In this document: positions 1-64,000 of the stretch, piece by piece | How positions within the stretch are numbered: position 1 is the first letter of the stretch | Layout of the letters: every line of letters begins with the position of its first letter | DNA from: an uncultured Phycisphaerales bacterium | Lineage (GTDB): Bacteria > Planctomycetota > Phycisphaerae > Sedimentisphaerales > Anaerobacaceae | NCBI GenBank assembly: GCA_963718665.1 | Contig: OY970359.1 | Location: 832,001 to 896,000 of the forward strand | Direction of reading: 5' to 3' | DNA length: 64,000 nt | The notes under the pieces: model-generated | Told to the model about the DNA's origin: nothing | What the model saw: only the letters and a program-made list of their open reading frames with translations | The model's database searches: none | Position numbers and translations under genes: made by a program

Positions 1-578
1 TCCCTTGTTGGTACCGCCACTATCGTCGCCTCCGGCTTATCACGATCAAGCTGCAGCCAGCCCTGGGTCGTGAAATTCGGATTCAGCGCCAATTGCTGTT
101 TAATTTCCTTAACGCTCTTTTCTGAACCTTTTACCGTAATCTTGTCGCCAACATCCAGGCTGAAATCCGGCAAATCAACCTTGTGTGCATTGACAAGAAT
201 GTGCCCGTGAGTAACCAATTGCCGGGCGGCCTTCCGCGACGGCGCAAAATTCAATTTGTATATCACGTTATCCAGGCGTCTTTCCAAAAGCTGCAGCAAC
301 ATCTGGCCGGTGTTGCCTTTCATCCGTTCGGCCTGGTGGAAATACCGTATAAACTGACGTTCCCAAATGCCGTAGTACCGCTTCACTTTCTGTTTTTCAT
401 GAAGCCGGACTCCGTATTCGCTCGGCCGCCCCCGCCGCCAGCCATGCATTCCCGGCGCCAGATTCTTCTGCTTTTTCTCCACCGGGCATTTCGCCGTCTC
501 ACACCTGCCGCCTTTAAGCATCAGCTTGATGCCTTGTCGGCGGCAATTCTTACAAGATGATCCAAGATAACGTCCCAT
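1..578 (-). CDS. rpsD: 30S ribosomal protein S4 (3' end runs off window; Cys-rich Zn-type N-terminus)
   Basis: Not in ORF track; manual translation from ATG at 578 gives MGRYLGSSCKNCRRQGIKLMLKGGRCETAKCPVEK...; follows rpsK in alpha operon. Confidence 0.95.
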   Translation of the reverse strand, partial: MGRYLGSSCKNCRRQGIKLMLKGGRCETAKCPVEKKQKNLAPGMHGWRRGRPSEYGVRLHEKQKVKRYYGIWERQFIRYFHQAERMKGNTGQMLLQLLERRLDNVIYKLNFAPSRKAARQLVTHGHILVNAHKVDLPDFSLDVGDKITVKGSEKSVKEIKQQLALNPNFTTQGWLQLDRDKPEATIVAVPTR

Positions 579-640
579 TTGTTCCCGCTAAGCTCCTAAT
601 ATATTCTAATTAAAAACATTGTTTCTATTTACCAATAAAA

Positions 641-1022
641 CTACACGCGCCTGCGTTTAGACGGTCTACACCCGTTATGAGGCAGCGGCGTAACGTCTTC
701 AATTGACGATATACGCAACCCCGCCTGCTGCAGTGCGGCAATCGCTGATTCACGTCCCGGGCCGGGGCCTTTCACTCTTACCTCGACCTCGCGGACTCCG
801 TTGCGCATCGCAGTGCTGGCCGCACGCTGGGCCGCCTGTGAGGCGGCAAACGGCGTGCTCTTACGACGCGCCTTTGAAGCCGACGCAACCGGCGGAACTG
901 GTGCAAATCGCGCCGCCTTCAACGTCCGTTATCGTTATCAGCGTATTGTTGAACGACGCCTTTATGTGAACAATCGCCTTTGCTATGTTCTTCCTGACTT
1001 TACGTTTTACCACATTTGCCAT
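641..1022 (-). CDS. rpsK: 30S ribosomal protein S11 (one extra base near 866-869, probable sequencing error)
   Basis: ATG 1022 gives [33 protein letters not shown]...GFKG, then +1 shift into RKSTPFAA...[10 protein letters not shown]...[13 protein letters not shown]. Confidence 0.93.
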
Positions 1023-1063
1023 TATTCAAAAAACTCCGCGAATAAAATTATGAAAATAAAAAA

Positions 1064-1450
1064 CTATCCTCTCATTTCCTTCACGCCCTTCTTCCCGGCA
1101 ACGGTCTTCCTCGGCCCTTTGCGCGTCCTGGCATTGGTCCGTGTCCGCTGGCCGTGAACAGGCAGTCCTTTTCTGTGACGAATGCCCCTGTAACAGCCAA
1201 TATCACGCAAACGCGCGATATTTTGAGTTACCTGCCTGCGAAGCTGTCCGCCGACGACGTAACTTCGCTCGATAATCTGTGTTATTCGGCTCAACTCATC
1301 TTCGGTCAGCTTGCCGGCAGGGGTATTTACATCAACCTTCGCCTCTTTAAGAATTTTCACGGCGGTGTACCTGCCTATGCCGTAAACATAAGTCAGCGCA
1401 ATCCACATCGCCTTCTGATTCGGAATATCAATACCAACTACACGCGGCAT
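1064..1450 (-). CDS. rpsM: 30S ribosomal protein S13
   Basis: [10 protein letters not shown]...[26 protein letters not shown]. Confidence 0.98.
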
Positions 1451-1491
1451 ATCTGCTCCTTATAAATTGCCTTTGGGCCGTGACCGCCAAG

Positions 1492-1605
1492 CTACCCTTG
1501 TCTCTGTTTATGACGGGCGTTGCTGCAAATCACGCGCACTACGCCTTTACGACGCACAATCTTGCAATTCTCACAAATTCGTCTTACTGAGCTTCTTACT
1601 TTCAT
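1492..1605 (-). CDS. rpmJ: 50S ribosomal protein L36 (Zn-ribbon type)
   Basis: Manual translation [37 protein letters not shown]; between infA and rpsM. Confidence 0.97.
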
Positions 1606-1644
1606 TTCCTAAATCCGCCTTGTAAAAAAAACGACACTAATCGT

Positions 1645-1860
1645 CTAATTTCTCAAAACAATCCGGCCCCTGTTCAGGTCGTATGGCGACATTTCAACCG
1701 TTACCATATCGCCGGGCAGTATCCGGATAAAATGCATCCGCATCTTGCCGGAAACATTCGCCAGAATCTGATGCCCATTCTCGAGCTTGGCCCTGAACAT
1801 CGCATTCGGCAGCGCTTCGAGCACTTCTGCCTGCAATCTTATTGCGTCTTTCTTGGTCAT
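1645..1860 (-). CDS. infA: translation initiation factor IF-1
   Basis: [16 protein letters not shown]...[15 protein letters not shown]...[10 protein letters not shown]. Confidence 0.98.
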
Positions 1861-1863
1861 ACG

Positions 1864-2649
1864 TTATTTTAACTTTAACGTCAAAACTTCACATCCGCGA
1901 CCGGTTATTGCTATCGTATGCTCATAATGAGCCGAAAACTTCCCGTCAGCGGTTACAACTGTCCAGCCATCCTTAAGCGTCCGAACATTGCCAACGCCGC
2001 AGTTAATCATCGGCTCAACCGCCAGAATCATTCCTTCCGCCAGGACTATGTCGTTGGCCAACAGCTCTTTGCTGACGAAATTCGGCACTCTCGGCTCTTC
2101 GTGCATCTGGGTTCCGATTCCGTGCCCGACAAACTCGGTCACAACCGAAAAGCCGGCCGACTCAGCCATTTTCTGCATTTCGCCCGCTATTCTACTCCAG
2201 CGAACTCCAGGGGCCGCCATTTTTATCGCCAAATCAAGCGTCCCTTTGGTGATATTCATCAACCGGCGATGTTCATCGGATATTTCGCCGATAGCGACCG
2301 TAACAGCCGCATCGCCGCAATACCCTCGAAGCCGAACGCCGAAATCGATACTCAGGATATCGCCTTGTTTAAGCGTTACCTGTTTCGATGGTATCCCGTG
2401 AACCACCTGCTCGTTAATAGAAGCACAAATCACGCCTGGAAACGGCATTTTCGCATACGGGCTGCAAACCCCCTTAAACAAGGGTTGTGCTCCCGCCTGC
2501 GCGGTCATATCTGCCGCCACTTCATCCAGGTAAGCTGTGCTCACCCCGGGTCTGGCAATCTCTTGCAATTTTGAAAGAACATCGGCTACAACGACACCTG
2601 CATCCCGCATCAATCCAATTTCACGTCTGCTGCGAAGCGTTATAGCCAT
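1864..2649 (-). CDS. map: type I methionine aminopeptidase
   Basis: CASINEQVVHGIP, DFG..GYCGD, GHGIG..MHEEP, EPM, SAHYEHT metal-binding motifs. Confidence 0.97.
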   Translation of the reverse strand: MAITLRSRREIGLMRDAGVVVADVLSKLQEIARPGVSTAYLDEVAADMTAQAGAQPLFKGVCSPYAKMPFPGVICASINEQVVHGIPSKQVTLKQGDILSIDFGVRLRGYCGDAAVTVAIGEISDEHRRLMNITKGTLDLAIKMAAPGVRWSRIAGEMQKMAESAGFSVVTEFVGHGIGTQMHEEPRVPNFVSKELLANDIVLAEGMILAVEPMINCGVGNVRTLKDGWTVVTADGKFSAHYEHTIAITGRGCEVLTLKLK

Positions 2650-2664
2650 TTAAAAAACCACACA

Positions 2665-3312
2665 CTACGCCAACGGGGCCAATTTACGGAATATCAGGTC
2701 CCTTACGTTTTCTGCTTCTTCGTTGGCGTCAATGTCAAATACAGTATTCTTTCGCTTATAGTAATCAACCAACGGTGCCGTTTGCTCGTTATAATTCTTC
2801 AGCCGGGTTATAACAACCTCAGCCGTATCATCAGGTCGCTGCAAAAGCGAACTACCGTCCTTGTCGCATTTCCCGTCAACACGGGGTTTCAAATTCTCAA
2901 CATGATAAACCGCGGCACATTTCGGGCAAATCCTTCTGCCGGTTATCCGCCGGACAATAATCTTCTCATTCACCTGCAGATTCAAAACCGCGTCTATTTT
3001 CTGTTTCTTGCTCTCAAGCGCCTTGTCAAGGTCCGCCGCCTGCTTGACCGTGCGAGGAAAACCATCCAGCACGTAACCGCCTGCCGGCGCCCTGGCGATT
3101 TCATCAATCATCATATCAATAATAATATCATCCGGCACTAACGCCCCGGAATCCATATAACTCTGCGCCTTTTTACCCAGCACTGTGCCCTTCGCCCTGT
3201 GACGCCTGAGTATGTCGCCGCTTGACAAATGCAGCAAACGATATTTTTCAACTATATACTTGCACTGCGTACCTTTGCCGGCACCAGGAGCACCCAGCAG
3301 CACAATTCTCAT
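2665..3312 (-). CDS. adk: adenylate kinase
   Basis: GAPGAGKGTQ P-loop, LDGFPRT, lid CPKC...CDKD. Confidence 0.98.
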   Translation of the reverse strand: MRIVLLGAPGAGKGTQCKYIVEKYRLLHLSSGDILRRHRAKGTVLGKKAQSYMDSGALVPDDIIIDMMIDEIARAPAGGYVLDGFPRTVKQAADLDKALESKKQKIDAVLNLQVNEKIIVRRITGRRICPKCAAVYHVENLKPRVDGKCDKDGSSLLQRPDDTAEVVITRLKNYNEQTAPLVDYYKRKNTVFDIDANEEAENVRDLIFRKLAPLA

Positions 3313-4673
3313 GAGTACGCTCCTTTTATCCTGCCGGTCTCGCTGAATCCCTCATAGCTGTGCATAAGCAAGCTGGCTTCGATTCTCTGAACGAGGTCAA
3401 GCGAAACACTGACGACAATCAATAGCCCCGTCCCGCCCAAAAACGTTGCCACTCGCCAGTCAACCCCCAGAAGTACCATCACCACCGACGGCACAACCGC
3501 GATTACGGCCACAAATGCTCCGCCATAATATGTTACCCTGGTCATTACCGTCTCAAGATATTCCGCAGTTCTGCGCCCCGGGCGTAATCCGGGAATAAAG
3601 CTGCCCGAATCACGAAGGTTCTTCGCAAGGTCTTTGGGCTGGAACTGAACGGAAACCCAGAAGTATGCGAACAGGAATATCAGAACCATATATATGATGT
3701 TGTAGGTGAACGCGTGTGGGCGCAGCGCATTTTGGAGTGCTATAAAGAACCCTGAGCGCCCAACCGCCTCTATACGTGCCAGTTGAACCACAATGACCGG
3801 CAAAAAGGACATAAAAGCCGAAGCAAAGATAATCGGCATCACGCCGCCGTGGTTTACACGCAAAGGCAGGTAATGTCTCTGGCCGCCATACATCCGGTGG
3901 CCACGCATCATTTTCGCCTGCTGAACGGGTATGCGCCTTTGCCCCTGTGTTATCAGTATCGCCCCTGCAACGACAAACACAAACGCTCCGATAAGAAACA
4001 GAACCTTCGTCGGACCAATGCTGCCAGCAGGCGTAGCTACGTCAAATGAAACGCTTTTCGCAAGCTTGTGTAATGCCCAGGGCATACGCGAGATAATTCC
4101 GGCCATAATAATCAAGCTTATACCATTGCCTATGCCGTATTCGTCAATCTGCTCACCGAGCCACATCAGGAATATTGTCCCGGCGGTCATACCGACGATG
4201 CCCATAATCGCCGCCTGAACTTGCATCCCCGGATACATAAATCCTCGCATGCCCAGCAGACGCATATACATCAATGCCTGAATAATGCAAATCGGCACCG
4301 TCAAGTACCGCGTGTATTCCTGTATCTTCTTATAGCCGGTCTGCCCTTCCTGACGCAGCTTTTTCAACGCCGGCACTACTTCCTGCACCAGCATCAAAAT
4401 AATCGACGCCGTGATATAAGGCATAATACCAAGGCCGAACAAGCTGCTGTTGTCAAGGTTGCCGCCTGTGAACATCTGCATCATTTCGGCCGCTCGTCCC
4501 AGCGGGCTTTCCGTATCACGGGCGCCTGCCGCATCCGCTATCGCATTGATATCAAACCCCGGTATCGGGATATGAAAACCTATGCGATAAATGCACAACA
4601 TGCCCAGCGTGAACAACAGTTTGTTCCGCAAATCAGCTATCTTGAATATATTGACTACTGTTTTAAGTATCAT
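3309..4673 (-). CDS. secY: preprotein translocase SecY
   Basis: SLFGLGIMPYITASII, GIGNGISLII, FIPGLRPG, GGTGLLIVV; start taken at ATG 4673. Confidence 0.97.
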   Translation of the reverse strand: MILKTVVNIFKIADLRNKLLFTLGMLCIYRIGFHIPIPGFDINAIADAAGARDTESPLGRAAEMMQMFTGGNLDNSSLFGLGIMPYITASIILMLVQEVVPALKKLRQEGQTGYKKIQEYTRYLTVPICIIQALMYMRLLGMRGFMYPGMQVQAAIMGIVGMTAGTIFLMWLGEQIDEYGIGNGISLIIMAGIISRMPWALHKLAKSVSFDVATPAGSIGPTKVLFLIGAFVFVVAGAILITQGQRRIPVQQAKMMRGHRMYGGQRHYLPLRVNHGGVMPIIFASAFMSFLPVIVVQLARIEAVGRSGFFIALQNALRPHAFTYNIIYMVLIFLFAYFWVSVQFQPKDLAKNLRDSGSFIPGLRPGRRTAEYLETVMTRVTYYGGAFVAVIAVVPSVVMVLLGVDWRVATFLGGTGLLIVVSVSLDLVQRIEASLLMHSYEGFSETGRIKGAYS

Positions 4674-4718
4674 CGTTCTATCGACCGACAACAATCCTCA
4701 AAATTTGTGAACAGCACG

Positions 4719-5162
4719 CTACGCAACCTGCACCGTTCCTCCGCAACCAGTAATTTTCTGCTCGGCGGCCTTGCTGAACTTATGGGCCGTAACCTGCAAA
4801 CGTTTAGTCAAAGCTCCGCCTCCGAGAATCTTTACCTTGCTTGTGCTTCTGTCTATCAGGCCTACGTCTGAAAACTGCTGTAAACCAACGACGCTGCCGT
4901 CTTCAAATCTCTCTAACTGCGAGACGTTCACAACCTCATACCTATGGGCGAACTGGACGTTACTGAAACCCCGCTTGGGCATACGCCTGAAGATAGGTAT
5001 CTGTCCGCCTTCTCGGTTCCCTGATCTGTCCGCGCCCGACCTGCTCAAGCTACCCTTGTGCCCCCGGCCGCACGTCTTGCCGTTACCGCTGCCAGAACCT
5101 CTGCCCAGACGCTTACGCGATTTATGTTTACCCGCAACAGATGTTATTTGCCACTCGTACAT
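4719..5162 (-). CDS. rplO: 50S ribosomal protein L15
   Basis: RLGRGSGSGNGKTCGRGHKG, EGGQIPIFRRMPKRGF. Confidence 0.97.
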   Translation of the reverse strand: MYEWQITSVAGKHKSRKRLGRGSGSGNGKTCGRGHKGSLSRSGADRSGNREGGQIPIFRRMPKRGFSNVQFAHRYEVVNVSQLERFEDGSVVGLQQFSDVGLIDRSTSKVKILGGGALTKRLQVTAHKFSKAAEQKITGCGGTVQVA

Positions 5163-5168
5163 CTATAA

Positions 5169-5687
5169 TCACCACCTTTTTACCGGCTGCACTTCAACGC
5201 CTCTAAGCCGCTCAATCACTTCCTTGGTGCGCAGCTTCATCAAGCCGTCCATCGTGGCCTTAAGAACATTTTTGGCTGACGTGCTGCCATACACCTTCGT
5301 TAGCACATCCTGAACACCCGCGTATTCCAGCACCGCTCGTGCGCTCAAACCGGCGATAACGCCTGTTCCCGGACTCGCCGGAACTAATGTTACCCGCGTC
5401 GAGCCGAATTTCCCCATCACCTGATGAGGAAGCGTGCGACCCGTAAGCGGAACCTTACGCAGGTCCTTCTTGGCTTCTTTTATGCCTTTTTCCACCGCCT
5501 GCGGAACCTCGTTGGCCTTCGCGTAACCGATGCCGACTGTTCCTGCACGGTCACCAACCACCACCAAAGCCCCGAAGCTGAACCTTCGCCCGCCTTTTAC
5601 TACTTTGGCGCAGCGATATATCTTTACCACCGTATCTTCAAACGGCGACTCTTCACGATCCATCGGTCTACCTGGTTCTGCTGCCAA
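5169..5687 (-). CDS. rpsE: 30S ribosomal protein S5
   Basis: [33 protein letters not shown] start with GGAG RBS. Confidence 0.97.
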
Positions 5688-5722
5688 TTTTTTTCTCCAG
5701 AATTACCGTGTTACTATTGTCT

Positions 5723-6088
5723 TTAAAATGCCAGTCCTGCTTTTCTGGCTGCGTCCGCCAAACTTTTTACTCTGCCGTGATATTTATACGATCCTCTGTC
5801 AAAACACACACACTTGATGCCCACGCCCATCGCCTGCTTGGCAATCGCCTCGCCAATTATTTCCGCCGCCTTCTTGTTGCCCGTCTTGGCGATTTTGTCG
5901 CGCAGCGTTTTCGACTTGGTGCTGGCTGAAGCGAGAGTCAGGCCCGCAACATCGTCTATGACCTGGACGTATATATGCCTGCTCGAGCGGAATACCGATA
6001 ATCTCGGCCGCTCAGGCGTTCCATTCAATTTTTTGCGCACATGAAACTTACGTCTCCGTGCGGCCCTTTGTACATTTTTCCATCTCAT
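5723..6088 (-). CDS. rplR: 50S ribosomal protein L18
   Basis: [44 protein letters not shown]. Confidence 0.97.
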
Positions 6089-6109
6089 TACTTATCAACC
6101 AAACCTTAA

Positions 6110-6691
6110 TTATGCTGTGCCTGAAGTAAATGTCTTGCCGACCTTGCGTTTCACAACTTCACCTGAGAAACGAATTCCCTTGCCCTTATACGGTTCGGGT
6201 GGTCTTACCTTACGCACGTCCGCGGCAAACCTGCCCAGAACGCATTTATCTACCGACGTCAAGGTGAACTTCGCCGGCGTATCATCGCCCCTGGTTGCCG
6301 CCACGTCTATTTTCACTTTAATGCCCTTCGGTATTTCTATATCTATTGGGTTGGCATAACCTACCTGAAGGACCAATTTGCCGCCCTGCTCCTTGACGGT
6401 GTAGCCGGTTCCGAATATTTCGAGCTTCTTTTCGAACCCTTTGCTGACACCTTCAACCATATTGGCCAATATCGCCCGCATCGTCCCGTGAAGCTGCTTG
6501 TCTTCCCGTATCTGCGGGTTCTTGTTACCGACCACGATGTTACCCGTCGCGCTGTCGAGCTTGACTTCTATCTGCGGACGGCAGGCAATTTCAATATTGC
6601 CTAACGGCCCGGAAATCTTGACCTGTCCGCTCTTCTGCTCGAACTTCACGCCGGAAGGAACACTTATTGGTTTTTTACCTATACGACTCAT
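6110..6691 (-). CDS. rplF: 50S ribosomal protein L6
   Basis: MSRIGKKPI start overlapping rpsH stop (TGATG); RPPEPYKGKGIR. Confidence 0.97.
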   Translation of the reverse strand: MSRIGKKPISVPSGVKFEQKSGQVKISGPLGNIEIACRPQIEVKLDSATGNIVVGNKNPQIREDKQLHGTMRAILANMVEGVSKGFEKKLEIFGTGYTVKEQGGKLVLQVGYANPIDIEIPKGIKVKIDVAATRGDDTPAKFTLTSVDKCVLGRFAADVRKVRPPEPYKGKGIRFSGEVVKRKVGKTFTSGTA

Positions 6692-7089
6692 CAACGCACC
6701 GTACAAATTATTTCGCCGCCGATTTTTGCCTGCCGACAGCTCTTATCACTCATCATTCCCTTGCTCGTCGATATTATGGCTATACCCATACCGTTCAAAA
6801 CAAATGGCAAATCATCAACCGACGAATAAACCCGACGACCGGGTTTGCTTATTCTCTTTATTTCTTCAATAACCGACCGACCCGTCTGGTCGTATTTCAG
6901 CGTAATCCGCAATATCCCCTGCGTAGCGTCATCTACCTTCTCGAAGTCCTCTATGTAACCTTCCGTCTTCATCACGGCCGCTATCGACATGCAGACCTTC
7001 GAGGCCCTTATGTTCACCTTCTCGCTCATTATCCGAGCAGCGTTGCGAACTCGCGTCAACATATCAGCTATTGGATCACTCAAGCTCAT
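6691..7089 (-). CDS. rpsH: 30S ribosomal protein S8
   Basis: DPIADMLTRVRNA, ISKPGRRVY, STSKGMM. Confidence 0.98.
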   Translation of the reverse strand: MSLSDPIADMLTRVRNAARIMSEKVNIRASKVCMSIAAVMKTEGYIEDFEKVDDATQGILRITLKYDQTGRSVIEEIKRISKPGRRVYSSVDDLPFVLNGMGIAIISTSKGMMSDKSCRQAKIGGEIICTVR

Positions 7090-7130
7090 ATTTTTTCTCT
7101 TAATTCTCCAGCCGGCTCAACCGGCAACTT

Positions 7131-7316
7131 TTACCAGCTCGCCTTTTTTACTCCGGGTATCTTGCCTTCGTTAGCAAGCTTCCGAAAGCAAATCCGGCAA
7201 AGCTTAAACTTTTGATAAACAGCTCTGGCCCTGCCGCAAATCTCACAACGAGTGTACTTCCTTACTTTGAACTTCGGTTTCGATCTTGCCTTATTAACAA
7301 GGGCCTTCGTTGACAT
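7131..7316 (-). CDS. rpsN: 30S ribosomal protein S14 (short Zn-binding type Z)
   Basis: RCEICGR...LCRICFR...IPGVKKASW, 61 aa. Confidence 0.97.
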
Positions 7317-7357
7317 AGTTACCTGCTAAAAATCCTTAATTTGTTCTATAAATCCGG

Positions 7358-7933
7358 TTAATCCTGATCATCTTTCGACTTCGAATCGGTTTTCAATGCC
7401 TTGAACGGCATACCAAACAGCGCCAGCATACGCCTCGCCTCATCATCGCTCCTGGCCGTCGTTACAAACGTGATATTCATACCCTGCTGAAACTCTACCT
7501 TCACCGGGTTGATTTCCGGGAAAACCGTCTGTTCGCTCAGTCCCATCGAATAAGCACCTCTGCCGTCAAAACCGTTTCGGTTAAGCCCGCGAAAATCTCT
7601 TACCCGCGGTATCGCCAAACTGATAAGCCGGTCAAGAAACTCATACATTCGTTCGCCGCGCATCGTAACCTTCAAACCGGTCTCCTGACCCGCGCAAACT
7701 TTGAAATTCGAGACGCTCTTCTTGGCCTTGCACACTAACGGCATCTGTCCTGTTATCAATGTCAGGTCGGCTTTGGCCAGCTCAATATACTTTTTATCCG
7801 TCACCGCTTTGCCGACGCCCATCGAAACGACTATTTTCTCTAAGCGGGGCACCGCCATCCGGTTCTTATATCCGAACTCTTTTACCAGTTCCCCGACTAC
7901 TTTCGATTTGTATAAATCTTTCAAACGTGCCAT
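7358..7933 (-). CDS. rplE: 50S ribosomal protein L5
   Basis: [32 protein letters not shown]. Confidence 0.98.
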
Positions 7934-7949
7934 CGTTATTTACCGTTGC

Positions 7950-8288
7950 TCATTTCTTTTTCGGATGTCTGATTACGCTTATTTTTGTGCCGTCTTCGGC
8001 CACTCTCAGCTTGCCGCCGTTGCTGCCAACCTCAAAATGAACCCGGCTCGCCTTCGAGGTCTTCGGGTTGACCGGCAAAACATTGCTTACGTGTATCGGC
8101 TGCTCGATATTTATCCGACCGCCTGAAGGACTCTTTCGCGACGGCTTAACATGCTTCTTCGCCAGGTTGATACCCTGAAGGATGACCTTGTTCTCATCCC
8201 GCATCACGCGAAGCACCTTGCCCGTTGTGCCTTTGTGGTCGCCGGTTATCACTTGTACCATATCATCTTTTTTAATGTGCATCGCCAT
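7950..8288 (-). CDS. rplX: 50S ribosomal protein L24
   Basis: IKKDDMVQVITGDHKG KOW motif, EQPIHVSNV. Confidence 0.97.
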   Translation of the reverse strand: MAMHIKKDDMVQVITGDHKGTTGKVLRVMRDENKVILQGINLAKKHVKPSRKSPSGGRINIEQPIHVSNVLPVNPKTSKASRVHFEVGSNGGKLRVAEDGTKISVIRHPKKK

Positions 8289-8301
8289 CTGCTGTATCCC
8301 G

Positions 8302-8688
8302 TTAAACTACCTCGCTTGCCAGCGAGATTATCTTCATATAGTTCTTTTCACGAAGCTCACGGGCAACCGCTCCGAAAATACGGGTGCCTATCGGGTTGCC
8401 TTCGGCGTCAATCATAACCGCCGCGTTGGTATCGAACCGCACGTAACCCCCGTCGGGACGCCTTATCGGCTGCTTGGTGCGGACGATCACGCACTTGTGA
8501 ACCTTCTTGTTATCGAGCTGGCAGGTGGGCAACCACTTCTTTATCGCCACACACACGATGTCCCCGACACTCGCTACCGCACGCGTGAACTTGCCCCTGG
8601 CGCCGCTCTTGCCTAAAACCCTGATGCACTGTGCTACCTTTGCACCAGAGTTGTCGGCTATATTCAACATTGTTTCTTGTTGTATCAT
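8302..8688 (-). CDS. rplN: 50S ribosomal protein L14
   Basis: [30 protein letters not shown]; start at ATG 8688. Confidence 0.97.
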
Positions 8689-8702
8689 CTTTTGCTTTCC
8701 AT

Positions 8703-8975
8703 CTATTGTTGCGGCAGTTCCTGGGCCGCTTTCGTTATAATGCGCACGAGGCGCCACCTTTTAGTTTTGCTGTACGGCCTGCACCCGGTAACTTCAACCA
8801 CGTCACCCACGCTGGCAGCATTTTGCTCATCGTGAACAGCCATCCGGGTCTGCCTCTTGAGCGTCTTGCCATACTTAGGATGCCTGTACACATAATCTAC
8901 GGCAACCCTTATGGTCTTGCTGCTGCCCTTGCTTATCACTACCGCTTTTGTCGTTTTTACCTTGTGTTCCTGCAT
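8703..8975 (-). CDS. rpsQ: 30S ribosomal protein S17
   Basis: [28 protein letters not shown]. Confidence 0.96.
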
Positions 8976-8999
8976 CCTTCTGATTCCTTACCGGAGGCC

Positions 9000-9203
9000 T
9001 TATTGTTTTTTGGCCTCTATTTGACGCTGACGTAATACCGTCTTTATCCTCGCTACCTCACGACGTGCGTTAATTGCCGCCCGGCAATCCTGCAGCTTTT
9101 CTGTCGTCGCCTGCGAACGCAAATCAAACACGTGCCGCTGCAATTCCTGCACTTTGCTCTCAAGCTCATCCGTACTCATTTCACGATAAACTTGTGCTTT
9201 CAT
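9000..9203 (-). CDS. rpmC: 50S ribosomal protein L29
   Basis: MKAQVYREMSTDEL...RREVARIKTVL; position between rplP and rpsQ. Confidence 0.94.
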   Translation of the reverse strand: MKAQVYREMSTDELESKVQELQRHVFDLRSQATTEKLQDCRAAINARREVARIKTVLRQRQIEAKKQ

Positions 9204-9213
9204 CTGTTTACCC

Positions 9214-9636
9214 TTATCCAACCGTGCGTCTGCGACGGATTAACCTGCATTTCATCGGCATCTTGTGCGCCACACGCAACAACGCCCGTTTAGCAACTTC
9301 CTCGCCAATACCGCTGACTTCAAACAAAACCGCGCCTGGTCTGACTCGCGCCACCCAGAACGCCGGCTCACCTTTACCTTTACCCATTCGCGTCTCAAGC
9401 GGCTTGGCGCTTACCGGCTTGGCTGGGAATACCCTGATATAAACTTTACCTTCACGCTGTAGATAATGTGTCGCTGCGACTCGGCCGGCCTCTATTGTCT
9501 TGCCTTCGAGCCAGCACTGTTCCAGCGACTGCAAACCGTATTCGCCGAACGCAACATAATTCGCCCTGGCAGCGTTGCATTTCATCTTACCACGCTGGCT
9601 CTTACGGTATTTCACTCTTTTCGGCATCAATGCCAT
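9214..9636 (-). CDS. rplP: 50S ribosomal protein L16
   Basis: LMPKRVKYRKSQRG, ETRMGKGKGEP. Confidence 0.98.
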   Translation of the reverse strand: MALMPKRVKYRKSQRGKMKCNAARANYVAFGEYGLQSLEQCWLEGKTIEAGRVAATHYLQREGKVYIRVFPAKPVSAKPLETRMGKGKGEPAFWVARVRPGAVLFEVSGIGEEVAKRALLRVAHKMPMKCRLIRRRRTVG

Positions 9637-9696
9637 TTTGTAAACCCTACGTTAAAACCTAAATATCAAATCTTTAAAATTACGTATCTTAAACCG

Positions 9697-10485
9697 TTAA
9701 CCTGCCTGAGGACTTCCATCTTCAGTCGGCGCCGCACCGGTATCCGCCGGTGGACGGCTCGCCTGTCTCGGCCTGCTCGAACCTTCGCCGCCGCCCTCGC
9801 CGCGACCGAACGGCTTGCGCCTCGGCGCCTGTTTGACAACAATCGCCTCGCCAAAAAGACCGCGATGCACCCACACCTTGATACCTATCGTCCCGTATGT
9901 CGTCTCGGCACGGGCCTGAGCATAATCAACATCCGCGTCCAGAGTGTGAAGCGGGATACTTCCCTTCCTCTGCGTCTCACGCCGGGCTATTTCGGCTCCG
10001 CCTAATCGGCCTGAGCACAGAATCTTCACGCCCTTCGCGCCGGCGTTCATCGCCGACTCGCAGAACTGCTTCATCGTGCGCCTGAATGACGCCCGTTTGC
10101 AAAGCTGCTCAGCAACCGCCTCGCCAATCAAAAACGCATTCAGGTCCGGGTCTTTAACTTCAACAACGTTGACTGTAACCTTGCGGCCAGTCAACGCTTC
10201 TATTTCTTCACGCAGCTTGTCAACCTCGCCGCCTCGCGGGCCGATTACCACGCCAGGCCTTGCGCTGTGCAGCGTTACTGTTACCTCATTGCGGGTCCTT
10301 ATGATTTCCGTCTTCGCTACGCCGCCCTTGGGCATCTGCCGGTTGAATTTCTTGTCGATGAACTTGCGAATTTTCTGATCCTCAACAAGAAACGTCCCGT
10401 AGTCCGCTTTCGACGCAAACCACGTGCTGTCCCAGCCCCTAGTTATGCCTGTCCTAAAACCTATTGGCGATACCTTCTGACCCAT
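9697..10485 (-). CDS. rpsC: 30S ribosomal protein S3 (low-complexity C-terminal tail)
   Basis: MGQKVSPIGFR, ARPGVVIG KH domain, SGRLGGAEIAR, TYGTIGIKVW. Confidence 0.98.
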   Translation of the reverse strand: MGQKVSPIGFRTGITRGWDSTWFASKADYGTFLVEDQKIRKFIDKKFNRQMPKGGVAKTEIIRTRNEVTVTLHSARPGVVIGPRGGEVDKLREEIEALTGRKVTVNVVEVKDPDLNAFLIGEAVAEQLCKRASFRRTMKQFCESAMNAGAKGVKILCSGRLGGAEIARRETQRKGSIPLHTLDADVDYAQARAETTYGTIGIKVWVHRGLFGEAIVVKQAPRRKPFGRGEGGGEGSSRPRQASRPPADTGAAPTEDGSPQAG

Positions 10486-10511
10486 AGTTTAATTCGCCTT
10501 TAAATCTGCCC

Positions 10512-11060
10512 TTATGGCTGCGAAACCGTAATATATATATGACAACCTTTTTTAGTGAGAGAATGAGCTCTGCCTCTGTCCTTGGCTATCCATCGCTTGG
10601 TGCCGATCCTGACACCCGCGTCATCCACACGCGCCTCACTTATGTAAAGATTATCCACGTCTGCTTCCTGCTCATCCGCGTCGGCTATCGCCGCGCGAAG
10701 CGTCTTGCTTATCATTTCCGCGGCACGCTTCCGCGTGAACTTCAAAATATCCAGCGCGTCCTGCACCTTCCGGCCCGCTATCAACTGCGTAACCAGCCGT
10801 GCCTTGCGCGGTGCAAACGGTGCGTATCGGCAGGTTGAACACCAACCGGCAATATCATTCGGCTCAACTCCCAGCGCCGTCGCCAGACGCTTTACGTCTT
10901 CGCTGCTGGGTATCGGCTTGAATAAACCGTGCTGCCAGTTCTTTACAGCCGATATCGCGTCCTGCTTATCAAGCCCCGCCCTTACAATCTGGCCGCCCAA
11001 TTGCTCCACGCTAATCTTACGCTGCTTACTGATTTTTTTTAATTTTTCCGGGTTCAACAT
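10512..11060 (-). CDS. rplV: 50S ribosomal protein L22 with N-terminal XRE/Cro-like HTH domain
   Basis: C-terminal ~110 aa are L22 (PRKARLV..LIAGRKVQDAL, RGRA...HIYITV); N-terminal ~70 aa fit the XRE HTH pattern; position between rpsS and rpsC. Confidence 0.92.
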   Translation of the reverse strand: MLNPEKLKKISKQRKISVEQLGGQIVRAGLDKQDAISAVKNWQHGLFKPIPSSEDVKRLATALGVEPNDIAGWCSTCRYAPFAPRKARLVTQLIAGRKVQDALDILKFTRKRAAEMISKTLRAAIADADEQEADVDNLYISEARVDDAGVRIGTKRWIAKDRGRAHSLTKKGCHIYITVSQP

Positions 11061-11074
11061 ATCTATTCAAAACC

Positions 11075-11371
11075 TTACTCTCTAGCCGGTGCTGCCGTCT
11101 CTTCTTCTACCTTCCTTGTTGAATGTCCTCTGAATACCCTGGTCGGCGAAAATTCCCCGAGCTTATGACCAACCATATCCTCGGTAACGTAAACTTTGTG
11201 GAACATTTTGCCGTTATGCACCATAAATGTATAACCAATGAATTCCGGAATTATCGTGCACCTTCGTGCCCAGGTCTTTATCGGCTCGCGTAACCCGGTC
11301 TGTATCTGCTTGTTGACCTTCGCAAACAGTTTCACGTCAACATACGGTCCTTTTTTCAGCGATCTTCCCAT
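11075..11371 (-). CDS. rpsS: 30S ribosomal protein S19
   Basis: [25 protein letters not shown]. Confidence 0.98.
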
Positions 11372-11417
11372 TCGATTTCCTCAGGCCGGTCAACCGGCCT
11401 CGATAACATCCTTCCCA

Positions 11418-12269
11418 TCAAATTTCCACTTGTCCATGCGCGCTGCTCTTGCGTCTCCGGATAATTCGCTGGCTGCTGACTTTTCTCGGGCATCTTGTTT
11501 TTCCGCCCTTTGCCAGCACGCCGGTCGGTGAGCAGGGATGACGTCCGCCGTTGCTCCTGCCTTCGCCGCCGCCCATCGGATGCGCTACCGGGTTCTGTGC
11601 CTTGCCGCGAACGTGGCCTCTGCGGCCTTTATGTCTTGTCCGCCCCGCCTTGCCCCACCGGATATTCTGGTAGTCGGAATTGCCCAGCTTGCCTATCGTC
11701 GCGCGACATTCTTTGCGCACCATTCTCATTTCACCGCTGGGCAGTTGAAGCGTTACCCAGTCGCCTTCTTTCGCTATTATTCTCGCCGCCGAGCCGGCAA
11801 CACGCACTAACTTGCCGCCCTGGCCGGCTGTCATTTCAATATTATGAACTTCAAGACCGCTCGGAATTGCCTCTAACGGCATCGCGTTGCCGACTTTCGG
11901 CTCGCAAACCATACCGCTCTCGACTTTATCGCCCATTTTAATGCCTTCCGGGGCCAGTATGTATCGTTTTTCGCCGTCAACGTAGTGCAGCAATGATATA
12001 TAACAATTCCTGTTCGGGTCATATTCCACGCTTGCTACGTTCGCGCTGACGCCGTCTTTGTTCCTCTTAAAATCAATGAGGCGGTAAATCTGCCTCGCAC
12101 CGCCTCCTCTGAACCGAACCATAGTCATACCACTGTGGTTTCTGCCGCCTGATTTCTTTATGCGAATACACAGGGACTTTTCCGGCCTGTCAGTGGTCAG
12201 CTCGGCAAAATCATTTACTGAGCTGTTCCTGCGTCCTGCGCTTGTCGGCTTGTATATTTTAATTCCCAT
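11418..12269 (-). CDS. rplB: 50S ribosomal protein L2
   Basis: EYDPNR, GEKRYILAP, GKAGR, NPVAHPMGGGEG. Confidence 0.98.
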   Translation of the reverse strand: MGIKIYKPTSAGRRNSSVNDFAELTTDRPEKSLCIRIKKSGGRNHSGMTMVRFRGGGARQIYRLIDFKRNKDGVSANVASVEYDPNRNCYISLLHYVDGEKRYILAPEGIKMGDKVESGMVCEPKVGNAMPLEAIPSGLEVHNIEMTAGQGGKLVRVAGSAARIIAKEGDWVTLQLPSGEMRMVRKECRATIGKLGNSDYQNIRWGKAGRTRHKGRRGHVRGKAQNPVAHPMGGGEGRSNGGRHPCSPTGVLAKGGKTRCPRKVSSQRIIRRRKSSAHGQVEI

Positions 12270-12291
12270 ATTGCTTCTCTTGCTCTCTTTA

Positions 12292-12570
12292 TTAGAACAG
12301 GTCGATATGATAATCGGGTTTCAGGTACACCACGGCCTTTTTCCAGTCCTGCGTGAAACCCGACGTCCTGCCCTTGCGTCTGAACTTCCCTTTTCTGTTC
12401 GCGGTCCTCACCTTGTCAACCTTAACTGCGTACAGCCGCTCAACAGCGCCTCTAATCTGCATCTTGTTGGCGTCCTTGTTCACTTCGAACGCGTACGCGC
12501 TTATTTTACCTGCAAGGTGCGTACCCTGCTCTGTAATCAACGGTTTAACTATAATATTATGGTCTTTCAT
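12292..12570 (-). CDS. rplW: 50S ribosomal protein L23
   Basis: KPLITE, ANKMQIRGAVE, WKKAVV. Confidence 0.96.
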   Translation of the reverse strand: MKDHNIIVKPLITEQGTHLAGKISAYAFEVNKDANKMQIRGAVERLYAVKVDKVRTANRKGKFRRKGRTSGFTQDWKKAVVYLKPDYHIDLF

Positions 12571-12581
12571 AACGCCGGCAG

Positions 12582-13217
12582 TTAATTCTCACCTGATTCA
12601 TTCTTGTTCACAAGAGACAGAAACGCCTCTTTGGTAAACAACAGTTTTGTATGTCTGCAAATATCCCCCGCGTTTGATTCCGCCGCCAGGAGCACCGACA
12701 CCTTCGGTATATTTCTCGCTGAGCGCCAAAGCGTATCGTTGTGCTCACCGATTATCACAAGACAACTGCGTTCTATTTTAAGATTCCCGAGTATATTCGC
12801 GAAATCCTTTGTCTTCGGCTTCTCAAACGCAAGCTGGTCAACAACAACAACATTATTGCTCAAAAGCTTCGACAGTATCGCCGAATCTCTCGCTAATTTC
12901 TTCTGCTTTTTGGGCATGTCCTGACTGAAATCCCTCGCTTTTTTCGCGAATGTTACACCGCCGCCGACTCTTTTAGCCGTCCTGATTGTGCCGGCCCTGG
13001 CGTTACCGGTATGCTTCTGTGCGTATATCTTGCGGGTCGAACCTTCAATCTGCCCCCTGCCTTTTGTCGCCGCAGTGCCCACCCGTTTGTTCGCGTTGTA
13101 CATTACTATTGCCTGCTTCAGCAATGCGTATCTCACGCGCCCGCCGAACGCCGACTCTGCGACCTTCAGGCTGCCAACCTCTTTACCGCTCTTATCATAT
13201 ACAGGCAAGCTTATCAT
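12582..13217 (-). CDS. rplD: 50S ribosomal protein L4
   Basis: GTAATKGRG, QKHTGNARAG, SARNIP. Confidence 0.97.
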   Translation of the reverse strand: MISLPVYDKSGKEVGSLKVAESAFGGRVRYALLKQAIVMYNANKRVGTAATKGRGQIEGSTRKIYAQKHTGNARAGTIRTAKRVGGGVTFAKKARDFSQDMPKKQKKLARDSAILSKLLSNNVVVVDQLAFEKPKTKDFANILGNLKIERSCLVIIGEHNDTLWRSARNIPKVSVLLAAESNAGDICRHTKLLFTKEAFLSLVNKNESGEN

Positions 13218-13238
13218 CTGCTAATCCCTGTGCCCAAC

Positions 13239-13892
13239 CTATACTTTATTCTTCTGTGAAGTTCTAACTACAACATAACCGCCCGAAGGCCCGGGTACTG
13301 AACCTTTTACTACGAGCAGATTATTTTCCGGATCTATTGAAACAAGCTGATGTGTTTTGACTGTGATTCTCTTGGCCCCCATGTGTCCGCCCATCTTTTT
13401 ACCCTTCTTTATGTCACCACCGTGACCACGGTCGGTTCCATAACCCGCCTGCGAACCCGGCGAACGGTGCTTGCGTTCTGTGCCGTGCGAACCAGGCATG
13501 CCGCCGAAATGGTGTCGCTTCATCGGGCCTGCGAATCCCTTGCCTTTGCTCGTCCCGATGACATCGACGAATTTCGTTTCCGCGAATGTCGTTACCGTTA
13601 CAGCGTCGCCCGGATTCACTTCCGCTTTCGCATCGCCGATAAGACGCATTTCCCTGATAAATCTCTTCGGGGCAGTCTTGGCCTTCTCAGCGTGTGCAAT
13701 CGCGGCCTTGGTGCTGCGCGACGCTTTCACGTCGTCAAACCCGAGCTGAACCGCGTTATAGCCGTCTGTCTCAACGGTCTTTACCTGCATAACGACACAG
13801 GGGCCGGCCTGTATGACCGTAACGGGCAACAGCCGTTCCTTCTCATCGTAAACCTGCGTCATTCCAACTTTTTTTCCAAGCAGCATTGCCAC
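13239..13892 (-). CDS. rplC: 50S ribosomal protein L3
   Basis: LGKKVGMTQ, DGYNAVQLG, SKGKGFAG, KGSVPG. Confidence 0.98.
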   Translation of the reverse strand: MAMLLGKKVGMTQVYDEKERLLPVTVIQAGPCVVMQVKTVETDGYNAVQLGFDDVKASRSTKAAIAHAEKAKTAPKRFIREMRLIGDAKAEVNPGDAVTVTTFAETKFVDVIGTSKGKGFAGPMKRHHFGGMPGSHGTERKHRSPGSQAGYGTDRGHGGDIKKGKKMGGHMGAKRITVKTHQLVSIDPENNLLVVKGSVPGPSGGYVVVRTSQKNKV

Positions 13893-13922
13893 TTTTATCT
13901 TCCCTGTTACTGACCTGCTTTA

Positions 13923-14237
13923 TTATGCCTTGATTTTTACGAAAACACCGGCAGGCACAACCAGCCGGTTAAGAACTTCAACCGTCCGTGCATTCGCCTC
14001 GCGAATATCAATCAGACGCTTGTGCGTTCGCAACTCAAATTGTTCACGTGATTTCTTGTCGATATGCGGGCTTCTCAGCACGGTGTATCTTTCGATACGT
14101 GTCGGCAGGGGAATGGGGCCGCTGATACGAGCATTGGTCCTTCTGGCGTGTTCCACTATTTCCTTTGCGGATGCATCCAGAATCCTGTGGTCGTATGCTT
14201 CCATCCTTATTTTTATTCTTTCTGTTTCACCGGCCAT
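13923..14237 (-). CDS. rpsJ: 30S ribosomal protein S10
   Basis: [21 protein letters not shown]. Confidence 0.98.
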
Positions 14238-14660
14238 AATACTGTGCCTAAATTCTTAGTATTGTTACAACCTGTTTTTTCACACCTTTGACCGCGACTA
14301 CTACACTTCTGCTGTCACTGCACCGACAAAAACACCCCTGCGGTTTCAGCGCTCTATCATGCCTTCTTGGCAGGAAGGACCTGATTTGGTCATCAAACGC
14401 CCGCGGTCACAGGCATCCGACGCCACAATCGCCTTCCTTAACGAATCGGGGTTCTAATCCTTTTGGACAAAGCTGCCTGGCCCTCAGCCGACAACTCATC
14501 CCAGCTCTTACGGGGTTTATTGGCAACCCCTGCTGTACCCCTTAATTAAACCAATCAACCAATCAAACCGTCCTTGACGACCACGATTCGCAAGACGTGT
14601 TACAGCCCAACTCGTCAATCGCAAAGCCATCCCTGGCGATGCTCGCTACGGCTGAAAGAT
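14238..14660 (-). ncRNA. candidate long structured 5' leader of the S10 operon
   Basis: No credible ORF; several nested inverted repeats (14289-96/14402-09, 14512-17/14525-30, 14574-80/14612-18, 14566-71/14648-53) between promoter and rpsJ. Confidence 0.55.
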
Positions 14661-14664
14661 TAGC

Positions 14665-14693
14665 AATTTAACATACAGCCCGACTTACGTCAA
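14665..14693 (-). promoter_or_regulatory. sigma70-type promoter for S10 operon
   Basis: TTGACG-17 nt-TAAATT with extended -10 TG and AT-rich upstream tract. Confidence 0.75.
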
Positions 14694-14734
14694 CCAGCAA
14701 ATTACAAAAATTTTTCAAAGAAATTAATATTTTT

Positions 14735-16813
14735 TTACAGCGATATAACCTGTTCAGCAATCTGTTCGGGCACTTTCTCGTAACTTAAGGGCTCCATCGT
14801 AAACGTGCCTCGACCGGCTGTCGCGCTTCTTATCTCGCTGGAATACCCGAACATCTCGGACAACGGGACTTTAGCGTCAATTGTCCGCGTTTTTCCGTGA
14901 ATCCTGCTGTCTGTGATAAATCCCCTCTTGGAAAGCAAGCTGGCCTGGATAACCCCGAAATGGGCCTCCGGAACAATAACCTCAATCTTCATAACCGGCT
15001 CCAAAAGTATCGGGCCGGCCTTCTCGAGGGCCGCCTTAATCGCAATCGCCGCCGCCTGCTCAAATGCAATATCCGATGAATCCACAGTATGATATGAGCC
15101 GTCAATTAACGTAACTTTAATCCCCATAACGGGATAGCCCGCTAAAGTGCCTGTCCCAAGGGCATCTTCAACCCCCTTCTCGACAGCCCCGACATACTCT
15201 CTGGGCACCCTGTCTCCACCTGCCTCATTGATAAACTCCATCTCCCTGCTCAAGTGTCCGTCTTCGCCAAATAATGGCTCAACCTTCAAAACAACATGCC
15301 CATATTGCCCCCTTCCCCCAGTTTGACGCACAAACTTGCCTTCCGATTCGGCTTGTTTGGTAATCGCCTCTTTATATGCCACACGAGGCCTGCCAACCTT
15401 GATATCTACCCCTTTTTCCTTCATCAGCTTGTGCTGCAGAATCTCAAGATGAAGCTCGCCCATACCGCTGATAATCATTTGGCCGGTTTCGTGGTCAACC
15501 TTCGATTCAAAAGTCGGGTCTTCCCGCCGCAATGCTGCAAGGGCGTCGCCCAGCTTATTTTTATCGCCGGCCGTCTTCGGCTCTATCGACATACTTATTA
15601 CCGTCTGCGGGAAAGTAATGCTGGCAAGCAGCACCGGATGTTTCGGGTCGCTAAGCGTGTCGCCCGTAATTGTATGTTTAGGTCCAACCACAGCCACTAT
15701 GTCACCTGCATGGGCCTCTTCGAGAATTTTGCGGTCGTTGGCGTGCATCTCAAACATTCGCGTGATATTTTCCCGCTTGTCGCGAGTAACATTGAGCACC
15801 CTGCTGCCCGACTTCAATGTCCCCTGGTATATCCTTATGAAATTCAGGTCCCCGTGCGGCTCACTGATAATCTTAAAGGCAAGAGCCACTAAACTGCCTT
15901 TCGGGTCGCACTTGACCGGGATTTTCTTTTCCTCGTCGCCGGGCGCATGGGCGATAATCGGCGGTTTTTCCATCGGCGAAGGTAAATATGCCACAACCCC
16001 GTCCAGCAGCTTCTGAATGCCGATATACTGCAAAGCAGACCCGCAAAACACAGGGTGCAGCTTGCCGGCAATTGTCCCCTTCCTTATCGCCCTGTGAATC
16101 AGCTCCTCCTCAATGGGCTTGTCGTGAACGTATTTATCCATCATTTCTTCATCATGCTCAGCCGCGTGCTCAAGCAGCGTATGCCTGGCCTGCTCCACTT
16201 TGCTGTGGTACTCCGCGGGAATCTCGACCTCCTCGAAATCAGCCCCCAGCTTTTTCGTGTCGAAAATAACCGCGTGCATCTTGATTAAATCTATAACCCC
16301 GGTAAAAGTGTCTGAAGCCCCTATTGGAAGCTGTACAACAAGGGGATTGGCAACAAGTTTTTCTCTGATGCTGTCAATGCTCATTTCAAAATCAGCACCG
16401 ACCTTGTCCATTTTGTTGATAAAGCAAAGGCAGGGCACGCCGTATTTCTGTCCCTGTCTCCAGACCGTCTCGCTCTGCGCCTGCACGCCTTCACTGCCAT
16501 CAAAAACAATCACGGCCCCGTCAAGCACTCTCAACGACCTTTCCACTTCCGCCGTAAAATCAATGTGTCCCGGCGTATCAATAAGGTTGACTTCCGCCCC
16601 GGCCCACGGGAATCTTGTCGCCGCCGACGTAATGGTTATCCCTCTTTTTTGCTCTTCTTCGAGGTAGTCCATCACCGCCGTGCCGTCGTGAACCTCGCCC
16701 ATTTTGTAGGTCTTGCCAGCATAATAAAGAACTCGCTCAGACACCGTCGTTTTGCCTGCGTCAATATGAGCGATAATGCCTATATTGCGTATTTTCTTAA
16801 GCTCTTCTAACAT
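14735..16813 (-). CDS. fusA: elongation factor G
   Basis: AHIDAGKTT, RGITI, DTPGH, NKMD, GMGELHL, QTGGRGQYGH. Confidence 0.98.
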   Translation of the reverse strand: MLEELKKIRNIGIIAHIDAGKTTVSERVLYYAGKTYKMGEVHDGTAVMDYLEEEQKRGITITSAATRFPWAGAEVNLIDTPGHIDFTAEVERSLRVLDGAVIVFDGSEGVQAQSETVWRQGQKYGVPCLCFINKMDKVGADFEMSIDSIREKLVANPLVVQLPIGASDTFTGVIDLIKMHAVIFDTKKLGADFEEVEIPAEYHSKVEQARHTLLEHAAEHDEEMMDKYVHDKPIEEELIHRAIRKGTIAGKLHPVFCGSALQYIGIQKLLDGVVAYLPSPMEKPPIIAHAPGDEEKKIPVKCDPKGSLVALAFKIISEPHGDLNFIRIYQGTLKSGSRVLNVTRDKRENITRMFEMHANDRKILEEAHAGDIVAVVGPKHTITGDTLSDPKHPVLLASITFPQTVISMSIEPKTAGDKNKLGDALAALRREDPTFESKVDHETGQMIISGMGELHLEILQHKLMKEKGVDIKVGRPRVAYKEAITKQAESEGKFVRQTGGRGQYGHVVLKVEPLFGEDGHLSREMEFINEAGGDRVPREYVGAVEKGVEDALGTGTLAGYPVMGIKVTLIDGSYHTVDSSDIAFEQAAAIAIKAALEKAGPILLEPVMKIEVIVPEAHFGVIQASLLSKRGFITDSRIHGKTRTIDAKVPLSEMFGYSSEIRSATAGRGTFTMEPLSYEKVPEQIAEQVISL

Positions 16814-16842
16814 CTGTTTGTCATCACTAAAAAAATTTCAAT

Positions 16843-16884
16843 AAAAAAAACTGCCACGGTTGACCATAAGGCACCATGGCAGTT
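16843..16884 (-). terminator. intrinsic-terminator-like hairpin between rpsG and fusA
   Basis: Minus strand CTGCCATGGT...ACCGTGGCAG stem followed by T8. Confidence 0.6.
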
Positions 16885-16897
16885 CAATACGTCCTTG

Positions 16898-17371
16898 CTA
16901 CCACGCGAAATGGGCAAACGCCTTGTTGGCGTCCGCCATCTTGTGCACGTTTTCCCTCATCATCATTGCGCCGCCTTTTTTGTTGTAGGCCTCAATCAGC
17001 TCCGCCGCCAGGCGTTCACACATGGGCTTGCCCTTTGCGCCTCTCGACGCATCGAGTATCCATCGTATCGCCAGCGACTGCTGACGCTTCGAGCTTACCT
17101 GCATCGGGACCTGGTAACTTGCCCCGCCGACGCGCTTGCTGCGAACCTCAATCGCCGGCTTGACATTATTCACCGCGGCCTCGAAAACCTCAATCGCCGG
17201 AGCGGCCTTTTCCTTCTCGGCTATTATATCTATCGCATCGTAAAATATCCGCTGCGCAACGCTCTTTTTGCCTGCCCACATCAGGCAGTTGATAAATTTC
17301 CCCGCCAGCCGGCTGTTATATTTGCCGTCGGCCTTCAACTGCTCTTTTGACGCTGTTGCTTTTTTTGCCAT
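16898..17371 (-). CDS. rpsG: 30S ribosomal protein S7
   Basis: [35 protein letters not shown]. Confidence 0.98.
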
Positions 17372-17413
17372 TCTTTTGTTCCTCGATACCCTTACTCAAA
17401 CCTTAAAAGTAAA

Positions 17414-17785
17414 TTATTTGCCTTTCTTTGCGCCGTATTTGCTTCTGCCCCGCCTGCGATTGGCGACGCCCGCGCAATCCAGCACCCCGCGAATTATATG
17501 GTAACGCACGCCGGGCAAATCACGCACGCGGCCCCCTCGTATCATTACCGTGCTGTGTTCCTGCAGGTTGTGGTCTATTCCCGGTATATAAGCCGTTACT
17601 TCCTTGCCGTTGGTCAGCCGAACACGAGCCACCTTACGCAAAGCCGAATTGGGCTTCTTGGGAGTCATCGTCCGGACAATCAGGCATACCCCTCGTTTCT
17701 GGGGCGACCCGCTTATATCCGACCGTCTTTTCTGGCCCTTTGATTTGGCTCTCGGCTTTCTTACCAACTGGTTCATTGTCGCCAT
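17414..17785 (-). CDS. rpsL: 30S ribosomal protein S12
   Basis: [23 protein letters not shown]. Confidence 0.98.
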
Positions 17786-17813
17786 AAATCTGTCACTCCA
17801 ACGTCTATAAAAA

Positions 17814-22206
<4,393 letters not shown>

Positions 22207-22275
22207 TTATCTCTGGCTCCTTAATGACACTATTGCCAATATAATCAACAAGGGTTCCCGACACTCTATCGACCT

Positions 22276-25200
22276 TTACAAAGTTACTGTTCCACCCAGC
22301 CGTTTCTTTTCGAGCTGGATATTCAGACCCAGCCCTCTTATTTCATTGCAAAGCACGTCAAACGACAGCGGCGTCCCGGCCTCGAGGGTATTTTGCCCCT
22401 TTACCATCGACTCGTATATCTTGGTGCGCCCCTCAACGTCGTCGCTCTTTACCGTAAGCATTTCCTGCAATGTATAAGCTGCGCCGTAACCTTCCAGCGC
22501 CCAAACTTCCATTTCGCCGAACCTCTGTCCGCCCGTCCTCGCCTTGCCGCCCAATGGCTGCTGCGTTATCAAGCTGTAAGGCCCCGTCGAACGAGCGTGA
22601 ATCTTGTCGTCAACCAAATGATGCAGTTTCATAATATAGATAAACCCAATCGTCGCCTGCTGGTCGAACGGCTCACCCGTCCGCCCGTCATACAACTGTG
22701 TCTTCAGCGACTTGGGAACCCGAACAAAAAGCTCATCGTCCGCGGGGGCATGGCCTGCCTTCTCAAGCTCAACCTTTCGACGAGCCATCAATTCGTTGGC
22801 CTCCTCGGTCAGGTTTCTGATGTCCTGCTCCTTGGCGCCGTCGAACACAGGCGTAACCGCCGTAAAGCCCAGCACCTTCGCTACCCAGCCCAGGTGCGTC
22901 TCAAGAATCTGGCCGACGTTCATTCTGCTCGGCACACCCAGCGGGTTGAGCAGTATGTCAATCGGCGTGCCATCCTCAAGGAACGGCATATCTTCCTGCG
23001 GCAACACCTTCGCGATAACGCCTTTGTTGCCGTGGCGACCTGCGATTTTGTCTCCAATCGACATAATTCGTTTGGTCGCGACATATATTTTGACCATTTC
23101 AATAACACCGCTGGGAAGTTCATCGCCGTGTTTCAGCCGTTCGACTCGCTTTTTGGCTTCCTCATCGAGCGCTTTTATTTTCTCAATGAACTTATCCGCC
23201 AGCTTCTCGACCTTCTCACGCATCGGGGCGGGCTTGACCCATTTTATATCCCAGTTGGTAACCTGCTCGTAAACAACCTCGTCGTCTTCGCTGATGCCTG
23301 CCTTCTGCCTGCTGGACGGGTCAACAATATCGACCTCGAATTTCTCATGAATCGCGGCCACCATTTGCCTGAATATCACGCACTGCTTTGACCGTATATC
23401 TTTTTCAATTTCTCTTATCTGGGCGTTAATCGCCTTTTTGCCCTCTTCGCCGCCTGCTCCTCGCCGCACAAAACGCTCGGTTTTAATGACGACGCCTTCG
23501 TAACCGTTGGGCAGCTCAAGCGAATCATTCTTAACGTCTTCGCCGGCCCTTCCGAATATCGCATGCAGCAGTTTTTCTTCGGGCGTAAGCTCGGTCTTGC
23601 CCTTCGGCACAACCTTGCCCACCAGGATATCGCCCGGCTGAACCCTCGTGCCCTCCTGAACCACGCCGTGCTCGTCAAGATTACGCAGCGCTTTTTCGCT
23701 TACGTTTGGTATGTCGTTGGTGAATTCTTCCTTGCCCAACGGCGTCTCGCGTATCTCGGCGTCAAACTCATTGATATGAATACTTGTGAAGCTGTCATTC
23801 CTGACTAATCGCTCGCTGACAATGATAGCGTCCTCGAAGTTGAATCCTTCGTATGACATAAACGCACAAAGCACGTTCCTGCCTAATGCAAGCACACCGT
23901 TTTCAGTGCCACCGCCGTCAGCCAGCGTCTGGTCTTTCTCAACCTTTTGCCCAAGTTTGACAATCGGTCTCTGATTAAGACACGTCCGCTCATTCAAGCC
24001 GAAGTATTTCTCCAGCTTATATTCATCTGTATGATTAATCACAATCTTAGTGGCATCAACGGCGGTAACTGTTCCCGCCTTTTGCGCCCGCACAACCATA
24101 CTCGAATACCGCCCCGCCATTTCTTCCATACCCGTCTGAACCAGCGGCGCTTCGCACTTCAACAGCGGCACCGCCTGGCGTTGCATGTTCGAACCCATCA
24201 GCGCCCTGTTCGCGTCGTCGTGCTCAAGGAACGGTATCAACGCAGCCGACAAACCTACAATCTGCTTGGGCGAAACATCGACGTAATTCACCTCATCGCG
24301 TCCTACCTGTGCAAGTTCACCCTGCTGTCGTGCCAGCACCATACCTTCCGGTATCCTGTTTGTTTCCGGGTCAACCGCACTTGGCGGAGCGAATATCGCT
24401 TTCATTTCCTCATCCGCCCGCAGGAATGCGACGCTGCCCGTAACCTTGCCCTTGTCAACCTTGTAATAAGGCGACAGCAGGAACCCATACTCGTCAACCG
24501 TGGCAAATATCGCCAGCGAGCTGATAAGACCGATGTTTGTGCCTTCCGGCGTCTCTACCGGGCAAATCCTGCCGTAGTGACTGATATGAACGTCGCGAAC
24601 TTCAAAGCCCGCGCGTCTTCTGTTCAAACCGCCAGGCCCAAGCGCCGACAAACGTCTTTCGTGTGTCAACTGGCTAAGCGAATTGGTCTGGTCAACTATC
24701 TGGCTCAGTTCGCCTCGTCCGAAGAAAAAGTTTATGCTGCTCGATACGCTCTTCGAATTGACAAGGTCCGCTATCCGCAATGGCTGCTCGCCTTCCTTCA
24801 TCGTGCTCATTCGTTCCTGCACGGTCTTGCGAAGCTTCAAAAGCCCCTTGCGAATTTCGCCGCCTGCCAATTCATCAATTGTTCTCAGCCGACGGTTGCC
24901 CAGATGGTCAATATCATCAACCTCGCCCTCGTTGTTCCGCAATCCGATTATATATTTCACCGCATTGATGAAATCCTCGGCCCGCAGCGTCATTTCCGTA
25001 AGGGCAACGTTTTGTCCGAATTTACGATTCAGCCGGAACCTGCCCACTTTGCCTAACCGGTACCGGTTGACATCAAAGAACTTCTCCTCGAAGAATTGTT
25101 TGGCCTTTTCCTGGTTGGCAGGATTGCCGGGCCGTAACCTCACGTAAAACTTCAACAACGCCTGGTCATGATTCTTGCAGTCGTCTTCCGCAAGCGTATT

Positions 25201-26037
25201 GAACACCAGCGCATCACACGACCCTTCGACTATCTCGATTTTCTTTATTTCGCTTTGCTGAATAATCGAAACCTTGTCGCCGATTTGTGCGCCCGCTTTT
25301 ACGATTATCTCGCCGCTTTCGGTATCGACAATATCTCGCACCACCCACATATCAGGCGAAAGCTTGTTCTTCTGCACCTCTTTGGTCTCGTAGAACCGCC
25401 TGATTATCTGTTCTGTCTCGCTGAAATCAGGACTTAACGCTCGCAGGAAAATCGTCGCGGGAATCTTGCTTGACTGGTCTATTTTCACAACCAGAACGTC
25501 TTTGTGTGTAACGCTGATTTCTATCCAGCTTCCGCGTTCCGGGATGATTCTGCCGCCGTGAAGTATGCGGTCGCCTTCTTTGCTCTCTACAAGGAAATCA
25601 ACGCCGGGACTCCTGTGAAGCTGGCTTACGATAACCCTTTCGGCTCCGTTGATAATGAACTCACCGCCGCCGATCATGACGGGTATTTCGCCGAGATATA
25701 TCGCCTGTTCGGCTATGTCCTGTCCGTCCTTGTTGCGAAGCCGACAGGTAATCTTGAGCGGATAACCGTACGTCAGGCGAAGCTGCCTGCACTCGTTTAT
25801 GGTGTACCTCGGCTGCTCAAGCTCATAGTAAAGGTACTCAAGGATTATCCCTTTATCGTAGCTCTCTATCGGGAAGGTCTCCCGAAACAGCTCTTCCAGG
25901 CCCCTGTTCGCACGCTTCGTAGGGACTACGTCCATTTGCAGAAACTCTCCGTAGCCCTTCCTCTGCACGACAACAAGGTCAGGGATTTCGACTTTCTCCC
26001 GCATTTTGCCGAAATTACGAACTTTCAATTCAGCCAT
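22276..26037 (-). CDS. rpoB: RNA polymerase beta subunit
   Basis: [49 protein letters not shown]. Confidence 0.99.
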
Positions 26038-26116
26038 TTTTCAGTCCCGAATTAAACGGCAATCGTTAAATTGTCTTGTTTTTTTATTTTTGGCCCTTTA
26101 GGGGCACATTCAATCG

Positions 26117-26527
26117 TTAGGCGATTTCCACTTCTGCGCCGGCGCTTTCGAGTTGTTTCTTGGCGGCCTCTGCCTCGTCCTTGCTTACGCCGGTCTTTAC
26201 CGGTTTCGGTGCGCCGTCAACCAGGTCCTTCGCTTCTTTGAGGCCCAGTGATGTCAATGCTCTGACTTCCTTGATGACCTGAATCTTCTTTTCGCCGGCT
26301 GCCTTGAGGATAACGTCAAACGTGCTCTTCACCGGTGCTGCCTCAGCCGCTGCTGCCGCCGGGCCTGCCATCATTACCGCGCCGCCCGCTGCCGGCTCTA
26401 TGCCGTATTCTTCCTTAAGATAGTCGCCAAGCTCCTTGGCCTGCATCAGCGTCAGCTTTACAATCGCGTCGCCAAGTTTCTTTGTTTCATCGCTCCAGCT
26501 CTTTGCCTGTTTTGTTTCTTCTGACAT
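26117..26527 (-). CDS. rplL: 50S ribosomal protein L7/L12
   Basis: Ala-rich hinge, [20 protein letters not shown]. Confidence 0.98.
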
Positions 26528-26644
26528 GTTCGTTAAACTCCTATATCAATTCGCCCGATGGTAGCCGGAACTACGCCGTCCCGTTTAACCCCGAAAATCC
26601 GGGGGCAGCCGTCTGAGCTGTTTGTATTCGTTTTGAGCCACCCC

Positions 26645-27187
26645 TTATGCGGCCTTGGTCTCCGATTTTTCGCTTTTGTCCACAATCGTCTTTATGCAGC
26701 CGGCGATTCTTCCGGCAGGTCCGCCAATTGCCCCGGCCAATCTCGCGGCCGGCGACTTGGCCAGCATAATAATCCTGCCCTGCAATTCCACCCGGCTCGG
26801 CATCTTTGAAAGCCCCTGTGCCCTCTTGTCATCCAGCGATGCGCCTTCGAGATACGCGCCTTTTATATGAATCGCCTTAACCTTGCCGGTCCAGACGCTC
26901 AATTCTTTTGCGACATCGACTATGCTGTCGCCACCGTACGCGACCACGCAAGGCCCGACGAAAAGCGACAATGCCGATTCCATCTTCAGCTTCGCCAGCG
27001 TCCTTTTCATAAGAGCGTTCTTAACGACCAACAGTTTAATGCCTTTGCTCTTGAGCGCACCGCGCATTACGTTGTTATCAACGCCGTTTACTTTCTGCGT
27101 GCTGATAACGATAAAATCGGTAACCTTTTCGTTAACGATTCTTTTTTCCAGTTCTGAACACAGTAAATCTTTTACGAACTTGCTCAT
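26645..27187 (-). CDS. rplJ: 50S ribosomal protein L10
   Basis: [17 protein letters not shown]; position between rplA and rplL. Confidence 0.93.
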
Positions 27188-27263
27188 ATTTTCGCCTGCC
27201 TGATTCTTTCACAAACGCGTTATGCACAGCGAATCTCTGCGCACAACCAAAATTCAAATCCGC

Positions 27264-27945
27264 CTATACGACAACCAGCACGCCCGGGCTCATCGCCGCG
27301 TGAATGCTGATTTTCTTTATATAAGTTCCTTTTGAGCTTACCGGCTTAATCCTCTTGATATGCGCTATAACCGCATCGATGTTGTCTATCAGCTTCTGCG
27401 CATCAAAACTCACCTTGCCGACCACAACGTGGACGTTTCCGCCCGTGTCGTTTTTGAATTCGACCTTGCCCGCCGCGAACTCACGCACCGCGGTAGCAAC
27501 GTCGGCAGTTACCGTGCCGTTTTTGGGCGAGGGCATTTTGCCCTGCGGACCAAGAACCCGGCCCAGCTTGCCTACCTTGCCCATAACCTTCGTTGAGGCA
27601 ATCGCCACGTCGAAATCCGACCAACCGCCTGTTACCTTTGCAATCAGCTCGTCCACACCTACCTCGATGGCGCCCGCCTGTTTGGCTGCGTCGGCGTCTG
27701 CTCCTTCGCAAAACGCAATGACTTTCTTTTGCTGACCTATCCCGTGAGGCAGCGATAGCGCGCCGCGTATAATCTGGTCCGACTGCTTCGGGTCGATACC
27801 CAGCCAGAAATATTAACTGGACCGTCTGGTCAAACTTCGTTGAGTTAAACGTCTTAACCTTTGCTACCGCCTCAGCCAAACTAACCGGCGTATCGCTGGT
27901 CTTCTCTGCGTCTTTGCGGTATCTTTTGCCTCTGGTAATCGTCAT
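27264..27945 (-). CDS. rplA: 50S ribosomal protein L1 (one extra base at ~27808-27810, probable sequencing error)
   Basis: MTITRGKRY...KFDQTV joins LGIDPKQSDQIIRGALSLPHG...LGPQGKMPSPKNGT. Confidence 0.94.
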
Positions 27946-27983
27946 AATTTTATTTCTCGAATCGCCTTTGTTTTACTCTTCTA

Positions 27984-28438
27984 TTAATCTACAACGTCAA
28001 CGCCCATACTGCGAGCTGTCCCGCGGATAATCTTCTCCGCCTGGTCCAAACTGTACGCGTTGAGGTCTTTTATCTTCGCCTGTGCAATCTGCCGAACCTG
28101 CTCGGCTGTTACCTTGCCGACCTTTTCCTTGTTCGGCGTGCCGCTGCCCTTGGCAACGCCCGCTGCCTGTTTCAGCAATACCGCCGCCGGAGGACTCTTC
28201 ACCTCAAAGGTGAACGTCTTGTCCGTATATACGGATATCACCACCGGCACAGTCGTCCCGTTCAACTCTTTTGTCCGCTCGTTGAACTGCGAGACAAACT
28301 GCCCGATATTGACGCCGTGCTGGCCAATGCAGGACCAATCGGGGGGGCCGGGGTCGCCTGCCCGCCGGACGCCTGCAGTTTTATCTTAACCAATAATTCT
28401 TTTACGCCACCTCTTGCTGCCGGTTTTTCCTTTGCCAT
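27984..28438 (-). CDS. rplK: 50S ribosomal protein L11 (one base missing at ~28324, probable sequencing error)
   Basis: KLQASGGQATPAPPIGPAL then -1 shift into (G)QHGVNIGQF...KSPPAAVLL...GTARSMG. Confidence 0.94.
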
Positions 28439-28481
28439 TATTCAACCTCAAAACACGTCGCACTTCTTCGCCGAACAGGCC

Positions 28482-29024
28482 TTATGCCTTTTCAATTTGC
28501 CAATATTCGATATCCAGCGGAGTGCTTCGCCCGAATATTTCAACAATAACCTTTACAATGCCTCTGTCCTGGTCAATCGCCTCAACTGTTCCCTCGAAGC
28601 TCTCGAACGGACCTTCACGAATCTTAATCTGGTCGCCCTTCTTGAAATCAACCTTGATGCTCGGCGCCTCTTCGGGCTTTTCAACTTCCTGCATCATCTT
28701 GGCGACATCGGTATCCCGCATCGCCGTCGGAACACCTTCTGTCCCGACAAAATCGCCTACGCCGGGAATCTCTTTTATCACAAACCACACTTTTTCCTGA
28801 ACCTTCCCGTCTTCGGCGGTATTCATTTCCATAAAAACGTAGCCGGGGTACAGCTTTCGCTTGTGAACGGTCTGCTTATTGCCGCGAACCTTCTTGACCC
28901 TCTCGACGGGAACTTCTATCCTGCCGATAATGTCCGTCAGGCCGGCCGCGTTGACCTTCTGCGAAAGCACCTCTTTGACGTGCATCTCCTTATTGGATGC
29001 AACTCTCAGCACGTACCATTTCAT
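28482..29024 (-). CDS. nusG: transcription termination/antitermination factor NusG
   Basis: MKWYVLRV, KLYPGYVF, GPFESFEG KOW, IFGRSTP. Confidence 0.97.
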   Translation of the reverse strand: MKWYVLRVASNKEMHVKEVLSQKVNAAGLTDIIGRIEVPVERVKKVRGNKQTVHKRKLYPGYVFMEMNTAEDGKVQEKVWFVIKEIPGVGDFVGTEGVPTAMRDTDVAKMMQEVEKPEEAPSIKVDFKKGDQIKIREGPFESFEGTVEAIDQDRGIVKVIVEIFGRSTPLDIEYWQIEKA

Positions 29025-29080
29025 TAAAACGCCCCGACTCAATTACAAAAACGGCTTAAAACGGGCTTACGCCCGCGTTT

Positions 29081-29461
29081 TTACTGCACCAACCAGGTAA
29101 CGGACAGCTGTAAAACAAAATCCGCGATGCCCAGCAGCGTCGCCAAGAGAATCACCACCGAAATCACAACAATTGTCGAAACCGTTACTTCCTGTCTTGT
29201 TGACCAGTTTACTTTTTTCATTTCGCCTTCAGCGGCAATCATAAAATCCGCGATGCTTGGCCTGTTCATCAGCCACATAATCAAAACTGACAGGCCGATA
29301 AACAGTCCGACAGGCACCATCGTCGAAACCCACAGGCCGATATCCGCCGCATCGAGCGTTCGATAAAGCTGAAAACACCCTATCGCCACTATCAGCGCAC
29401 CGCTCAGGACGGTAAACATCCGCGTATATTTGCCCTGACCTCTTTTATATACACTCATCAT
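29081..29461 (-). CDS. secE: preprotein translocase SecE (3-TM form)
   Basis: YKRGQGKYTR, EGEMKKVNWSTRQE, between tRNA-Trp and nusG. Confidence 0.92.
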   Translation of the reverse strand: MMSVYKRGQGKYTRMFTVLSGALIVAIGCFQLYRTLDAADIGLWVSTMVPVGLFIGLSVLIMWLMNRPSIADFMIAAEGEMKKVNWSTRQEVTVSTIVVISVVILLATLLGIADFVLQLSVTWLVQ

Positions 29462-29579
29462 AATGCACCTGATTCCTTGCCTGAACGCTTTTTTGCCATC
29501 CCTGCCTTGCCCGCCCATAACCTCAATGCTTTATCAGGATAAAAGCGGTAGCTTTCGAGCGTCGGCGACTGGCCCACAC

Positions 29580-29652
29580 CAGGCCAGAAGGGAATCGAAC
29601 CCCCAACCTTCGGTTTTGGAGACCGACGCTCTGCCAATTGAGCTACTGGCCT
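29580..29652 (-). tRNA. tRNA-Trp(CCA), CCA end not encoded
   Basis: AGGCCAGTAGCTCAATTGGCAGAGCGTCGGTCTCCAAAACCGAAGGTTGGGGGTTCGATTCCCTTCTGGCCTG cloverleaf. Confidence 0.97.
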
Positions 29653-29677
29653 ATCATTGTCTCTGTACCAACCCGTA

Positions 29678-29845
29678 TTACTTACGCTTCAGCTTATGAG
29701 TCGTATGTTTTCGCTCGAACTTGCAGTACTTCTGTAGCTCCAGCTTCGGAGTGCCTTCAGCTACGCTGATATTGGTCCTGTAGTTTCGCTGCCCGCAGTC
29801 CTTGCATTCAAGCCAAACAAATTCTCTTTTACTTTTCTTAGCCAT
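29678..29845 (-). CDS. rpmG: 50S ribosomal protein L33
   Basis: Manual translation MAKKSKREFVWLECKDCGQRNYRT...KLELQKYCKFERKHTTHKLKRK*. Confidence 0.96.
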   Translation of the reverse strand: MAKKSKREFVWLECKDCGQRNYRTNISVAEGTPKLELQKYCKFERKHTTHKLKRK

Positions 29846-29877
29846 ACGACCCTGCTGTATTGTCCTTTATTCGTTCA

Positions 29878-31104
29878 CTAACCGATAACCTTGGTTACAA
29901 CGCCGGCGCCTACGGTCCTGCCGCCTTCACGAATGGCGAACCTCAGGCCTTCTTCCATCGCGATGGGCGATATAATCTCGACTTCCATAGCGATGTTATC
30001 GCCGGGCATACACATCTCAGCGGGCTTGCCTTCTCGGCTCTGAATGAGCTTGACTGAACCCGTTACGTCTGTCGTCCTGAAATAGAACTGCGGCTTATAT
30101 CCCGGGAAGAACGGAGAATGTCTTCCGCCTTCTTCTTTCGTCAGGACGTAAACCTCAGACATGAAATGCGTGTGCGGCGTGATGCTTCCCGGCTTAGCAA
30201 TAACCTGTCCGCGTTCGAGGTCTTTCTTTTCGACGCCTCTAAGCAGCAATCCGACGTTATCACCCGCCTGTCCTTCATCCAGCGTCTTGTTGAACATCTC
30301 AACGCCGGTAACTACGGTATTTCTGATTTCCTTTGACAGTCCGATTATGGACATTTCCTCGCCGACCTTGACAATGCCTCTTTCGATCCTGCCCGTGCCT
30401 ACGGTTCCCCTGCCCTTAATGCTGAATACGTCTTCGACGGGCATAAGGAACGGTTTATCAACCTGTCTCTGCGGAATTGGAATATACTCATCCATCGCCT
30501 TGAGCAGCTCAACAATAGGTGCACAAGCGGGGTCATCTATTGACTTGGCGGCAAGGGCCGCGGTCGATGAACCGCGAATAATCGGGGTTGTGTCGCCCGG
30601 AAACTCATATTTATTCAGGAGGTCTCTTACTTCCATCTCAACCAAGTCAACAAGCTCCTTGTCATCGACCAGGTCAACCTTGTTCAGGAACACAACAATC
30701 TTCGGCACGTTTACCTGACGGGCAAGCAGTATGTGCTCGCGGGTCTGGGGCATCGGGCCGTCATAAGCGCTGACTACCAGAATTGCGCCATCCATCTGGG
30801 CGGCGCCGGTTATCATGTTTTTCACGTAATCGGCGTGTCCCGGACAGTCAACGTGGGCATAATGACGATTTTCCGTCATATACTCGACGTGCGCGGTCGC
30901 AATCGTCAATATCTTTGTCGGGTCTCGCCGGCCCTGCGACTCAGAGGCCTTCGCTATATCATCATAGCTCTTAAACTTCGACAAACCCTTCAGTTCCATT
31001 ACCTTCGTCATCGCCGACGTCAGCGTCGTCTTGCCATGGTCGACGTGTCCAATCGTGCCGACGTTGACGTGGGGCTTAGTTCTCTCAAATACCGCCTTAG
31101 CCAT
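29878..31104 (-). CDS. tuf: elongation factor Tu
   Basis: [29 protein letters not shown]; carries [16 protein letters not shown] insertion form. Confidence 0.99.
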
Positions 31105-31247
31105 GGTTTTACAAACCTCCTATCATTTGTTTCCTTTTAGTTTCCGTTTACTGTCCTACGCTGTTTTTAAATTTACGTTTTTATAAAATCAACTCACAGC
31201 CGGCCCTGACCACCAAGCCAACACGCCGGCCTGAAAACTCTGCACTT

Positions 31248-31320
31248 AGCTGCTGATGGGATTTGAACCCATGACCTCGTCCTTACCAAGGACGCACTCT
31301 ACCAACTGAGCTACAGCAGC
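31248..31320 (-). tRNA. tRNA-Thr(GGT), CCA end not encoded
   Basis: GCTGCTGTAGCTCAGTTGGTAGAGTGCGTCCTTGGTAAGGACGAGGTCATGGGTTCAAATCCCATCAGCAGCT cloverleaf. Confidence 0.97.
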
Positions 31321-31596
31321 AGTTTAAACATAATTTCTGCTTGCCCCGTTAGAAATCTGCGGTTCATTATAAAATCCCATATTACAATCTTTTCTAACGG
31401 GGCGAGCGCAAAAATACAGGCAGGAACTAAAAACAGTTCCCACGCTCGGCCGCAGGCCTCTAAAACCACGCCATCCTCTAATTCGGTCGAAACAACGTTT
31501 TGAACAGTGGAACAGTTGACCGCAGTTTCGCATTTTCACCTGCTCAACTGTTCAAATGCTCAACTGCTCTATTGGCCAAAGGCCAATGAGTAGGGT

Positions 31597-31625
31597 AGTT
31601 TACAAAAAACTGGGGCGTTCTGCAA
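31597..31625 (-). promoter_or_regulatory. probable sigma70 promoter for the tRNA-Thr-tuf supercluster
   Basis: TTGCAG-17 nt-TAAACT with A/T tracts upstream. Confidence 0.6.
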
Positions 31626-31725
31626 ACACAAAAAACAAAAAAAATAATATTTTTTTTAGACCCCCTCCATCTCCCTGGTTTTCAGATATTACTTTACCCC
31701 CTGACCAACGCTGATATCAGTATTG

Positions 31726-33975
31726 TTATCCGCCCGTATTTGGGTCCTCAGTCAAACCAAACCGTTTACTCCACCGGGCCAGGTTTTGACGCCACAAAGG
31801 CCGCTGATCAGATGCCTTGACCTTCCGCAGCGATTTCAAAACCATATTGGGCTCTGCCCCCCCTGACGGATTATCCAGAAACGCATCTATCGAGCGAACA
31901 ACCGCACTGTCGCCACCTAAGTCCTTTTCCAGTAAGGAATTACCTACAAGCAGTGTCGCCGCCTCCACCTTTGGCCAGCGCAGATACACATTTATTAATT
32001 GCCCTAAAATAATTTCTTTTTGCTCTTTGGTCCTCGCAGATTCCCGCAATTTGCCAAGATACTCCGCCGCTTGCTCAAATTGCCCCGATTTTGCGTAAAG
32101 CTGGGCAAGTTTTTCCCTTGTGGCTTTCACCATATCCGCCCTGTTTTCAGCAGCCACCTTGCGTTCCGCAAGCTCGAAAAACGATACATACTGCTCATCT
32201 GACAACTTACTATTGACCGACTGAGAATCAAACTTGCCGACCCAGCTTTCAATAACATTCGTATCGCAGTTGTTAAATATCTTCAGCATCGCCTGCCACG
32301 CCGATTTACCTTCCGAATTAGCCCCCACTTTGTCCCACAACCACAAAAGGTCGTCTTTACCTCCTATGTCCCCCGCAAGATCCATAACCCTGTCTCTGAT
32401 TATCTGGCTTTTGTCATTAACAAAATCTTTTGCCAGCAGTTTTAGCGCCCTGGGCTTGTCAACGCATATAAGTCCGTCAACTGCCGCCTCCCTTACCAAG
32501 TCGCTTTCATCGTTTAATGCCTGTTCAAAAATCGCAGCGAATCGTCTGGCTGACTCCGGCTTATAGGCGCTTTGTCCGCACAATCTCGCCATCGTCCCTA
32601 ACAAATCGCCACGCAGAGCGCTATTACTGTTTTGCTTGTCTCGGCTGTATCTTTCCACAAGCATATCCATATACATGGCGGCATCGTCATCCGAAAGCCC
32701 GCCCGGCTCAATCAGTTTCCTGATTACTTCCGCTCCCCTGTGCGCCTTTTTAGCATCCTCGTCATTGAGGTATCCGGCCGCCCATTCCAGCGTCTGCTTT
32801 CGAAGCTCAGGAGAAAGCTGGCTACCCGATGTCGGAACAAGCGCATAACGACACGCAGCCCCAAGGGCAACAAATAACTCCGTCTTTACTTCTTCGTCCT
32901 GCTCGACCTTGAATTGTTCCGCCAGCCGTTCCGCTGAGCTTAATTCACCCGTCAGCGAAAGCAGCTTCGCCGTCGCAAGACGAACGTCCCTGTTGTCGCT
33001 GGAAACCAGCTTTACCAAAACCGGCCCAAGCTCCGCGGGCAGTTTCGATTGCGTCCCAATCCGCCACTGCGACACTTTATCCAGCGCCCACAGCCGAATC
33101 ATAGATTCAGAATTGTTCAATTGCTCTACCAGAAATTTACCTCGCTGCCCATCGTCGCTGATTCCTTCATATATCCTGTCCAGCGAACCTAAATAAAGCT
33201 TTCGCCACTGGTCTCGTTCCTTCTCCAGGTCATTTACCCGTGATTCCTGCCGAATAAGCCAGTCGCGCTGAAACCGCTCCATTCCCTTCGTTCGCAGCTC
33301 GCTCAATATCTGCGCCCGTCTCCTCGCGTCTCTGCTGACGGGTACGCCTAACGACTGAAGCGCATCACCTGCGGCGTCTGAAACCTGCTTATCCTTATCC
33401 TCTACAAGCTCGGCTATCCGCGTTATAGCTCTTATATCGAGCTGCGCCTTCATCGCATATATCGCGTTTAATCGTGCCTTGACAGGCATCGATTCGTCCT
33501 TTGCCATTGGCTCCAGAACATTCGCTATCGCGTCATAATCGAAAATCAGCAATGCCTCTGCTGCGAATTTGGCGGGATTTCCTTCTTCCGTTTTCAAAAT
33601 ATTTGCCAACGGCTCAATAAAATCATTTTTGTTCTTTATCAGCCGCCTGGTCTCCCTGCTGACTGTCAGCGCCCTGCAAACCGCCATCCTCGCCTGCTTG
33701 TTTTCCGATTGGTTTAATGCTTCTATCAGTATCTGCCTTGCGCGGGTGCTATCGCTAAAAAGCATCACCGTAGCGGCATCCAGGCGAACGTCATCCGTCG
33801 CCCCTCTCAGCAACGCCTCCTGGTTTACCTTCAATTGCGTGTCCGTCTCACCGCTCGGCAATGTCTCCGCCAAAGGCGCAGGGGCAGGTATATTTGTATT
33901 CTCAACTCTCTTGGTCGCCCCCTGCTCGCATCCCGCCAATAATAATAAGATAACCAAATAATATCGTCGTATCAT
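31726..33975 (-). CDS. HEAT/ARM-repeat lipoprotein
   Basis: Signal peptide and lipobox MIRRYYLVILLLLAG/C; repeated VRxxAxxAL HEAT-like motifs; TPR-like stretch near C-terminus. Confidence 0.75.
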   Translation of the reverse strand: MIRRYYLVILLLLAGCEQGATKRVENTNIPAPAPLAETLPSGETDTQLKVNQEALLRGATDDVRLDAATVMLFSDSTRARQILIEALNQSENKQARMAVCRALTVSRETRRLIKNKNDFIEPLANILKTEEGNPAKFAAEALLIFDYDAIANVLEPMAKDESMPVKARLNAIYAMKAQLDIRAITRIAELVEDKDKQVSDAAGDALQSLGVPVSRDARRRAQILSELRTKGMERFQRDWLIRQESRVNDLEKERDQWRKLYLGSLDRIYEGISDDGQRGKFLVEQLNNSESMIRLWALDKVSQWRIGTQSKLPAELGPVLVKLVSSDNRDVRLATAKLLSLTGELSSAERLAEQFKVEQDEEVKTELFVALGAACRYALVPTSGSQLSPELRKQTLEWAAGYLNDEDAKKAHRGAEVIRKLIEPGGLSDDDAAMYMDMLVERYSRDKQNSNSALRGDLLGTMARLCGQSAYKPESARRFAAIFEQALNDESDLVREAAVDGLICVDKPRALKLLAKDFVNDKSQIIRDRVMDLAGDIGGKDDLLWLWDKVGANSEGKSAWQAMLKIFNNCDTNVIESWVGKFDSQSVNSKLSDEQYVSFFELAERKVAAENRADMVKATREKLAQLYAKSGQFEQAAEYLGKLRESARTKEQKEIILGQLINVYLRWPKVEAATLLVGNSLLEKDLGGDSAVVRSIDAFLDNPSGGAEPNMVLKSLRKVKASDQRPLWRQNLARWSKRFGLTEDPNTGG

Positions 33976-34087
33976 TATTCCAAGCATCTTTCCGAACTGA
34001 TTATTCATCATTACGTCCATCATCCCTGATAATAAGCCCAAATCGCCACACACGTCAACCGCCGATTCCGAAATAGTCCTATAAAAT

Positions 34088-35026
34088 CTACGGCCGCGGG
34101 TGATATTTCCTGTGAATCTCCCGCAATCTCTCATTATCAACGTGCGTGTAAATCTGCGTCGTCGATATATCCACGTGTCCAAGCATTTCCTGAACACTCC
34201 GTAAATCTGCCCCACCCGCCAGCAGGTGAGTAGCGAAACAGTGCCTCAGTGTATGCACAGTCAAATTTCTCGGCATGCCGGCACGTGCAGCGTATCTTTT
34301 TATAAGCCGCCAGATTTCGATACGCCCCATAGGCCTGCCTGTTCGGCTAAGGAGTAAAAAATCCCCGCTAAATGACTTTGCCAACCTGGGCCTCATATTT
34401 TTCAGATATTCCAGCGTCGCCGCTGCCGCAACCTTACCAAGCGGTATCACCCGCTCCCTGCTGCCCTTGCCGATACATCGCAAATATCCCACATCGAGAT
34501 TCAAATCCGCTATTTTCAAGCCCGCAACCTCGCTGGCCCGGACCCCGGTTGCGTAAAGCAATTCCAGCATCGCCTTATCGCGGAGGTAATACTTCTCCTT
34601 CGGCGAGGGCGCCGCCAGCAAATCCACCACCTGTTTTTTGCTGCATATTATTGGCAGCCGCTGCCAAAGCTTAGGCCCTTCCAGAATCCCCGTGAAATCA
34701 TCCTTAACCAGCCCGTTTAGCTTGCCGAACCGCAAAAACATCCGAATCGCCACCAATGCACGTTTGGCAGACGCCTCCGCCTTGTTATCCTTTGCCAGTA
34801 TCATCATATATTTCTGTATCAGGGCGGGTGTAATCTGTTTAATTTCGCTAATCTTGCCGGATTTACAGAACTCCAGGAAATCTCTCAAATCCCGCCCATA
34901 ACCCTGAATCGTGTTGTCAGACAATCCCCCTTCGACTGTCAGGTAGCTCAAAAAGTCCCGAACCAGCCGACCCAATGGCAATTCATCAAGTTTGCTTGTA
35001 ATTGTCTGTGTCTGGACTGAAGGCAT
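34088..35026 (-). CDS. xerD: site-specific tyrosine recombinase XerD
   Basis: LSDNTIQGYGRDL, ELLYATGVRASE, GKGSRER, HTLRHCFATHLL, LGHVDISTTQIYTH. Confidence 0.9.
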   Translation of the reverse strand: MPSVQTQTITSKLDELPLGRLVRDFLSYLTVEGGLSDNTIQGYGRDLRDFLEFCKSGKISEIKQITPALIQKYMMILAKDNKAEASAKRALVAIRMFLRFGKLNGLVKDDFTGILEGPKLWQRLPIICSKKQVVDLLAAPSPKEKYYLRDKAMLELLYATGVRASEVAGLKIADLNLDVGYLRCIGKGSRERVIPLGKVAAAATLEYLKNMRPRLAKSFSGDFLLLSRTGRPMGRIEIWRLIKRYAARAGMPRNLTVHTLRHCFATHLLAGGADLRSVQEMLGHVDISTTQIYTHVDNERLREIHRKYHPRP

Positions 35027-35154
35027 AGAAATTCCGCGCTAATACTATTATCAACTTCATCGACCATTATTCAAAAAACCCTTTAACACCGCTTGCCTCT
35101 TGCAATATAATCTTTCGCGGATGCCGAACTGGCGCAATGACTGAGGTATTAAAA

Positions 35155-35736
35155 ATGAATAAATCGATATTGAACAAACTGCTAACCTGCTCGCTGCTCT
35201 TTTGGCTCACCGGCTGTGCGCAAAACAAATACACAAAGACAATAGAGCAGCTCTGCCCGCCTGCCACGAATAAAACAGCCGCAATGACAACAGCGGAACG
35301 GGTGCTTGCCGAGATGCGCTTCAGTATTGAAAAATTCGACGTTAATGTGGGCTACATAAGAACCGCCCCCTTGTCGGGAGCGCAGTCATTCGAGTTCTGG
35401 CGAGCCGACAGCGTCGGCTCATTCAACCGGACCGAAGCCGACATGCAAAGTATCCGCAGGGCAGTCGAAATCAACATAAGCGAACAGGCCGGCCAACTAT
35501 GCATCGATTGCAGAGCAACCACGCAGCGATTAAGCTTGCCTCAAAGTCAAACCGCGACAGACCAGCAAACTGTAATGGCAAACCAAGAAAGGGACGTAAA
35601 AACGCTCAAACTAAGCCACGAGCAAAAAACAATCCCGACATGGACAGACCTCGGCAGAGACAATCAATTAGAAACAGAGATTTTGAAACGCATAGAGAAA
35701 CAACTCGCAGCGACTAAGAAGGAATCAAACAAATGA
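35155..35736 (+). CDS. hypothetical lipoprotein
   Basis: Lipobox LLFWLTG/C; stop overlaps galE start (ATGA). Confidence 0.7.
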   Translation: MNKSILNKLLTCSLLFWLTGCAQNKYTKTIEQLCPPATNKTAAMTTAERVLAEMRFSIEKFDVNVGYIRTAPLSGAQSFEFWRADSVGSFNRTEADMQSIRRAVEINISEQAGQLCIDCRATTQRLSLPQSQTATDQQTVMANQERDVKTLKLSHEQKTIPTWTDLGRDNQLETEILKRIEKQLAATKKESNK

Positions 35737-36716
35737 GAATACTCGTCGCCGGCGGAGCCGGGTATATCGGAAGTAATATGACGGCAATGCTGGCCGCCGA
35801 AGGCCATCAGTCCGTCATCTACGACAACCTCAGCAAGGGACATACGGCCGCGATAAAAGAATGCGAGTTCGTTAAAGGCGATTTGGCGGATTTCAACCTG
35901 CTGACCGTGACCCTTAAAAAACATAAAATCGAAACCGTGATGCACTTCGCCGCGTTCATCGAGGCGGGCGAATCAGTAATCAATCCCCTCAAGTATTATC
36001 AAAATAACGTTTCAAATACCCAAGTGGTTCTTAGCGCGATGGAATCAGCGGGCGTCGGTAAATTTGTATTCAGCAGCACCGCCGCGGTTTACGGAATGCC
36101 CGACAAGCAGCCCATTACGGAAGATTTGCAGACGCACCCAATCAACCCATACGGCGAAACAAAATTGGCCGCCGAAAAAATGTGTCACCATCAGGCCAAG
36201 GCGGGCAAACTGCATTATGTTTCGTTGCGATACTTCAACGCCTGCGGCGCAGGCAATAACTGTACCCTTGGAGAAGACCATAAGCCCGAATCGCATTTAA
36301 TCCCGCTGACGATTTTCGCCGCGATGGGAAAAATGGACGCAATCAAAATCTTCGGCACCGATTACCCTACCGACGACGGCACCTGCGTCCGCGATTATAT
36401 CCATATCGAAGACCTCTGTCTGGCGCATCTGCTCGCGTTGAAAAAACTCGATAAGCAGCCCGAATCGATTTACAACCTGGGGATAGGAAAGGGCTATTCT
36501 GTTCGGCAGGTCATTGATACGGTAAAAAAGGTGTCGGGGAAAAACTTCAAGGTCATCGAATCGCCCCGCAGGCCCGGTGACCCGCCGGCGCTTGTCTGCG
36601 ATTCCGCCAAAGCCAGAACCGAACTCGGCTGGCAGCCCAAATGGACCGACCTCGAAAAAATCGTCGCCTCCGCCTGGAAGTGGCACAGTAAACACCCCGA
36701 TGGGTACACCGAATAA
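35733..36716 (+). CDS. galE: UDP-glucose 4-epimerase
   Basis: GGAGYIGS, HFAAFIEAGES, FSSTAAVYG, YGETK, LRYFNACGA, DGTCVRDYIH. Confidence 0.96.
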   Translation: MRILVAGGAGYIGSNMTAMLAAEGHQSVIYDNLSKGHTAAIKECEFVKGDLADFNLLTVTLKKHKIETVMHFAAFIEAGESVINPLKYYQNNVSNTQVVLSAMESAGVGKFVFSSTAAVYGMPDKQPITEDLQTHPINPYGETKLAAEKMCHHQAKAGKLHYVSLRYFNACGAGNNCTLGEDHKPESHLIPLTIFAAMGKMDAIKIFGTDYPTDDGTCVRDYIHIEDLCLAHLLALKKLDKQPESIYNLGIGKGYSVRQVIDTVKKVSGKNFKVIESPRRPGDPPALVCDSAKARTELGWQPKWTDLEKIVASAWKWHSKHPDGYTE

Positions 36717-36729
36717 AGGATACGTGCAA

Positions 36730-38038
36730 ATGAAAGTAATAAAACGCAATGTCACCCGCTTCCTTAGAAAATACCGGATGGATTACCTCGATGTCGATAT
36801 CGACCAGGTGACTGACTCGTTTCTGTCCGAGATGCAGCGGGGACTGGCGGGCAAGAAAAGCACGCTCGATATGATTCCCACGTATATCGAAGTCGGGGCT
36901 GATGTCCCCACGAACAAACGCGTAATCGTCGTTGACGCGGGCGGCACAAATTTCCGGGTCGCAACCGTTTATTTCGACGACCAGAAAAAAGCAGTTATCG
37001 AGAACCTGCGCCTATATAAAATGCCAGGCGTCCAGCACGAAATCGGCAAAGACGAATTCTTCAAGATTATGGCGGGCTATCTCAAAGATGTCGCCGGCGC
37101 AGCACAAAATATCGGTTTCTGCTTTTCGTATGCCGTCGAAATGTCCCCCAACAAAGACGGCCAGCTGATACGATTCTCAAAAGAAATAAAAGCCAAAGAC
37201 ATCGTCGGTCAATTCATCGGCGAAAACCTAAACCGCACCATTGTGTCTATGGGGCTTGGCAGCGAAAAACATATTGTCCTGCTCAACGACACCGTCGTTA
37301 CCCTCCTCGCGGGCGTCGGCTGCCAGAACCGCTCCTTTGGCTCATACATCGGCTTCATCCTCGGCACAGGCACCAATACCTGCTACGTCGAAAAAAACAG
37401 CAACATCAAAAAGACAAGGAATCTTGACCTTTTGAAAAGCCAGATTATCAATACCGAATCAGGCAACTTCGGCAAAATCAAACAGGGTAAAATCGACGCC
37501 GCCTTCGACAAATCAACCGTTAATCCCGCTGTCCACAAATTCGAGAAGATGATTTCCGGCGACATACCTCGGCCCCCTGTATCTGGCCACCATTCACAAG
37601 GCCTGCGATGATAACCTGTTCTCAACAGGCGTCGCAAACGCACTTTGGCAAATCTCCGAACTCGACACAAAAGCTCTGAATGCCTTTTTACTCTATCCCT
37701 ATGGACAAAACCTTCTCGTCGACGCCGCAAAACAGGGCAACGCCGACGATTGCCTTACCTTATATTATATAGCCGACCGATTAACCGAACGCGCCGCCAA
37801 ACTCACCGCCATCAACCTCTCCGCTATGGCAATCAAATCCGGCTCTGGAACCGACCCTTCACGCCCAATCTGCATCGTCGCCGAAGGTACAACCTTTTAC
37901 CAGATGAAAGGCTTGAAAAATCGCGTCGAGTTTTATCTCAAGCAATATCTCGAAAACAAACTTGGCATTCACTACGAGATTATCAGCGTCGATAACGCAA
38001 CCCTCATCGGCGCGGCAATTGCAGGTTTAACGAATTGA
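36730..38038 (+). CDS. hexokinase-family (eukaryote-type) sugar kinase; one extra base at ~37561
   Basis: LDMIPTYI, VDAGGTNFR, GFCFSY, LLNDTV, ILGTGTN, INTESGNF, FEKMISG/YLG, continues to ERAAKL...AEGT...LIGAAIA. Confidence 0.88.
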
Positions 38039-38157
38039 TATCCCCTTGAAGGGCTATCCACATTTTTGCCTTTTCACTTTCCCCCTTGCTTTCCCCGCTT
38101 ATACTTATAATAATAAGGAGCAGGAGAACTTAAATCTTCAGTGTAAGGACAAATGCT

Positions 38158-38685
38158 ATGACTGGCAAAGAATTCGTCAAACGGATGGCAAACGGAAAAT
38201 CCGATATTATCCAGGTTTTTCTGGACATCCTTTCCAAAACTGGCTCGCGGTATTGCCTGATTGGTGGACTTGCCGTAAACGCTTATGTCGAGCCGGTCGT
38301 AAGTTTGGATATGGATGTCGTCGCGGCCAATGAAGATGTCAATGCCATTTGCAAGGCAGCCAAAGAACAAGGACTCAAAATCGAGCAATTCGAGCATAGC
38401 GTCAATCTCACCAGCGCCAATTCCGACCTGCGGATTCAACTTCAGTCAGACCCGCGTTACCAAAAGTTTGTTTCAAATGCCGATGGCAGAAACGTGCTGG
38501 GCTATACGATGAGGGTCGCACGAATCGAAGACGTGCTACAGGGCAAGGTCTGGGCATATTCGGATAAAACCCGGCGCAAAAGCAAACGCCAAAAGGACTT
38601 GGCCGATATTTTTCGTATCGTCGAAAAATTCCCCCAGCTCGAAGCATCCCTGCCGCAAACCATCCGGGAAGAACTAAACAAATAA
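38158..38685 (+). CDS. Pol-beta superfamily nucleotidyltransferase (AbiEii-like)
   Basis: LIGGLAVNAY...SLDMDVV motif, C-terminal K..R.K..KDLADI. Confidence 0.72.
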   Translation: MTGKEFVKRMANGKSDIIQVFLDILSKTGSRYCLIGGLAVNAYVEPVVSLDMDVVAANEDVNAICKAAKEQGLKIEQFEHSVNLTSANSDLRIQLQSDPRYQKFVSNADGRNVLGYTMRVARIEDVLQGKVWAYSDKTRRKSKRQKDLADIFRIVEKFPQLEASLPQTIREELNK

Positions 38686-38710
38686 ACAGCAAAGGACAGG
38701 AGGAAACTCA

Positions 38711-39427
38711 ATGATTGAAGCAGTAGTTTTTGACATTGGCGGCGTACTTGCTCACGACGTTTGGGAAAACCTTCTCCCCCATATTGCCGACAAAGAAGAG
38801 TTAAACAAAGAACAAGTGAAAAGTATCGGGGCCCTACTCTGGGAAGCATTTGCCTACAGACCCGAAACAATACTGAACTCTTGGCGAGATCTCGAGAACC
38901 AATACTGGAGTCTGTTCGTTAAATCACTGTGGGGTAAGTCCATAAAAAAAGAAGAGGTAAAAGAAAAAGTAGAGAAATTCATTAAACTCACAGATGATTT
39001 CATCAAAGACGTGGATGCAGAAAAGATGATGAAGCTTTTGACCGGTCTACAATCAAACGGTGTCAAATTAGCAATATGTTCTAACAACAACGAATTCTGG
39101 TACAGGTATCAGATGGACAAACTCAAACTATGTCGATACTTCAGTCCGTCCAAAGTTATTCTATCGTGCAAAATCGGCGTATCAAAGTCAAGCCCTCATT
39201 TCGAAATGTTCCATGCAGTCGTAGATGCGCTTCAACTTACGCCAAACAAGTGTTTGTTTGTGGACGACCGAGTTGACAATGTAAACCGTGCAGAGGAGTG
39301 CGGAATGCAGGGGATCCTTTTTTCCGAGAATCCCAAAGAAATTGAGAAGATTAAGAAAAAGGAGAAGGTCGTAAAAAATGTAGAAGAACTCAAATGTTTC
39401 CTGAAAGAGAAAAAACTAGTCGATTAA
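38711..39427 (+). CDS. HAD-superfamily phosphatase (YihX-like)
   Basis: VVFDIGGVL, CSNN, KS, FVDDRVDNV. Confidence 0.88.
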   Translation: MIEAVVFDIGGVLAHDVWENLLPHIADKEELNKEQVKSIGALLWEAFAYRPETILNSWRDLENQYWSLFVKSLWGKSIKKEEVKEKVEKFIKLTDDFIKDVDAEKMMKLLTGLQSNGVKLAICSNNNEFWYRYQMDKLKLCRYFSPSKVILSCKIGVSKSSPHFEMFHAVVDALQLTPNKCLFVDDRVDNVNRAEECGMQGILFSENPKEIEKIKKKEKVVKNVEELKCFLKEKKLVD

Positions 39428-39453
39428 ATAATCCTTAAAAATAGGCCAAAGGA

Positions 39454-39579
39454 TTACCCCTTTTCTTCTTCTTTCAGCATCTCGTTCACCGCCCCGGAGC
39501 AGAAGCCCTGTAAATCAATCGTGATGTATTTGAAGCCGAGGGATTTCAATCTTTGTATTGCCTGAAGGCGAAGGATCAT
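39454..39579 (-). pseudogene. 41-codon fragment resembling the C-terminus of LarE (TIGR00268-type)
   Basis: [44 protein letters not shown] overlaps ribBA stop. Confidence 0.6.
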
Positions 39580-40817
39580 AAATCGTTGTCTAAGATGTGG
39601 CCGAAGCGATATTTCTTGGTGCGCAAATAGTCGATATTGTGGGGCGTTGGGGTTGCCTGAAGAGGAATCTGCTCGACGATTTTTATGCCGTAAACTTCGA
39701 GCCGATTGATTTTCTTCGGATTGTTGGTGAGTATTTTAATCTGCTTGAGGCCCAGGTCGCGAAGAATCTGTGCGCCTATGCCGTAATCGCGTTTGTCTGG
39801 CGAAAAGCCAAGCTCGATATTCGCATCAACAGTATCAAAGCCCTGCTCCTGTAACTTATACGCGTGAAGTTTATTTGTCAGGCCTATCCCCCTGCCCTCC
39901 TGCCTGAGATAAACAAGTGCGCCTTTACCTGCCTTTTCAATCAACTGCAATGCGGCTTCCAACTGCCTGCCGCATTCGCACCGCTGCGAGCGGAACAAAT
40001 CCCCCGTCATACATTCCGAGTGTACCCGGACAAGAACCGGCTCATCATGCTGAATTGGTTTGCCCGATTCATCCAGCTCGCCTACCCCGCCCTTACAAAT
40101 CGCAAGATGCGGCTCAGGCGATGAAAGCGATTCGTAAGCGATGAGTTTGAAATCACCAAAATCAGTCGGCAAATGAACCGCCTCGACTCGCTTTACCTGC
40201 GTCTCTCGTTGCAGCCGATACTCAACCAGCTTGGCAATCGAGGTAATTTTCAGATTATGCTTTTTGCAAAATTCAAGCAGTTCCGGCACGCGGGCCATCG
40301 ACCCGTCGTCGTTCATAATCTCGCAAATCACCGCCGCCGGCTTCATCCCCCCCAGATGCATCAGGTCAATCGCCCCTTCGGTCTGCCCCGCGCGAACCAG
40401 CACACCGCCCTCACGTGCCCGAAGCGGAAAAATATGCCCCGGTCGGGCAAAATCTGCGGGCCTCGTTTTATCGGCAATCGCCATCTGCACTGTGTGCGCC
40501 CTGTCCGCCGCGCTAATACCAGTGGTAACACCTTCAGCCGCATCGATACTGACGGTGAAAGCGGTATGCAGCCGAGCGGTGTTATCCTGGACCTGCGGAT
40601 GAAGCCCGAGGGCGTCGCATTTCTCGCCCGTCAAAGGCAGGCATATCAGCCCCCGCCCGAATTTCGCCATAAAATTGATAATCTGAGGCGTAACCTTTTC
40701 CGCCGCACAGACAAGGTCTCCCTCGTTCTCGCGGTCCTCATCATCAACAAGGATAATCATTTTGCCCGCGCGAAGCTCGTCAAGCACTTCCGGTATCTGG
40801 CTAAAATTTACTGACAT
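39576..40817 (-). CDS. ribBA: bifunctional DHBP synthase / GTP cyclohydrolase II
   Basis: [52 protein letters not shown]. Confidence 0.96.
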
Positions 40818-40874
40818 ATAATAAGGATTAACAGGAATAGAGCATTTGGTCAAGGGTTGGCTGCGTTTCGCCGA

Positions 40875-42293
40875 TTAGCGGGACAGGTATTTGTGAATGT
40901 TTTGGGCGGCTTTTTTGCCGTCGCCCATCGCCAAAATTACCGTCGCCGAGCCGCGGACAATATCTCCGCCCGCGAATACACCGGGGATACTGGTCATAAG
41001 ATTTTCATTGGTCTCTATATAGCCCCACTTGTTGAGTTTCAGGCCCGGTGTCGTCTTGGTCAGCAGCGGATTTGCGCCAATACCTATCGCTACAATCACG
41101 AGGTCACAATCGATTACGAATTCCGAGCCGGGAATCGGCACAGGCCGCCGTCTGCCCGAAGCATCCGGCTCGCCCAACTGCATCCTGATACATTTTAGCC
41201 CTGCAACCCAGCCGTCTTTATCGCCGAGGACTTCCAGCGGCGCAGTCAACATCTCGAACCTGATTACCTCCTCTTCCGCATGATGCACTTCCTCGACGCG
41301 GGCGGGCATCTCTTTTCTGCCGCGACGATAAACAATTATGCTTTCGTCCGCCCCCAGTCGTTTGCTCGTCCGCACCGCGTCCATAGCGGTATTGCCGCCC
41401 CCGATAACGCAAACGCGTCTGCCCCGTATAATCGGCGTATCCGATTCAGGGTTGTATGCCTCCATAAGATTGGCACGCGTGAGATATTCGTTGGCGGAAT
41501 AAACACCTTTGAAGTTCTCGCCCGGTATATTCATAAACTCAGGCAGCCCCGCGCCGACTGCGATAAATACCGCTTCGAATTTCTCATCATTCATAAGCTG
41601 CGGTATCGTTACCGTCCTGCCCACGATAACGTTTGTCTCGATATTTACGCCCATCGCCTTGAGATTGCGAATCTCGGCATCGACGATTTTCTTGGGCATA
41701 CGAAATTCCGGTATTCCATAAACAAGCACACCGCCCGCCTTGTGAAACGCCTCGAAAATGGTTACATCGTAACCGAGTTTGGCTAACTGGCCCGCGCAGG
41801 TAATCCCCGCCGGCCCTGAACCGATGCACGCGACCTTTTTACCTGTCTTCTTAACAGCCGTCGGCTTGGTTTTCGATGAGTGCTGCATCTGGTAATCAGC
41901 GACGAATCGTTCGAGCCAGCCGATTGCAACTGGCGCTTCGCTTTTGCAGCGCACGCATAACGCCTCGCACTGAATCTCCTGCGGGCACACCCGTCCCGTT
42001 ACCGCGGGCAGGTCGTTATCCCTGCGAACCAGTTCCGCCGCCGCGAGAAAATCACCTTCCGCGACGAGCTTGGCAAAACCGGGTATGTCGATACCAACGG
42101 GACAGCCCTCGACGCACTTCGGATTTTTGCACTGAAGGCATCGCTGCGCCTCGCGGATTGCGACCTGCTCACCAAGACCCAGGTTGACCTCCTTGAAGTC
42201 CCTGCTTCGCTCAATGCCATCACGCTGCGGCATCTGCTGTCGCGGTATCGCCATCCGTTCTTTTGCCGTCATTTTTTTTGACTCGTTACTCAT
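40875..42293 (-). CDS. NfnB/SudA-like flavoprotein (glutamate synthase small-subunit homolog)
   Basis: RCLQC..P.CVEGCP, GRVCPQEIQCE, GSGPAG, GGGNTAMD, FAGGD; paired with NfnA-like gene. Confidence 0.92.
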   Translation of the reverse strand: MSNESKKMTAKERMAIPRQQMPQRDGIERSRDFKEVNLGLGEQVAIREAQRCLQCKNPKCVEGCPVGIDIPGFAKLVAEGDFLAAAELVRRDNDLPAVTGRVCPQEIQCEALCVRCKSEAPVAIGWLERFVADYQMQHSSKTKPTAVKKTGKKVACIGSGPAGITCAGQLAKLGYDVTIFEAFHKAGGVLVYGIPEFRMPKKIVDAEIRNLKAMGVNIETNVIVGRTVTIPQLMNDEKFEAVFIAVGAGLPEFMNIPGENFKGVYSANEYLTRANLMEAYNPESDTPIIRGRRVCVIGGGNTAMDAVRTSKRLGADESIIVYRRGRKEMPARVEEVHHAEEEVIRFEMLTAPLEVLGDKDGWVAGLKCIRMQLGEPDASGRRRPVPIPGSEFVIDCDLVIVAIGIGANPLLTKTTPGLKLNKWGYIETNENLMTSIPGVFAGGDIVRGSATVILAMGDGKKAAQNIHKYLSR

Positions 42294-42308
42294 TCTTGTT
42301 CTATATCA

Positions 42309-42348
42309 CCCTGATTCCCTGATACCCTGATAACCTGATTTTCTGATA
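42309..42348. repeat. 5x degenerate 8-mer CCCTGATA
   Basis: ccctgatt ccctgata ccctgata acctgatt ttctgata; related array at 55053-55084. Confidence 0.8.
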
Positions 42349-42360
42349 CCCTTTTTCTTT

Positions 42361-43224
42361 TTACTTTTTCTCTGTGTTCTCAGCGTGCTCGGCGGTAAGT
42401 TTACATCTATGCTCTTCGTATTTTTTGTTTTCGTGGCCCTTATAGGTCTTCAGCCGGTCCATCAGCTCATTGAAATCAACCTTGTGCCCGTCGAACTCAG
42501 GGCCATCCACGCAGGCAAATTTCCGTTTGCCATCAATAGTAACCCGGCAGCCCCCGCACATCCCCGTCCCGTCAACCATAACAGGATTCAAACTTACGAT
42601 AGTCGGGATATTCATTGGCCGGGTCAGCTCCGCCACCGCTTTCATCATTATTACAGGTCCCGCGCAATAAACTGCATCGACTTTGGTCTGGGGATTTTCG
42701 GTAAGTTCCCGCAGGGCATCGGTTACAAGTCCCTTTTTACCCGACGAGCCATCGTCGGTTATGACAATCAACTGGTCGCTTGTCGAACCAAGTAACTGTT
42801 CGAGAATAACTAATTCTTTGGTGCGTGCGCCGATAATGCTGACTATCTTGTTCCCCGCCTGACGCAGCGCGACCGCCTGCGGATACACAACCGCCGTTCC
42901 CAGCCCGCCGCCGATTACCACCACCGTTCCGTATTTGGCGATATGACTTGGCTGTCCCAAAGGCCCCGCAACATCCGCGAAGTATCCGCCCTTTTGCAGC
43001 ATCGTCATCTCAAGCGTGCTTTTGCCGACCGTCTGCACAATCAGCGTGATAGTTCCGGTCCTGGTATTAACGTCTGCTATCGTCAGAGGTATGCGTTCCG
43101 AATGTTCAGTTGCCCGGACGATTACAAACTGCCCGCACAGCCGCGATTTGACGATTCGCGGCGCCTTTATCTCATACCGCGTAACATTCGGCCCAAGCGT
43201 CTGTTTGTCCACAATTTCAAACAT
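42361..43224 (-). CDS. NfnA/SudB-like FAD/NAD-binding [2Fe-2S] subunit
   Basis: GQFVIVR..ERIPLTI, GPLG, GGGLG, MVDGTGMCGGCRV, CVDGPEFDGH. Confidence 0.92.
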   Translation of the reverse strand: MFEIVDKQTLGPNVTRYEIKAPRIVKSRLCGQFVIVRATEHSERIPLTIADVNTRTGTITLIVQTVGKSTLEMTMLQKGGYFADVAGPLGQPSHIAKYGTVVVIGGGLGTAVVYPQAVALRQAGNKIVSIIGARTKELVILEQLLGSTSDQLIVITDDGSSGKKGLVTDALRELTENPQTKVDAVYCAGPVIMMKAVAELTRPMNIPTIVSLNPVMVDGTGMCGGCRVTIDGKRKFACVDGPEFDGHKVDFNELMDRLKTYKGHENKKYEEHRCKLTAEHAENTEKK

Positions 43225-43478
43225 CTATTTGGCAACTCCTGCCATAATAACGAATAAAAACCAACAGGAAACAAAGGATTATACCCTTCCCCTTTGCTTA
43301 AAAGAAATTAAAAATGAGGGTCAAACCCATTAGAGGTTCTTATATTATACGCCTGAGAAGATGAGGGAGGTTAAGCAATGCGGGTTCCCCCAACGCATAA
43401 GCGAATTTTTACTGCAATTTGGGCAGGCAAGCCGACAATAGAGAAGGAATACCCTGTTTTTTAAGGAAGCGGTCTGCG

Positions 43479-44663
43479 ATGGCTGAAATGGCAACAACAC
43501 TGGTCGAACTTGATTATAAAGAGAACCTGGGCTGGCGAATAGGCATGGTTGTCATTATCCTTATGGCAATAGGCACGGTATTTGTCTTTTCCGCGGGCGT
43601 CGAGGTCTCCAAAGGCGTCAACCTGTCGCATTTCTATCAATCCGCCAACCTGCGAAAAGTCCTGTTTTTCCCCTTAGCCGTCGCGGTAATGCTGCTCGTA
43701 TCGCGTATCGATTACCGGCGATTCAATCTCGATAAGGGCCTGTGGCGTTCACCCATTACCTACCTGTTCGGCATCAGCGTAATTCTGCTGGTGTTAGTGC
43801 TCATCCCCCATATCGGCTCGCAAATCAACCAGGCCAGACGCTGGCTAAGAATCCCCCTTGGCCCCGCAACAATCAGTTTTCAGCCCTCGGAACTGGCAAA
43901 ATGGACGGTAATTTTCTCGCTCTCTGCCTTTTGCGTCAAATACGGCAACCTGCTCGCGTTCTTCAAACGAGGCCTTTTGCCCGTTTGTATCGTACTGGGC
44001 CTGGTAGTAGGACTCATCATCATCGAGGACTTCGGCTCAGCAGCCCTGATTGCAATGCTCGCCTTTTTCATATTATTGATAGGCGGAGCTAACTGGCGAT
44101 ACCTTGTCGCCCCGCTGCCTGTCGCCGCGATTGGTTTTGCCGCCGCGATACTCGCCTCGCCCACCCGAAGAATGCGAATCTTCGCCTTTTTGCACCCCGA
44201 CCAGTTGACCGGCTCATCAAACTACCAGGCGAGCCAGTCGCTCATCGCCATCGGCTCAGGCGGGTTCTTCGGCAAAGGCCTCGGTATGGGCGTTTGCAAA
44301 TACGGCCATCTCCCCGAAGACACATCTGACTTTATTTTCTCAATTATCGCCGAAGAAATGGGACTGGTCGGCACCTTAACAGTCATCGCGCTTTTCATCA
44401 TACTTATCGTTTTGGGAGTTATGGTAATAAATCGCTGCAAAGAACCCTTTGGCAAGCTGCTCGCGACAAGCATTGTTCTGGCTATCGGCTTTCAGGCCGC
44501 ACTTAATATCGGCGTCGTTACCGTCGTCCTGCCCACAAAAGGCCTCCCCCTGCCCTTCGTCAGCGCGGGCGGAACAAGCATGCTTCTCTCCGCAGCCGCC
44601 GTCGGCGTCCTTTTGAATATCGCATCACAATGTGAAAAAACACAGCTCAGGAAGGACACGTGA
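43479..44663 (+). CDS. ftsW: SEDS-family peptidoglycan glycosyltransferase FtsW
   Basis: NQARRWL, FQPSELAK, YQASQSLIAIGSGG..GKG, LPEDTSDFIF, PTKGLPLPFVSAGGTS; directly upstream of murG. Confidence 0.9.
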   Translation: MAEMATTLVELDYKENLGWRIGMVVIILMAIGTVFVFSAGVEVSKGVNLSHFYQSANLRKVLFFPLAVAVMLLVSRIDYRRFNLDKGLWRSPITYLFGISVILLVLVLIPHIGSQINQARRWLRIPLGPATISFQPSELAKWTVIFSLSAFCVKYGNLLAFFKRGLLPVCIVLGLVVGLIIIEDFGSAALIAMLAFFILLIGGANWRYLVAPLPVAAIGFAAAILASPTRRMRIFAFLHPDQLTGSSNYQASQSLIAIGSGGFFGKGLGMGVCKYGHLPEDTSDFIFSIIAEEMGLVGTLTVIALFIILIVLGVMVINRCKEPFGKLLATSIVLAIGFQAALNIGVVTVVLPTKGLPLPFVSAGGTSMLLSAAAVGVLLNIASQCEKTQLRKDT

Positions 44664-45769
44664 TGGCAGGCAAAAGCGTCTTCTTCGCAGGCGGAGGAAC
44701 AGGCGGGCATATCTACCCGGCGGTGGCAGTAGCGGAGAAAATTGCCGAACTTGACACAACCGCGAAAATCCATTTCTTCATCAGCAACAGGGATATAGAT
44801 AAACACGTTCTGTCAAAAACCGCCTTCGAATATACCGCCCTGCCCGCCGTAGGCCTTTCAATCAGGCCGGACAGGTTTTTAAATTTCTGCAAAATGTTCT
44901 TGGCAAGTCAAAAAATCGCAGCCGAAACGATAACCAAAAGCGAAAACCCGGTCGTCGTAGGCGCAGGCGGCTTCGTCGCCGCGCCTGTCTGCCGCGCCGC
45001 TTACAAATCGAAAATCCCACTCTTTCTGCTCAACGTCGATATCATCCCCGGCAAAGCCAACAAACTCATCGGGCGATGGGCGCAACGCATCTTTGTCCAG
45101 TTCGAGGAAACCGCCGAATACTTCGGAAAACAAAAAACAAAAGTAACCGTCGCCGGCTGCCCCCTGCGAAGCAGCTTCGACAACCCGAATCCGCAAAAGG
45201 CAAAAGACGCCCTCGGTCTCGACTACAACAAAAAAATCCTCCTAATAACAGGCGCCTCAACCGGCTCGCAGAACATTAACAGAACAATTTGCTCGCTGCT
45301 GGAAAAATTATCGAATTATGCCGACAACTGGCAAATAGTGCATTTAACAGGCAGGGCAAACTTCGACCAAGTCAGCGCCAGCTACGCCAATGCCCCCATA
45401 AGAAACAAAGTCGTCGATTACTATGACGATATGCCGAACCTGCTCGCCGCCGCAGATATTGTAATAGGCAGAAGCGGCGCAGTCAGCGTCGCCGAATACG
45501 CCTCCGCGGCAACGCCGAGTATTTGTATGCCATATCCCTATCATAACGACCTGCACCAGTACCTCAATGCCGGAAAACTCGTCGAAGCTGGAGCCGCCGT
45601 TATCGTCGATGACGTCGGCGACGACAAAGACAGGTGCGAGTGGCTCTGGGAGGAGCTTGAGCCGCTGCTGAAAGACGAAACTGCACGCCGGCAGATGAAA
45701 GACGCCTGCAAAACCGTCGCCCGAAAAAACGCCGCTAAAATAATTGCCGAAGCGGTTCTTGGCAGATAA
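44663..45769 (+). CDS. murG: lipid II N-acetylglucosaminyltransferase MurG
   Basis: GGGTGGHIYPA, GAGGFVAAP, GCPLR, RSGAVSVAE, HQYLNA. Confidence 0.93.
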   Translation: MAGKSVFFAGGGTGGHIYPAVAVAEKIAELDTTAKIHFFISNRDIDKHVLSKTAFEYTALPAVGLSIRPDRFLNFCKMFLASQKIAAETITKSENPVVVGAGGFVAAPVCRAAYKSKIPLFLLNVDIIPGKANKLIGRWAQRIFVQFEETAEYFGKQKTKVTVAGCPLRSSFDNPNPQKAKDALGLDYNKKILLITGASTGSQNINRTICSLLEKLSNYADNWQIVHLTGRANFDQVSASYANAPIRNKVVDYYDDMPNLLAAADIVIGRSGAVSVAEYASAATPSICMPYPYHNDLHQYLNAGKLVEAGAAVIVDDVGDDKDRCEWLWEELEPLLKDETARRQMKDACKTVARKNAAKIIAEAVLGR

Positions 45770-45803
45770 TATTTAATTTAACAAGAAATATAACGGCATA
45801 AAA

Positions 45804-46301
45804 ATGAAACTGGGAAAAATAATAATCCTGGTCGCGGGCTTCATTTTCGCCTTTCTGGTGTCCTGGCTTTTCCTGTTTATCTGGGGGCACAACCCCACCA
45901 TCGTCGCCCTGTCGCCTTACGATGTTAATGTTCCCGGTAAACCGCTAATTTCCGCCAAAGTGTACTCGCTCAAAAAGAGTGAATATCTGCTCGTCCTTAC
46001 CGACGCCGAATCTGGTCGCCGCGAAGGATACTGGTTCTGCCCCGCCAAGGGCCGCATAGGAGTTCCGTCTTTCCCAACTTACCTGCCATTGGGTAACCGC
46101 GCCGTTATCAGCAAAACCACCCTCGACGGCTTTACTTACCTCAGCGAATACACCGCCGACTGGGAAATAAAAAATAACAATATAACCTTCACCATCAAAG
46201 GCCCCTCAGAGGCAATCCGCGTCGCCAGGGAGCTCTCAACCGAAGACCTGAAACGCGGAATTTCCTATGGCGCTAAGATTATTATGAGAACCAGGGAGTA
46301 A
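45804..46301 (+). CDS. hypothetical protein with N-terminal membrane anchor
   Basis: 165-aa ORF, hydrophobic N-terminus, no recognised motif. Confidence 0.6.
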   Translation: MKLGKIIILVAGFIFAFLVSWLFLFIWGHNPTIVALSPYDVNVPGKPLISAKVYSLKKSEYLLVLTDAESGRREGYWFCPAKGRIGVPSFPTYLPLGNRAVISKTTLDGFTYLSEYTADWEIKNNNITFTIKGPSEAIRVARELSTEDLKRGISYGAKIIMRTRE

Positions 46302-46382
46302 AAATAAATTCAACTTTCCTTTTACGGACGATATCGATGCGATGTGGCCTATGCTCCAACGCCGGGCAATAAACTTTTGATG

Positions 46383-46410
46383 TTGACAATATATGGTCGA
46401 TGATTAGGAT
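46383..46410 (+). promoter_or_regulatory. possible sigma70 promoter
   Basis: TTGACA-16 nt-TAGGAT upstream of PIN/TRAM gene. Confidence 0.45.
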
Positions 46411-46499
46411 GGTGCCGCCGGCGAAAAACGTCCGACGAACATAAAGCTAACAGCAATTTCTAATATAAAAATATATTATAAACTTTGGAGGTTACTGGT

Positions 46500-47543
46500 A
46501 TGTTACTATTATTTTTAAGAGTGTTTTTTGTGGTCATTATCATCGCGGTTTTTCTTGTGAACCTGACGGGGCAGGAGATTACCTCGGAAAAAGGCCGGCT
46601 GGATTTTTACGCCCTGCTCTGGAGCGGCCTGGCAATGGTGGTTATAACGTTTGTTATCGACATCCTGACGCCCAAAAAATCCCTGGCCTCACTGGCAGGC
46701 GTTTTCTTCGGGCTTCTCGTCGGTATTGTCGTAAGCTGGGCGCTGGCGCAGGTGCTCGATATGGTTGTTGATATTTATCGCATCGGGCTTACGGCAACGG
46801 TAACCAGTGCGCTGAAGTGGATGATGGGAATATGTATCTGCTTTCTTATTATCACTATCGTCATACGCACAAAAGACGACGTCCGCTTCGTGATTCCATA
46901 CGTCGAGTTCACAAAGCAAACCAAGGGTGCACGCCCCTTCGTCCTCGACACCTCCGCTATCATCGACGGCCGAATCGCCGACCTCTATAAGAGCAAGCTG
47001 TTCGACGCACCACTGATTGTCCCCAGGTTCGTCCTGAACGAAATTCAGCTCATCTCCGACTCCGCAGACAAGCTCAAACGAAACCGCGGCAGACGAGGCC
47101 TCGATATCCTCAAGGAAATGCAGACGAGCTCCTACATCGACCTGACCATCGATGATACCGCCATCCCGGATGAGGAAAGCTTAAAGGGTGTTGACCAGAA
47201 GCTTATACCCTTCACCAAAAACTGCGGCGGACGCCTCGTAACCACCGATTACAACCTCAGCAAAGTGGCCGCCGTCCGCGATGTTGACGTCCTCAATATC
47301 AACGACCTCGCCAACTCACTTAAAACCATCGCCCTCCCCGGCGAAAATATGAAGGTCCGCATCATCAAGCCGGGCGAAGAGCCCCAGCAGGGCGTCGGCT
47401 ATCTCGACGACGGAACCATGGTCGTCGTCGAAGACGCACGCGGCAAAATCGGCAAAGATATCATCATCGCCGTTACAAGCGCATTACAAACCTCCGCAGG
47501 CAAAATGATTTTCGGAAAATTCGAAAACTTCGCGGATCAATAA
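46500..47543 (+). CDS. membrane PIN/TRAM domain protein (YacL-like)
   Basis: 4 TM segments, LDTSAIIDGRI, RGRRGLDIL, TTDYNL, QGVGYLDDGTMVVVE, LQTSAGKMIF; GGAGG RBS. Confidence 0.92.
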   Translation: MLLLFLRVFFVVIIIAVFLVNLTGQEITSEKGRLDFYALLWSGLAMVVITFVIDILTPKKSLASLAGVFFGLLVGIVVSWALAQVLDMVVDIYRIGLTATVTSALKWMMGICICFLIITIVIRTKDDVRFVIPYVEFTKQTKGARPFVLDTSAIIDGRIADLYKSKLFDAPLIVPRFVLNEIQLISDSADKLKRNRGRRGLDILKEMQTSSYIDLTIDDTAIPDEESLKGVDQKLIPFTKNCGGRLVTTDYNLSKVAAVRDVDVLNINDLANSLKTIALPGENMKVRIIKPGEEPQQGVGYLDDGTMVVVEDARGKIGKDIIIAVTSALQTSAGKMIFGKFENFADQ

Positions 47544-47568
47544 CCACCAGAGGAATTCAATTTGTATT

Positions 47569-47607
47569 TAGCCCCGCCATCTTCGCCGAAGGCGAGTGGC
47601 GGGGTTT
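47569..47607. repeat. REP-like palindrome (TAGCCC family), possible bidirectional terminator
   Basis: tagccccgccatcttcgcc-gaa-ggcgagtggcggggttt between convergent genes; near-identical copies at 50837 and 55652. Confidence 0.8.
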
Positions 47608-47618
47608 ATATTTTATTG

Positions 47619-48701
47619 TTACAGATTCTTCAACAGTTTCATCAGCGTCGGCACAATCTCGCTTTCCGCGACGGTTGCGATTTTGACGCCCTTCTTGTAA
47701 ACAAACGCCTTGTTCTTAGCCGCGCATACCGCCAAATCCGCGTCAGCCGCCTCCCCTGGCCCGTTCACAATACACCCCATTACCGCAATTCGAACCGATT
47801 TATCGATACCACTAACCGCTTTTTTCACCTTGCGAGCAAGCCCCCCTATATCAATCTCGGTCCTCGCGCACGTCGGGCACACTATCAACTGCAGTTTAGG
47901 CGCAGGATACAGCCCCAGCGAAATCAAAATCTGTTTGGCGATTCCCGTCTCGATGACCGGGTCCCCCGCCGCGCTCACCCGTATCGTGTCCCCTATCCCT
48001 TCCGCCAGCAACGCCCCCAGAGTTACCGCCGACGGCACACACGCATCCTCCGGCAGGCCCGCGTGCGTCAAACCTAAGTGAATCGGGTAATCGAACGTCT
48101 CCGATATCCGCCTGTTTATTTCGATTGTGCGCACCGCGTCGCTGCTTTTGGCGCTCAGAACGATTTGGTGAAAACCGTGATTCTCAAATAGCCGGACGTA
48201 ACCCTTCATTTCCTTCAGCATCAGCGCAACCCGCCTGCCCGAAACAACATCCGGCTTTCTCAAATCCCTTATGCTCGCCTCGTTGACGCCGATGCGAATC
48301 GCAACCTTGTGCATCTTCGCCGCATCGATAATACGCAATATGTCGCCGCGATTCTTTATATTACCCGGGTTGAGTCGTATCTTCGCCGCACCCGCCTCAA
48401 TTGCCTCAATCGCCCTGTCTGCGCTAAAATGTATGTCCGCTACCAGCGGGATTTTCACCTTTTGAACAATTTTGGCAAATGCTTCCGTATCCGCACGCGT
48501 CGGCACCGCCAGCCGAACCAGCCCGCAACCCGCCTGGGCCAATTGCTCTATCTGCCGAACGCACCTCGCCACGTCCGTCGTCAGCACCTTCGTCATCGAT
48601 TGTATCACAACCGCCGACGACGACCCAATCTTAACTCCGCCTGTGGTGAGCTTGTCGAATCCACCAACGTCAACCGTCCTCGTTTTTCTTCTCTTAATCA
48701 T
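47619..48701 (-). CDS. ispG: HMBPP synthase (flavodoxin/ferredoxin)
   Basis: VIQSMT, PLVADIHF, RLNPGNI, GIGDTIRVS, CPTCAR, AVMGCIVNGPGE. Confidence 0.96.
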   Translation of the reverse strand: MIKRRKTRTVDVGGFDKLTTGGVKIGSSSAVVIQSMTKVLTTDVARCVRQIEQLAQAGCGLVRLAVPTRADTEAFAKIVQKVKIPLVADIHFSADRAIEAIEAGAAKIRLNPGNIKNRGDILRIIDAAKMHKVAIRIGVNEASIRDLRKPDVVSGRRVALMLKEMKGYVRLFENHGFHQIVLSAKSSDAVRTIEINRRISETFDYPIHLGLTHAGLPEDACVPSAVTLGALLAEGIGDTIRVSAAGDPVIETGIAKQILISLGLYPAPKLQLIVCPTCARTEIDIGGLARKVKKAVSGIDKSVRIAVMGCIVNGPGEAADADLAVCAAKNKAFVYKKGVKIATVAESEIVPTLMKLLKNL

Positions 48702-48750
48702 ACCCGAATTGTATCTTGTCCTATTCACCCAATCAAATTAAAATACCGCT

Positions 48751-49605
48751 ATGGCTTCGATGCTTCTCGACATCATTGTGTTGATATGCCTGGCATACCT
48801 CGGCCTGGGACTGTTTCTATATTACATGCAGTCCCGCTTCCTCTACGAACCCGTCCGCCAAATTCCCTACACCCCCGCTGAACTCGGCCTCAATTTCGAA
48901 GAGGTCTATTTCAAAACCGGCGACCGCTTCCGACTCCACGGCTGGTTCGTCCCGGCGCCAAACGCCCAGTTTACCGTCCTCTACTGCCACGGCAACGGCG
49001 GCAATATGATGTACTTCCTCGATACCGTTAACTTCCTCAACAAGCTCGGACTCAATTGCTTCGTCTTCGATTATCGCGGCTACGGCTACAGCCAGGGAGT
49101 CCCCTCCGAAAACGGAACATACCTCGACGCCAGGGCCGCCTACAGATGGCTCACAAAGAAAAAAGGCGTCGCGCCGCAACAAATCATCCTCTTCGGCTGG
49201 TCGCTCGGCGGAAGCATCGCCGCCTATCTCGCAACCAAATTCAAATCCGCAGCCCTCGTCATCGAAAGTGCCTTCACATCGTATCCAGCCATTGGCCAGA
49301 AATTTTACCCCTATATGCCCGTAAAATGGTTCGCCAGGTTCGACTACCCCGCTATCGAATACGTCCGTAAAGTTACATGCCCCGTCCTCGTCATTCACAG
49401 CAGAAACGACGAAATTATCCCCTTCGAACTCGGCCTCAAGATTTACGACGCCGCCAATGAGCCCAAAAAATTCGTCGAAATCTTCGGCAAACACAACGAT
49501 TGTCTCCTCATCTCAGGCGAAACTTACAAAAAGGCCTGGACCAATTGGCTCACATTTTTGAAAGAATCGACCGATATTGAAAATACCCGACAAAAATCCG
49601 TGTAA
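48751..49605 (+). CDS. alpha/beta hydrolase (ABHD13/YhfR-like)
   Basis: HGNGGN, DYRGYG.S.G, GWSLGG nucleophile, D and H of triad (HSRNDEIIP, KHND). Confidence 0.9.
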   Translation: MASMLLDIIVLICLAYLGLGLFLYYMQSRFLYEPVRQIPYTPAELGLNFEEVYFKTGDRFRLHGWFVPAPNAQFTVLYCHGNGGNMMYFLDTVNFLNKLGLNCFVFDYRGYGYSQGVPSENGTYLDARAAYRWLTKKKGVAPQQIILFGWSLGGSIAAYLATKFKSAALVIESAFTSYPAIGQKFYPYMPVKWFARFDYPAIEYVRKVTCPVLVIHSRNDEIIPFELGLKIYDAANEPKKFVEIFGKHNDCLLISGETYKKAWTNWLTFLKESTDIENTRQKSV

Positions 49606-49612
49606 TCCTGGT

Positions 49613-49740
49613 TAGCCCCCAGGCCTGTTCACCCTAAGCTTGTCGAAGGGCCTGGGGGGTTAAATATAATGTAAACTTCGTGTCTTGCCTGCCCCCACGG
49701 CTACTTGTCGAAGACAAGTGTGGGGGGTGTCTTAGTGGCA
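49613..49740. repeat. cluster of REP-like hairpins with GAA loops
   Basis: tagcccccaggcc..ccctaagcttgtcgaagggcctgggggg; gcccccac..acttgtc-gaa-gacaagt..gtgggggg set inside cttcgtgt/cttagtgg octamers. Confidence 0.75.
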
Positions 49741-49756
49741 AATTAAGGAAATACTT

Positions 49757-49966
49757 ATGAAAAGAAACGAATTGCACAAAATCTTAAACCCGATTCTCGT
49801 CGTGTTCTTTATCAATCAGGCGATAACAGTCCTGTTCCTCGACGAGTTACCCCGCTGGGCATTCCAGGTTTTTCACAAAGCCGGCGGCGGCATCCTGCTC
49901 GCCCTTATTGCCGTCCACTTCATCCTGAACTTCAACTGGGTCAAAGCAAATTACTTCGCAAAATAA
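49757..49966 (+). CDS. small 2-TM membrane protein with His residues (DUF4405-like)
   Basis: AAGGA RBS; ..FHKAGG....VHFILNFNWVK. Confidence 0.6.
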   Translation: MKRNELHKILNPILVVFFINQAITVLFLDELPRWAFQVFHKAGGGILLALIAVHFILNFNWVKANYFAK

Positions 49967-50125
49967 TTGTATGTCGTGGCTTGCCCGCCGCAGGTGCGGA
50001 TTGCCGGGATATCGCAATAATTTCGAATGCAAGTGCAATATTATCAGGTTCCAAAGCGTCATTAATTGAAGATATAAACGGCTTATCACTTTTAAAAACC
50101 ACTGATTGCGGAAAGGATGGACAAT

Positions 50126-50809
50126 ATGAAAATCGATTGTATAAGAAAAATGATTGCGATTTTGGCCGTATTGACTTTTGGTTGTGCTGTAGCTTTTGCG
50201 GCACCTGCCCCGGATTCCAATTCGCCTGCGCACAGGAATAGAGGTCCGGCTGCACAAAGGCCCGTTCGCGACTTTTTGCAGGAGCTTAGCGAAAAACTGA
50301 ACCTCACAGACGCACAGAAGGCCGCCATCAAACCGATTCTGGCGACCGAAGTCAACGAAATAAAGGCCGTTCATCAGGATAGTTCGCTTTCAGCTGAGCA
50401 AAAACAGGCGAAAATCAAAGAAATTCGGGACAACAACAGAGAAAAGATAAACGCTCTCCTGACACCTGATCAGCAGAAAATATTTGCCGAAATGAAAGGC
50501 CAAGCGGGCAACAGAATGCGCGAACAATTCCAAAACCGCATGGCTCTGCTCGCTGAAAAACTGAACCTCACGGACGCACAGAAGGCCGCCATCAACCCGA
50601 TTATGGCGACCGAGGCCAATGATATTAAAGCTGTCATGCAGGACAATTCCCTCTCTAAGGAACAAAAGCAAACTAAAATCTCTGGCATCCGGGAAGCTTC
50701 AGACACAAAGATAAATGCGCTCCTTACCCCCGAACAGCAGGCCAAATGGGCTCAATTAAAAGAAAACGCAAAACAGGAGCGTAATAAGAAGAATGCACCG
50801 GGTACATAA
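50126..50809 (+). CDS. secreted Spy/CpxP-like LTxxQ-motif protein with internal duplication
   Basis: Signal peptide; two EKLNLTDAQKAAI...KINALLTPxQQ modules. Confidence 0.82.
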   Translation: MKIDCIRKMIAILAVLTFGCAVAFAAPAPDSNSPAHRNRGPAAQRPVRDFLQELSEKLNLTDAQKAAIKPILATEVNEIKAVHQDSSLSAEQKQAKIKEIRDNNREKINALLTPDQQKIFAEMKGQAGNRMREQFQNRMALLAEKLNLTDAQKAAINPIMATEANDIKAVMQDNSLSKEQKQTKISGIREASDTKINALLTPEQQAKWAQLKENAKQERNKKNAPGT

Positions 50810-50836
50810 CACGGTTTTTCTACTTCCTTAAATAAT

Positions 50837-50963
50837 TAGCCCTGCCACCTTCGCCCTTGGCGAGTGGCAGGGTTTTTGTTTGTCTGCCCTCCGTAGCCTC
50901 TGGCGAAGGAGGGTCCGTCTTCCGTTATCCGGCATCTACTTCGTGGCTTAGTGGCTTAGTGGC
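50837..50963. repeat. REP-like hairpins and octamer repeats
   Basis: tagccctgccaccttcgcccttggcgagtggcagggt; ccctccgtagcctctggcgaaggaggg; cttcgtgg cttagtgg cttagtgg. Confidence 0.75.
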
Positions 50964-51155
50964 AAAAGTTGATGAGTTAAAATCTTGGGTTTCTGCTCCT
51001 GAGGCATCTGCCCCTGATGTACATGACAGCAAACATCATGGTTATAGATACTCAGAATACGCGTGCAGTTCGGAAACACGCACTTCCTGTTATCAGCCGA
51101 AGTTTTTAGCGCTTTTCCCATCGTTACTCCTACAGATAATTCACCAGACAAATAT

Positions 51156-51184
51156 GAAAGGCCCCCCCACGGGTGAGGCCTTTC
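51156..51184 (-). terminator. hairpin downstream of cold-shock gene
   Basis: gaaaggcc...ggcctttc stem just after the csp stop. Confidence 0.55.
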
Positions 51185-51191
51185 TTTCACG

Positions 51192-51410
51192 TTAATTTAC
51201 GGCAGCTTGTCGCGGAACTACGTTTGTCGCGCAGGGTCCTTTTTTGCCCTCGCCCACCGTGTACTCAACCTTCTGCCCTTCGTCCAAATTCGCATACCCG
51301 GTTGTCTTGACTTCCGAGTGGTGAACGAAAAGGTCGGCTCCGCCGTCGTCAGCGACGATAAACCCGTATCCCTTTTCACCATTGAACCATTTCACTGTTC
51401 CTGTACTCAC
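51192..51410 (-). CDS. cold-shock protein (CspA family)
   Basis: GTVKWFNGEKGYGFI, DLFVHHS, GKKGPCATNV; GTG start with AGGAG RBS. Confidence 0.95.
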   Translation of the reverse strand: MSTGTVKWFNGEKGYGFIVADDGGADLFVHHSEVKTTGYANLDEGQKVEYTVGEGKKGPCATNVVPRQAAVN

Positions 51411-51517
51411 AAATACTCCTTGGCCTTCTAATCGGCCTGCAATTTATAACGTGCCTCTCACATTTGCTGTTGGAGGATACCCTTGAAAGGCGGAAAGATA
51501 TGCTCTACATAATACCT

Positions 51518-51545
51518 ATTATACGCTGCATTACCCCGCCCGCAA
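51518..51545 (-). promoter_or_regulatory. possible promoter of csp (gives ~100-nt 5' UTR)
   Basis: TTGCGG-16 nt-TATAAT. Confidence 0.45.
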
Positions 51546-51808
51546 CAAAATAATAAATTTTTATTCAATATTCCCACAAACCACCTTTCGTAGCGCAGCG
51601 AAGATTCCAGCGCATGCTGGAACCCATCAAGCGCAGCGAGGCGGGGTTGCCTTAAAAAATAATTTTTTTCCAACACTTTCTCCGGAATAAACGCCTTTAA
51701 TAGTGTATAATGACTATAGCATCTGAATATCCATGGAAATCAGGCATACCGCGTTAGTGACCGTTTATCTCACTAAAAAACAGGCAAAATAATATACTGG
51801 ATAAAACA

Positions 51809-52138
51809 ATGGGTAACGAAAAGCACATTATTGCTCAAATAGAGGCATATATCCGCCAGGGAGGCGGCGAATACGGCGATTGGTATATAGGTCTGGCTGA
51901 TAACCCCATCGACCCCATTACAGAAGCTTACCGCCTTCATAAAGTCCAAAACCGCAGGTTTACATACATAGAAACCGTCTCGCACCAGGCCGCAAAGGCC
52001 GCTGCCGATTATTTCCTCAATGTCTGCGGCACTGACGGCAATCTCAGCGATATTGACACAATCCGCCCCTCCCGGGCGCTTTATATTTACAAAAAAGCCC
52101 CTCAACTCTTTCCCTCCGAATCCGCCATACCAGTATAA
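51809..52138 (+). CDS. hypothetical protein (weak GIY-YIG-like WYIG motif)
   Basis: 109-aa ORF, YGDWYIGLADNP...LH...YFL..CGTDG...LYIYKK. Confidence 0.6.
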   Translation: MGNEKHIIAQIEAYIRQGGGEYGDWYIGLADNPIDPITEAYRLHKVQNRRFTYIETVSHQAAKAAADYFLNVCGTDGNLSDIDTIRPSRALYIYKKAPQLFPSESAIPV

Positions 52139-52388
52139 GACGTAACCGCATACCTGCCTGCCCTCGGGGTGAGCTTTCTTATATTGCAAACGGAGGGTCC
52201 GGCGTAGGTGTATCGCAAGGGGTGGCATCTGCTTTTGGCGGATTTCGGCAGTAAAATTTTTGCTGTTTTTATAGGTTTTTGCCATTCAAGATGTTATGCT
52301 TGTGCTGTATCGGTCTATGGAGACCGACGGTTATGCGTTCGAATCGTGTCTGACGCATTTATTTTCCCGCAGATAAACTGGAGAACTC

Positions 52389-53489
52389 ATGCCAGATTTT
52401 GTTACAGGCGTTGTTAAAAAGACATCCAAAGGCAGTTTCGTTTTGCGTGACCCGGCTCGTTCATTCAGGCCCGCCGCCCGTGATGTAGTCATCCCCTCCG
52501 CACTGATGCATAAATGCTCTCTTGTTGAAGGTGCGGCCGTCACCGCAACTACACGCACCGACAGGGGGCTTACGCTGCTTGGAAATGTCGAATCCGTCTG
52601 CGGCCTCACCGTCGAGGAATTCAAAAAACGCACTCCCTATCAGAAGCTTACCGCCGTGTCCCCGTATCAGAGGTTCGACCTTGAAAAATCCGGCGAGCTT
52701 TCGATGCGCATCGTTGACCTTGTCGCCCCGATGGGCAAAGGCACCCGCGGCCTCATCGTCTCGCCCCCAAAAGCAGGCAAAACAACCCTTCTTGCCCAGC
52801 TCGCAAAAGGAATCCTCGCCGACGACCCCAAAGCCCAAATTATCATTCTGCTCATCGACGAGCGACCCGAAGAAGTTACACAGTTAAAACGCGGCATCGT
52901 TGGCGCAACGGTTGTCGCGTCCTCAATCGACCAGACAATCGACGACCATGTCGAACTGGCAGAAATTCTTCTGGCGTATATCAAAATACAGCTTGAATGC
53001 GGCCGTGATATTGTCGTCCTTGTCGATTCCATAACCCGCATGGGGCGTGCGTTTAATCGCAAAGGAACAGGCACAGGCCGAATGATGTCCGGCGGCCTTG
53101 AGGCAGGCGTCCTTGAAATTCCTCGCCGCTTTCTCGGCATGGCCAGAAAAATCGAAAATGGCGGCTCCGTTACTATCATCGCCACCGCGCTTATCGATAC
53201 CGGCTCACGAATGGATCAGCTCATCTTTGAAGAATTCAAAGGCACTGGCAACAGTGAAATCATCCTCTCCCGCTCGCTTGCCGAGCAGCGCATTTTCCCT
53301 GCTATCGATATCCCCGCCTCCGGCACACGAATGGACGAGCAACTCTGGGGCAAAGCTGACAGCAAAAAACTTGCCAACCTCCGCAGGGGTCTGTCTGGCC
53401 AAAACCCCGCCGATGCCCTCAATACCCTCACCGCCGCCCTCCGAAAATACCCCACCAACGCCGAACTCCTCAAAATCATACCTGGTTAA
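52389..53489 (+). CDS. rho: transcription termination factor Rho, short form
   Basis: PMGKGTRGLIVSPPKAGKTT, IDERPEEVT, DSITRMGRAFN, SGG, FEEFKGTGNSEI, RIFPAIDI. Confidence 0.9.
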   Translation: MPDFVTGVVKKTSKGSFVLRDPARSFRPAARDVVIPSALMHKCSLVEGAAVTATTRTDRGLTLLGNVESVCGLTVEEFKKRTPYQKLTAVSPYQRFDLEKSGELSMRIVDLVAPMGKGTRGLIVSPPKAGKTTLLAQLAKGILADDPKAQIIILLIDERPEEVTQLKRGIVGATVVASSIDQTIDDHVELAEILLAYIKIQLECGRDIVVLVDSITRMGRAFNRKGTGTGRMMSGGLEAGVLEIPRRFLGMARKIENGGSVTIIATALIDTGSRMDQLIFEEFKGTGNSEIILSRSLAEQRIFPAIDIPASGTRMDEQLWGKADSKKLANLRRGLSGQNPADALNTLTAALRKYPTNAELLKIIPG

Positions 53490-53507
53490 TTTACTTCATC
53501 ATTCAAT

Positions 53508-53591
53508 ATTGGGTGTTGGACATTGGACATTTATTAAGGATACGACCGAATCCTTCAACTCAAAACTCAACACTAAAAACTCAAAACTAAC
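53508..53591. repeat. heptamer tandem repeats (ATTGGAC, AACTCAA) between convergent genes
   Basis: attgggt gttggac attggac; aactcaa aactcaa cactaaa aactcaa aactaac. Confidence 0.7.
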
Positions 53592-53601
53592 TTCGGGCTT
53601 T

Positions 53602-54771
53602 TTACTTTTTCACAGGCGTCATCTTTACGAGAATCACATCAAGCGCATCAACCTTGCCTTCGAAATTTTTCGCAGTTGTGCCGACATTTTGCTTCTTCCA
53701 CAAATCCTGTATTTCATAGTTGCCCGCAAGAAACGGAAAATTCGCCCAGTTAATTCTCAGCTTCACCGCCTCATCGCTGTTATTGAAAAAACACACCGCC
53801 CAGCAGCCATTCGACAGTTCCTTCACCCAGATTTGTTTGCCTGGGTGGTCCATAAACTGGTATCCCTGTTTGCCTAACGGGTCCTGGTCAATAGCAATCA
53901 CTTCCTTATTGGTCAGAATATCGCGAATGTCATTCGACATATTTCGCACGTCGTTACCCGCCATCAAAGGCGCAGCTATAACGCACCACAGCGAAAAATG
54001 TGCCCTCGACTCCGCTATTGAAAGCCCTTTATTACCCACTTCGAGCATATCCGGGTCGTTCCAGTGGTCCGGCCCCGCGTACTTTTCCAGCCCTATCTGG
54101 CTCTTCAGGATAAACTTCCACCCCAGCGAATACGTCTCCTGGCAATCATAGCAATTGGTGATATCGCCCGTCGTCCGCCACAGATGCCCTATGTCCTGTG
54201 CCCATTCCCATGGCTTGTTGCTGCCCCATTCGCATAAGCTAAAGACAATCGGCCTGCCTGTCGCGTACAGGGCATTTCCCATTGTCCTGTATGTCTCCTC
54301 CGCGTTTGCCGTGCCGTGATAACACCAGTCGTATTTGAGATAATCAACGCCCCACGATGCATACAATCGGGCGTCCTGGAATTCGTGTCCCCGTCCGCCC
54401 GGAAAACCGGAGCAGGTCTTTGTCCCCGCGCAGTTGTGTATCCCGAATTTGAATCCTTTTGAATGAAGATAATCGCCCAGCGCCTTCATTCCGCTCGGAA
54501 ATTTATTCGGGTCAGGCACAAGATTACCCTGTGCGTCCCTTTCCATCGCTTCCCATCCGTCGTCTATTACGATGTAGTTATACCCCGCGTCCCGCATCCC
54601 GCTTGCTATTAGTGCCTCAGCCGTCTCCCTGATAAGCTTTTCATCGACTTTCATCGCGAACGTATTCCAGCTGTTCCATCCCATTGGCGGCGTAGGTGCC
54701 AGCCCCTTGAATTTCTCCGCCGATGCCCAAACAGGCAAACACAATACAAATAGCACCGCAATCCGTTTCAT
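53602..54771 (-). CDS. secreted GH27 alpha-galactosidase
   Basis: LAPTPPMGWNSWN, IDDGW, WGVDYLKYDWC, WRTTGDI, WNDPDMLEVGN. Confidence 0.95.
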   Translation of the reverse strand: MKRIAVLFVLCLPVWASAEKFKGLAPTPPMGWNSWNTFAMKVDEKLIRETAEALIASGMRDAGYNYIVIDDGWEAMERDAQGNLVPDPNKFPSGMKALGDYLHSKGFKFGIHNCAGTKTCSGFPGGRGHEFQDARLYASWGVDYLKYDWCYHGTANAEETYRTMGNALYATGRPIVFSLCEWGSNKPWEWAQDIGHLWRTTGDITNCYDCQETYSLGWKFILKSQIGLEKYAGPDHWNDPDMLEVGNKGLSIAESRAHFSLWCVIAAPLMAGNDVRNMSNDIRDILTNKEVIAIDQDPLGKQGYQFMDHPGKQIWVKELSNGCWAVCFFNNSDEAVKLRINWANFPFLAGNYEIQDLWKKQNVGTTAKNFEGKVDALDVILVKMTPVKK

Positions 54772-54861
54772 CTTGTCGCTCTCCTTATCTGGCTAAAAAA
54801 GGGTCCATTCGTTTTCTCGAAAAATAATTATACTCGACACGCGATTAACTGTCCATTGCCG

Positions 54862-54963
54862 TGCCTGCCCCCGCGTCTCGTTTCGCGAAGCAAAACGGCG
54901 GGGGTCGTTTTACGGATTGGACATTTATCCGCCGTAGTTTTAACGAAGGCGGATTGGACATTT
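54862..54963. repeat. REP-like hairpins with GCGAAG/CGAAG loops, second one bracketed by a 14-nt direct repeat
   Basis: cccccgc..gtttcgcgaagcaaaac..gcggggg; cggattggacattt at 54913-26 and 54950-63 around ccgccgtagttttaacgaaggcgg. Confidence 0.75.
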
Positions 54964-54977
54964 CTCCGTCCTCTGCC

Positions 54978-55084
54978 TTCTAACTTCTAACTTCTCACTT
55001 CTTACTTCTTACTTCTCCCTTCTCCCTTCTCCCTTCTAACTTCTGCCTTCTCCCCTGATTCCCTGGTATCCTGATAACCTGTCT
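54978..55084. repeat. 11x heptamer TTCTNNC array followed by 4x octamer
   Basis: ttctaac ttctaac ttctcac ttcttac ttcttac ttctccc x3 ttctaac ttctgcc ttctccc; then ccctgatt ccctggta tcctgata acctgtct. Confidence 0.88.
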
Positions 55085-55281
55085 TCCGTCACCTGTCCTC
55101 CGCAGCCCCCCGCCTCCGGCGGGAGATAGGCATTAGCGAGGTCTGAAATAGGCAAACTGCCCATGGCTCGACAGCTATCGGGCGGACGATATTATTCGTA
55201 TAGTACGTCATGGAAAGCGTGAAAAAACAGAACGCCGAACGGTCTTTGAAAAAGTATTTGCGTTAAGCAAAGGAGCTTAAA

Positions 55282-55536
55282 ATGTCGGTTTTAACCTTAC
55301 GCACGGACGGGTCGGCTGCGGTCGGCGAAAGTATAATGAGCACAATCGCTTATGTCTTTGGTGATAATATACGGCCGGAAATAACTCCTGCAATGATTGC
55401 TTCGCTGTCGAATGTTCGCAGAGACAAGATTACCAGGGTTCGCCAACAGCTCGAACGTGGCACATACGACCTTGATGAGCGATTGGATGCCGTTCTCGAC
55501 CGTATCCTTATGGACATCACACCATCGCAGCGATAA
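55282..55536 (+). CDS. FlgM-like anti-sigma factor domain protein
   Basis: AAGGAG RBS; VRRDKITRVRQQLERGTYDLDERLDAVLDRIL fits the FlgM C-terminal pattern. Confidence 0.62.
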   Translation: MSVLTLRTDGSAAVGESIMSTIAYVFGDNIRPEITPAMIASLSNVRRDKITRVRQQLERGTYDLDERLDAVLDRILMDITPSQR

Positions 55537-55541
55537 TCGAT

Positions 55542-55775
55542 TAGCCCCCAGTCCTGTGCTGGGGGTCATCCAAATAATATTTAGCCTCGGTATTTATGCC
55601 GGGGTTACTTTATTGCCGGGTCATAAATCCATTCCCTTCCGAATCCGTACTTAGCCCTGTCATCTTCGCCCTCCTGCCCTCGAATGTTTTTGTCGGGGGT
55701 GGCGAGTGGCAGGGTTACCCAATGAACGCACACCTTGTGAGCGTTTGTATATAGCCCCGGTCTCTGGCCGGGGGA
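55542..55775. repeat. cluster of four TAGCC(C/T)-headed REP-like hairpins
   Basis: Copies at 55542-66, 55582-606, 55652-716 (with nested insert), 55752-75. Confidence 0.75.
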
Positions 55776-55844
55776 CAATCGCGAGGTTCGCTTTCTTTTA
55801 ATCGCGGCTTTGCACGCGATTTGCCTGGTTCGGAAGGGGCCGCG

Positions 55845-56384
55845 TTATAAACATGAAGTAACCATTGCATAATTGCCTGTGTCTGGTTTTCCCATATAAT
55901 GGTTGTTACCTATGTCCTGGACTAATCTGCCGAGAGGCAGGCAATGCACGGTTCTTTGCGATACAGGCATAGCATTTATTATAAACAGACCTGCCAGAAC
56001 GTGCTTTAAAGAATCGTTGGCGACGGGCAGAGCGCACCTTCCGGTATCATAAGCAAATTTTAGAATCGGCTCATCTTTGCGAAATTGCCGAGCCATGGCA
56101 TAAGCCAAATCGAATTTGCCTTTTAAAAGACATCTTAAGTACGCCTTTGATAGGCCGTTTTTACCCGACATTAATTCATCGCGGTAAACCTGCGCGTAGA
56201 ATTTTAATATATGACTTAGGGGAATCATGTTCTGGGCTTGTTCGGACCAGGGCATGAATGACAAGGACGTAAAATGAATCCAGAACGCCTCTTCTTTTGT
56301 GTAGCCATAACTCATTAGCCGGTTCGTTTGGTTGCGATAGGTGTCGTATAAGCAATCTACCGCATCTGACAGATAACTTACCAT
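55845..56384 (-). CDS. hypothetical protein
   Basis: 179-aa ORF with AAGGAA RBS, divergent from the GHKL operon, AT-richer than core genes. Confidence 0.6.
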   Translation of the reverse strand: MVSYLSDAVDCLYDTYRNQTNRLMSYGYTKEEAFWIHFTSLSFMPWSEQAQNMIPLSHILKFYAQVYRDELMSGKNGLSKAYLRCLLKGKFDLAYAMARQFRKDEPILKFAYDTGRCALPVANDSLKHVLAGLFIINAMPVSQRTVHCLPLGRLVQDIGNNHYMGKPDTGNYAMVTSCL

Positions 56385-56580
56385 AGTATATATTCCTTAT
56401 TCACGGTTTCTTTTACGTTTAGCGAAAACATCTGTTTATATAACCGGCCATTGTTCAGGTGATGTTAGTATCTCGTTATTTTTTGTATAGTTAAAGGCAA
56501 CACTTGATTGCCAATTTAAACCACAGATTTCACGGATTTCACGGATTTTTTGCTTTCCTAATAAAAAGAATTGTTTTACA

Positions 56581-56605
56581 TAAGTCCTTTTTTATTAAGA
56601 TGTTA
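56581..56605. promoter_or_regulatory. 9-7-9 inverted repeat site (recombinase-core-like)
   Basis: TAAGTCCTT-TTTTATT-AAGATGTTA; related sites at 63706, 63846, 63968. Confidence 0.55.
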
Positions 56606-56660
56606 CGGCTACGTGTGATCGCACGCCTCAAAAATTTCATAAAATATAACGAAAATGCGC

Positions 56661-56689
56661 TTGACAAAATATAATGGATATGTTATAAT
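56661..56689 (+). promoter_or_regulatory. perfect-consensus sigma70 promoter
   Basis: TTGACA-17 nt-TATAAT with extended -10 TG; AAGGAG RBS before ATG 56732. Confidence 0.85.
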
Positions 56690-56731
56690 ATGCACCATAA
56701 TAGAGTATAATGATTTTAAGGAGTATCAAGA

Positions 56732-57319
56732 ATGAAGGTTTTGGAGATACTGAAAAGGACTGAGGAAGAATTAAGAGAAGCGATGGCGGAGGCCGCTCGC
56801 GCCGGTGAATACCGCGATGTTGATATATGTCGCAGCGTTGCCGTAAATATCAAGGAATTGTGCGAACGGATTTCCGGGGATGGAATTAAATCTTCGAAAT
56901 TAACAGAAGAAAAAGAGGGACCTGCAAGCAGAAAAGAACAAAAGAAAGTTGCCAGACGCGGTAAGCCGGAAGGATTGCCAAGAATAGAAATACGGAAAGG
57001 TTCACTTTATAGAATAGGTTGGTCAAAAAAACAGAAAGAGGAATACGAACATAAAGTCCCGCGTACGGCATTTGACACAATAGTAAACACAATGTCTGCA
57101 CTGGCAAAGGAAGGAAGAGGACCTTTTATGGCAGAGGCGATAATTGAAAAAATAAGCGCTACAACAGAGGATTCTATGCCGGCATACCAAGTTTATGTGG
57201 TTTTAGCGGCACTACGTGAATGGAACTTAATCAGCCAAGTTGGACGAGAGGGATACAATATTCCGACGGATGTTGCAGAAAAGGCACAAAACAAGTGGTC
57301 GGAACTGATAGGTAAATAA
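56732..57319 (+). CDS. hypothetical protein, N-terminal helical part plus possible C-terminal winged helix
   Basis: 195 aa; PFMAEAII...PAYQVYVVLAALREWNLISQVGREGY helix-helix-wing pattern (inferred). Confidence 0.72.
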   Translation: MKVLEILKRTEEELREAMAEAARAGEYRDVDICRSVAVNIKELCERISGDGIKSSKLTEEKEGPASRKEQKKVARRGKPEGLPRIEIRKGSLYRIGWSKKQKEEYEHKVPRTAFDTIVNTMSALAKEGRGPFMAEAIIEKISATTEDSMPAYQVYVVLAALREWNLISQVGREGYNIPTDVAEKAQNKWSELIGK

Positions 57320-57350
57320 TCAAGGATTTTGAAAAGGGAGGAATCCTAAA

Positions 57351-59723
57351 ATGAATACAAAAGAACTTTGTTTGAGATTGGCAAAAGCCGAATCTGAACA
57401 GGATGTATCAACAATAATAAACAATCATCCAATCTTATCAAAGCAAGAAAATTGGAAACACTACGGTGATGTGGCCAATAATATAGGCACTATTAATGGC
57501 CAAAATCCTGAGCCAGTTCCTTCTCTAATAGAAAAAATTACAAATTCAATCGACGCACTTCTGATTAAAAAATGCTTAATGAAAGGTGATGACCCAAAAT
57601 CTTCTGCCCAATCTATTGGAGAGGCATTGGAGAAATATTTTAGTATTAATGACGCGAAGTACATAGATATGAAAGATTCTCAAAGGAGGGACTTGGCGTC
57701 AAATATTCAAGTCATCGCAGAAGGTTCCCTTGATAAACCCAATATTATAATTGCAGATTCAGGTGAAGGGCAGAATCCACAGGATTTTCCTAATACTTTT
57801 GTCTCATTGAATAAAAAAAATAAGAACGACATATTTTTTGTTCAGGGTAAATACAATATGGGAGGAACAGCAACATTACCGTTCTGCGGAGATAATAGGT
57901 ATCAACTTATCATATCACGAAAAAGTTGGCCAATTAATCAAAACAATAAATACGGCTTTACCTTAGTTAGACGTAATAGGGGGACAGGAGAACATGTAAA
58001 ATGTTCCTGGTATGAATACTGTGTTGATAACGGAAAAATATTTGAATTTGATAGTAGCCCTTTAGAACTCGGATTATTTGGGAAAAAGTTTGAATATGGC
58101 ACCTATATTAAACTCTATAATTATGGTTTAACAAACCCTTCAGATATAACTCTCGATTTATGGCGAGAACTTAACAGATATCTTTATAAACCCGCTCTCC
58201 CCATTTTGTTATTTGAAAGGAGATATGAAAAGGGACGTTATGAGAAGGGTAGAACTCCTACAAAAGTGATGCATGGCAACAGAATGCGTTGTTTTCTTGA
58301 TGATCGCGAAAACGTTGAGAACAAATTTCCAATAAATATAGAATCAGATGACGTTAAATATCCAGGAGAAATATTTGTTTTTAATCGAGATGTTTCGACA
58401 AGGGAATTTATACGAGATATGGCATTAACTTTTTCTGTAAATGGACAGGTGCAACATTCAATAAACAACAGTTTCATAAGCCAGGAATTGAAAAAAGCAT
58501 ACTTAAAAGGCCATATATTAATAAATATCGATTGTTCGGATATGCCAAGAGAACTCCATGAAGATATATTTATGTCCTCGCGATCACAAATGCGAAATAT
58601 AGCTCAATATAGGAATCTGGTTGATAATATTATTAAAGAACTCAAAGATAATGAATACCTTACGGCCCTCGATGAAGAATGGAGAAAAGACCAGATATTC
58701 AAGAATCCTAAGGATGAAAGTTTTTTGAAAAACATAGTCGGCAAGTTATTAAAAGATGACAAGGAAATAGAAAAACTTTTAGGTTTCAACGGTGGGATAA
58801 TCAGCAGCGAATTAACCAAAGTGAAAAAATATATTGAGACCAAACGAGAAAAATTTACAGGGAAAAAATATCCTGCAATTTTTAGGTTCACAAACCTGCA
58901 ACAAGGCAAATACAAAATGCTTCCTCAGAACGGCGAATGTAAGATAAATATCGAAACTGACGTAGAAAATGAATATTTGATGCGTCCTCATGATAAAGGA
59001 GAATTGAAAATAAAAATTTTGAGGCCCCGTTCTGGAATTGAACCTGGTCCAGGCCCTCATCATCCAGCTAATTACGAAGATAGCATTGACGTTAATGTCG
59101 TGGGGCCTAATGAGGGATCAATTAAATTGAGAATAAAACCCAAAAATCCGATTCCGGTGGGCGCACGGATACCTATAGATATTGAAATGAGCTCTCCTGA
59201 TGGGCCACATCACTTAATTGCCGAAGTAGTTATTGATAAACCGCATAACAACTCGAATGAAAAAACTGTCGAAAAGAAAAAAGAATATTCTTTGCCCGAG
59301 CTAATAGAAGTATATAGGGAGAAAAAGGAAAATTGTAAATGTTGGGCAGATTACGAATGGAACGAGACAGATATTTGCCGTATACAGGAATCTAGTCAGG
59401 AAGGTACGCTAATCGATTTTGTCGCAATCAATATGGAATCTCAAGAACTCGACAAGTTTGTCAGATCGAAAAAACTTGAAGGGAAAAAGATAGAGATTGC
59501 ACAACGAACGTATAAAATCTCCGTTTACTTGATATCGTTAGTAATATTTTATGAGCTAGACCAGAAGATAAAAAAGAACCAAGAAACAAACAGATATTCT
59601 GATGATAAATTAAATTACAATCCAATTGAAATGACATCCTATGTGATGAAGGGATTAGCTAAGATTCTTTTGCATGTAATGGCAAATGAAACTTTACTGA
59701 AGGAAATCGAAGATTTGGATTAA
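57351..59723 (+). CDS. GHKL (Hsp90/MutL/MORC-type) ATPase domain protein, 790 aa
   Basis: LIEKITNSIDA (N box), IADSGEG (G1), QGKYNMGG (G2), GTYIKL (G3); GGGAGG RBS; about one third GC in a sampled line. Confidence 0.82.
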   Translation: MNTKELCLRLAKAESEQDVSTIINNHPILSKQENWKHYGDVANNIGTINGQNPEPVPSLIEKITNSIDALLIKKCLMKGDDPKSSAQSIGEALEKYFSINDAKYIDMKDSQRRDLASNIQVIAEGSLDKPNIIIADSGEGQNPQDFPNTFVSLNKKNKNDIFFVQGKYNMGGTATLPFCGDNRYQLIISRKSWPINQNNKYGFTLVRRNRGTGEHVKCSWYEYCVDNGKIFEFDSSPLELGLFGKKFEYGTYIKLYNYGLTNPSDITLDLWRELNRYLYKPALPILLFERRYEKGRYEKGRTPTKVMHGNRMRCFLDDRENVENKFPINIESDDVKYPGEIFVFNRDVSTREFIRDMALTFSVNGQVQHSINNSFISQELKKAYLKGHILINIDCSDMPRELHEDIFMSSRSQMRNIAQYRNLVDNIIKELKDNEYLTALDEEWRKDQIFKNPKDESFLKNIVGKLLKDDKEIEKLLGFNGGIISSELTKVKKYIETKREKFTGKKYPAIFRFTNLQQGKYKMLPQNGECKINIETDVENEYLMRPHDKGELKIKILRPRSGIEPGPGPHHPANYEDSIDVNVVGPNEGSIKLRIKPKNPIPVGARIPIDIEMSSPDGPHHLIAEVVIDKPHNNSNEKTVEKKKEYSLPELIEVYREKKENCKCWADYEWNETDICRIQESSQEGTLIDFVAINMESQELDKFVRSKKLEGKKIEIAQRTYKISVYLISLVIFYELDQKIKKNQETNRYSDDKLNYNPIEMTSYVMKGLAKILLHVMANETLLKEIEDLD

Positions 59724-59765
59724 GAAAATAGACCCCGACCAATTTTCCCCCGCCCAGTTTTCCCT

Positions 59766-59842
59766 TTCTAACTTCTTACTTCTAATTTCTCACTTCTAAA
59801 TTCTTACTTCTAAATTTTTGCCTTTTACTTTTTGATTTTTGA
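59766..59842. repeat. heptamer array TTCTNAN grading into TTTTTGA
   Basis: ttctaac ttcttac ttctaat ttctcac ttctaaa ttcttac ttctaaa tttttgc cttttac tttttga tttttga. Confidence 0.85.
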
Positions 59843-59851
59843 TTTGAAAAA

Positions 59852-62587
59852 CTACACCACCGGGTACCCCAGTATCCTCTCATACGCCCCAAGGTATCCA
59901 GCCATCATTTTATTAAGGCCCCAGTTATTCCGGGCGTCTCTCATAATTCTTTTCACCTGTTTTTCCCATTCGGCCTGGTCTTTCCTGAAGAACCTGTGGT
60001 TCTGCACGGTCAATTCCAGCCCATACCACAGGCCGCCCGCATCGTAATTCTCGAAAAGCACGCCATTGCCCACGTCCTCCACCCCGCCCATTTTCCTCAA
60101 CTGCAAGGGCACAATTTTATCATGAAACCCGCCCGTATTGCGGTTCGTCGCTGTCGCGCCGAACAGGTTCCCCACCAAATCAATCTGGCCGAATGGCTCA
60201 TACAGCGATGCCCCGAAAACGTCGCTTGCCGCCGCGTAACCCAGTGTGCTGAGGTCATCATTAAAAGGCCAATAGGTGATTTTACCGCCCGATGCGCACG
60301 CGATTTTCCCCAGGATATCCGCGTCGTTCCTGTCGTCGCCCACGGGGTTTCCGACGACCGCGATTTGAACGTCCGGATGCTCGATTACAAACCTCAAAGC
60401 GATATCTTCGAGCAGCTCGATTCCCTTCTGAACGCGGTCCAGCCGGCTTGGCCAATACAGTAAAATCACTTCCGGGTCAACTTTCAGACCCGTTTTCTTC
60501 TGGAATTTGACCAGATTGAGCTTTTTCGCTTCGATAACGTGGTCGTTTATCCCGAATGTTTGTGCGAGTCCCGGCTTATCAACCTCCGCGTTTTCTTCCT
60601 GGTTTTCCGGATATACTGAGGGCGATATCCCGTTGGGGATTGAAAATGCGCAGCCATATCGGTATTTGGCTTTGGTTTCTTTCCTGACGCTCCACGGTAT
60701 GAAGTTCCTGTCTAAGAAGTAATCCTCGATTGTTTCCGCAAGGAACCGGTCGCCTACGTAGTTGACCAGCGCCGCATTTTTTATCGCGCTGGCCTGGCAA
60801 TCGACACATTCCCTGCCGAAGTCGCTGGCGATATATAAGTTGCTCCACAGCTCGCTTAAATTCACCCCGCCAAACATCTCCAGCGGTATATACCCCGTAT
60901 GACTGTTATGTAAAGTGTGAAGGACGGGGATGCTGCGGAGTTTGGCGAAGGCGGTGATGATGCCGCCCGCCATCCAGTCGTGGGAATGAATAATTCCCCT
61001 GCCCTCGTGCTTTGAGAGGATTTCGCCGATGAGGAAGCGTTTAATCTGCCTCTGGAACTCCGCGGCGGTCGCGCGAGGGTCGCCATCGTAGGCGCTCATA
61101 TAATTTTCGAAGAGGGAGGAATCGACCATTTTTATTTTGTCGCGGGGCAGGTGGTATAAATTCTCGATGTACTCCTCTTTGCTCATCCCCGAATGCTCCA
61201 TAAACTTTCTCTGGAGATTGAGCGTGATAATGTAGGTCCTGACGCCCCTGTTGGAAAGCCCCCTGCATAAGGCGGCAACCACTTCGCCCATACCGCCTGA
61301 TTTGCCGGAGACGTATTGTGCGAAATCGCCCAGACCCTTGGTGGGCAGGCGGTCAGTTTCGGGGCTGATGATAATGACGGGGGTCCGGGTGTGTTTTTTC
61401 AGGATAGTGAATTTTTCGAGAGACCTGGCGAGCATCCAGATTTTGTCGGTAATGGTGCGGACGGTTTCACCTATTGTGCCATAGGGGCTGAAATAGGAGT
61501 GGACTGCCTGGTCTGAGCCGGTGCTTTCGTGGAGGAAATAGAGATGGTCCGAGGTGGTGAGGTGTCGCCATTTGGTTAATAACTCGCCGCCCGCGGTTTT
61601 GGCTTTTTTTTCGAGGGCCTGGATGCGGGAGAAGAATTCCTGCTGGGTATTATTGCCCAACCAGCCAAAGGTGTCTCTGGCGGCGTCGGCCCAGGAGGAG
61701 GTCGATAAGCCGTGGATATCGACGACGGGGCAATCGGCGGTTTTGAACAGTTCGGCAACCTCGGTGGGGTTTGCCATTCTGACGCTTTGGTATTTTGCCA
61801 GCTCACTGGGGAGCTTTTTCCAGAATTCGAAGATGCCTTTGTCTTCCCAGATATGTTCGCCGATGTGCTCATAGTCGTAGCCGAGGAGGACGGCTTCGCC
61901 GTCGATTCCGGCAATGTGTTTGGCGTAAAGCTCGGCGGGGACGGGCGTATGCGGAAATCTGAAAGCGATGTCATCGGAAAGCTCCCTGTTGCGGGGGATG
62001 ACGATGAGATTGCCTGTTTTTGCGCGGAAGACGGCGTTTGGTGAGACGAGTTTGCCGTTTTTGCGGCCGAACATATCGTTGCGTTTCTCGCAGAGCATCG
62101 CCTTATATCCCATATCGGCGACGACGTAGGCGATATCGTTATTGAACATCAGCTCGGTGTTTCTGAAAGAGGCGGGCTTGATGCCGAAGAGGTCTTCCAT
62201 TTTGCCCCTGTGGAGGGCGACCTGGTCTCTGAATTCCTGCCTGTGCACATCGGCGAACAGGCTGGAGAGGGAGTGATAATAAGTTTCTTCGAGGAACTCG
62301 ACCTGATTTCTGCTTTTGCCCGCGGTGAGCAACTGCTGAAGGCAGGTGATTACTTCGGGCTCATACATTTGCGCCTGTTCGAGGAACGTGCCGGACATAC
62401 TTAAGGTGATTTTGAATTTGGGATTTTCCTCGATGAGTTTGGTGAACATCATTGTCGCGGGCAGATAGCATTTGTGGGAGACCTTTTCAAATACCTGTTT
62501 GTTCATCTCGTCCCAGATGAACTTTTCCCTGGACGGGTGCAGCCGAAACGGCTGGTGCAGTTGAAAATAAAATGTCGCTATGGGCAT
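59852..62587 (-). CDS. GH57 alpha-amylase-like domain fused to glycogen/starch-synthase-like glycosyltransferase
   Basis: GH57: FQLHQP, ETYYHSL, FRNTEL, DYEHIGEH, SSWAD, TSDHLY; GT: KSGGMGEV, HSHDW, IPNGI, SRLDRVQKG, SLYEPFG, TGGFHD; own RBS (AGGGACAGGAAA) before ATG 62587. Confidence 0.88.
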   Translation of the reverse strand: MPIATFYFQLHQPFRLHPSREKFIWDEMNKQVFEKVSHKCYLPATMMFTKLIEENPKFKITLSMSGTFLEQAQMYEPEVITCLQQLLTAGKSRNQVEFLEETYYHSLSSLFADVHRQEFRDQVALHRGKMEDLFGIKPASFRNTELMFNNDIAYVVADMGYKAMLCEKRNDMFGRKNGKLVSPNAVFRAKTGNLIVIPRNRELSDDIAFRFPHTPVPAELYAKHIAGIDGEAVLLGYDYEHIGEHIWEDKGIFEFWKKLPSELAKYQSVRMANPTEVAELFKTADCPVVDIHGLSTSSWADAARDTFGWLGNNTQQEFFSRIQALEKKAKTAGGELLTKWRHLTTSDHLYFLHESTGSDQAVHSYFSPYGTIGETVRTITDKIWMLARSLEKFTILKKHTRTPVIIISPETDRLPTKGLGDFAQYVSGKSGGMGEVVAALCRGLSNRGVRTYIITLNLQRKFMEHSGMSKEEYIENLYHLPRDKIKMVDSSLFENYMSAYDGDPRATAAEFQRQIKRFLIGEILSKHEGRGIIHSHDWMAGGIITAFAKLRSIPVLHTLHNSHTGYIPLEMFGGVNLSELWSNLYIASDFGRECVDCQASAIKNAALVNYVGDRFLAETIEDYFLDRNFIPWSVRKETKAKYRYGCAFSIPNGISPSVYPENQEENAEVDKPGLAQTFGINDHVIEAKKLNLVKFQKKTGLKVDPEVILLYWPSRLDRVQKGIELLEDIALRFVIEHPDVQIAVVGNPVGDDRNDADILGKIACASGGKITYWPFNDDLSTLGYAAASDVFGASLYEPFGQIDLVGNLFGATATNRNTGGFHDKIVPLQLRKMGGVEDVGNGVLFENYDAGGLWYGLELTVQNHRFFRKDQAEWEKQVKRIMRDARNNWGLNKMMAGYLGAYERILGYPVV

Positions 62588-63424
62588 TTTCCTGTCCCTT
62601 TTTACCGCAGAGACCGCAGAGCACGCAGAGATTTTATATATTTTATCTGCGGGCTTACAATACTCGGCAGTAAATACGGCCTTTTGCCTTAATTTATCGA
62701 CTTTATCATTAACGATTATCCCTATCAGGCCAGCAACGCGCTCCGAACGCAGCCGAACAGGTTTAACCAAACGAGCTATACAGCCCATAATGATTATAAT
62801 CCAATATCGCAAAAAACGCAAAGGAATTGGGCTTTGCGGGGACTTTGTTAAAATGGGGAAATTCAAAGAAGCAAACTCGCCGTGATATTTAAGAGCGGCA
62901 ACATTATAGGCCTTTGCGGCGTCAAACTCGGAATCGAATGTTCCCAATCTTATTTTTTTGCCCTCAAACTGGATTTGAGCGCACCATTTGTGGCTCCGTT
63001 TGATGAAATAGACACCCTTAAATTTAGAAGAAGTGTTTTTTCTTTTTCGCAGATTGCAGCAATTCTGAAAATGAGTTGCGAGGCGAAGATTGGCCCTGCG
63101 ATTGTCGAGGGGGTCGTGGTTTCTATGGTCAACGAGAAGGCCCGGAGGGGGATTCATAATTTCCCTGTGTAGGCGGATGTTTTTAGTTTTGCCCGGGCCA
63201 ATTTTAACAATCCGAGCGGCATAGAATTTTTCTCCGCATCCATTGATGACCCACTTGAGGTTGCCGAGGCGGTAGTAAATGTCGAGGTCAACAATGGTCC
63301 AGTACCCTTCGCCGAGATAGATACAGCGGAAGGTGTAGCCGAAGCGGAGAAGGCGATAGAGCAACAGGGGACAGGTGAAAATGAGGTCGAGACAATTTGG
63401 AACTTTGATTTGAATGGTTGACAT
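62588..63424 (-). CDS. HNH-AP2 endonuclease domain (no stop before downstream GH57 gene)
   Basis: RLHREIM...VDHRNHDPLDNRRANLRLAT..QN..N (HNH), SKFKGVY...WCAQI..GKKIRLGTFDSEFDAAKAYN..A..YHGEFASLNF (AP2); GAGGAG RBS. Confidence 0.85.
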
Positions 63425-63705
63425 AATCTCCTCTTCCTTAAATCAAAAATTAAATATAAAAAAGTAAAAATGCGGAAACATTTCGGTAGGCACTTTCGCC
63501 AGCCGAACAACACAGATATTTTTGAGTTTCTGAAGCAGGCCCTGCGCTTCGCTACGTGTTGCATTGTCTTTTTGCATTTTACATTTTGATTTTTAATATC
63601 AGTTGTGCCTGCCCGCCTGAGTTACCCACAAGGTCCCTCTATCCTATGGCGCAACTTGCGCGGTTTTAACGAAAACGAGGAATTTCCTGATATGCCTAAA
63701 AACGG

Positions 63706-63992
63706 TAAGTCCTTATGAAATAAAGAGTAAAAAAATTTTAAGATTTTTGAATCTAAGGGTTTTCGACTTGCGCGAAAATGGTGAACAGTTGTATCATACA
63801 ATTGTATCAAACAACTGTATCAAAAGACTGTTCGCATCCAGAATTTAAGCCGTTTATTTGGAAGGAGTTACAGCAAAAATGGCCACGGAAAAAGAGCGGT
63901 TTTTAAGCCACGAAAAGGCACAAAAAACAAGGTCTTAACCACAGATTTCACAGATGACACTGATTTGTAACTACTTATATTAACCGGCCTTA
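63706..63992. promoter_or_regulatory. three 9-7-9 inverted-repeat sites plus 3x13-nt direct repeat
   Basis: Sites 63706-30, 63846-70, 63968-92; CAGTTGTATCATA CAATTGTATCAAA CAACTGTATCAAA at 63786-824. Confidence 0.6.
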
Positions 63993-64000
63993 CGGCAGTT

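Follow-up and report, generated by a model that had tools for sequence, protein, structure and literature searches.

The only uL22 (ribosomal protein L22) gene in the source bacterium, and throughout its order among the genomes sampled, encodes a fusion in which an additional N-terminal domain, modelled with the lambda-repressor/Cro-C1 (XRE) fold, precedes a complete uL22. The gene, rplV, lies on the minus strand at 10512..11060 of the window, that is, of the whole 64,000-nucleotide stretch of DNA that was analysed. By analogy with better known ribosomes, those of these bacteria are likely to bear a new module on their surface, next to where the nascent-protein tunnel opens. Extensions of bacterial ribosomal proteins are usually short, disordered, basic tails. 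Here, a universal tunnel-lining protein has acquired a domain that folds well on its own and is of the type commonest among bacterial repressors. A whole order, probably Sedimentisphaerales to judge from the source names of homologues, has kept it, as has another lineage, of the Phycisphaerales type. If its place is by the exit port, the docking surface for deformylase, aminopeptidase, chaperones and targeting factors would be changed, and these organisms would offer a natural case of ribosome specialisation. The domain would also be an example of an XRE fold put to a use that is not operator binding.

The rplV frame, as given in the ORF list, starts with ATG and codes for 182 amino acids, its coordinates including the stop codon. 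Residues 73-182 (10515..10844, minus strand) form the canonical uL22 core with the tunnel beta-hairpin, as judged by structural superposition and by the Pfam family PF00237 (Ribosomal_L22), which matches residues 78-179 at 93.6 bits against a cut-off of 28 (E 1e-26). The bacterial model TIGR01044 (rplV_bact) scores 89.3 bits against a cut-off of 73.65. Residues 1-72 (10845..11060, minus strand) form the XRE-fold domain, which was delimited by AlphaFold2 prediction, structure matches and conservation. Modelled residues 71-182 overlay residues 1-110 of solved bacterial uL22 (Z 18.4, rmsd 1.1-1.3 Å), and thus the domain appears to be attached directly to the canonical uL22 N-terminus. Among the 50 solved uL22 chains listed, none covers the XRE domain; the longest N-terminal overlaps extend to model residue 29 or 32, with an rmsd above 3 Å.

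The order of genes on the minus strand, assigned with NCBIfam, is fusA, rpsJ, rplC, rplD, rplW, rplB, rpsS, rplV, rpsC, rplP and rpmC. The upstream neighbour, rpsS (uS19; 11075..11371, minus strand), matches TIGR01050 at 128 bits (cut-off 89.35), and the downstream neighbour, rpsC (uS3; 9697..10485, minus strand), matches TIGR01009 at 265 bits (cut-off 114.5). The uS3 product has 262 amino acids; the rpsC model stops at residue 209, and the last ~53 residues are a Gly/Pro/Arg/Ala-rich low-complexity tail. The earlier note had described rplV, without naming a strand, as a 182-aa frame at 10512..11060, with an extension of about 70 amino acids, an ATG 14 nt past the rpsS stop and no Met codon ahead of the L22 core. 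These readings agree with the present data: the ORF list holds the same single frame and translation, the core match begins at residue 78 and the modelled core at 71, the rpsS stop TAA occupies 11075-11077 and the rplV ATG 11058-11060, and codon 1 is the sole in-frame ATG ahead of the core. Besides this ATG, TTG (codons 2 and 21) and GTG (codon 18) could serve as in-frame starts there. The hexamer TAAGGT (11072..11077, minus strand), made up of the rpsS stop and GGT, resembles a Shine-Dalgarno sequence and may act as one, ~11-16 nt before the rplV ATG. A survey of the upstream 40 nt at 38 loci found (T)AAGG(T) near the rplV start in many members of the order.

That the fusion is genuine, as had been supposed from the single locus, is borne out by relatives. 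When uL22 was searched for in 41 related genomes, 38 gave one match each, and the three without a match are 80-87% complete. One of the 38 matches lies at a contig edge; the other 37 run from residues 1-5 to 180-182, uninterrupted by any stop. Loci were cut from 38 fusion-bearing genomes, namely 12 of the genus, 20 of the rest of the order and six of the second lineage, a single Phycisphaerales-type family of another order (designated f19) whose uL22 is 39-43% identical. An intact, full-length frame was present at all 38. The first in-frame ATG lies 72-78 codons ahead of the start of the core alignment at the 32 order loci; in f19, all six loci have a GTG 77-85 codons ahead, preceded by a GGAG-like sequence in five. 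Two separate ORFs or an L22 of normal length in relatives would have spoken for an error, and all 32 loci cut from the order carry the intact fusion frame.

Within the genus, the median dN/dS (Nei-Gojobori; 52 of 66 pairs with usable dS) was 0.12 for the N-terminal 72 codons (range 0.03-0.23) and 0.06 for the core, by which measure the XRE domain is under purifying selection. A second sample of the same study yielded a DNA contig that is identical over positions 10388-11500. In another study, a contig assembled from a peat metagenome spans 10300-11500 with 25 substitutions and a 1-nt deletion, the latter offset 3 nt away by a 1-nt insertion. A metatranscriptome library, a type of library that may contain DNA too, gave a contig that spans 10753-11317 gap-free and covers part of the core, the entire extra domain, the spacer and part of rpsS. 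Public gene calls for the GTG-started f19 type come out at 122, 138, 177 and 184 amino acids inside one 90% cluster (that of P0169; loci L033-L038), and the 122-aa call carries the NCBI name L22. Because some of these calls start inside the gene, the XRE domain is sometimes dropped from annotation in this GC-rich lineage, a problem that deserves flagging.

AlphaFold2, supplied with 28 orthologues, modelled residues 1-74 with a pLDDT of 93.6 and a pTM of 0.81, and the whole fused protein with values of 89.0 and 0.78. The helices of the domain are placed at residues 4-13, 18-24, 32-43, 53-63 and 67-70, with a loop at 25-31. A VIA-align comparison with 48,161 PDB representatives gave 22 chains at Z of at least 8, the best being the controller protein C.Csp231I (3lfp_A; Z 10.1, rmsd 2.1 Å over 68 residues), followed by matches at 9.5 and 9.4. 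The matches listed are of the lambda-repressor/Cro-C1 type and comprise regulators, the helical domains of HEPD, HppE and MPnS, cyanase and MBF1/EDF1; one Toxoplasma mitoribosomal protein is also among them, at Z 7.4. Foldseek puts the same kind of protein on top (best E 0.015, TM 0.60-0.74) and returned nothing for the XRE domain at E <= 1e-3. A search of the ESM Atlas returned solely a cluster of the protein's own kind (score 0.75). As modelled, residues 1-72 are of the lambda-repressor/Cro-C1 fold.

The match in sequence is weak. The protein of the window scores 19.8-20.7 bits against HTH_19 (cut-off 30.2) and 13.8-16.9 against HTH_3 (cut-off 23). At E <= 0.1, HTH_31 matched 17, HTH_19 14 and HTH_3 13 of the 28 orthologues, with best E-values of 1.2e-6 (HTH_31) and 3.9e-6 (HTH_3); beyond generic HTH families, no Pfam family recurs across the 28. 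The precomputed family PF12844 is present on 7 of the 120 homologues listed, so that its pairing with PF00237 already stands in automated Pfam tables. Thus, the XRE pattern that the earlier note had recognized is upheld as a fold by AlphaFold2 and VIA-align, but as a sequence match it stays below the Pfam cut-offs here. The two checks named there for the extension parted in the same way: the structure prediction spoke for it (Z 10.1) and the HTH_3 score (13.8-16.9 against 23) did not. The few extra residues reported in the turn are evident both in the HTH_19 alignment, where 66 domain residues fall on 57 profile positions, and in the model, where a seven-residue loop (25-31) links helices 2 and 3. 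Among the 28 orthologues this loop varies from ~5 to 14 residues (-2 to +7). Since the curated cut-offs are missed and the short fixed turn is absent, the domain is termed XRE-like and is not filed as a member of HTH_3 or HTH_19.

Across the 28 orthologues, N41 and W42 never vary, A38, P49 and A60 hardly do, and the motif W-x-x-G-x-x-x-P is kept after helix 3. The share of sequences with a basic residue is 89% at position 6, 93% at 40, 68% at 44 and 75% at 48, and the conserved basic patch of the domain consists of K6, K40, N41, K/R44 and K48. The start of helix 3 (positions 32-37) is variable and often acidic. The net charge of the domain has a median of +4 and ranges from -3 to +9, with four of the 28 at or below 0.

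Each of 121 genomes of the class gave exactly one uL22 match. The fusion is full-length in the source genome and 16 other genomes of the order (17/17) and in 6/6 of f19. The remaining 98 have a uL22 match that starts at query residue 38-78, and the fusion is found in none of them (0/98); the 14 that were inspected have an ATG 5-8 codons ahead of the core alignment, as in a normal uL22. A profile of the domain alone matched 14 of 301 genomes of the phylum at E <= 1e-5, namely the source genome, 8/8 of the order and 5/5 of f19, each with one match that always precedes L22. The other 287 gave no match at E <= 1e-5, and no free-standing paralogue of the domain was found at that threshold in the 14. 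The Planctomycetota-wide survey of rplV length that had been proposed was therefore too broad in scope, the fusion being limited to two lineages of one class. Public homologues at 69-80% identity bear the names Sedimentisphaerales or Planctomycetota. With a single f19 protein as query, the f19 type was found in 23 records titled Phycisphaerales, Phycisphaeraceae, Phycisphaerae or Planctomycetota and in one titled 'uncultured bacterium'; the match starts within the first six residues of the query in 20.

When the L22 cores (42 rows) are placed in a maximum-likelihood tree, the order forms one clade (95/87) and f19 groups with the fusion-free families f15 and f21 (91/92). The fusion-free families f9, f11 and f18 stand nearer the order, on deep branches that are weak (57/27). 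The length pattern of the 23S rRNA agrees with this tree, f11 being like the order and f15 like f19, and the two together indicate that the whole gene was not moved between the order and f19. The domain may be ancestral, with several losses, or may have been transferred as a module between lineages. To look for a donor, 1.84 billion representatives were searched with the domain profile; of the 132 matches at E <= 1e-3, ten were read and the other 122 were assessed through length and match position only. The ten comprised six tandem multi-XRE proteins and four L22-linked sequences, some of them broken or chimeric, and held no close free-standing donor or relative. The six (P0121, P0142, P0146, P0157, P0158 and P0168; 448-1927 aa, with 4-10 tandem XRE-type repeats) were the strongest matches outside L22; tandem proteins of this kind score high because their repeats are summed. 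In P0158, the repeats have a long insertion between helices 2 and 3 that is reminiscent of the uL22 domain. No description of an L22-HTH fusion was found in the literature outside subscription journals. The uL22-XRE fusion belongs to the lineage-specific extensions of ribosomal proteins.

On balance, the domain is best regarded as a permanent, ribosome-bound surface module by the tunnel exit, a reading that we hold to be somewhat better than an even chance, and it is unlikely to be a sequence-specific DNA-binding repressor. Since the fused protein is the only uL22 of the genome, it must presumably serve in the ribosome, and it would thus be incorporated into the 50S subunit. In the 50S subunit, where uL22 is essential, its globular part is on the surface beside the tunnel exit, so that the domain would be carried on the surface of every ribosome of these organisms. 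The surface-exposed globular part of uL22 forms, with bL32 and rRNA, a groove by the exit for the C-terminal helix of peptide deformylase (bioRxiv 10.1101/2022.04.20.488877). The C-terminal extension of the spinach-type chloroplast uL22c, together with extensions of uL13c and bL21c, is described as forming a surface domain beside the exit tunnel (bioRxiv 10.64898/2026.07.03.736309; PMC5694952). By analogy, both precedents place the domain on the exit-side surface; this position and its contacts there are a proposal. The conserved basic patch (K6, K40, N41, K/R44 and K48) would hold it on the backbone of 23S rRNA or on neighbouring proteins, and it would thereby alter or extend the platform round the exit port. 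Judged from the alignment, such conservation is more in keeping with a fixed contact, to a backbone or to a protein, than with a conserved operator, although the basic residues after helix 3 fit contacts with a DNA backbone as well as with rRNA. Of the two functions that the earlier note had offered, a regulator of transcription and a surface module, the evidence leans to the latter, because there is only one uL22, no free-standing paralogue of the domain was found in the 14 matched genomes, the loop and the start of helix 3 are variable, and no palindromic operator was seen upstream of rpsJ.

The 23S rRNA genes of ten genomes of the class, six with and four without the fusion, were aligned to E. 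coli rrlH. Ten regions differ in length by at least 6 nt, and none of these indels tracks the fusion, including the region of E. coli 2780-2813, which was examined in view of what is described for chloroplast H98. As no 23S indel of this size goes with the fusion, no rRNA partner or compensated loss stands out. bL32 (PF01783), trigger factor (TIGR00115) and peptide deformylase (PF01327) are present in all of five genomes, three with the fusion (G000, G031 and G085) and two without (G131 and G047), so that a missing neighbour does not explain it. A complex prediction of the domain (1-72) against the core (75-182), run without controls, returned a score of 0.00 and a mark of 0.32 and is evidence neither way.

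The 23S rRNA genes have peculiarities of their own. That of the source genome (L076, on G000 contig 1 at 2559721-2562784; also L078) is 3064 nt long, with 104 nt in place of 39 at E. coli 1711-1749 and 81 nt in place of 43 at 263-305. The relative G031 has a 307-nt insert at E. coli 1857-1874, and in the f19 genomes the gene is reduced to 2734 nt. The uL22 core of the order also carries an insertion of three residues in the ascending strand of the tunnel hairpin (10599..10619, minus strand; residues 148-154), reading AG-x-R-x-GTKR for GP-x-IKR, in 24/24 sequences of the order and 0/18 others, f19 included. It directly precedes what we take to be the equivalent of the Met-Lys-Arg triplet of E. 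coli uL22, the deletion of which confers erythromycin resistance. By its place next to this triplet, the insertion may change the tunnel constriction.

A related but rather unlikely alternative keeps the domain on the ribosome and lets it work through protein-protein contacts, by recruiting or repositioning a nascent-chain factor at the exit port. Such a factor could be a processing enzyme, a chaperone, or a targeting or membrane-anchoring factor, either lineage-specific or general. XRE folds do serve as non-DNA modules, as in HEPD, HppE, MPnS and cyanase. Among solved structures, the domain profile comes closest in sequence to the N-terminal HTH of ShTniQ (E 6e-4, residues 22-72). In the solved transposon recruitment complex, this HTH binds a TnsC protomer and not DNA (PMC9798831), a precedent for use in protein binding. 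uL22 also helps to form the groove in which deformylase docks (bioRxiv 10.1101/2022.04.20.488877). However, the TniQ match is marginal, and no candidate partner emerged, deformylase, trigger factor and bL32 showing no difference in presence or absence among the five genomes.

The surface module remains preferable also to a moonlighting regulator of transcription, in which free uL22 would bind DNA through its HTH, for example at its own operon, and couple the supply of ribosomal proteins to transcription. The fold is that of DNA-binding repressors, basic residues are conserved where helix 3 ends and in the loop behind it, and a sigma-70-like promoter (~14664..14692, minus strand), recognized in an alignment of 17 upstream regions of the order, lies in the 497-nt gap between fusA and rpsJ (14238..14734). 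In repressors, however, it is the start of helix 3 that reads the bases, as in 434 and lambda-type complexes, and here this segment is variable and often acidic and is preceded by a variable loop, a combination that misfits a conserved operator. No dimerization element is evident in the domain. Inspection by eye of the 17 aligned order regions upstream of rpsJ revealed no shared palindromic operator, the conserved element there being a structured RNA, and f19, which has the fusion, has a different promoter and leader. Regulation of this kind is accordingly considered improbable.

The conserved RNA (14586..14661, minus strand) begins straight after the promoter and, with it, accounts for the gap, which holds a promoter and long leader only; there is no tuf between fusA and rpsJ, and no minus-strand ORF of at least 55 aa is listed in the gap. 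The leader has the motif CAGCCGnAGCGAGC-hairpin-GCGt..AGTTGGGCTG, with an outer stem CAGCC/GGCTG followed by an invariant AGCGAGC, the last bases of which open the inner hairpin. In 15 sequences, 85.6% of cells are paired, as against 35-44% with slid partners. Compensatory changes occur in 9 of 13 pairs, and none of 500 shuffles reached the observed covariation score. A covariance model found the leader once per genome in 17/17 of the order, in 0/6 of f19 and in 1/98 of the others, the last being marginal (E 6.9e-4). Rfam gave no match at E <= 1 at positions 8500-15000 of the window. The element is an order-specific leader of the S10 operon and may be a new ribosomal-protein leader.

Free uL22 could in principle bind this leader through its extra domain and feed back on the S10 operon. 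The covarying leader does lie at the 5' end of the operon in 17/17 genomes of the order, all with the fusion, but co-occurrence in a single clade is not independent evidence. Moreover, f19 has the fusion and upstream regions that look different, none of its six genomes being matched by the leader model; hence, the leader cannot be tied to the XRE domain. The S10 leader of E. coli is bound by uL4, the gene for which is present here. We consider RNA-binding autoregulation by uL22 very improbable, and give little credence to the wider idea that unassembled uL22 binds either the promoter DNA or the leader RNA of its own operon, although, if true, it would give a uL22-based feedback on the synthesis of ribosomal proteins such as no studied bacterium has. 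Finally, that the fusion is an artefact of a wrongly called start, of a frameshift in the assembly or of the merging of two ORFs is scarcely credible, for although public gene calls for the GC-rich f19 type disagree in length, the same intact frame and start position recur at 38/38 loci of independent assemblies, the upstream part is under purifying selection by dN/dS, and independent DNA contigs and one RNA-library contig show no frame break.

Compared with known systems, the protein is a bacterial uL22 (PF00237, TIGR01044) in its full core, its tunnel hairpin, its place in the S10 operon, with rpsS before it and rpsC after it, and its sole copy. It differs in the folded 72-residue domain before the canonical N-terminus and in the three-residue hairpin insertion of the order. 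Membership in NF008917, 'L22/unknown domain fusion', was rejected, the score being 46.1 bits against a cut-off of 526 and the match being confined to the L22 core (residues 83-180). With XRE/Cro-C1 domains (HTH_3, HTH_19 and HTH_31; C.Csp231I and P22 c2), the extra domain shares the five-helix fold, the W-x-x-G-x-x-x-P motif and weak profile matches. Those domains have a short, fixed turn between helices 2 and 3, whereas the uL22 domain has a long, variable loop and is fused to a ribosomal protein with no partner dimerization region.

MBF1/EDF1 has the same general fold, with Z 6.8-6.9 for 1x57, 2jvl and the EDF1 chain of an 80S entry, and also associates with ribosomes. Among the 50 rows listed it takes ranks 46-50, and it seems a weaker structural match than the bacterial regulators. 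MBF1 is a factor in its own right at the small subunit, whereas the uL22 domain is covalently joined to a protein of the large one. With the N-terminal HTH of the type V-K ShTniQ (7oxd), the alignment of the domain profile takes in the region of the long loop, the W...P motif and the later helices (E 6e-4). ShTniQ continues into zinc-finger domains and acts in transposition (PMC9798831); the score is marginal, and no functional link is implied. The chloroplast uL22c of spinach and other Caryophyllales is likewise a uL22 with extra sequence, which is described as forming a surface domain on the exit side. That extension is C-terminal, whereas the one described here is N-terminal, has an autonomous fold and is found in free-living bacteria.
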